IMG/VR virus record: IMGVR_UViG_2718218452_000008
Span: 1 to 38,347 of that record
Origin: a virus
Taxonomy: Duplodnaviria; Heunggongvirae; Uroviricota; Caudoviricetes
DNA length: 38,347 nt
Direction: 5' to 3' (one strand)
This document shows positions 1-38,347 of this stretch, in pieces (the stretch's first letter is position 1; every line of letters begins with the position of its first letter). The position numbers were made by a program, and so were the translations under genes. Under the pieces are notes generated by a model. That model made no database searches and was not told the DNA's origin. It saw only the letters and a list, made by a program, of their open reading frames with translations.

Positions 1-174
1 TATCGCGTCCTCAACAATGAATTTTGTGATGCAGTGCCTGGTGCCTCCAGGTGACGTTAACCAGTTAACAATTAACGCCGGATACAGAGAATCCACCCAT
101 AACACTGTTTTTGGTTTTAACTGTTCCGCGTGCGCTCAGCCGCATTCACCACATCACAAAATTCACTTTAAAAA

Positions 175-227
175 GGGCGGCAGAGCAGTCACGGAGTAAA
201 ACTGATACCGCCAAACGTCACCAGAAA
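175..227 (-). ncRNA. dicF: DicF small regulatory RNA (53 nt)
   Basis: Reverse complement of 175-227 reads TTTCTGGTGACGTTTGGCGGTATCAGTTTTACTCCGTGACTGCTCTGCCGCCC, matching the DicF sequence as I recall it, followed by a T-run. It lies downstream of ydfC on the same strand, as in the Qin dicB operon. Confidence 0.8.
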
Positions 228-568
228 ATTGATAACAGAGGGCGTTGCAGCGGGGTTGTCACTTAAGCGTATGGTCAACCTGACAACCCGGTGTCCTCAA
301 CGGGGGAAGGAATAACCCCGCCATACTTACCGCCGCGCCATTTCGCGGATTGCCACAACCGGAAGCGCACGGTCGACGAAAATTTAACGACAGGCTATCT
401 ATGAACCAGCTACCTCGCCGTGCGCTTTCGCGTTATGGTCTGACTTTTCAGGGAAATATCCTTTCAGTAAACTGTCAGTGCCGGATGCTCACCCGTGTCC
501 GGCGCACGCACTCCACCTCATCCGTGGAGAACTCCTTAATTACCAACCTTAGCTTCGTTGGTTAGCTA

Positions 569-787
569 TTAACGCGGGTATGTAATCATTCTGGCAATGC
601 TTAATGTCGCTGCTTTTTCCAGATTAGTGATATCCTGCTCCAGAGCGGACAGATTTTCAGCCTGCTTAGCCCTGGCTTCATTGGCCCATTTCAGATCCTG
701 CGCTGCATTAATTTTCTGGCGCATCCACTCATAAAGTTCATCATCGGTATAGTCTGGCGCGATGATGACGGGTTCTCGTTTCTGCAT
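569..787 (-). CDS. ydfC: YdfC-like small protein (72 aa), dicB-operon member
   Basis: 72-aa ORF at the position and with the length expected for ydfC, between ydfB and dicF. The symbol is assigned by synteny and length, not by verified sequence identity. Confidence 0.55.
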   Translation of the reverse strand: MQKREPVIIAPDYTDDELYEWMRQKINAAQDLKWANEARAKQAENLSALEQDITNLEKAATLSIARMITYPR

Positions 788-816
788 ACTGATTCCTCGC
801 GGTGCTGTTTCGCTTA

Positions 817-945
817 TCAGCCGTTAGATTTTGCCGAACTGGAAAGTGCCTGTTTAAATTCGCTGAAGCTGAGAGCTTCTTCGCCTTCGGCAAGACCTTC
901 GAAGTATTCTTCGTAAGCCTTTTCCATGATTGTGTCGAAATCCAT
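817..945 (-). CDS. ydfB: YdfB-like small protein (42 aa)
   Basis: Not in the ORF track (under 60 aa). Reverse strand encodes MDFDTIMEKAYEEYFEGLAEGEEALSFSEFKQALSSSAKSNG. Its ATG at 943-945 sits directly after the ydfA stop (947-949), consistent with translational coupling and with K-12 ydfB length. Confidence 0.6.
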   Translation of the reverse strand: MDFDTIMEKAYEEYFEGLAEGEEALSFSEFKQALSSSAKSNG

Positions 946-946
946 A

Positions 947-1102
947 TCACCCACCTGAATTTCTTTCCAGCCAGCGACGCGCTCCAGATTCGGTTTTAAA
1001 CGTTTTGCTTTTGGTATACGTCATCGCGGTGAACGTACCGTCCTGGTTGGGGAACACGCCACATACCAGAGATTCGCTGTTGCCAAGATCGATAGTATCC
1101 AT
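947..1102 (-). CDS. ydfA: YdfA-like small protein (51 aa)
   Basis: Internal Met of the 947-1156 track ORF gives MDTIDLGNSESLVCGVFPNQDGTFTAMTYTKSKTFKTESGARRWLERNSGG, closely resembling K-12 YdfA as recalled. It is the first gene downstream of dicA behind an operator palindrome. Confidence 0.65.
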   Translation of the reverse strand: MDTIDLGNSESLVCGVFPNQDGTFTAMTYTKSKTFKTESGARRWLERNSGG

Positions 1103-1182
1103 GTTGACCTCATTTCCCCTTAACGCCGGGGTAGCGGAACTGTTTGCTGAGAACACCGTGCGGTGTGTTGATGCAAATAAGA

Positions 1183-1196
1183 TTAGCCATGGCTAA
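1183..1196. promoter_or_regulatory. Operator-like perfect palindrome TTAGCCATGGCTAA upstream of ydfA (candidate dicB-operon operator)
   Basis: Perfect 14-bp palindrome with TTAGC-N4-GCTAA arms. A second related dyad ATGTTA-N4-TAACAT lies at 1219-1234. Confidence 0.5.
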
Positions 1197-1268
1197 CATA
1201 TAGGTCAAGTAATTTTGTATGTTATGGCTAACATGATTGATGTGGTAAAAGATAACTCATTGATGATG

Positions 1269-1676
1269 TTATCTTTTATTTGTCCGCTGACGGGCTTTTA
1301 GTAATTCTTCAAAGAGTTTATTGAAGTTTTTTACTCGAGCTCGCATTTCGGCGAGCTGGGTATCCTGTTCTGATTCTGGCAGTGCATTAAACAGCTCAAG
1401 GAGCTCTAGTTCTTTGGGGGATAAGGCAACTGGCTTCTCAACAGGTGGTGTTGGTTGCTTGTCTTCATCGCCAAATAGAATCCATGTTGGTGAGCATTGC
1501 AATACTTTGCTGAGGGCAAAAAGGTTCTTCCCTGTAGGTTCACTATCATCCCGTTCCCATTGTGATACAGACACATGGGAGATTTTCAGGGCTTTAGCAA
1601 GAGACCTTTGGGTGTGTTTGAGGTTTTTCCGACGATACCTAATGCGTTCGCCGATAGTTAAATTTTTTGTTTCCAT
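1269..1676 (-). CDS. dicA: DicA-type XRE-family HTH repressor (135 aa)
   Basis: METKNLTIGERIRYRRKNLKHTQRSLAKALKISHVSVSQWER... is a classic XRE helix-turn-helix and near-identical to Qin DicA as recalled. It is divergent from a Cro-like gene. Confidence 0.9.
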   Translation of the reverse strand: METKNLTIGERIRYRRKNLKHTQRSLAKALKISHVSVSQWERDDSEPTGKNLFALSKVLQCSPTWILFGDEDKQPTPPVEKPVALSPKELELLELFNALPESEQDTQLAEMRARVKNFNKLFEELLKARQRTNKR

Positions 1677-1678
1677 AG

Positions 1679-1746
1679 TTAGCTAATGCTAAATCGTATT
1701 GACTATGTTTTTGTTAACATCTATTTTGTTAGTCATGACTAACAAT
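1679..1746. promoter_or_regulatory. Divergent dicA/dicC promoter-operator region with two dyads
   Basis: TTAGCTAATGCTAA at 1679-1692 (TTAGC-N4-GCTAA arms) and the perfect 20-bp palindrome TTGTTAGTCATGACTAACAA at 1727-1746, in the 83-bp gap between the dicA and dicC starts. Confidence 0.55.
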
Positions 1747-1759
1747 AAAGGTGTTTTAA

Positions 1760-1990
1760 ATGCTTAAAACTGACGCTCTTTTGTATTTCGGTTCAAAAAC
1801 AAAACTTGCACAAGCAGCAGGTATTCGTTTGGCTTCGCTTTATAGCTGGAAAGGGGATTTAGTTCCCGAAGGTCGCGCGATGCGTCTACAGGAGGCATCT
1901 GGCGGGGAGCTTCAGTATGATCCCAAAGTTTATGATGAATATCGTAAGACGAAGCGGGCGGGGCGGTTGAACAATGAAAATCACTCCTGA
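1760..1990 (+). CDS. dicC: DicC, Cro-like regulator (76 aa)
   Basis: MLKTDALLYFGSKTKLAQAAGIRLASLYSWKGDLVPEGRAMRLQEASGGELQYDPKVYDEYRKTKRAGRLNNENHS matches Qin DicC as recalled and is divergent from dicA. Confidence 0.85.
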   Translation: MLKTDALLYFGSKTKLAQAAGIRLASLYSWKGDLVPEGRAMRLQEASGGELQYDPKVYDEYRKTKRAGRLNNENHS

Positions 1991-2495
1991 ACAGGCTCGT
2001 GAGGCTCTGGATGCCTGGATATGTCGACCAGGAATGACACAGGAGCAGGCGACGATATTAATCACTGAAGCATTCTGGGCTTTGAAAGAGCGCCCGAACA
2101 TCGATGTTCAGCGTGTCACAGATGAAGGTGGCGCGGTTGATCAGCGAGCGCTTGGCGTTAATCGAGTGAAGATATTCGAACGCTGGAAGGCTATCGACAC
2201 CAGGGATAAGCGTGAAAAGTTCACGGCGCTAGTGCCTGCGATTATGGAGGCTATCCGGATTAGTGATTTCAGGTTGTATCGTGAGATCAGTGATGGAAAA
2301 AGTATTACGTACATGATCGCCGGGTTAAATAAAGAATATGGCGATGTGGTGGAATCCGGACTGCTTTTTGCAGATCCTGCCGTTGTAGATCGTGAAACTG
2401 ACGAACTTATAGAAAAAGCAATTGCTTTCAAGCTTGCGTATCGACAGCAATACCAACAAAAAGCTGGATGGAATTATGAGTCTTCTTTTTGCTGA
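1974..2495 (+). CDS. YdaT-like protein (CII-analog family of Rac/Qin-type prophages)
   Basis: 173-aa ORF overlapping the dicC 3' end. The motif block VKIFERWKAIDTRDKREKFTALVPAIMEAI resembles K-12 YdaT as recalled. Confidence 0.6.
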   Translation: MKITPEQAREALDAWICRPGMTQEQATILITEAFWALKERPNIDVQRVTDEGGAVDQRALGVNRVKIFERWKAIDTRDKREKFTALVPAIMEAIRISDFRLYREISDGKSITYMIAGLNKEYGDVVESGLLFADPAVVDRETDELIEKAIAFKLAYRQQYQQKAGWNYESSFC

Positions 2496-3441
2496 ACGCC
2501 CACTGGTTATAAACACGCAGCTGGCAATGAAAATTGGCTTAAACGAAGCCATTGTTTTGCAACAACTGCACTACTGGTTGAGAGATACCAACTCCGGCAT
2601 GGAATGTGATGGTGTTCGCTGGATTTATAACACAACGGAACAATGGCTGGAACAGTTCCCATTCTGGTCAGAGTCAACGTTAAAGCGCGCGTTTGCAAGT
2701 CTGAAAACGCTGGGGCTTTTGCGTTGTGAAAAGCTCAATAAATCAAAGCGCGATATGACCAATTTCTACACGATCAACTACGGGAGCGAGCTTTTAGATG
2801 GTGGCAAATTGAGCGAATCCATCGGTTTAAAATGCGCCGCTCCATCAGGTCAAAATGACACGATGGAAGAGGTCAAAATGAAACGCTCCATTGGTTCAAA
2901 ACGACTCAATGTCATCGGGTCAAAATGGCCTGATGATCTTACAGAGAATACAACAGAGATTACTACAGAGAATAAAAAGACTTCTCGTCCGGAAGCTTCG
3001 CAACCGGACCCGCAGACGGTTGAACAGGATTTTTTAACCCGACACCCTGACGCGGTTGTGTTCAGTGCGAAAAAACGCCAGTGGGGCAGCCAGGAAGATT
3101 TGGCGTGTGCGCAGTGGATCTGGGGGCGAATCGTGAGTCTTTACGAGCAGGCCGCCAGCGATGATGGCGAGATTTCGCGACCGAAAGAACCCAACTGGAC
3201 CGCATGGGCCAACGACGTGCGCACAATGCGGATGCTGGATGGCAGAACTCACAGACAAATTTGTGAAATGTTTGGTCGGGTGCAGCGGGATCCATTCTGG
3301 GTAAAAAATATCATGAGTCCGTCAAAGCTTCGCGAAAAATGGGATGAACTGGTTATCCGCCTGGGGCGTTCGTCTGTACAGCGTTGTGTGAATCATATTT
3401 CTGAGCCGGATACCGAAATTCCGCCGGGCTTCAGGGGGTAA
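2476..3441 (+). CDS. Phage replication initiation protein (O-like, N-terminal winged-helix, iteron-containing)
   Basis: N-terminus LLFAERPLVINTQLAMKIGLNEAIVLQQLHYWL... is typical of prophage replication initiators, and the gene contains internal iterons. Start chosen at ATG 2476; the track ORF starts at TTG 2422. Confidence 0.7.
   Translation: MSLLFAERPLVINTQLAMKIGLNEAIVLQQLHYWLRDTNSGMECDGVRWIYNTTEQWLEQFPFWSESTLKRAFASLKTLGLLRCEKLNKSKRDMTNFYTINYGSELLDGGKLSESIGLKCAAPSGQNDTMEEVKMKRSIGSKRLNVIGSKWPDDLTENTTEITTENKKTSRPEASQPDPQTVEQDFLTRHPDAVVFSAKKRQWGSQEDLACAQWIWGRIVSLYEQAASDDGEISRPKEPNWTAWANDVRTMRMLDGRTHRQICEMFGRVQRDPFWVKNIMSPSKLREKWDELVIRLGRSSVQRCVNHISEPDTEIPPGFRG
2824..2929. repeat. Five direct iterons (GGT-C/T-AAAA-T/C-G core) inside the replication initiator gene: candidate origin
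   Basis: Copies start at 2824, 2848, 2871, 2893 and 2918 (spacing 22-25 bp): ggtttaaaatg, ggtcaaaatg, ggtcaaaatg, ggttcaaaacg, ggtcaaaatgg. The arrangement parallels lambda ori inside O. Confidence 0.6.
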
Positions 3442-3481
3442 GTGTTAATTTCTGGTCATGAGGTAATTTTCAGGAGGGCTT

Positions 3482-3904
3482 GTGGCAAAAGTTTTTACAC
3501 AAGAAGAGCGGGAAAAAATTAAAGGGCAGGTTGTTGAACTCGTACGCCGGAGTGGGCGTGAGACGTTACGGCAACTGGAAGTCAAGACAGGTGCGACAAG
3601 ATATCTGATGAGCGTTCTCGCAAGAGAGCTGGTTGCCAGCGGCGATGTATACAACTCTGGTTACGGGTTATTCCCGTCTGAACAGGCGCGTAAGGACTGG
3701 CAAAATGCCCGTAAAAAGCTCTCAAGGGCAAAGCTGAAGGAACCATCTGCGGTTGATCCGGACCTTATCTGGTCATTACCTGACGGAGAAATACGTCGCT
3801 ACGACAGGCGTCAGAACATAATCTGTCGCGAGTGCCGGAAGAGTGAAGTTATGCAGCGCATACTAGCATTCTATCAGGGAAATGCTCGATATTTATTGAA
3901 GTGA
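3482..3904 (+). CDS. Hypothetical protein (140 aa)
   Basis: GTG start 5 nt after a strong AGGAGGG Shine-Dalgarno; normal GC; no recognisable motif. Confidence 0.5.
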   Translation: MAKVFTQEEREKIKGQVVELVRRSGRETLRQLEVKTGATRYLMSVLARELVASGDVYNSGYGLFPSEQARKDWQNARKKLSRAKLKEPSAVDPDLIWSLPDGEIRRYDRRQNIICRECRKSEVMQRILAFYQGNARYLLK

Positions 3905-4156
3905 TGAGATTAAAGTTTATTAGTTCAGATATTGATTGGCTCTTTTGTGGAGTAGGGTAGAGTTAGTGTGTTTGTCTGCTTGGTGCCAGCAGCGGATATG
4001 TTTAACAACAGAAAGCATTCAGCATGGTTAGTGGATTTGCAAAGTGGATTAGGATTTGAGAAACTTTGATGAAGTTGTAAAGCTTGTTTCTATAAAAATA
4101 GAAATTTAACTAATAGTTAAACACACCTCCAGCTTCATTGAAAAGGATTATTAGCT

Positions 4157-5056
4157 ATGATTGATCCACTTATTAGAAACTTACAGAGTGATATTGCACT
4201 ACTCCAGCTTTATATCGCGCAACGCAAACAGGCAGGCTTTCATGACATGGAAAGAATAATTGAGTCATTGACCATCTTTATGTTTCGCGCGCTGAAAATG
4301 GGTGAACTGGTAAACATGAATCAGATTAAAGTTAATTTTCCCGCCATTGATTTAGCTGATAATAAAAACATGATAGCAGTTCAAGTTACTACGAATGCAA
4401 GTCCAGCAAAAATTAAAAAAACTATCGAATCTTTTGAGAAAATAAATGAAATAGGAGAGAGTCTGAAAGATAAATACTCTACTTTATATATTTTTGGTTT
4501 TTGTAAAGCCTCAAGATACCTAACTCCAAGTTATTGTAAAATAATCGACCCCAGCTATTTCGTGAATGAACTTTGCGATAAAGCAGATGAAGATATGGTC
4601 CAGGATATGATTGACGCCATTCGACGCCATCATGATTATACATCATTACATCCATGGAGTGATAAAGATTCACTCGAAATTATACTCAATATTATTAATC
4701 GCAATGCAATAAAACATCGGATGAGTTGCGAAGGCAGTCTGTCTGATATGCTCACTGGTTTAAAAGAAATTAATGAAGTAATTACAAAAGGAACAATTCA
4801 ACGTAAGCAACGTTCAAAATCGATATCTGACTTCAAAGATCAAAGCATGGTGAAATTTATGAGAGGTGTAATGGATGATTTGTCTGTTATTCAAGCCATA
4901 GTGAACAAATCTAAAGTTAACCAAGGTGATATGGTTTATATAAGCCATGAAGATATGATTAATATTGATAAATTAAAAGCTAAAATAGCAAGTGATTCAT
5001 CAGAGATTGCAAGGCTAAATAATATTGATATAACACTAAATGTTGTTGATTTATAA
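4157..5056 (+). CDS. Putative SMEK-domain protein (299 aa), low-GC accessory gene
   Basis: The N-terminal region (NFPAIDLADNKNMIAVQVTTNASPAKIKKTIESFEK...LYIFGFCKA) resembles the SMEK domain as I recall it. The gene is strongly AT-rich relative to flanking phage genes and has an AGGA Shine-Dalgarno. Confidence 0.6.
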   Translation: MIDPLIRNLQSDIALLQLYIAQRKQAGFHDMERIIESLTIFMFRALKMGELVNMNQIKVNFPAIDLADNKNMIAVQVTTNASPAKIKKTIESFEKINEIGESLKDKYSTLYIFGFCKASRYLTPSYCKIIDPSYFVNELCDKADEDMVQDMIDAIRRHHDYTSLHPWSDKDSLEIILNIINRNAIKHRMSCEGSLSDMLTGLKEINEVITKGTIQRKQRSKSISDFKDQSMVKFMRGVMDDLSVIQAIVNKSKVNQGDMVYISHEDMINIDKLKAKIASDSSEIARLNNIDITLNVVDL

Positions 5057-5370
5057 TTGTCGATTTAGCAAAACAGAGAATGCTTTGAAAGTTTCACCGA
5101 GAAATATTTATTGTGAACCTCCTTATTGTTTATCGACTTTTACTCTCCGCTCATTGCAGTACTGTCGGAGAAGGCTACTATGTACAAGAAGCAGCTAACA
5201 TAAGCGAGCATCACTATTGATATTAGGAAGAGTATATAAAAACTTCATGCTGAACCTTACAAAAGTAGGTAAACCGGCAATGGCCTAAGTGGCAGGGTCA
5301 TGTTGATCCGGCACTGCCGAGCTAATAATTAACAAGCAAATCACTCTTTCTAATAATTTGTTGAAATAAA

Positions 5371-6024
5371 CTAAATATGTATATGTTTACCAACAACCAC
5401 ATATGAACTACCTGCTTTGCTCCATGATTTTATTATTTCTAAATTATTATCTGAGCATATTTTACTTACAGTATCCACATCTAATAAACCATAGTAGAAA
5501 GCATTGCGAGAGTTTTGGTATATATACCCATGCAAATGTTTAATACCGCTCTCGTACCTCTTGAAATAAGAACTTTTGTATTGATTGACAATCAGTGCTT
5601 CACCATCACTCTTTAATAATTCTCTAATCGCACTGAGGACTTTGTGAATTGTGGATTCACATGGAATTGCGGAAAGCACGTTTGCGCAAAGTATGAAATC
5701 ATAATGATTTGTTATTTTATCTATATTTTCATAAGAAACAATATTAGCATTCTTATAGTTATTTATCACGTAATCTGGAATCGTGGTTTGTACACCTCTG
5801 ATAATTTGCACTCTTTCTAGTTGTCTTCTGGAATCTAAAAATGTCACAGTTTCAAATTTATTTACTAATTGTTCTGAATATCTAAGTTTTCCACATCCAA
5901 AATCAAGGGCATTGCCATTTTTATTAGTGCTTTCAATCTGTTTACAGAGATAGTTAGATGGCATAGTGTGCGGTTTCGCTGCATTTTCTGAACGTATGTT
6001 TATTCCATTTATTTTGTAATTCAA
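5371..6024 (-). CDS. Class I SAM-dependent methyltransferase (about 217 aa), not DNA-MTase-like
   Basis: Motif I ALDFGCGKLRYS, acidic end of beta-2 (VTFLDSRRQ), post-I ILCANVLSAIP, and LLKSDGEALIV. It lacks DPPY/NPPY and PCQ motifs. Probable TTG start at 6024 (GAGG 6 nt upstream) or 6030; starts 13 bp after the membrane-protein stop. Confidence 0.75.
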   Translation of the reverse strand: MNYKINGINIRSENAAKPHTMPSNYLCKQIESTNKNGNALDFGCGKLRYSEQLVNKFETVTFLDSRRQLERVQIIRGVQTTIPDYVINNYKNANIVSYENIDKITNHYDFILCANVLSAIPCESTIHKVLSAIRELLKSDGEALIVNQYKSSYFKRYESGIKHLHGYIYQNSRNAFYYGLLDVDTVSKICSDNNLEIIKSWSKAGSSYVVVGKHIHI

Positions 6025-6036
6025 AATCAACCTCGT

Positions 6037-6732
6037 TTAAAAAATATTGTTATTGTTAAAGAATTCTTTTATTTTGCTATCAGGTATTTGTCTTACTTGG
6101 CTTTCTGTTCTTGGTTTAACTGATGCTATGAAAATAAGGAAGTCAAATGCGACAAGAGAAATAATCCACAACCAAAGATTAATTAAAGAGCCAGTAACAG
6201 AGAATATATTTGTTAATTTGGCGATACTTATTATTAAAATAGTAACAAATGCGATTACTGTATGTTCAAAGAAAACCCAAAAGTAATAAACTTTGTTCCA
6301 GAAAAGTTCAACGTAATGTTTGTCTTTTAACTCTTTAACTTCTGGGTAATACAGTTTACTCATTACCTTGTGAGATTCATCAGTAGTTAATTTTCTCGTA
6401 ACGCCTGCAATTTTTGCTAATGGTTTAATAATTAAATGACTATCCCACATCTTCCTTATTCCAATAATTTTTGCTACATTATTATGTAGATCTAAAGCTC
6501 CACTAATTACTGACCAAAAAACTGAAGATGCAATTGGTAATATGCCAAAGGTTAATATCCATTTAATAAATTCCTCGTAGTCTTTAACGGGGGGGATATA
6601 CTTGGCATTAATGCCAACCAATGGCATGTAGCCATAAATGACTAATGATAGGTAAAATATAAATGTAGTAATAAAAGTCGCCTTATGGAGCATAGGCAAC
6701 ATTTCATTATAACTCTTTGGTGGTTCTAACAT
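6037..6732 (-). CDS. Predicted 4-TM integral membrane protein (231 aa), first gene of a two-gene operon with the methyltransferase
   Basis: Four long hydrophobic segments (ATFITTFIFYLSLVIYGYMPLVGI; FIKWILTFGILPIASSVFWSVISGAL; YYFWVFFEHTVIAFVTILIISIA; LINLWLWIISLVAFDFLIFIASV). ATG at 6732 has GGAG 7 nt upstream. Very AT-rich. Confidence 0.7.
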   Translation of the reverse strand: MLEPPKSYNEMLPMLHKATFITTFIFYLSLVIYGYMPLVGINAKYIPPVKDYEEFIKWILTFGILPIASSVFWSVISGALDLHNNVAKIIGIRKMWDSHLIIKPLAKIAGVTRKLTTDESHKVMSKLYYPEVKELKDKHYVELFWNKVYYFWVFFEHTVIAFVTILIISIAKLTNIFSVTGSLINLWLWIISLVAFDFLIFIASVKPRTESQVRQIPDSKIKEFFNNNNIF

Positions 6733-7173
6733 TTTACTCTCCAAACACTCAAAAAAAAGCTAATCTTCTATAATAACGAAATTCAGCTGGCACAATTAAA
6801 GATTAATTGCCACCAATTTCTTGATTTTATAATTTTATCTAAATGTTTTTGATTAATCTAGTCCTAAAAGAAACCTACTGCATAAATATTTATGCTGATG
6901 ACCCACTCCCTGTTCGTTAACACATAGCAACGTTAGTAATGCATCCTAAGTGATCAATATTTTTGCTAGCTTCATCTGCTCGCTCAAAGGGAACTATAAT
7001 GTTGGCTTGCGTGTGACTTGGCATGTTTAAAGAAGTGCTGGTGGTGACTGGTTGCTGTTTTCCATTTCCACAGAACAAAATCATAGAAACTATACCCAGT
7101 AGTTGTATTGAATCACTGACGAGACAGCCTCATATTTATCAGGACTGGTGTACGTCCAATACAGGAGGTTGTG

Positions 7174-7263
7174 GTGCTGGTTCTCAAATGTGCGCTGGCT
7201 ATTGCTGCTGTAATGGCAATTTATTGTCTTGCTGTTGTTCTTATGGATCACCTTTCTGATTGA
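7174..7263 (+). CDS. Candidate small hydrophobic peptide (29 aa)
   Basis: AGGAGG at 7163-7168 followed by a GTG start, encoding (M)VLVLKCALAIAAVMAIYCLAVVLMDHLSD, a single predicted TM helix. Not in the ORF track (under 60 aa). Confidence 0.3.
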   Translation: MLVLKCALAIAAVMAIYCLAVVLMDHLSD

Positions 7264-7474
7264 TTTCATATTGGCGAGGTAACGGTAGTTAAGTAGAATT
7301 GCTGCGGGTGCTTGAGGCTATCTGCCTCGGGCATCAACACCAAAGGCAGATAGAGAAAAGCCCCAGTTAACATTACGCGTCCGGCAAGACGCTTAACATT
7401 AATCTGAGGCCATATCTATGCTCTACACACGTAGGTTAGCCTCTTACGTGCCGAAAGGCAAGGAGAAGCAGGCT

Positions 7475-7630
7475 ATGAAGCAGCAAAAGGCGATGTTAAT
7501 CGCCCTGATCGTCATCTGTTTAACCGTCATAGTGACGGCACTGGTAACGAGGAAAGACCTCTGCGAGGTACGAATCCGAACCGGCCAGACGGAGGTCGCT
7601 GTCTTCACAGCTTACGAATCTGAGGAGTAA
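7475..7630 (+). CDS. hok: Hok/Gef-family type I toxin (51 aa)
   Basis: MKQQKAMLIALIVICLTVIVTALVTRKDLCEVRIRTGQTEVAVFTAYESEE is the Hok family signature and near-identical to K-12 HokD/RelF as recalled. The track ORF 7418-7630 extends in frame upstream. Confidence 0.85.
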   Translation: MKQQKAMLIALIVICLTVIVTALVTRKDLCEVRIRTGQTEVAVFTAYESEE

Positions 7631-7698
7631 GAGACCCGGCGGGGGAGAAATCCCTCGCCACCTCTGATGTGTCAGGCATTCTCAACGCACCCGCATTT

Positions 7699-7725
7699 AA
7701 CCCGCTTCGGCGGGTTTTTGTTTTT
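7699..7725 (+). terminator. Intrinsic terminator downstream of hok
   Basis: CCCGC-TTCG-GCGGG hairpin at 7701-7714 followed by TTTTTGTTTTT. Confidence 0.6.
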
Positions 7726-16477: not shown

Positions 16478-16942
16478 TGTTTTGTTATGAAGGTGTTACT
16501 GGTAACGTTAAGGTAATTTAACAAAGAGTCAGTTCCGGACTTTATAGTGTGCTCAGTTCATGGCCAAAAACGATTTCTGTGATAAATATTTTGAATATTA
16601 TTTACAGGTAAATGGAGTGGGGCACATGGATAGAAATATTACAATAGAGAATGAAGTATATGCCCGTATTGTATGGGCAGAGAAGGCAAAAACACGGTAA
16701 TTCCGTGTGTTGCCATGATACCTGATTGGCAGAATAGTTGTTTGGTTTTGAGTATATAGTCAGCGTTTTTTGTTCAGTAATTGCTCCCTCAAAAAATAAT
16801 AAAATAAGGTGATTATTTTTGTTTATTATTTAGTTTTTTTTGTGTGTTGTTTTATTGTTTTTGCGTGGTTTGTTTTTTATTGTTATTTCATTAAGGGAAG
16901 GTAAATTCAGGATGGCAGTCTGTAGATAATCGGAGGTCACTT

Positions 16943-17257
16943 ATGCTACATGATCACGTGGCAGAATGTCTGGAGAAAAAAGGACTGTACCGGAGAGCAG
17001 CTGAACGATGGGCAAAAGTGATGGTACAGCTAAGTGATGACCAGAAAAGAAAAGTGGCGGCACAGAAACGAGCAGAGTGTTTGCGTAAGGCGCGCCGGAC
17101 TCCGGTTTCACCGGTGAACCTGACCGAAATAAAACAAGCGGTCAACAGACTACATTCTGAGTTGGGAATGGGATTTGAAGAGCGGCGGGTATTCCGACGA
17201 TATAAAGGGACAGGAGAACAGAATACGTCCGGAAACGCGCGGTCAAAAAAATGCTAA
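16943..17257 (+). CDS. PerC/Pch-family transcriptional regulator (104 aa)
   Basis: N-terminal HDHVAECLEKKGLYRRAAERWAKVM matches the PerC-family signature as recalled. GGAGG Shine-Dalgarno; preceded by an AT- and T-tract-rich region. Confidence 0.6.
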   Translation: MLHDHVAECLEKKGLYRRAAERWAKVMVQLSDDQKRKVAAQKRAECLRKARRTPVSPVNLTEIKQAVNRLHSELGMGFEERRVFRRYKGTGEQNTSGNARSKKC

Positions 17258-17293
17258 AAAATATCTGAGAGAGTTATTGCCTGTTACCATAAG

Positions 17294-17320
17294 AAAAAGC
17301 GACTTTAGTGGTCGCTTTTT
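17294..17320. terminator. Bidirectional intrinsic terminator between the PerC-like and RHH genes
   Basis: AAAAAGCGAC-TTTAGTG-GTCGCTTTTT: hairpin flanked by an A-run and a T-run. Confidence 0.6.
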
Positions 17321-17338
17321 GTGTCATATATAAGTCGT

Positions 17339-17563
17339 TTAAGTAAACCTGTCTGAACAGGTGCTCTGGTCGTGTTTGTCTTTGTTGGGTACAAATTGAG
17401 AATATTTTTCATTAATTAATCTTCTTCTGCAGGCTTCAATAACCCACGCTGAAAAATTACCTGAACCTTTCAGGTCAAGAGCGATGTTAATTTGTTCAAT
17501 TATCTGGTTTGGAAATCGGATGTTGCGGGTTGTTGTTCTGCGGGTTCTGTTCTTTGATGACAT
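17339..17563 (-). CDS. Ribbon-helix-helix DNA-binding protein (YnfO/YlcI-like)
   Basis: RNIRFPNQIIEQINIAL...GNFSAWVIEACRRRL shows the beta-strand plus two-helix RHH pattern; it sits next to cos as ynfO does in Qin. Confidence 0.65.
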   Translation of the reverse strand: MSSKNRTRRTTTRNIRFPNQIIEQINIALDLKGSGNFSAWVIEACRRRLINEKYSQFVPNKDKHDQSTCSDRFT

Positions 17564-17770
17564 AATGTTGCCCCGTATTCAGTGTTGCTGATTTGTATTA
17601 TCTGAAGTTGCTTTTACGCTAATTTGATGCAGATCAATTAATACGATACCTGCGTAATAATTGATTATTTCTCGTGGTTTGATGGCGTACACACATGTCG
17701 TGATAAACCTCATGTAGATGATAATTATTATCATTTTCGTGGGTCCTTTCCGGCGATCCGACAGGTTACG

Positions 17771-17782
17771 GGGCGGCGACCT
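17771..17782. other. cosN cohesive-end site (lambda-type 12-nt GGGCGGCGACCT)
   Basis: GATCCGACAGGTTACG-GGGCGGCGACCT-CGCGGGTTTTCGCTATTTATGAAAATTTTCCGG matches the lambda right-end/left-end junction as recalled. Confidence 0.85.
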
Positions 17783-17819
17783 CGCGGGTTTTCGCTATTT
17801 ATGAAAATTTTCCGGGATC

Positions 17820-17918
17820 CATGTCCGGTTTCTCTTCAAGTTAACTATATGAAAAATATAAAAACAGGTCTTCTGTGAACCGGACATGAACAAAAAACAG
17901 ACATGTAAACCGGACATG
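17820..17918. promoter_or_regulatory. cosB-like region with three CCGGACATG repeats (candidate small-terminase binding sites)
   Basis: CATGTCCGG at 17820-17828 (inverted), ACCGGACATG at 17879-17888 and 17909-17918, between cosN and the Nu1 start. Confidence 0.5.
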
Positions 17919-17965
17919 ACCGGTTTTGTTGTGATTGTGAGGTGAGAGTTTTTGCGAGGTGAGGA

Positions 17966-18475
17966 GTGGCTACGCAGACTGAAGTTGCCAGGCATTTAAG
18001 TCTGACCGATCGCCAGCTTCGCAGATTGCAGAAATTGCCGGGTGCCCCGATATCGAATAAGCGAGGGCAACTGGATCTGGATGCCTGGCGCGATTTTTAC
18101 ATATCGTATCTGAGGAGAAGTAAAAACGATGTGCCTGATGGCGATAGCGAAGACGACTATGAGGAGAAATTGCTTATTGCCAGATGGGAACTGACAGCAG
18201 AACAGGCTGTTACACAGCAGTTAAAAAATGAGGTGTCAAAAGGAAAACTTATTGACACCGGGTTCTGTATTTTTGCCCTCAGTAAGCTGGCAATGGCGTT
18301 ATCCAGTACGCTTGATTCCATCCCTTTATCCATGCAGCGACAGTTTCCTGATTTAACACCGCGCCATCTTGACCATCTGAAAACCCTTATTGCGAAGGGG
18401 GCAAATCAGTGTGCGCGGGCAGGGGATAAATTACCGGATTTACTCGATGAATATATCAGAGCAACAACTGAATAA
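17966..18475 (+). CDS. nu1: Terminase small subunit (Nu1-like)
   Basis: Alignable with lambda Nu1 over the C-terminal half (TGFCIFALSKLAMALSSTLDSIPLSMQRQFPDLTPRHLDHLK). GTG start after GAGGTGAGGAG. Confidence 0.85.
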   Translation: MATQTEVARHLSLTDRQLRRLQKLPGAPISNKRGQLDLDAWRDFYISYLRRSKNDVPDGDSEDDYEEKLLIARWELTAEQAVTQQLKNEVSKGKLIDTGFCIFALSKLAMALSSTLDSIPLSMQRQFPDLTPRHLDHLKTLIAKGANQCARAGDKLPDLLDEYIRATTE

Positions 18476-20375
18476 TATGATGGCTGCCGTTTCGGTTGCG
18501 CTGCAGCCTCTGGTCAGGGTTGTACCAATGACGGCAGTTGAATGGGCTGATCAAAATTATTATCTGCCTAAAGAATCTTCATATGGTGAGGGAGAATGGA
18601 AAACGCTGCCATTCCAGATCGCCATTATGAACTGTATGGGTAACGACCAGGTTCGCACGGTTAACCTGATTAAATCTGCCCGTGTTGGCTATACAAAGAT
18701 GTTGCTGGGGGTGGTCGGGTATTTTATTGAGCATAAATCCCGAAACAGTCTGCTTTTTCAGCCCACGGATTCTGCCGCTGAAGATTTTATGAAGTCTCAC
18801 GTGGAGGCGACGATTCGGAACGTGCCATGCCTGAAAGACCTTTCCCCATGGCTGGGTCGTAAACATCGTGACAATACTCTCACGCTGAAACGCTTTTCAT
18901 CGGGCGTCGGTTTCTGGTGCCTGGGCGGTGCAGCCGCCAAAAACTACCGTGAAAAATCCGTGGACGTGGTCTGCTATGACGAGCTTTCCTCGTTCGAGCC
19001 GGATGTTGAAAAAGAGGGCTCGCCAACCCTGCTGGGGGATAAGCGTATTGAGGGGTCGGTGTGGCCAAAATCCATTCGCGGCTCGACGCCTAAAATCAAA
19101 GGCACCTGCCAGATCGAAAAAGCCGCTAACGAGTCGGCGCATTTTATGCGTTTTTATGTGCCCTGCCCGCACTGTGGGGAGGAGCAGTATCTGAAATTTG
19201 GCGATGAGTCCACGCCTTTTGGGCTTAAATGGGAGAAGGACAGCCCTGAAAGTGTTTTCTACCTCTGTGAACATCATGGCTGCGTGATCCATCAGTCTGA
19301 GCTTGACCAGAGCAACGGGCGGTGGATCTGTGAAAACACGGGCATGTGGACCCGTGACGGTCTGACGTTTTTCAGCGCCCGGGGTGATGAAATTCCGCCG
19401 CCGCGCTCCATCATGTTCCATATCTGGACGGCGTACAGTCCGTTCACCACCTGGGTACAGATTGTCTATGACTGGCTGGATGCACTGAAAGATCCCAACG
19501 GCCTGAAAACCTTTGTGAACACCACGCTGGGCGAGACCTGGGAAGAGGCCGTGGGCGAAAAACTCGATCACCAGGTACTGATGGATAAGGTGGTGCGTTA
19601 CACGGCGGCGGTGCCTGCCCGGGTGGTTTATCTGACGGCGGGCATTGACTCGCAGCGAAACCGTTTTGAGATGTATGTCTGGGGATGGGCTCCGGGAGAG
19701 GAAGCCTTTCTGGTGGATAAAATCATCATTATGGGGCGTCCTGATGAGGAAGAGACGCTGTTACGTGTGGATGCGGCGATCAACAAAAAATACCGCCATG
19801 CGGATGGCACCGAAATGACTATTTCCCGTGTCTGCTGGGACACCGGGGGGATCGATGGTGAAATTGTTTATCAGAGATCAAAAAAACACGGTGTTTTCCG
19901 GGTGCTGCCGGTAAAAGGCGCATCTGTCTATGGCAAGCCGGTGATCACCATGCCAAAAACCCGCAATCAGCGGGGCGTGTATCTGTGTGAAGTGGGAACG
20001 GATACCGCAAAAGAAATTCTCTATGCCCGTATGAAAGCCGATCCCACGCCTGCGGATGAAGCCACGTCGTATGCCATCCGTTTTCCTGATGATCCGGAGA
20101 TTTTTTCGCAGACAGAGGCGCAGCAACTGGTGGCGGAAGAGCTGGTGGAGAAGTGGGAAAAAGGAAAGATGCGTCTGCTGTGGGATAACAAAAAGCGGCG
20201 TAACGAAGCGCTGGACTGCCTGGTGTATGCCTACGCGGCATTACGTGTGTCCGTGCAACGCTGGCAGCTTGATCTGGCTGTACTGGCAAAATCCCGGGAA
20301 GAAGAGACGACCCGGCCAACCCTGAAAGAACTGGCAGCGAAGCTGTCCGGAGGAGTGAATGGTTACAGTCGCTGA
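18447..20375 (+). CDS. A: Terminase large subunit (gpA-like)
   Basis: Collinear similarity to lambda gpA as recalled (TAVEWADQNYYLPKES..., KSARVGYTKMLLG, Walker-like region, CPHCGEEQYLKFGD). Start at the internal ATG MNISEQ. Confidence 0.9.
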   Translation: MNISEQQLNNMMAAVSVALQPLVRVVPMTAVEWADQNYYLPKESSYGEGEWKTLPFQIAIMNCMGNDQVRTVNLIKSARVGYTKMLLGVVGYFIEHKSRNSLLFQPTDSAAEDFMKSHVEATIRNVPCLKDLSPWLGRKHRDNTLTLKRFSSGVGFWCLGGAAAKNYREKSVDVVCYDELSSFEPDVEKEGSPTLLGDKRIEGSVWPKSIRGSTPKIKGTCQIEKAANESAHFMRFYVPCPHCGEEQYLKFGDESTPFGLKWEKDSPESVFYLCEHHGCVIHQSELDQSNGRWICENTGMWTRDGLTFFSARGDEIPPPRSIMFHIWTAYSPFTTWVQIVYDWLDALKDPNGLKTFVNTTLGETWEEAVGEKLDHQVLMDKVVRYTAAVPARVVYLTAGIDSQRNRFEMYVWGWAPGEEAFLVDKIIIMGRPDEEETLLRVDAAINKKYRHADGTEMTISRVCWDTGGIDGEIVYQRSKKHGVFRVLPVKGASVYGKPVITMPKTRNQRGVYLCEVGTDTAKEILYARMKADPTPADEATSYAIRFPDDPEIFSQTEAQQLVAEELVEKWEKGKMRLLWDNKKRRNEALDCLVYAYAALRVSVQRWQLDLAVLAKSREEETTRPTLKELAAKLSGGVNGYSR

Positions 20376-20565
20376 ACTGCAGGCGCTGCGTCAGGCGCGC
20401 CTTGATTTATTAACCGGTAAACGGGTGGTGTCTGTCCAGAAAGATGGTCGCAGAATTGAATATACGGCGGCTTCTCTGGATGAGCTTAACCGGGCGATCA
20501 ATGATGCGGAGTCGGTACTGGGGACAACCCGACGTCGCCGTCGTCCGCTGGGAGTGAGGTTATGA
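20359..20565 (+). CDS. W: Head-tail joining protein gpW
   Basis: LTGKRVVSVQKDGRRIEYTAASLDEL matches lambda W. Confidence 0.85.
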   Translation: MVTVAELQALRQARLDLLTGKRVVSVQKDGRRIEYTAASLDELNRAINDAESVLGTTRRRRRPLGVRL

Positions 20566-22154
20566 AACGAACGCCTGTCCTGATTGATGTGAACGGCGTT
20601 CCGCTTCGTGAGAGTCTCAGCTACAACGGGGGCGGCGCAGGATTTGGCGGGCAAATGGCGGAGTGGTTGCCACCGGCGCAGAGTGTCGATGCGGCCCTGC
20701 TGCCCGCGTTGCGTCTGGGGAATGCCCGGGCAGATGATCTGGTGCGCAATAACGGAATAGCGGCTAATGCGGTGGCCCTGCATAAGGATCACATTGTCGG
20801 GCATATGTTTCTGATCAGCTACCGTCCGAACTGGCGCTGGCTGGGGATGCGGGAGACCGCAGCAAAAAGCTTTGTCGATGAGGTGGAGGCGGCCTGGTCG
20901 GAATACGCAGAAGGGATGTCTGGCGAGATCGACGTGGAAGGAAAACGCACATTTACGGAGTTTATCCGTGAAGGTGTTGGCGTTCATGCGTTTAACGGCG
21001 AAATCTTTGTGCAGCCGGTCTGGGATACGGAAACCACGCAGTTATTCCGTACGCGTTTTAAAGCCGTGAGTCCGAAACGGGTGGACACGCCAGGACACGG
21101 TATGGGGAACCGTTTTCTGCGGGCCGGGGTGGAGGTCGATCGATATGGCCGTGCCGTTGCGTACCATATCTGTGAGGATGATTTTCCTCGCTCCGGGAGT
21201 GGACGATGGGAACGGATCCCGCGTGAACTTCCCACCGGGCGTCCGGCCATGCTGCATATTTTCGAGCCGGTGGAGGACGGGCAGACCCGTGGGGCTAATC
21301 AGTTTTACAGCGTCATGGAACGGCTGAAGATGCTGGATTCCCTGCAGGCAACACAGCTTCAGTCGGCCATTGTGAAAGCCATGTATGCAGCGACGATTGA
21401 AAGTGAACTTGATACCGAAAAGGCCTTTGAATATATCGCCGGCGCGCCACAGGAGCAGAAGGATAATCCGCTTATTAATATTCTGGAGAAGTTCTCCAGC
21501 TGGTATGACACGAATAACGTGACACTGGGCGGTGTCAAAATTCCGCACCTTTTCCCTGGTGATGATCTGAAACTACAGACTGCGCAGGATTCAGACAATG
21601 GATTTTCTGCGCTTGAACAGGCGCTGCTGCGGTATATCGCCGCCGGTCTTGGCGTTTCCTACGAACAGTTGTCCCGTGATTACTCGAAGGTCAGTTATTC
21701 AAGTGCCAGGGCCTCTGCCAATGAGTCGTGGCGCTATTTTATGGGGCGGCGAAAATTTATTGCGGCCCGGCTGGCCACGCAGATGTTTTCCTGCTGGCTG
21801 GAAGAGGCACTTCTTCGGGGGATTATCCGTCCGCCACGGGCGCGTTTTGATTTTTATCAGGCGCGATCAGCCTGGTCACGGGCAGAGTGGATTGGTGCCG
21901 GAAGAATGGCCATTGACGGGCTCAAGGAGGTTCAGGAATCGGTGATGCGCATTGAGGCCGGACTGAGCACGTATGAGAAAGAGCTGGCGCTGATGGGCGA
22001 GGATTATCAGGACATTTTCCGCCAGCAGGTCAGGGAATCTGCAGAGCGGCAAAAAGCCGGACTCTCACGTCCGGTGTGGATAGCGCAGGCGTATCAGCAG
22101 CAGATAGCGGAGAGTCGCAGGCCGGAAGAGGAGACAACACCCCGTGAGACGTAA
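20562..22154 (+). CDS. B: Portal protein gpB
   Basis: 530 aa; position and collinearity with lambda B. Confidence 0.85.
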   Translation: MKRTPVLIDVNGVPLRESLSYNGGGAGFGGQMAEWLPPAQSVDAALLPALRLGNARADDLVRNNGIAANAVALHKDHIVGHMFLISYRPNWRWLGMRETAAKSFVDEVEAAWSEYAEGMSGEIDVEGKRTFTEFIREGVGVHAFNGEIFVQPVWDTETTQLFRTRFKAVSPKRVDTPGHGMGNRFLRAGVEVDRYGRAVAYHICEDDFPRSGSGRWERIPRELPTGRPAMLHIFEPVEDGQTRGANQFYSVMERLKMLDSLQATQLQSAIVKAMYAATIESELDTEKAFEYIAGAPQEQKDNPLINILEKFSSWYDTNNVTLGGVKIPHLFPGDDLKLQTAQDSDNGFSALEQALLRYIAAGLGVSYEQLSRDYSKVSYSSARASANESWRYFMGRRKFIAARLATQMFSCWLEEALLRGIIRPPRARFDFYQARSAWSRAEWIGAGRMAIDGLKEVQESVMRIEAGLSTYEKELALMGEDYQDIFRQQVRESAERQKAGLSRPVWIAQAYQQQIAESRRPEEETTPRET

Positions 22155-23649
22155 TCTTTCACACATTATTGCCGCAGCATTCAATGAACCGCTGCTTCTG
22201 GAGCCCGCCTATGCGCGGGTTTTCTTTTGCGCGCTCGGGCGCGAGATGGGGGCAGCAAGTCTTTCGGTACCACAACAGCAGGTACAGTTTGATGCTCCCG
22301 GAATGCTGGCTGAAACGGACGAGTACATGGCCGGAGGTAAACGACCGGCCCGTGTTTACAGGGTGGTGAACGGTATTGCTGTACTGCCGGTGACCGGCAC
22401 GCTGGTGCACCGGCTGGGGGGTATGCGGCCATTTTCCGGAATGACAGGCTATGACGGTATTGTCGCCTGTCTTCAGCAGGCAATGGCGGATAGCCAGGTG
22501 CGGGGCGTACTGCTGGACATTGACAGTCCGGGCGGGCAGGCCGCCGGCGCGTTTGACTGCGCTGACATGATTTACCGCCTCCGTCAGCAGAAGCCGGTCT
22601 GGGCACTGTGCAATGACACGGCCTGTTCTGCAGCCATGCTGCTGGCGTCGGCCTGCTCCCGACGGCTGGTTACCCAGACATCCCGTATCGGCTCCATTGG
22701 CGTGATGATGAGCCATGTCAGCTATGCCGGTCATCTGGCGCAGGCCGGTGTGGATATCACGCTGATTTACTCAGGGACGCACAAGGTGGATGGCAATCAG
22801 TTTGAAGCCTTACCGGCAGAGGTTCGCCAGGACATGCAGCAGCGCATTGATGCGGCGCGCCGGATGTTTGCCGAAAAAGTGGCGATGTTTACCGGTCTGT
22901 CTGTTGATGCCGTCACGGGAACAGAGGCCGCCGTTTTTGAAGGTCAGTCCGGCATTGATGCCGGGCTGGCGGATGAATTAGTCAATGCGTCGGATGCCAT
23001 CAGTGTGATGGCCACGGCGCTGAACAGTAATGTCAGAGGAGGCACTATGCCGCAATTAACTGCAACGGAAGCCGCCGCGCAGGAGAACCAGCGAGTGATG
23101 GGGATCCTGACATGCCAGGAAGCGAAAGGACGTGAACAGCTTGCCACGATGCTGGCAGGACAACAGGGCATGAGCGTTGAACAGGCCCGGGCGATTCTGG
23201 CCGCGGCGGCACCACAGCAGCCGGTGGCATCCGCGCAGAGTGAAGCCGATCGCATTATGGCGTGTGAAGAAGCGAAAGGTCGTGAACAACTGGCGGCAAC
23301 GCTGGCGGCGATGCCGGAGATGACGGTGGAAAAAGCCCGCCCGATCCTGGCTGCTTCACCGCAGGCGGATGCCGGACCCTCACTCCGTGATCAGATCATG
23401 GCACTGGATGAGGCAAAAGGGGCTGAGGCGCAGGCTGAACAGCTGGCTGCCTGCCCGGGAATGACTGTGGAGAGCGCCCGGGCTGTGCTGGCTGCGGGAT
23501 CAGGTAAGGCAGAACCGGTCTCTGCATCCACAACCGCCATGTTTGAACGCATCATGGCGAACCATTCACCGGCAGCGGTACAGGGTGGCGTGCCACAGAC
23601 GTCAGCAGACGGTGATGCGGACGTGAAAATGCTCATGGCCATGCCATGA
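22144..23649 (+). CDS. C: Head maturation protease gpC (S49 family) with C-terminal Nu3-like scaffold region
   Basis: NEPLLLEPAYARVFFCAL, GIAVLPV.G.L and SIGVMMSH blocks as in lambda C. The C-terminal third carries three tandem copies of an EEAKGREQLA...ARAILAA unit. Confidence 0.85.
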   Translation: MRRNLSHIIAAAFNEPLLLEPAYARVFFCALGREMGAASLSVPQQQVQFDAPGMLAETDEYMAGGKRPARVYRVVNGIAVLPVTGTLVHRLGGMRPFSGMTGYDGIVACLQQAMADSQVRGVLLDIDSPGGQAAGAFDCADMIYRLRQQKPVWALCNDTACSAAMLLASACSRRLVTQTSRIGSIGVMMSHVSYAGHLAQAGVDITLIYSGTHKVDGNQFEALPAEVRQDMQQRIDAARRMFAEKVAMFTGLSVDAVTGTEAAVFEGQSGIDAGLADELVNASDAISVMATALNSNVRGGTMPQLTATEAAAQENQRVMGILTCQEAKGREQLATMLAGQQGMSVEQARAILAAAAPQQPVASAQSEADRIMACEEAKGREQLAATLAAMPEMTVEKARPILAASPQADAGPSLRDQIMALDEAKGAEAQAEQLAACPGMTVESARAVLAAGSGKAEPVSASTTAMFERIMANHSPAAVQGGVPQTSADGDADVKMLMAMP

Positions 23650-23685
23650 AGCCAGTGCTGACCATCAACAGGAGGTTTTTACAAT

Positions 23686-24033
23686 ATGGTGACGAAAACT
23701 ATCACTGAACAGCGTGCGGAAGTACGTATTTTTGCCGGTAATGATCCGGCTCATACCGCCACAGGCAGCAGCGGGATTTCCTCGGCAACACCGGCACTGA
23801 CGCCCCTGATGCTGGATGAGGCCACCGGGAAACTGGTGGTCTGGGACGGACAAAAAGCCGGTAGTGCGGTTGGCATACTGGTACTGCCGCTTGAAGGCAC
23901 AGAGACGGCGCTGACCTATTACAAGTCGGGGACCTTTGCGACGGAGGCAATCCGCTGGCCTGAAAGTGTGGATGAACACAAAAAGGCCAACGCCTTTGCC
24001 GGCAGTGCCCTGAGTCACGCGGCGCTGCCGTAA
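23686..24033 (+). CDS. D: Head decoration protein gpD
   Basis: NDPAHTATG...TPLMLD...KLVVWDG...AVGILV...YKSGTF matches lambda D. Confidence 0.85.
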   Translation: MVTKTITEQRAEVRIFAGNDPAHTATGSSGISSATPALTPLMLDEATGKLVVWDGQKAGSAVGILVLPLEGTETALTYYKSGTFATEAIRWPESVDEHKKANAFAGSALSHAALP

Positions 24034-24090
24034 CACGTTATCAGGCCACCGCGGTGGCCTGACTGATTTCTGAATGAAAGGAACTGATTT

Positions 24091-25119
24091 ATGGGATTGT
24101 TTACGACCCGCCAGTTACTCGGTTATACCGAACAAAAAGTGAAATTTCGTGCGCTGTTTCTGGAGCTGTTTTTCCGCCGTACGGTGAATTTCCATACCGA
24201 AGAGGTGATGCTGGACAAAATTACCGGAAAAACGCCGGTGGCGGCCTATGTTTCCCCGGTTGTTGAAGGAAAAGTGCTGCGTCATCGTGGTGGTGAAACC
24301 CGCGTGTTACGTCCGGGCTACGTCAAGCCGAAACACGAATTTAATTACCAGCAGGCGGTTGAGCGTCTTCCCGGTGAAGATCCGGCTCAGCTGAACGACC
24401 CGGCCTACCGTCGTCTGCGTATCATCACTGATAACCTCAAACAGGAAGAGCACGCCATTGTCCAGGTGGAAGAAATGCAGGCGGTGAATGCCGTGCTGTA
24501 TGGCAAATACACGATGGAAGGAGACCAGTTCGAGAAAATTGAGGTCGATTTTGGCAGGTCGACGAAGAATAACATCACTCAGGGTAGTGGTAAGGAGTGG
24601 TCAAAACAGGATCGTGACACGTTCGATCCTACACATGATCTTGACCTCTACTGCGACCAGGCCAGCGGTCTTGTGAATATTGCCATTATGGACGGTACCG
24701 TCTGGCGTCTGCTGAATGGCTTTAAATTGTTCCGCGAAAAACTGGATACCCGTCGCGGTTCAAATTCTCAACTCGAAACAGCGGTGAAAGACCTGGGCGC
24801 GGTGGTGTCCTTCAAAGGGTATTACGGCGATCTGGCCATTGTGGTGGCAAAAACGTCTTATGTGGCAGAGGACGGTACCGAAAAACGTTATCTGCCTGAG
24901 GGCTCGCTGGTCCTGGGGAATACGGCAGCAGAGGGCATTCGTTGCTATGGTGCCATTCAGGATGCGCAGGCGTTGTCCGAAGGTGTGGTGGCCTCTTCCC
25001 GTTATCCGAAACACTGGCTGACGGTGGGGGATCCCGCCCGTGAATTTACCATGACGCAGTCCGCGCCGCTGATGGTGTTGCCGGACCCGGATGAGTTTGT
25101 GGTGGTACAGGTGAAATAA
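24091..25119 (+). CDS. E: Major capsid protein gpE
   Basis: 342 aa; PGYVKPKHE, DPAYRRLRII, TRRGSNSQLETAVKDLG and GDPAREFTM blocks as in lambda E. Confidence 0.9.
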   Translation: MGLFTTRQLLGYTEQKVKFRALFLELFFRRTVNFHTEEVMLDKITGKTPVAAYVSPVVEGKVLRHRGGETRVLRPGYVKPKHEFNYQQAVERLPGEDPAQLNDPAYRRLRIITDNLKQEEHAIVQVEEMQAVNAVLYGKYTMEGDQFEKIEVDFGRSTKNNITQGSGKEWSKQDRDTFDPTHDLDLYCDQASGLVNIAIMDGTVWRLLNGFKLFREKLDTRRGSNSQLETAVKDLGAVVSFKGYYGDLAIVVAKTSYVAEDGTEKRYLPEGSLVLGNTAAEGIRCYGAIQDAQALSEGVVASSRYPKHWLTVGDPAREFTMTQSAPLMVLPDPDEFVVVQVK

Positions 25120-25170
25120 TCCGTGAGCGGGGGCGAAATGCCCCCGTGTCTTTTTTCACAGGGGGATGAT

Positions 25171-25545
25171 ATGGCAACGAAAGAGCAAAATCTGAAACGG
25201 CTTGATGAACTGGCCCTGATTCTGGGGCGTGAGCCGGATATATCCGGGAGTGCCGCAGAGATAGCGCAGCGGGTGGCAGAATGGGAAGAGGAAATGCAGT
25301 CATCCGGCGATGATGTACAGGTTATGAATATGGATATCCGGGAGAGGGAAAACGCGGCTCATGATGTTCGTGAGGAAACATCCGGCGCGTTAACGCGCAT
25401 CAGAGTTCTGACCTGCCTCCATCTCTGTGGCGTTGATGGTGAAACGGGGGAATCCGTTGAGCTTGCGGATGTTGGTCGGGTGATTCTGATTATGTCCTCA
25501 GATGCAAAAACACACGTTGATGGTGGAATGGCTGTTTATGCGTGA
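25171..25545 (+). CDS. FI: gpFI-like DNA-packaging/head protein
   Basis: Position between E and FII; ATG at 25171 with GGGGGA Shine-Dalgarno. Confidence 0.65.
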   Translation: MATKEQNLKRLDELALILGREPDISGSAAEIAQRVAEWEEEMQSSGDDVQVMNMDIRERENAAHDVREETSGALTRIRVLTCLHLCGVDGETGESVELADVGRVILIMSSDAKTHVDGGMAVYA

Positions 25546-25891
25546 TTTTCAGAATGCCTTTGATGCCGCCCTTGCCGGGGTGGACAGTACGATTGTTGAA
25601 GTGATGGGCATCAGTGCGCAGTTCACCTCCGGTGCACAGCGTGGCGGCGAAGTTCAGGGGGTTTTTGACGATCCGGAGTCGCTGGGGTTTGCCAGTAGTG
25701 GGATCCGTATTGAAGGAAGCAGCCCGTCATTATTTGTGCGGACGGATACGGTTCGTGCCGTGCGGCGTGGTGACACGTTGACCATTAATGGTGAGACGTT
25801 CTGGGTGGATCGTGTTTCTCCGGATGACGGGGGCAGTTGTTATCTCTGGCTGAACCGTGGGCAACCACCCGCAGTTAACCGGCGACGATAA
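25538..25891 (+). CDS. FII: Head-tail connector gpFII
   Basis: GVFDDPESLGF...RIEGSSPSLFVRTD...RRGDTLTI...FWVDRVSPDDGGSCYLWL matches lambda FII. Confidence 0.85.
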   Translation: MRDFQNAFDAALAGVDSTIVEVMGISAQFTSGAQRGGEVQGVFDDPESLGFASSGIRIEGSSPSLFVRTDTVRAVRRGDTLTINGETFWVDRVSPDDGGSCYLWLNRGQPPAVNRRR

Positions 25892-25905
25892 ACGCAGGGT
25901 GAATT

Positions 25906-26481
25906 ATGGCGATAAAAGGGCTTGATCAGGCGATTGAAAATCTGAGCCGGGTTCGTAAAAACGCCATTCCGTCGGCTTCAGCAATGGCTATTAACCGCGT
26001 GGCTACAACGGCGATTAATCAGTCTTCATCACAGGTTGCCCGGGAGACCAGGGTGAGCCGGAAACTGGTAAAGGAACGGTCCAGACTGAAACGGGCGACG
26101 GTCAGAAATCCGAATGCCAGAATTATCGTTAACCGCGGTGATCTCCCTGCTATTAAGCTGGGGATCAGGATGCTTGGTCATCGTCCGAACAGCATACTTA
26201 AAGCCGGTCAGCATCGTTATCAGCGGGCATTCATCCAGCGATTAAATAATGGGCGCTGGCATGTTATGCAACGTTTGCCAGAAGCCCGGTATGCGAAGGG
26301 CAATGACGATAAAGGAAGGAAAAAGCGTAATCGTCTTCCCATTCAGGTGGTTAAAATTCCGATGGCGGCCCCACTGAAGCAGGCTTTTGATGAGAACGTT
26401 AACCGTATCCGGCGAGAACGTCTGCCAAAAGAACTGGGCTATGCGTTGAAACAACAACTAAGGATTGTGATAAAGCGATGA
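25906..26481 (+). CDS. Z: Tail completion protein gpZ
   Basis: MAIKGLDQAIENLSR...[22 protein letters not shown] matches lambda Z. Confidence 0.85.
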   Translation: MAIKGLDQAIENLSRVRKNAIPSASAMAINRVATTAINQSSSQVARETRVSRKLVKERSRLKRATVRNPNARIIVNRGDLPAIKLGIRMLGHRPNSILKAGQHRYQRAFIQRLNNGRWHVMQRLPEARYAKGNDDKGRKKRNRLPIQVVKIPMAAPLKQAFDENVNRIRRERLPKELGYALKQQLRIVIKR

Positions 26482-26873
26482 AACATACTGATATCCGTGC
26501 TGCAGTGCTGGATGCACTCGAGCAGCATGAACACGGGGCGACGCTGTTTGATGGTCGCCCCGCTGTTTTTGATGAGGCGGATTTTCCGGCAATTGCTGTT
26601 TATCTCACCGGCGCTGAATACACGGGCGAAGCGCTGGACAGCGATACCTGGCAGGCGGAGCTGCATATTGAAGTTTTCCTGCCTGCTCAGGTGCCGGATT
26701 CAGAGCTGGATTCGTGGATGGAAAGCCGGATTTATCCGGCGATGAGTGCGATCCCGGCACTGTCAGGCCTGATTACCACGATGGTTACGCAGGGCTATGA
26801 GTATCGTCGTGATGACGATATGGCGTTATGGAGTTCTGCTGATTTGACTTATTCCATTACATACGAGATGTGA
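26478..26873 (+). CDS. U: Tail terminator protein gpU
   Basis: 131 aa; position and length as lambda U. Confidence 0.8.
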
Positions 26874-26880
26874 GGACGAT

Positions 26881-27633
26881 ATGCCAACACCAAATCCTCT
26901 GGCACCGGTAAAAGGTGCCGGTACCACCCTGTGGGTTTATAACGGTCAGGGTGATGCCTATGCAAACCCGTTGTCAGACGATAACTGGCAGCGACTGGCA
27001 CAGGTAAAGGATCTGACGCCGGGCGAGATGACGGCAGAACCCTACGATGATAACTACCTGGATGATGAAGACGCGGACTGGACTGCGACCGGGCAGGGGC
27101 AGAAGTCTGCAGGAGATACCAGTTTTACGCTGGCCTGGAAACCGGGAGAAGAAGGTCAGAAAGGGCTTATAGGCTGGTTTGAAAGCGGGGATGTGCGGGC
27201 CTATAAAATCCGTTTCCCGAACGGCACGGTGGATGTGTTCCGTGGCTGGGTCAGCAGTATCGGTAAGGCCGTAACGGCGAAGGAAGTGATCACCCGTACG
27301 GTGAAAGTGACCAACGTGGGCAAACCTTCTGTGGCGGAAGAACGCAGCGAAATTACGCCGGTCACTGCGATTAAGGTGACGCCGACATCTGGTACGGTGG
27401 CAAAAGGGAAAACAACAACCCTGACGGTTTCTTTTGAGCCGGAAAGTGCAACCGACAAAACGTTCAGAGCGGTTTCCGCCGATCCGTCAACGGGAACCAT
27501 TGCTGTGAAAGATATGGCGATCACTGTGACGGGGGTTAAGGCTGGAAAAGTGAGTATCCCCGTGATTTCCGGTAATGGTCAGTTTGCCACGGTAGCTGAA
27601 GTCACCGTTACTGAAGCGGGCGCTGCAGGGTAA
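26881..27633 (+). CDS. V: Major tail tube protein gpV with C-terminal Ig-like domain
   Basis: 250 aa; N-terminal tube domain and a Thr/Val-rich Ig-like C-terminus, as in lambda V. Confidence 0.85.
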
Positions 27634-27646
27634 ACGGAGGTCATAC

Positions 27647-28078
27647 ATGTTTCTGAAAACCGAACAATTTGAATATAACGGTGTGTCCGTCACGCTTTCC
27701 GAGCTGTCTGCGCTGCAGCGTATCGAGCATCTTGCCCTGCTGAAACGACGGGCAGAACAGGCTGAAGCCAGCGGTAACCTGCAGGTGAGCGTGGAAGACC
27801 TTGTCAGAACCGGCGCGTTTCTGGTGGCGATGTCCCTGTGGCATAACCATCCACAGAAAACGGAGTCACCATCAATGAATGAGGCTGTGATGCAGATCGA
27901 ACAGGAGGTGCTCACCACCTGGCCTGCTGATGCCATTGCCCGGGCGGAAGACGTGGTGTTGCGTCTGTCCGGGATGAGCGGGGCTGTTCATGCGGATACT
28001 GACAGCACCGAAGTGGCGAAAAATAACGCGCTGACTGATGATGATTTTTCTGCGGGAAAGTCTTCGACGGCGAGCTGA
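27647..28078 (+). CDS. G: Tail assembly chaperone gpG
   Basis: MFLKTEQFEYNGVSVTLSELSALQRIEHLALLKRRAEQAE... matches lambda G. Confidence 0.85.
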   Translation: MFLKTEQFEYNGVSVTLSELSALQRIEHLALLKRRAEQAEASGNLQVSVEDLVRTGAFLVAMSLWHNHPQKTESPSMNEAVMQIEQEVLTTWPADAIARAEDVVLRLSGMSGAVHADTDSTEVAKNNALTDDDFSAGKSSTAS

Positions 28079-28518
28079 ATTTTGCCCTCAGACTGGCGCG
28101 TGAGATGGGGAGGCCTGACTGGCGCGCCATGCTTGCCGGGATGACATCCACCGAATATGCCGACTGGCGACATTTTTACCGTACGCATTATTTTCTCGAT
28201 ACCCAACTGGATATGCATTTTTCCGGGCTGACGTACGCCGTACTCAGCCTGTTTTTTTGCGATCCGGATATGCATCCCTCTGATTTCAGTCTGCTTGCCC
28301 CCCGGCGTGAGGAAGCGCAGACGGAGATGCCGGATGAGGAAAAAATGCTGATGCAGAAAGCGGCAGGACTTGCCGGAGGCGTCCGGTTTGGTGGGGACGG
28401 AGGGCGTGAGATTTTATCGTCTGCGGATGTGGCGGATGTCAGCGAGGATGATGTCGCATTAATGATGGCTTCAGCGGGGATTTCCGGAGGTGTGAGATAT
28501 GTCCCAGCCGGTTGGTGA
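27647..28518 (+). CDS. GT: gpGT fusion produced by programmed -1 ribosomal frameshift
   Basis: Slippery heptamer G GGA AAG at 28054-28060 near the 3' end of G. The -1 frame continues as LRLAREMGRPDWRAMLAGMTSTEYADW..., homologous to lambda T, ending at 28518. Confidence 0.75.
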
Positions 28519-30264
28519 TCTTGTTATTGACCTGAGTCTGGATGCGGTCCGTTTCGATGAGCAGATGAGCCGGGTAAGGCGTCATTTTTCCGGACTGGAG
28601 ACTGACGCCAGAAAAACCGCCGGTGTTGTTGAGCAGAACCTGAGTCGTCCAGGCGCTGGCTGCACAAAAAGCCGGGATTTCCGTCGGGCAGTATAAAGCG
28701 GCCATGCGAACCCTGCCCGCACAGTTTACGGATATCGCCACGCAGCTTGCCGGTGGTCAGAATCCCTGGCTGATCCTGCTGCAACAGGGCGGTCAGGTGA
28801 AGGACTCCTTCGGCGGGATGATCCCCATGTTCAGGGGGCTTGCCGGTGCGATCACCCTGCCGATGGTCGGGGTCACCTCGCTGGCGGTGGCGACAGGTGC
28901 GCTGGCGTACGCCTGGTACCAGGGGGATTCCACGCTTTCAGCGTTTAATAAAACCCTGGTTCTTTCCGGTAATCAGTCCGGACTGACTGCCGATCGCATG
29001 CTGACGCTCTCCAGAGCCGGACAGGCCGCAGGGCTGACGTTTAACCAGGCGAGTGAGTCACTGGCAGCCCTGGTGAATGCCGGTGTGCGTGGTGGTGAAC
29101 AGTTTGATGCCATCAACCAGAGTGTCGCGCGTTTTGCTTCTGCATCCGGTGTGGAGGTGGACAAGGTTGCAGAGGCTTTTGGAAAACTGACCACCGACCC
29201 GACGTCGGGACTGATGGCGATGGCGCGCCAGTTCCGTAACGTGACGGCAGAGCAGATTGCGTATGTTGCACAGCTGCAGCGTTCCGGAGACGAGGCCGGG
29301 GCATTGCAGGCGGCGAACGATATCGCCACGAAAGGCTTTGATGAGCAGACCCGTCGCCTGAAAGAAAACATGGGAACACTGGAGACCTGGGCGGATAAAA
29401 CAGGGAAGGCATTCAAATCGATGTGGGATGCCATTCTGGATATCGGTCGTCCTGAGTCCTCAGCGGATATGCTCGCCAGTGCGCAGAAGGCATTTGATGA
29501 GGCGGATAAAAAATGGCAGTGGTACCAGAGCCGGAGCCAGCGCCGCGGTAAAACCTCTTCTTTCCGGGCCAACCTTCAGGGCGCATGGAATGACCGGGAA
29601 AATGCCCGGCTGGGGCGAGTGGGCAGAAAGTGCGACGGACAGTTTTTCGCAGGTTAAAAGCGTGGCCACGCAGACCTTTGACGGTATTGCACAGAATATG
29701 GCAGCGATGCTGACCGGCAGTGAGCAGAACTGGCGCAGCTTCACCCGTTCCGTGCTGTCCATGATGACAGAAATTCTGCTTAAGCAGGCAATGGTGGGGA
29801 TTGTCGGGAGTATCGGTAGCGCCATTGGCGGGGCTGTTGGTGGCGGCGCATCCGCATCAGGCGGTACAGCCATTCAGGCAGCTGCGGCGAAATTCCATTT
29901 TGCGACCGGAGGATTTACGGGAACCGGCGGCAAATATGAGCCAGCGGGGATTGTTCACCGTGGTGAGTTTGTCTTCACGAAGGAGGCAACCAGCCGGATT
30001 GGCGTGGGGAATCTTTACCGGCTTATGCGCGGCTATGCCACCGGCGGTTATGTCGGTACACCGGGCAGTCTGGCGGACAGCCGGTCGCAGGCGTCCGGGA
30101 AGTTTGAGCAGAATAACCATGTGGTGATTAACAACGACGGCACGAACGGGCAGATTGGACCACAGGCGCTGAAGGCTGTGTATGACATGGCCCGCAAGGG
30201 TGCCCGTGATGAAATTCAGGCACAGATGCGTGATGGTGGCTTGTTCTCCGGAGGTGGACGATGA
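28499..30264 (+). pseudogene. H: Tape measure protein gpH, disrupted (frameshift plus internal out-of-frame deletion)
   Basis: The N-terminus (MSQPVGDLVIDLSLDAVRFDEQM...), middle (LPAQFTDIATQLAGGQNPWLILLQQGG...) and C-terminus (...SATDSFSQVKSVATQTFDGIAQNMAAMLTGSEQNWRSF...GGLFSGGGR) of lambda H lie in three different frames. There is an extra C near 28653 and a junction near 29610-29630; total span is 1766 bp against about 2560 bp for lambda H. Confidence 0.65.
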
Positions 30265-30590
30265 AAACCTTCCGCTGGAAAGTGAAACCCGGGATGGATG
30301 TGACATCGGCTCCTTCCGTCAGGGAGGTGCGCTTTGGTGATGGCTATTCCCAGCGTGCGCCTGCCGGGCTGAATGCTGACCTGAAAACGTACAGCGTGAC
30401 GCTTTCTGTCTCCCGCGAGGAGGCCAGGGCGCTGGAGTCGTTTCTGGCTGAGCACGGGGGCTGGAAAGCCTTTCTGTGGACGCCGCCTTATGGCTGGCGG
30501 CAGATCAGGGTGACCTGCGCAAAATGGACATCGCGGGTCAGTATGTTACGTGTTGAGTTCAGCGCAGAGTTTAAACAGGTGGTGAACTGA
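30261..30590 (+). CDS. M: Tail protein gpM
   Basis: MKTFRWKVKPGMDV...VRFGDGYSQRAPAGLNA matches lambda M. Confidence 0.9.
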   Translation: MKTFRWKVKPGMDVTSAPSVREVRFGDGYSQRAPAGLNADLKTYSVTLSVSREEARALESFLAEHGGWKAFLWTPPYGWRQIRVTCAKWTSRVSMLRVEFSAEFKQVVN

Positions 30591-31288
30591 TGCAGGATAT
30601 CCGGCAGGAAACACTGAATGAATGCACCCGTGCGGAGCAGTCGGCCAGCGTGGTGCTCTGGGAAATCGATCTGACAGAGGTTGGTGGAGAACGTTATTTT
30701 TTCTGTAATGAGCAGAACGAAAAAGGTGAGCCGGTCACCTGGCAGGGGCGACAGTATCAGGCATACCCCATTCAGGGGAGCGGTTTTGAACTGAATGGCA
30801 AAGGCACCAGTACGCGGCCCACGCTGGCAGTCTCTAACCTGTACGGCATGGTCACCGGTATGGTGGAAGATATGCAGAGTCTGGTCGGCGGAACGGTAGT
30901 CCGGCGTAAGGTTTACGCCCGTTTTCTGGATGCGGTGAACTTCGTCAGCGGAAACAGCAACGCCGATCCGGAGCAGGAGGTGATCAGCCGCTGGCGCATC
31001 GAGCAGTGCAGCGAACTGAGCGCAGTCAGTGCCTCTTTTGTACTGGCCACGCCGACGGAAACGGATGGCGCTGTTTTTCCGGGACGTACCATGCTGGCCA
31101 ACACCTGCACCTGGACCTATCGCGGTGATGAGTGCGGTTATAACGGTCCGGCTGTCGCGGATGAATATGACCAGCCGACGTCCGATATAACGAAGGATAA
31201 ATGCAGCAAATGCCTGAGCGGCTGTAAGTTCCGCAATAACGTCGGCAACTTTGGCGGTTTCCTTTCCATTAACAAACTTTCGCAGTAA
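30590..31288 (+). CDS. L: Tail protein gpL
   Basis: 232 aa, same length as lambda L; collinear. Confidence 0.85.
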   Translation: MQDIRQETLNECTRAEQSASVVLWEIDLTEVGGERYFFCNEQNEKGEPVTWQGRQYQAYPIQGSGFELNGKGTSTRPTLAVSNLYGMVTGMVEDMQSLVGGTVVRRKVYARFLDAVNFVSGNSNADPEQEVISRWRIEQCSELSAVSASFVLATPTETDGAVFPGRTMLANTCTWTYRGDECGYNGPAVADEYDQPTSDITKDKCSKCLSGCKFRNNVGNFGGFLSINKLSQ

Positions 31289-31292
31289 TCCC

Positions 31293-32036
31293 ATGACAGA
31301 GACAGAATCAGCGATTCTGGCGCACGCCCGGCGATGTGCGCCAGCGGAGTCGTGCGGCTTCGTGGTGAGAACGCCGGAGGGGGAAAGCTATTTTCCCTGC
31401 GTGAATATTTCCGGTGAGCCGGAGGATTATTTCCGGATGGCTCCGGAGGACTGGCTGCAGGCAGAAATGCAGGGTGAGATTGTGGCGCTGGTCCACAGCC
31501 ACCCCAGTGGTCTGCCCTGGCTGAGTGAGGCTGACCGGCGGCTGCAGGTGCAGAGTGATTTGCCGTGGTGGCTGGTCTGCCGGGGGGCGATTCATAAGTT
31601 CCGCTGTGTGCCGCATCTCACCGGGCGGCGCTTTGAGCACGGGGTGACGGACTGTTACGCGCTGTTCCGGGACGCTTATCATCTGGCGGGGACTGAACTG
31701 CCGGATTTTCACCGGGAGGATGACTGGTGGCGTCACGGTCAGAATCTCTATCTTGACAATATGGAGGCGACGGGTTTTTACCGTGTCGCACTGACAGAGG
31801 CGCAGCCTGGCGATGTGCTGCTGTGCTGTTTTGGTTCATCGGTGCCGAATCATGCCGCCATTTACTGTGGTGACGGCGAGCTGCTGCACCATATTCCTGA
31901 ACAACTGAGCAAACGAGAGAGGTATACCGACAAATGGCAGCGACGCACACACTCCCTCTGGCGTCACCGGGCATGGCGCGCATCTGCCTTTACGGGGATT
32001 TGCAACGATTTGGCCGCCGCATCGACCTTCGTGTGA
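31293..32036 (+). CDS. K: Tail assembly protein gpK (NlpC/P60-JAB-like)
   Basis: AHARRCAPAESCGFVV...HSHP matches lambda K. ATG at 31293 just after the L stop. Confidence 0.85.
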   Translation: MTETESAILAHARRCAPAESCGFVVRTPEGESYFPCVNISGEPEDYFRMAPEDWLQAEMQGEIVALVHSHPSGLPWLSEADRRLQVQSDLPWWLVCRGAIHKFRCVPHLTGRRFEHGVTDCYALFRDAYHLAGTELPDFHREDDWWRHGQNLYLDNMEATGFYRVALTEAQPGDVLLCCFGSSVPNHAAIYCGDGELLHHIPEQLSKRERYTDKWQRRTHSLWRHRAWRASAFTGICNDLAAASTFV

Positions 32037-32575
32037 AAACGGGGGCTGAAGCCATCCGCGCACTGGCCACACAGCTCCCGGTGTTTCGTCAGAAACTGAG
32101 CGACGGCTGGTATCAGGTACGGATTGCCGGGCGTGATGCAGGCGAAACCGAATTATCATCCCGTCTTAATGAGCCGCTGGCAAATGGTGCAGTGATCCAC
32201 ATCGTGCCGCGTCTTGCGGGAGCAAAAAGTGGCGGTGTGTTTCAGGCGGTGCTGGGTGCGGCGTTGATTGCTACGGCAATCTGGATGCCGGGGATCAGTA
32301 TCGCTTTCAGTGACATTCTCTTTTCAATGGGTGCGGCGATGACGCTTGGCGGTGTTGCACAGATGCTGGCACCGAAAGCGAGTACCGCAACAACGACCAG
32401 CACGGATAACGGTAAGCAGAACACGTATTTCTCATCACTGGATAACATGGTTGCCCAGGGCAATGTTCTGCCTGTTCTGTACGGTGAAATGCGTGTGGGG
32501 TCACGGGTAATTTCGCAGGAAATCAGCACGGCAGACGAAGGGGATGGTGGTGAAATCGTGGTGATTGGTCGCTGA
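31934..32575 (+). CDS. I: Tail assembly protein gpI
   Basis: MAATHTLPLASPGMARICLYGDLQRFGRRIDLRVKTGAEAIRALATQLP matches lambda I. Confidence 0.85.
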   Translation: MAATHTLPLASPGMARICLYGDLQRFGRRIDLRVKTGAEAIRALATQLPVFRQKLSDGWYQVRIAGRDAGETELSSRLNEPLANGAVIHIVPRLAGAKSGGVFQAVLGAALIATAIWMPGISIAFSDILFSMGAAMTLGGVAQMLAPKASTATTTSTDNGKQNTYFSSLDNMVAQGNVLPVLYGEMRVGSRVISQEISTADEGDGGEIVVIGR

Positions 32576-32635
32576 TGCAGAATGTTTTATGTGAAACCGC
32601 CTCCGGGCGGTTTTGTCGTTTATGGAGCGTGAGGA

Positions 32636-35600
32636 ATGGGTAAAGGCAGCAGTAAGGGGCATACCCCGCGCGAAGCGAAGGACAACCTGAAGTCCACGCA
32701 GCTGCTGAGTGTGATCGATGCCATCAGCGAAGGGCCGATAGAAGGTCCGGTGGATGGATTAAAAAGCGTGCTGCTGAACAGTACGCCGGTGCTGGACAGT
32801 GAGGAGAATACCAATATCTCCGGCGTCACGGTGGTGTTCCGGTCAGGTGAGCAGGAGCAGACACCGCCGGAGGGGTTTGAATCCTCCGGCTCCGAGACGG
32901 TGCTGGGTACGGAAGTGAAATATGACACGCCGATAACCCGGACCATCACGTCGGCAAACATTGACCGTCTGCGCCTGACCTTCGGTGTGCAGGCACTGGT
33001 GGAAACCACCTCAAAGGGGGACAGGAATCCGTCGGAAGTCCGCCTGCTGGTTCAGATACAGCGTAATGGTGGCTGGGTGACGGAAAAAGACATCACCATT
33101 AAGGGCAAAACCACCTCGCAGTATCTGGCCTCGGTGGTGGTGGATAACCTGCCGCCGCGCCCGTTTAATATCCGGATGCGCAGGATGACGCCGGACAGCA
33201 CCACAGACCAGCTGCAGAACAAAACGCTCTGGTCGTCATACACCGAAATCATCGATGTGAAACAGGGCTACCCGAACACGGCACTGGTCGGCGTACAGGT
33301 GGATTCGGAGCAGTTCGGCAGCCAGCAGGTGAGCCGTAATTATCATCTGCGCGGACGCATTCTGCAGGTGCCGTCGAATTACGACCCGGAAAAACGCACA
33401 TACAGCGGTATCTGGGACGGAACGCTTAAACCGGCATACAGCAACAACATAGCCTGGTGTCTGTGGGATATGCTGACCCATCCGCGTTATGGCATGGGGA
33501 AACGTCTTGGTGCAGCGGATGTGGATAAATGGGCGCTGTATGTCATCGGCCAGTACTGCGACCAGTCGGTGCCGGACGGCTCTGGTGGCACGGAGCCGCG
33601 CATCACCTGTAATGCGTACCTGACCACACAGCGCAAGGCGTGGGATGTGCTCAGTGATTTCTGCTCGGCGATGCGCTGTATGCCGGTATGGAACGGGCAG
33701 ACGCTGACGTTCGTGCAGGACCGACCGTCGGATAAGGTGTGGACCTATAACCGCAGTAATGTGGTGATGCCGGATGATGGCGCGCCGTTCCGCTACAGCT
33801 TCAGCGCCCTGAAGGACCGCCATAATGCCGTTGAGGTGAACTGGATTGACCCGAATAACGGCTGGGAGACGGCGACAGAGCTTGTGGAGGACACGCAGGC
33901 CATTGCCCGTTACGGTCGTAACGTCACGAAGATGGATGCCTTTGGCTGTACCAGCCGGGGGCAGGCACACCGCGCCGGGCTGTGGCTGATTAAAACAGAA
34001 CTGCTGGAAACGCAGACCGTGGACTTCAGCGTGGGTGCCGAAGGGCTTCGCCATGTGCCGGGCGATGTCATTGAAATCTGTGATGATGACTATGCCGGTA
34101 TCAGCACCGGCGGGCGCGTGCTGGCGGTAAACAGCCAGACCCGGACGCTGACGCTCGACCGTGAAATCACGCTGCCATCCTCCGGTACCACGCTGATAAG
34201 CCTGGTTGACGGAAGTGGCAATCCGATCAGCGTGGAGGTTCAGTCCGTCACCGACGGCGTGAAGGTGAAAGTGAGCCGTGTTCCTGACGGTGTTGCTGAA
34301 TACAGCGTGTGGGGGCTGAAGTTGCCGACGTTGCGCCAGCGCCTGTTCCGCTGTGTGAGTATCCGTGAGAACGATGACGGCACGTATGCTATCACCGCCG
34401 TGCAGCATGTACCGGAAAAAGAAGCCATCGTGGATAACGGGGCGCACTTTGACGGCGACCAGAGCGGCACGGTGAATGGTGTCACGCCGCCAGCAGTGCA
34501 GCACCTGACTGCCGAAGTCACCGCAGACAGCGGGGAGTATCAGGTACTGGCCCGCTGGGATACGCCGAAGGTGGTGAAGGGCGTGAGTTTCATGCTTCGC
34601 CTGACCGTGGCCGCGGATGACGGCAGTGAGCGGCTGGTCAGCACAGCCCGGACGGCGGAAACCACATACCGCTTCACACAACTGGCGCCGGGGAACTACA
34701 GGCTGACAGTCCGGGCAGTAAATGCGTGGGGGCAGCAGGGCGATCCGGCATCGGTATCGTTCAGGATTGCCGCACCGGCAGCGCCGTCACAGATTGAGCT
34801 GACGCCGGGCTATTTTCAGATAACCGCCACGCCGCATCTTGCGGTTTATGACCCGACGGTACAGTTTGAGTTCTGGTTCTCGGAAACGCGGATTACCGAT
34901 ATCAGGCAGGTTGAAACCACAGCCCGCTATCTTGGCACGGCGCTGTACTGGATAGCCGCCAGTATCAATATCAAACCGGACCATGATTATTATTTTTACA
35001 TCCGCAGTGTGAACACCGTTGGCAAATCGGCATTTGTGGAGGCTGTTGGCCAGCCGAGTGATGATGCATCCGGCTATCTGGATTTTTTCAAAGGCCAGAT
35101 AACCGAATCCCATCTCGGCAAGGAGTTGCTGGAAAAAGTCGACCTGACGGAGGATAACGCCAGCAGACTGGAGGAGTTTTCGAAAGAGTGGAAGGACGCC
35201 AACGATAAGTGGAATGCCATGTGGGGCGTCAAAATTGAGCAGACCAAAGACGGCAAACATTATGTCGCGGGTATTGGCCTCAGCATGGAGGACGCGGAGG
35301 AAGGCAAACTGAGCCAGTTTCTGGTTGCCGCCAATCGTATCGCGTTTATTGACCCGGCAAACGGGAATGAAACGCCGATGTTTGTGGCGCAGGGCAACCA
35401 GATATTCATGAACGACGTGTTCCTGAAGCGCCTGACGGCTCCCACCATTACCAGCGGCGGTAATCCTCCGGCATTTTCCCTGACACCGGACGGAAAGCTG
35501 ACCGCTAAAAATGCAGATATCAGTGGCAGTGTGAATGCGAACGCCGGGACGCTCAACAATGTCACAATTAATGAGAACTGTCAGATTAAGGGGAAACTGT

Positions 35601-36031
35601 CAGCCAACCAGATTGAAGGCGATATAGTCAAAACAGTGGGTAAGGCTTTTCCGCGGGACTCCCGGGCACCGGAGCGGTGGCCATCAGGGACCATTACCGT
35701 CAGGGTTTATGACGATCAGCCGTTTGACCGGCAGATTGTTATTCCGGCGGTGGCATTCAGTGGCGCTAAGCATGAGAGAGAGCATACTGATATTTACTCC
35801 TCATGCCGTCTGATAGTGCGGAAAAACGGTGCTGAAATTTATAACCGTACCGCGCTGGATAATACGCTGATTTACAGTGGCGTTATTGATATGCCTGCCG
35901 GTCACGGTCACATGACGCTGGAGTTTTCGGTATCAGCATGGCTAGTGAATAACTGGTATCCCACAGCAAGTATCAGCGATTTGCTGGTTGTGGTGATGAA
36001 GAAAGCCACCGCAGGCATCAGTATCAGCTGA
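32636..36031 (+). CDS. J: Tail tip / host specificity protein gpJ (1131 aa)
   Basis: Length and position as lambda J (1132 aa); apparently intact. Confidence 0.9.
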
Positions 36032-36098
36032 ATTTTATAACCCATATACGGGCGCCAGAAATGGCGCCTTTTTTATTGCAGAAAAGCGAGAGGTAATT

Positions 36099-36698
36099 AT
36101 GCGTAAACTTTATGCCGCCATTTTGTCCGCAGCCATTTGTCTGGCCGTATCCGGTGCGCCTGCATGGGCGTCTGAACATCAGTCCACGCTGAGCGCGGGG
36201 TATCTTCATGTCTCGACGAACGTTCCTGGCAGCGATGAACTGAACGGGATTAACGTGAAATACCGTTATGAGTTTACGGACACACTGGGGATGGTGACGT
36301 CGTTCAGCTATGCAGGAGACAAGAATCGCCAGCTTACCCGTTACAGCGATACCCGCTGGCATGAAGATTCCGTGCGTAACCGCTGGTTCAGCGTGATGGT
36401 GGGGCCGTCTGTGCGCGTGAATGAATGGTTCAGCGCGTATGCGATGGCGGGTATGGCTTACAGCCGTGTGTCGACTTTCTCCGGGGATTATCTCCGCGTA
36501 ACTGACAACAAGGGGAAAACGCACGACGTGCTGACCGGAAGTGATGACGGTCGCCACAGCAACACGTCTCTGGCGTGGGGAGCTGGCGTGCAGTTTAACC
36601 CGACCGAATCCGTGGCCATTGATATTGCTTATGAAGGCTCCGGCAGTGGCGACTGGCGCACTGACGGTTTCATCGTGGGTGTCGGTTATAAGTTCTGA
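36099..36698 (+). CDS. lom: Lom-family outer membrane protein (Ail/PagC/OmpX beta-barrel family)
   Basis: Signal peptide and the C-terminal [23 protein letters not shown], which matches the lambda Lom C-terminus. Confidence 0.85.
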
Positions 36699-36724
36699 TT
36701 AGCCAGGTAACACAGTGTTATGAC

Positions 36725-36752
36725 AGCCCGCCGGTTCAGGCGGGCTTTTTTG
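36725..36752 (+). terminator. Intrinsic terminator downstream of lom
   Basis: AGCCCGCC-GGTTCAG-GCGGGCT hairpin followed by TTTTTTG. Confidence 0.7.
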
Positions 36753-36762
36753 TGGGGTGAAT

Positions 36763-38076
36763 ATGGCAGTAAAGATTTCAGGTGTACTGAAAGACGGCAC
36801 AGGAAAACCGGTACAGAACTGCACAATCCAGCTGAAAGCAAAACGTAACAGCACCACGGTGGTGGTGAACACGCTGGCCTCAGAAAATCCGGATGAAGCC
36901 GGGCGTTACAGCATGGACGTTGAGTACGGTCAGTACAGCGTTATTCTGTTGGTGGAAGGATTCCCGCCGTCACATGCCGGGACCATCACCGTGTATGAAG
37001 ATTCTCAACCGGGGACGCTGAATGATTTTCTCGGTGCCATGTCGGAGGATGACGTCCGGCCGGAGGCACTGCGTCGTTTTGAACTGATGGTGGAAGAAGC
37101 GGCGCGTCACGCTGAGGAGGCGAAGAAGAATGCCGGAGAGGCGGAGACGTCCGCGAGGAATGCTGGCATATCAGCCAGTCAGGCAGAAGAGAGCGCTGCA
37201 AATGCTGACACTTCAGCAGGGGATGCATCGGAGTCAGCCCGGCAGGCGGCAGAAAGTGCAGCCTCAGCAAAGCAGTCAGAGGATGCGTCCTCGTCCTCGG
37301 CCTCTGCGGCCGCTCAAAAAGCCAGTGAGTCATTACAAAGTGCAACAGATGCTGAGTTGTCAAAAAAGATGGCAGAAAGTGCAGCCGGTAATGCAGCCAG
37401 GGATGCAACGACCGCAACAGAAAAAGCCCGGGAGTCAGCAGAAAGCGCACAGTCAGCGGAACAAAGCAGGATAGCGGCGGAAGAGGCCGTAAACCGAATC
37501 CCCACCGTGGTGGGACCTCCCGGGCCAAAGGGGGAACAGGGGCCCGCGGGTCCTCAGGGGCCGAAGGGTGATAAGGGAGAGCGCGGTGACACCGGCCCTG
37601 TCGGGGCAACCGGCGAACGGGGACCGGCAGGTGATGCTGGTCCGGCAGGCCCGCAGGGGCCGAAAGGTGACAGGGGAGAGCGGGGAGAGACCGGTCTGAC
37701 GGGAAATGCAGGTCCACAGGGTCCAAAGGGAGATACCGGTGCGGCAGGCCCGGCAGGCCCACAGGGACCGAAAGGAGAAACAGGTGCGGCTGGCCCGGTG
37801 GGGGCAACCGGACCTCAGGGACCGAAGGGCGACCCGGGGGAGACACAAATCCGTTTTCGTCTGGGGCCGGCGAGCATTATTGAGACAAACAGCAATGGCT
37901 GGTTCCCGGATACAGATGGCGCACTCATCACCGGACTGACCTTTCTTGACCCCAAAGATGCCACACAGGTTCAGGGGCTGTTTCAGCATTTGCAGGTCAG
38001 GTTTGGTGACGGGCCGTGGCAGGATGTTAAGGGGCTGAATGAAGTGGGCAGTGATACAGGCAGAACAGGAGAATGA
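36763..38076 (+). CDS. stf: Side tail fiber protein (Stf-like) with collagen-like G-X-Y repeats
   Basis: N-terminus MAVKISGVLKDGTGKPVQNCTIQLKA... matches the lambda Stf N-terminus. An acidic Ala/Ser-rich coiled region precedes about 35 G-X-Y triplets (GPPGPKGEQGPAGPQGPKGDKGERGD...). Confidence 0.85.
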   Translation: MAVKISGVLKDGTGKPVQNCTIQLKAKRNSTTVVVNTLASENPDEAGRYSMDVEYGQYSVILLVEGFPPSHAGTITVYEDSQPGTLNDFLGAMSEDDVRPEALRRFELMVEEAARHAEEAKKNAGEAETSARNAGISASQAEESAANADTSAGDASESARQAAESAASAKQSEDASSSSASAAAQKASESLQSATDAELSKKMAESAAGNAARDATTATEKARESAESAQSAEQSRIAAEEAVNRIPTVVGPPGPKGEQGPAGPQGPKGDKGERGDTGPVGATGERGPAGDAGPAGPQGPKGDRGERGETGLTGNAGPQGPKGDTGAAGPAGPQGPKGETGAAGPVGATGPQGPKGDPGETQIRFRLGPASIIETNSNGWFPDTDGALITGLTFLDPKDATQVQGLFQHLQVRFGDGPWQDVKGLNEVGSDTGRTGE

Positions 38077-38077
38077 C

Positions 38078-38347
38078 ATGAATATACTAAAAAAACTTAT
38101 GCAGCGTCTGTGTGGTTGCGGAAAGCATGATGGCCGTGAACACGTGCAGTCGCTTACAGCACAACTGCGACTGGGACCGGCAGACATTCTGGAGTCAGAT
38201 GAGAATGGCATTATTCCGGAGCAGGACAGGGTAATCACACAGGTGGTGATACTGGATGCGGATAAAAAGCAGATACAGTGCGTGGTAAGACCGCTGCAAA
38301 TTCTGCGTGCTGACGGGACGTGGGAAAATATTGGCGGGATGAAGTAA
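38078..38347 (+). CDS. Small protein (89 aa) with a module homologous to the Stf C-terminal domain
   Basis: ATG 1 nt after the stf stop with AGGAG upstream. LRLGPADILESDENGIIPEQDRVITQVVILDADKKQIQ...LQILRADGTWENI parallels IRFRLGPASIIETNSNGWFPDTDGALITGLTFLDPKDATQVQ...LQVRFGDGPWQDV at the Stf C-terminus. Confidence 0.5.
   Translation: MNILKKLMQRLCGCGKHDGREHVQSLTAQLRLGPADILESDENGIIPEQDRVITQVVILDADKKQIQCVVRPLQILRADGTWENIGGMK

What the first reader, a model, noticed from the sequence alone, without database searches (positions are those of the whole stretch)
37500..38347. Collagen-like side tail fiber followed by a small gene carrying a paralogous tip module
Stf has a long uninterrupted G-X-Y collagen-like region, and its C-terminal module is duplicated in divergent form in the next 89-codon ORF. 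This could be an alternative receptor-binding tip, a fiber chaperone, or a remnant of tip-module exchange.
Basis: seen in the sequence. Interest (0 to 1): 0.5.

Follow-up and report, generated by a model that had tools for sequence, protein, structure and literature searches.

The report
Tail fibre plus free tip-domain gene
A prophage tail-fibre gene with a collagen-like shaft is followed, one base later, by a small gene encoding a second, diverged copy of the fibre's end knob. The arrangement is real and already described in E. coli O157-type phages, but what the small protein does is still unknown.

Summary
Window 36763-38076 encodes a 437-aa EPclA-type side tail fibre: PfN, coiled coil, 37 uninterrupted G-X-Y triplets, then a PfC knob. 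Window 38078-38347 encodes an 89-aa protein, a 27-residue leader plus a second PfC domain. Both PfC copies match Pfam PF06820 (E about 1e-35) and are 38% identical to each other (E 3e-15).

The arrangement is not new. The fibre type was characterised biochemically (Ghosh 2012). The 89-aa gene was noted as ORF68 of Stx2 phage Sp5, where it is non-essential and was proposed as a spare-tip "reservoir" (Mondal 2016). It has its own PHROG family and a RefSeq name.

New here:
- The small gene is a selected late gene (dN/dS 0.06 in its PfC part, against 0.21 for the fibre's PfC).
- It has an ideal ribosome-binding site.
- It followed 53 of 53 PfC-tipped fibres examined and none of three with a different tip.
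- A conserved terminator follows it.
- The pair recurs, diverged, behind a non-collagen fibre in Salmonella.

Inert debris is therefore unlikely. An essential chaperone is contradicted by published data. I favour a non-essential partner of the fibre tip (about 0.45). Rare natural in-frame tip swaps exist.

The parts
36725..36746 (+). Terminator-like hairpin between lom and stf (AGCCCGCCGGTTCAGGCGGGCT followed by a T-run)
   Evidence: found at L001 6026-6047, and L001 coordinate plus 30699 gives the window coordinate. The sequence was read directly. No sigma-70-like promoter match was found between here and the end of the small ORF.
36763..38076 (+). stf: 437-aa collagen-like side tail fibre with EPclA architecture (PfN, PCoil, Col, PfC)
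   Evidence: Pfam matches PF08400, PF01391 and PF06820. 100% identical in E. coli C7 and 99.9% in O103:H2 12009, where RefSeq annotates WP_000279086.1. The domain lengths are those of EPclA in Ghosh 2012.
36763..37161 (+). PfN domain (prophage tail fibre N-terminal domain, probably the tail-attachment end)
   Evidence: PF08400, E 1.3e-68, residues 3-135 of the 439-codon ORF.
37162..37512 (+). PCoil: alanine/serine/glutamate-rich low-complexity region, a trimeric coiled coil in EPclA
   Evidence: It lies between the PfN and Col matches. The coiled-coil trimer was shown experimentally for EPclA in PMC3368898. No coiled-coil predictor was run here.
37513..37845 (+). Col: 37 uninterrupted G-X-Y triplets (111 aa) forming a collagen triple helix
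   Evidence: Regular-expression count. PF01391 at E 3.9e-18. Internal 43-56-nt direct repeat families D1 and D2.
37849..38040 (+). PfC domain of Stf, the C-terminal trimerising knob
   Evidence: PF06820, E 1.1e-35, residues 365-428, matching profile positions 1-64 of 64. PfC alone is a trimer in SEC/MALLS (PMC3368898).
38041..38076 (+). 11-residue C-terminal tail of Stf (NEVGSDTGRTGE region) plus the TGA stop codon. The tail is found on fibre-borne PfC copies and is absent from the small ORF.
   Evidence: Alignment A1. The tail is also present on the Salmonella fibre PfC.
38067..38071 (+). Shine-Dalgarno AGGAG, 6 nt upstream of the small ORF's ATG and inside the last Stf codons
   Evidence: Read directly. 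The junction sequence is conserved in 56 of 60 loci. A ribosome-binding site is annotated at the same place in OM418627.
38078..38347 (+). 89-codon gene for a free-standing PfC protein. It corresponds to WP_001023455.1 and PHROG 576, and is homologous to Sp5 ORF68 (H0138 in VT2-Sakai).
   Evidence: It starts 1 nt after the Stf stop codon, in the +1 frame. It was intact in 83 of 83 and 49 of 54 related loci.
38078..38158 (+). 27-residue leader (MNILKKLMQRLCGCGKHDGREHVQSLT). Residues 1-18 are conserved and residues 19-26 are variable.
   Evidence: dN/dS 0.36. Per-position residue counts. The motif M-x-I-x-K-K-...-L-x-G-C-x-K is shared with the Salmonella homologue.
38159..38344 (+). PfC domain of the small protein
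   Evidence: PF06820, E 5.1e-36, residues 28-89. dN/dS 0.06, with 34 DNA alleles giving 10 proteins.
37620..37630 (+). Microhomology GGGACCGGCAG in the collagen region. It is the upstream copy of the longest exact word shared by stf and the small ORF.
   Evidence: repeat D8. It is the junction of the natural fusion protein P0063...GERGPA|DILESDENG....
38173..38183 (+). Second copy of GGGACCGGCAG, in the small ORF at its 'LGPAD' codons. Deleting the 553 nt between the two copies fuses the two reading frames in phase.

Best explanation
Window 37500-38347 holds two things. The first is the collagen shaft and terminal PfC knob of an EPclA-type side tail fibre of a lambdoid E. coli prophage. The second, one nucleotide after the fibre's stop codon, is a separate late gene for an 89-aa protein: a short leader plus a second, anciently diverged PfC knob domain.

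Shown here:
- The small gene has its own strong ribosome-binding site.
- It is the last gene before a conserved terminator.
- It is under stronger purifying selection than the fibre's own knob.
- It accompanied every PfC-tipped fibre examined and no fibre with another tip type.
- It recurs as a diverged pair in Salmonella prophages whose fibre has no collagen.

Inferred:
- Like PfC itself, the small protein forms a small trimeric knob.
- It works together with the fibre tip as a non-essential accessory partner, in the genomic position that tfa holds in phage lambda. It might cap or extend the knob, or improve its assembly or stability.
- It is neither an indispensable chaperone, nor a mere spare part, nor debris.

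No contact between the two proteins has been shown.
For: - Paralogy and family.
- Translation signals: AGGAG 6 nt before the ATG. The stop-to-start gap was 1 nt in 52 of 53 loci.
- Selection, in loci chosen on the fibre's N-terminus and therefore not on the small ORF: dN/dS 0.06 for small-ORF codons 28-89, 0.36 for the leader and 0.21 for the Stf PfC; 49 of 54 copies intact. A first set of loci shows the same trend.
- Co-occurrence: 53 of 53 PfC-ended fibres are followed by the gene, and 3 of 3 fibres with a different C-terminus lack it.
- Operon end: the hairpin AAAACCGGAGTCCGGCUCCGGUUUU plus a U-run lies 17 nt after the stop codon in nearly all loci, including the chromosomal copy that is 99.9% identical to the window across the queried 36700-38347 region. 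No terminator lies between stf and the small gene.
- Deep conservation: in a Salmonella enterica prophage, a 211-aa non-collagen fibre ending in PF06820 overlaps by 14 nt a 79-aa PfC-only gene with a related leader. Between E. coli and Salmonella the small proteins are 64% identical and the fibre knobs 40%. Fibre against small is 30-39%. The duplication is therefore older than that split, and the free copy is the slower-evolving one.
- PfC-like modules can lie in series along a fibre: four tandem copies in the metagenomic collagen fibre P0229.
- PfC is an autonomous trimerisation domain (PMC3368898).
Against: - No physical interaction was tested, and no multimer structure prediction was possible. 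The monomer AlphaFold models are poor (pLDDT 66 and 49), and no solved structure or fold match exists.
- Deleting the homologous ORF68 in Sp5 left the phage infectious on K-12 (PMC5155283). Any role is therefore dispensable in the laboratory.
- The fibre folds and trimerises without the small protein.
- No virion proteomics for this protein was found.
- Tight physical linkage alone could explain part of the co-occurrence.
- The dN/dS values are pairwise Nei-Gojobori means over recombining, non-independent alleles.
Confidence: 0.45

Rival explanations
1. Spare-tip reservoir (the Mondal 2016 proposal). The small ORF is kept mainly as a silent cassette that recombination can graft onto the fibre to change its C-terminal knob.
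For: - P0063 is a natural in-frame fusion of the collagen region to the small ORF's PfC (...GERGPA|DILESDENG...). Its junction lies exactly at the 11-nt word GGGACCGGCAG shared by window 37620 and 38173. The 553-nt deletion restores the reading frame.
- The reciprocal-type chimera P0174 joins the small-ORF leader to a fibre-type PfC.
- Mondal et al. proposed this idea.
Against: - The free copy is the most conserved part of the locus, not a source of diversity: dN/dS 0.06 against 0.21, and 64% against 40% identity across genera.
- Its ribosome-binding site, ATG and 1-nt spacing are conserved, which a silent cassette does not need.
- The two modules are only 55% identical in DNA, too little for ordinary homologous exchange.
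- Fusions are very rare: one cluster of 4 sequences from 2 samples, against clusters of hundreds to more than a thousand intact copies.
Confidence: 0.15
2. Tfa-like assembly chaperone. The small protein is required to fold or trimerise the fibre tip and is then released, as lambda Tfa or T4 gp38/gp57 do for their fibres.
For: - It lies immediately after stf, in the tfa position, and is translationally coupled.
- GenBank record OM418627 (lambda h434 imm21) labels it 'tail fiber assembly chaperone'.
- It is always present with PfC tips.
Against: - It has no Pfam match to the Tfa family or to anything except PF06820, even at E up to 1.
- Sp5 ORF67 (the fibre) is essential, but ORF68 is listed among the non-essential late genes.
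- Recombinant EPclA, Col-PfC and PfC alone form trimers in E. coli expression strains, and Col-PfC refolds on its own after heating.
- The genome announcement behind OM418627 says nothing about this gene, so the label appears to rest on position only.
Confidence: 0.1
3. A product aimed at the host cell or at competing phages, not at the virion. It could be a receptor-masking or decoy copy of the fibre knob (as the T5 Llp and Cor lipoproteins block FhuA), or another lysogen-expressed accessory function.
For: - The leader contains a conserved L-x-G-C-x-K motif at residues 11-16 in both E. coli and Salmonella, which looks like a lipobox.
- The gene sits at the border with the type III effector cargo.
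- Strong conservation would suit binding to a conserved host protein.
Against: - There is no hydrophobic core before the cysteine. Arg10 (E. coli) or Lys8/His9 (Salmonella) lie within 4-6 residues of it, and only 13 residues precede it. A PROSITE PS51257-style lipoprotein rule, applied by inspection, therefore fails.
- Cys14 is replaced in 9 of 132 copies.
- No promoter-like site precedes the gene, and it is bracketed together with stf by terminators. That points to late-operon expression.
Confidence: 0.1
4. Inert leftover of a past tip replacement: an orphaned old C-terminus that happens still to be open.
For: - Prophages of these strains are full of deletion chimeras that involve this ORF (P0024, P0066, P0085).
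- Truncated 3' fragments of it lie further downstream.
Against: - Purifying selection and intactness.
- Conserved translation signals.
- Conservation of the pair across genera and across fibre types.
Confidence: 0.03
5. Programmed +1 frameshift at the Stf stop codon, making a fibre with two PfC knobs in tandem.
For: - The small ORF is in the +1 frame and open across the junction.
- The stop is UGA-C, with an AGGAG just upstream, superficially like the prfB site.
- Tandem PfC-like modules exist in P0229.
Against: - The P-site codon would be GAA, which cannot re-pair in the +1 frame (AAU).
- The AGGAG overlaps that codon instead of lying 3 nt upstream, and there is no slippery run.
- Mondal et al. 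also found no frameshift signal.
- In Salmonella the two genes overlap by 14 nt with a different geometry.
Confidence: 0.03

Closest known systems
EPclA, the EHEC prophage collagen-like protein A (e.g. ECs2717, ECs1123, Z0982; Ghosh et al. 2012, PMC3368898)
   Same: It has the same domain order (PfN, PCoil, Col, PfC) and the same 437-aa length with a 111-aa collagen domain. PfC sits at residues about 363-426. The protein is nearly identical.
   Different: Nothing of substance; the Stf here is an EPclA allele. That paper does not discuss the downstream PfC-only gene: no mention was found when its text was searched.
Sp5 (VT2-Sakai) ORF67/ORF68, equal to ECs1228 and H0137/H0138 (Mondal et al. 2016, PMC5155283)
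   Same: The Col-PfC end and the 89-aa PfC-only gene form the same cassette, at 95% nucleotide identity over window 37527-38343 (H53). [quoted passage not shown]
   Different: In Sp5 the cassette ends a 645-aa EPclB fibre of a short-tailed Stx2 phage, where the fibre is essential. Here it ends the side fibre of a long-tailed lambdoid prophage, and type III effector genes follow.
Lambda Stf/Tfa, and the Tfa/gp38-type proteins of Mu, P2 and T-even phages
   Same: A small gene lies immediately after the fibre gene, is co-transcribed and translationally coupled, and is specific for the tip type it follows. From my own knowledge, some Tfa and gp38 proteins stay bound to the fibre tip.
   Different: There is no sequence relationship to Tfa (PF02413 is not hit). 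The small protein is a paralogue of the tip itself. It is dispensable in Sp5, and the fibre trimerises without it.
Diversity-generating retroelement layout (variable repeat at the fibre C-terminus, template repeat just downstream)
   Same: A second copy of the fibre's C-terminal module sits directly downstream of the fibre gene.
   Different: The two copies are 55% identical in DNA instead of near-identical with adenine-specific differences. The downstream copy is a translated, selected gene. No reverse transcriptase is among the neighbouring genes.
Fibres with a C-terminal intramolecular chaperone (EPclC/D-like tips ending ...LVEGFKTLRHEIKELREK)
   Same: They have the same PfN, PCoil and Col front end in sister prophages (L124, L127, L156).
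   Different: The tip is different and no PfC-only gene follows. This shows that the small gene travels with the PfC tip and not with the shaft.

Membership tests
Pfam PF06820 Phage_fiber_C (PfC) | Match to the 64-position profile above the gathering score (25 bits) | tested here: met
   The Stf C-terminus scores 122.2 bits and the small ORF 123.3 bits. Both cover profile positions 1-64.
Pfam PF06820 Phage_fiber_C (PfC) | Forms a trimer on its own (the property shown for PfC of EPclA) | not testable with these tools
   This was shown for the fibre's PfC by SEC/MALLS in PMC3368898. It has not been shown for the small ORF's copy. The monomer AlphaFold models are of low confidence.
EPclA collagen-like tail fibre (Ghosh 2012) | Domain order PfN, PCoil, a single Col, PfC, with an uninterrupted (G-X-Y)n | tested here: met
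   PF08400 at residues 3-135, PF01391, PF06820 at residues 365-428. There are 37 uninterrupted triplets, or 111 aa. Lengths match Table 2 of the paper.
EPclA collagen-like tail fibre (Ghosh 2012) | [quoted passage not shown] | not tested
   No coiled-coil predictor was run. The region is near-identical in sequence to the EPclA region that was characterised experimentally.
PHROG 576 / RefSeq 'phage tail fiber C-terminal domain-containing protein' (the free-standing 89-aa PfC gene) | Full-length match to the 89-position family profile | tested here: met
   phrog_576 at E 6.4e-60, residues 1-89 against profile positions 1-89. RefSeq annotates the corresponding gene as WP_001023455.1.
Tail fibre assembly protein Tfa (Pfam PF02413 Caudo_TAP) | Sequence membership in the Tfa family | tested here: not met
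   A Pfam scan at E up to 1 returns only PF06820. NCBIfam returns nothing.
Tail fibre assembly protein Tfa (Pfam PF02413 Caudo_TAP) | Gene immediately downstream of the fibre gene and specific to its tip | tested here: met
   The gap is 1 nt. The gene followed 53 of 53 PfC-tipped fibres and 0 of 3 with another tip.
Tail fibre assembly protein Tfa (Pfam PF02413 Caudo_TAP) | Needed to obtain functional fibres | not testable with these tools
   Published data argue against it. Sp5 ORF68 is non-essential while the fibre ORF67 is essential. EPclA trimerises when expressed alone.
Diversity-generating retroelement (VR/TR pair) | Near-identical variable and template repeats that differ at adenines, plus a nearby reverse transcriptase | tested here: not met
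   The two modules are 55% identical at the nucleotide level and the longest shared word is 11 nt. The neighbouring genes are lom, J and type III effectors.
Invertible tail-fibre segment (Mu Gin, P1 Cin, e14 Pin type) | Alternative tips in opposite orientation, flanked by inverted crossover sites, with an invertase gene | tested here: not met
   Both PfC copies are on the + strand. Only short inverted repeats of 12-19 nt were found, none flanking a module. No invertase is annotated in the neighbourhood.
Bacterial lipoprotein (as for the phage exclusion proteins Llp and Cor) | Signal peptide with an uncharged hydrophobic core followed by a lipobox L-[ASTVI...]-[GAS]-C | tested here: not met
   The L-C-G-C at residues 11-14 resembles a lipobox. 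However, Arg10 lies in the would-be core, only 13 residues precede the Cys, and Cys14 varies in 7% of copies. This was judged by inspection against the PROSITE PS51257 rule recalled from memory; no dedicated predictor was available.
Programmed ribosomal frameshift fusion | A slippery site that allows tRNA re-pairing in the new frame at the junction | tested here: not met
   The junction reads ...ACA GGA GAA UGA C AUG. GAA cannot re-pair in the +1 frame and there is no X XXY YYZ motif. Mondal et al. reached the same conclusion.

The most novel reading that the evidence does not exclude
The free PfC protein could be a previously unrecognised kind of fibre accessory subunit. In this reading, a paralogue of the fibre's own knob assembles as a separate trimer and docks in trans on the PfC tip of collagen-like (and, in Salmonella, non-collagen) fibres. 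It would act as a distal cap or adaptor that modulates receptor use, for example BamA recognition by Stx phages, or host range on natural smooth strains. That would explain why it is dispensable on laboratory K-12 yet strongly conserved.
Probability: 0.2. Interest if true: 0.55.

Novelty: already known. Interest (0 to 1): 0.27.

Why it matters
These fibres sit on the prophages that spread Shiga toxin and type III effector genes among pathogenic E. coli. The same Col-PfC plus small-gene cassette ends the essential tail fibre of short-tailed Stx2 phages, which is thought to recognise BamA. Whether the conserved 89-aa protein is part of the adsorption apparatus bears on Stx-phage host range and on engineering phage tips. 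The question is specialist and the arrangement is already in the literature and the databases. The contribution here is comparative: the small gene is a selected, obligate companion of PfC tips across genera. This narrows the hypotheses and argues against both the "reservoir" and the "leftover" readings.

Tried and rejected
1. Structure. AlphaFold2 monomer models of the PfC part (pLDDT 66.5) and of the whole 89-aa protein (pLDDT 49.2) were too poor to use. A Foldseek search against the PDB gave nothing below E = 2, and a PDB sequence search gave only a chance hit. PfC is an obligate trimer, and no multimer prediction tool was available.

2. Tfa homology. None in Pfam or NCBIfam.

3. DGR, invertible-segment and frameshift models were rejected.

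4. Lipoprotein or exclusion idea. The lipobox-like LCGC has no hydrophobic core before it.

5. Species-representative genome scan. It found only E. albertii and a 725-nt 'Xanthomonas pisi' contig that is probably contamination, so it added little.

6. Literature. Searches by locus tag (ECs1229, Z1484, H0138 and others) and for virion proteomics of this protein found nothing useful. The genome announcement for lambda h434 imm21 gives no basis for its 'assembly chaperone' label.

7. Selection bias. The first dN/dS set had been chosen on identity to the small protein itself and is therefore biased. I repeated the analysis on loci chosen on the fibre's N-terminus.

8. Fusion proteins. I looked among the homologues for natural Stf-small fusions that could serve as a single-chain stand-in for a complex. 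None was found.
Full report
**1. What is in the sequence**

The + strand of the window's last 1.6 kb carries two genes. The first ORF runs from 36757 or 36763 to 38076. The second is an 89-codon ORF from 38078 to 38347, whose stop codon is the last triplet of the window.

The first protein matches three Pfam families:
- PF08400 (prophage tail fibre N-terminal), E 1.3e-68.
- PF01391 (collagen), E 3.9e-18.
- PF06820 (Phage_fiber_C, "PfC"), E 1.1e-35, at residues 365-428.

Residues 253-363 (window 37513-37845) are 37 G-X-Y triplets with no interruption. The small protein matches PF06820 over residues 28-89 at E 5.1e-36, and nothing else even at E up to 1.

Aligned directly, the two PfC stretches share 24 of 63 residues (38%) at E 3e-15, 21.8 sd above shuffled controls. 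In DNA the two modules are only about 55% identical. The longest word shared by stf and the small gene is 11 nt, so this is an old protein-level duplication and not a DNA repeat.

**2. It is a known arrangement**

The region from 36700 to 38347 is 100% identical to the chromosome of E. coli C7 and 99.9% identical to O103:H2 strain 12009. Related copies occur in 4814 of 5426 complete E. coli genomes, up to 16 per genome. RefSeq names the two genes "prophage tail fiber N-terminal domain-containing protein" and "phage tail fiber C-terminal domain-containing protein".

The fibre is an allele of EPclA, with the same PfN-PCoil-Col-PfC order, 437 aa and a 111-aa collagen domain. Ghosh et al. showed three things for EPclA (PMC3368898):
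- It is a trimeric dumbbell about 55-60 nm long.
- PfC trimerises on its own.
- Col-PfC refolds spontaneously after heat denaturation.

The same Col-PfC plus small-gene cassette is present in 296 phage records. Most of these are Stx-converting phages, including VT2-Sakai (Sp5) at 95% identity. [quoted passage not shown] They listed it among the non-essential late genes, whereas the fibre ORF67 is essential. [quoted passage not shown] The small protein also has its own PHROG family (phrog_576, "tail fiber protein"). The feature is thus real but already annotated and already discussed; only its function is open.

**3. The small ORF behaves as a real, selected gene**

- *Translation signals.* An AGGAG lies at 38067-38071, 6 nt before the ATG at 38078. 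The junction is almost invariant among related loci.
- *Unbiased sample.* I collected loci from IMG/VR twice. The first set was chosen on the small protein. That choice biases towards conserved proteins, so I collected a second set chosen on the fibre's N-terminal domain.
- *Co-occurrence.* In the second set, all 53 PfC-ended fibre genes with enough downstream DNA were followed by the small gene, 52 of them with exactly 1 nt between stop and start. The three fibres with the same front end but a different C-terminus (ending ...LVEGFKTLRHEIKELREK) have no small gene anywhere in the locus.
- *Selection.* Pairwise Nei-Gojobori estimates in the second set give dN/dS 0.06 for small-ORF codons 28-89, with 34 DNA alleles encoding only 10 proteins. 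The 27-codon leader gives 0.36 and the fibre's own PfC 0.21. Of 54 copies, 49 are intact. The first set agrees (0.09, 0.29 and 0.27). These are crude means over recombining alleles, but the direction is clear: the free copy is the most constrained part of the locus.
- *Operon position.* A terminator-like hairpin separates lom from stf (window 36725-36746). None lies between stf and the small gene, and no promoter-like site precedes either. Seventeen nucleotides after the small gene's stop codon there is a conserved hairpin, AAAACCGGAGUCCGGCUCCGGUUUU, followed by a U-run. It is present in nearly all loci, including the chromosomal copy that is 99.9% identical to the window over the queried region (L001 7664-7693). 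The small gene is therefore the last gene of the fibre transcription unit and not part of the downstream cargo.

**4. The pair is old and moves with the tip, not the shaft**

A profile of both PfC types, searched against 1.84 billion representative proteins, finds only 92 hits. Most are fragments or deletion chimeras from E. coli and its relatives. Named homologues come from E. coli, E. albertii and Citrobacter rodentium.

One divergent hit is informative. In Salmonella enterica prophages, a 211-aa fibre has no collagen, carries a weak CBM5/12-like match, and ends in PF06820 (E 4e-16). A 79-aa PfC-only gene overlaps it by 14 nt (E 1e-23). The leader of that gene, MTIFKKIKHCLFGCDK, resembles MNILKKLMQRLCGCGK.

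Identities between the E. coli and Salmonella copies:

| Comparison | Identity |
|---|---|
| Small protein against small protein | 64% |
| Fibre knob against fibre knob | 40% |
| Fibre knob against small protein, E. coli | 39% |
| Fibre knob against small protein, Salmonella | 30% |

The duplication therefore predates this divergence. Both copies have been kept side by side since, and the free copy evolves more slowly. A metagenomic collagen-like fibre (P0229) carries four tandem PfC-like half-domains, up to 50% identical to small-ORF residues 56-89 and above the Pfam threshold. PfC-like modules can therefore lie in series along one fibre.

**5. What the small protein most likely does**

*Inert remnant.* Section 3 and section 4 make this very unlikely.

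*Essential Tfa-like chaperone.* This is contradicted on three counts. There is no Tfa homology. ORF68 is dispensable in Sp5 although the fibre is essential. The fibre and isolated PfC assemble without it. The label "tail fiber assembly chaperone" in GenBank OM418627 (lambda h434 imm21) seems positional, because the accompanying paper does not mention the gene.

*Reservoir.* There is real but thin support.
- P0063 is an in-frame fusion of the collagen region to the small ORF's knob. Its junction lies exactly at the shared 11-mer GGGACCGGCAG (window 37620 and 38173). The 553-nt deletion puts the +1-frame small ORF in phase.
- P0174 is the converse chimera.
- Against it: such fusions are very rare, the cassette is the least variable element, and a silent spare part needs neither a conserved ribosome-binding site nor dN/dS 0.06.

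*Favoured reading (about 0.45).* I favour a non-essential partner of the PfC tip. It would be a small trimeric knob protein made with the fibre that caps, extends or stabilises the tip. This would be analogous in position, though not in ancestry, to Tfa or gp38-type proteins that remain on fibre tips (that comparison is from my own knowledge). Gene reality, selection and co-occurrence are shown. Trimer formation by the free copy and its contact with the fibre are inferred and untested.

*Minor alternatives.*
- A receptor-masking or decoy role. The leader's L-x-G-C motif resembles a lipobox but lacks a hydrophobic core.
- A +1 frameshift fusion. No slippery site is present.

**6. Structure attempts**

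Monomer AlphaFold2 models were of low confidence (pLDDT 66.5 and 49.2). They showed only beta strands in the PfC part and a possible helix at leader residues 3-12. The beta-strand content agrees with the CD data of Ghosh et al., but the models are otherwise unusable. Foldseek and sequence searches of the PDB found nothing. PfC has no solved structure.

**7. Context seen along the way**

In the chromosomal copy matching the window, nleB2, nleC, a tfa remnant, nleH, cif and nleA follow the small gene. Across loci the sequence after the terminator stays common up to ...GATGTTTGTTA, about 67 nt past the stop codon. Beyond that point it diverges into many different cargo cassettes. In about a fifth of loci, a truncated copy of the small gene's 3' part reappears 0.7-1 kb downstream. 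There it flanks a 180-aa ORF of unidentified function, or nleG and nleB genes. The end of the fibre unit thus acts as the fixed left border of the exchangeable effector region.

**8. Verdict**

Novelty is "already known". Interest is modest (0.27). The open question is whether this conserved free knob is part of the adsorption apparatus of Stx and effector-carrying phages. It could be settled with a multimer prediction, a re-search of existing virion proteomics, or a deletion tested on natural hosts.

Noticed in passing
L001 7649-7715 (chromosomal copy matching the window; just beyond the window's end at 38347): A conserved intrinsic terminator (AAAACCGGAGTCCGGCTCCGGTTTTTG) starts 17 nt after the small gene's stop codon. 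A fixed junction ...GATGTTTGTTA follows, after which different loci carry different effector or cargo cassettes. The simple terminator scan missed this hairpin.
   Followed up: partly
L002 4975-5096; L009 5041-5146; similar copies in about 17 of 81 loci: Truncated extra copies of the small gene's 3' part (nt 130-251 or 153-269, 79-93% identical) lie 0.7-1 kb downstream. They flank nleG genes, a 180-aa ORF of unidentified function, and nleB-type genes. They look like recombination scars at the borders of effector cassettes. P0028 (76 members) is a small ORF whose last residues were replaced at such a junction.
   Followed up: partly
L162 113-974 (Salmonella enterica, GCA_008387015.1): A non-collagen 211-aa fibre ending in a divergent PfC is overlapped by 14 nt by a 79-aa PfC-only gene. 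Genes for NleG-like and SopA/NleL-like effectors lie downstream.
   Followed up: yes
L160 4-291 (E. coli, GCA_038404665.1); junction corresponds to window 37620-37630 and 38173-38183: P0063 is a natural in-frame fusion of the collagen region to the small gene's PfC through an 11-nt microhomology. The contig begins inside the gene, so it is unknown whether a full-length swapped-tip fibre exists.
   Followed up: partly
L163 3505-5202 (metagenome SRR17035117): The 565-aa collagen-like fibre P0229 has four tandem repeats of about 80 aa. The C-terminal halves of these repeats resemble PfC (VVVLDAD...LQVRRADGTW.EI), and they lie N-terminal to its collagen region.
   Followed up: partly
L161 (OM418627.1, Escherichia phage Lambda h434 imm21), locus 3764-8726: This lambda h434 imm21 hybrid record carries the same EPclA-type stf and small gene, followed by NleB-, NleC- and NleH-like effector genes or fragments. 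The small gene is labelled 'tail fiber assembly chaperone' without stated evidence.
   Followed up: partly
window 36051-36070 and 36725-36746: The lom gene (36099-36698, Ail/Lom family, E 4e-118) is bracketed by two terminator-like hairpins, as expected for a moron inserted between J and stf.
   Followed up: no
window 38078-38125 (leader residues 1-16): The motif M-x-I-x-K-K-...-L-x-G-C-x-K is conserved between E. coli and Salmonella. Cys12 and Gly13 are invariant in 132 copies, and Cys14 is present in 93%. It looks like a lipobox without a hydrophobic signal core. Its role is unexplained.
   Followed up: partly
window 36986-37846 (- strand) and 37453-38238 (- strand): Long antisense ORFs of 286 and 261 aa lie across the collagen and PfC coding region. 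They are Pro/Arg/Leu-rich mirror images of the G-X-Y codons and almost certainly not genes.
   Followed up: no
L165 (NZ_JPLE01000138.1, 'Xanthomonas pisi' DSM 18956, 725-nt contig): This contig encodes a 93%-identical copy of the E. coli small PfC gene. It is most likely an E. coli contaminant contig in that assembly.
   Followed up: no
L124, L127, L156 (IMG/VR): These sister prophages have the same PfN-PCoil-Col front end but a different tip, ending ...LVEGFKTLRHEIKELREK. They have no PfC-only gene. In L124 a 185-aa ORF and a short ORF that may be a tail-fibre-assembly fragment follow instead.
   Followed up: partly
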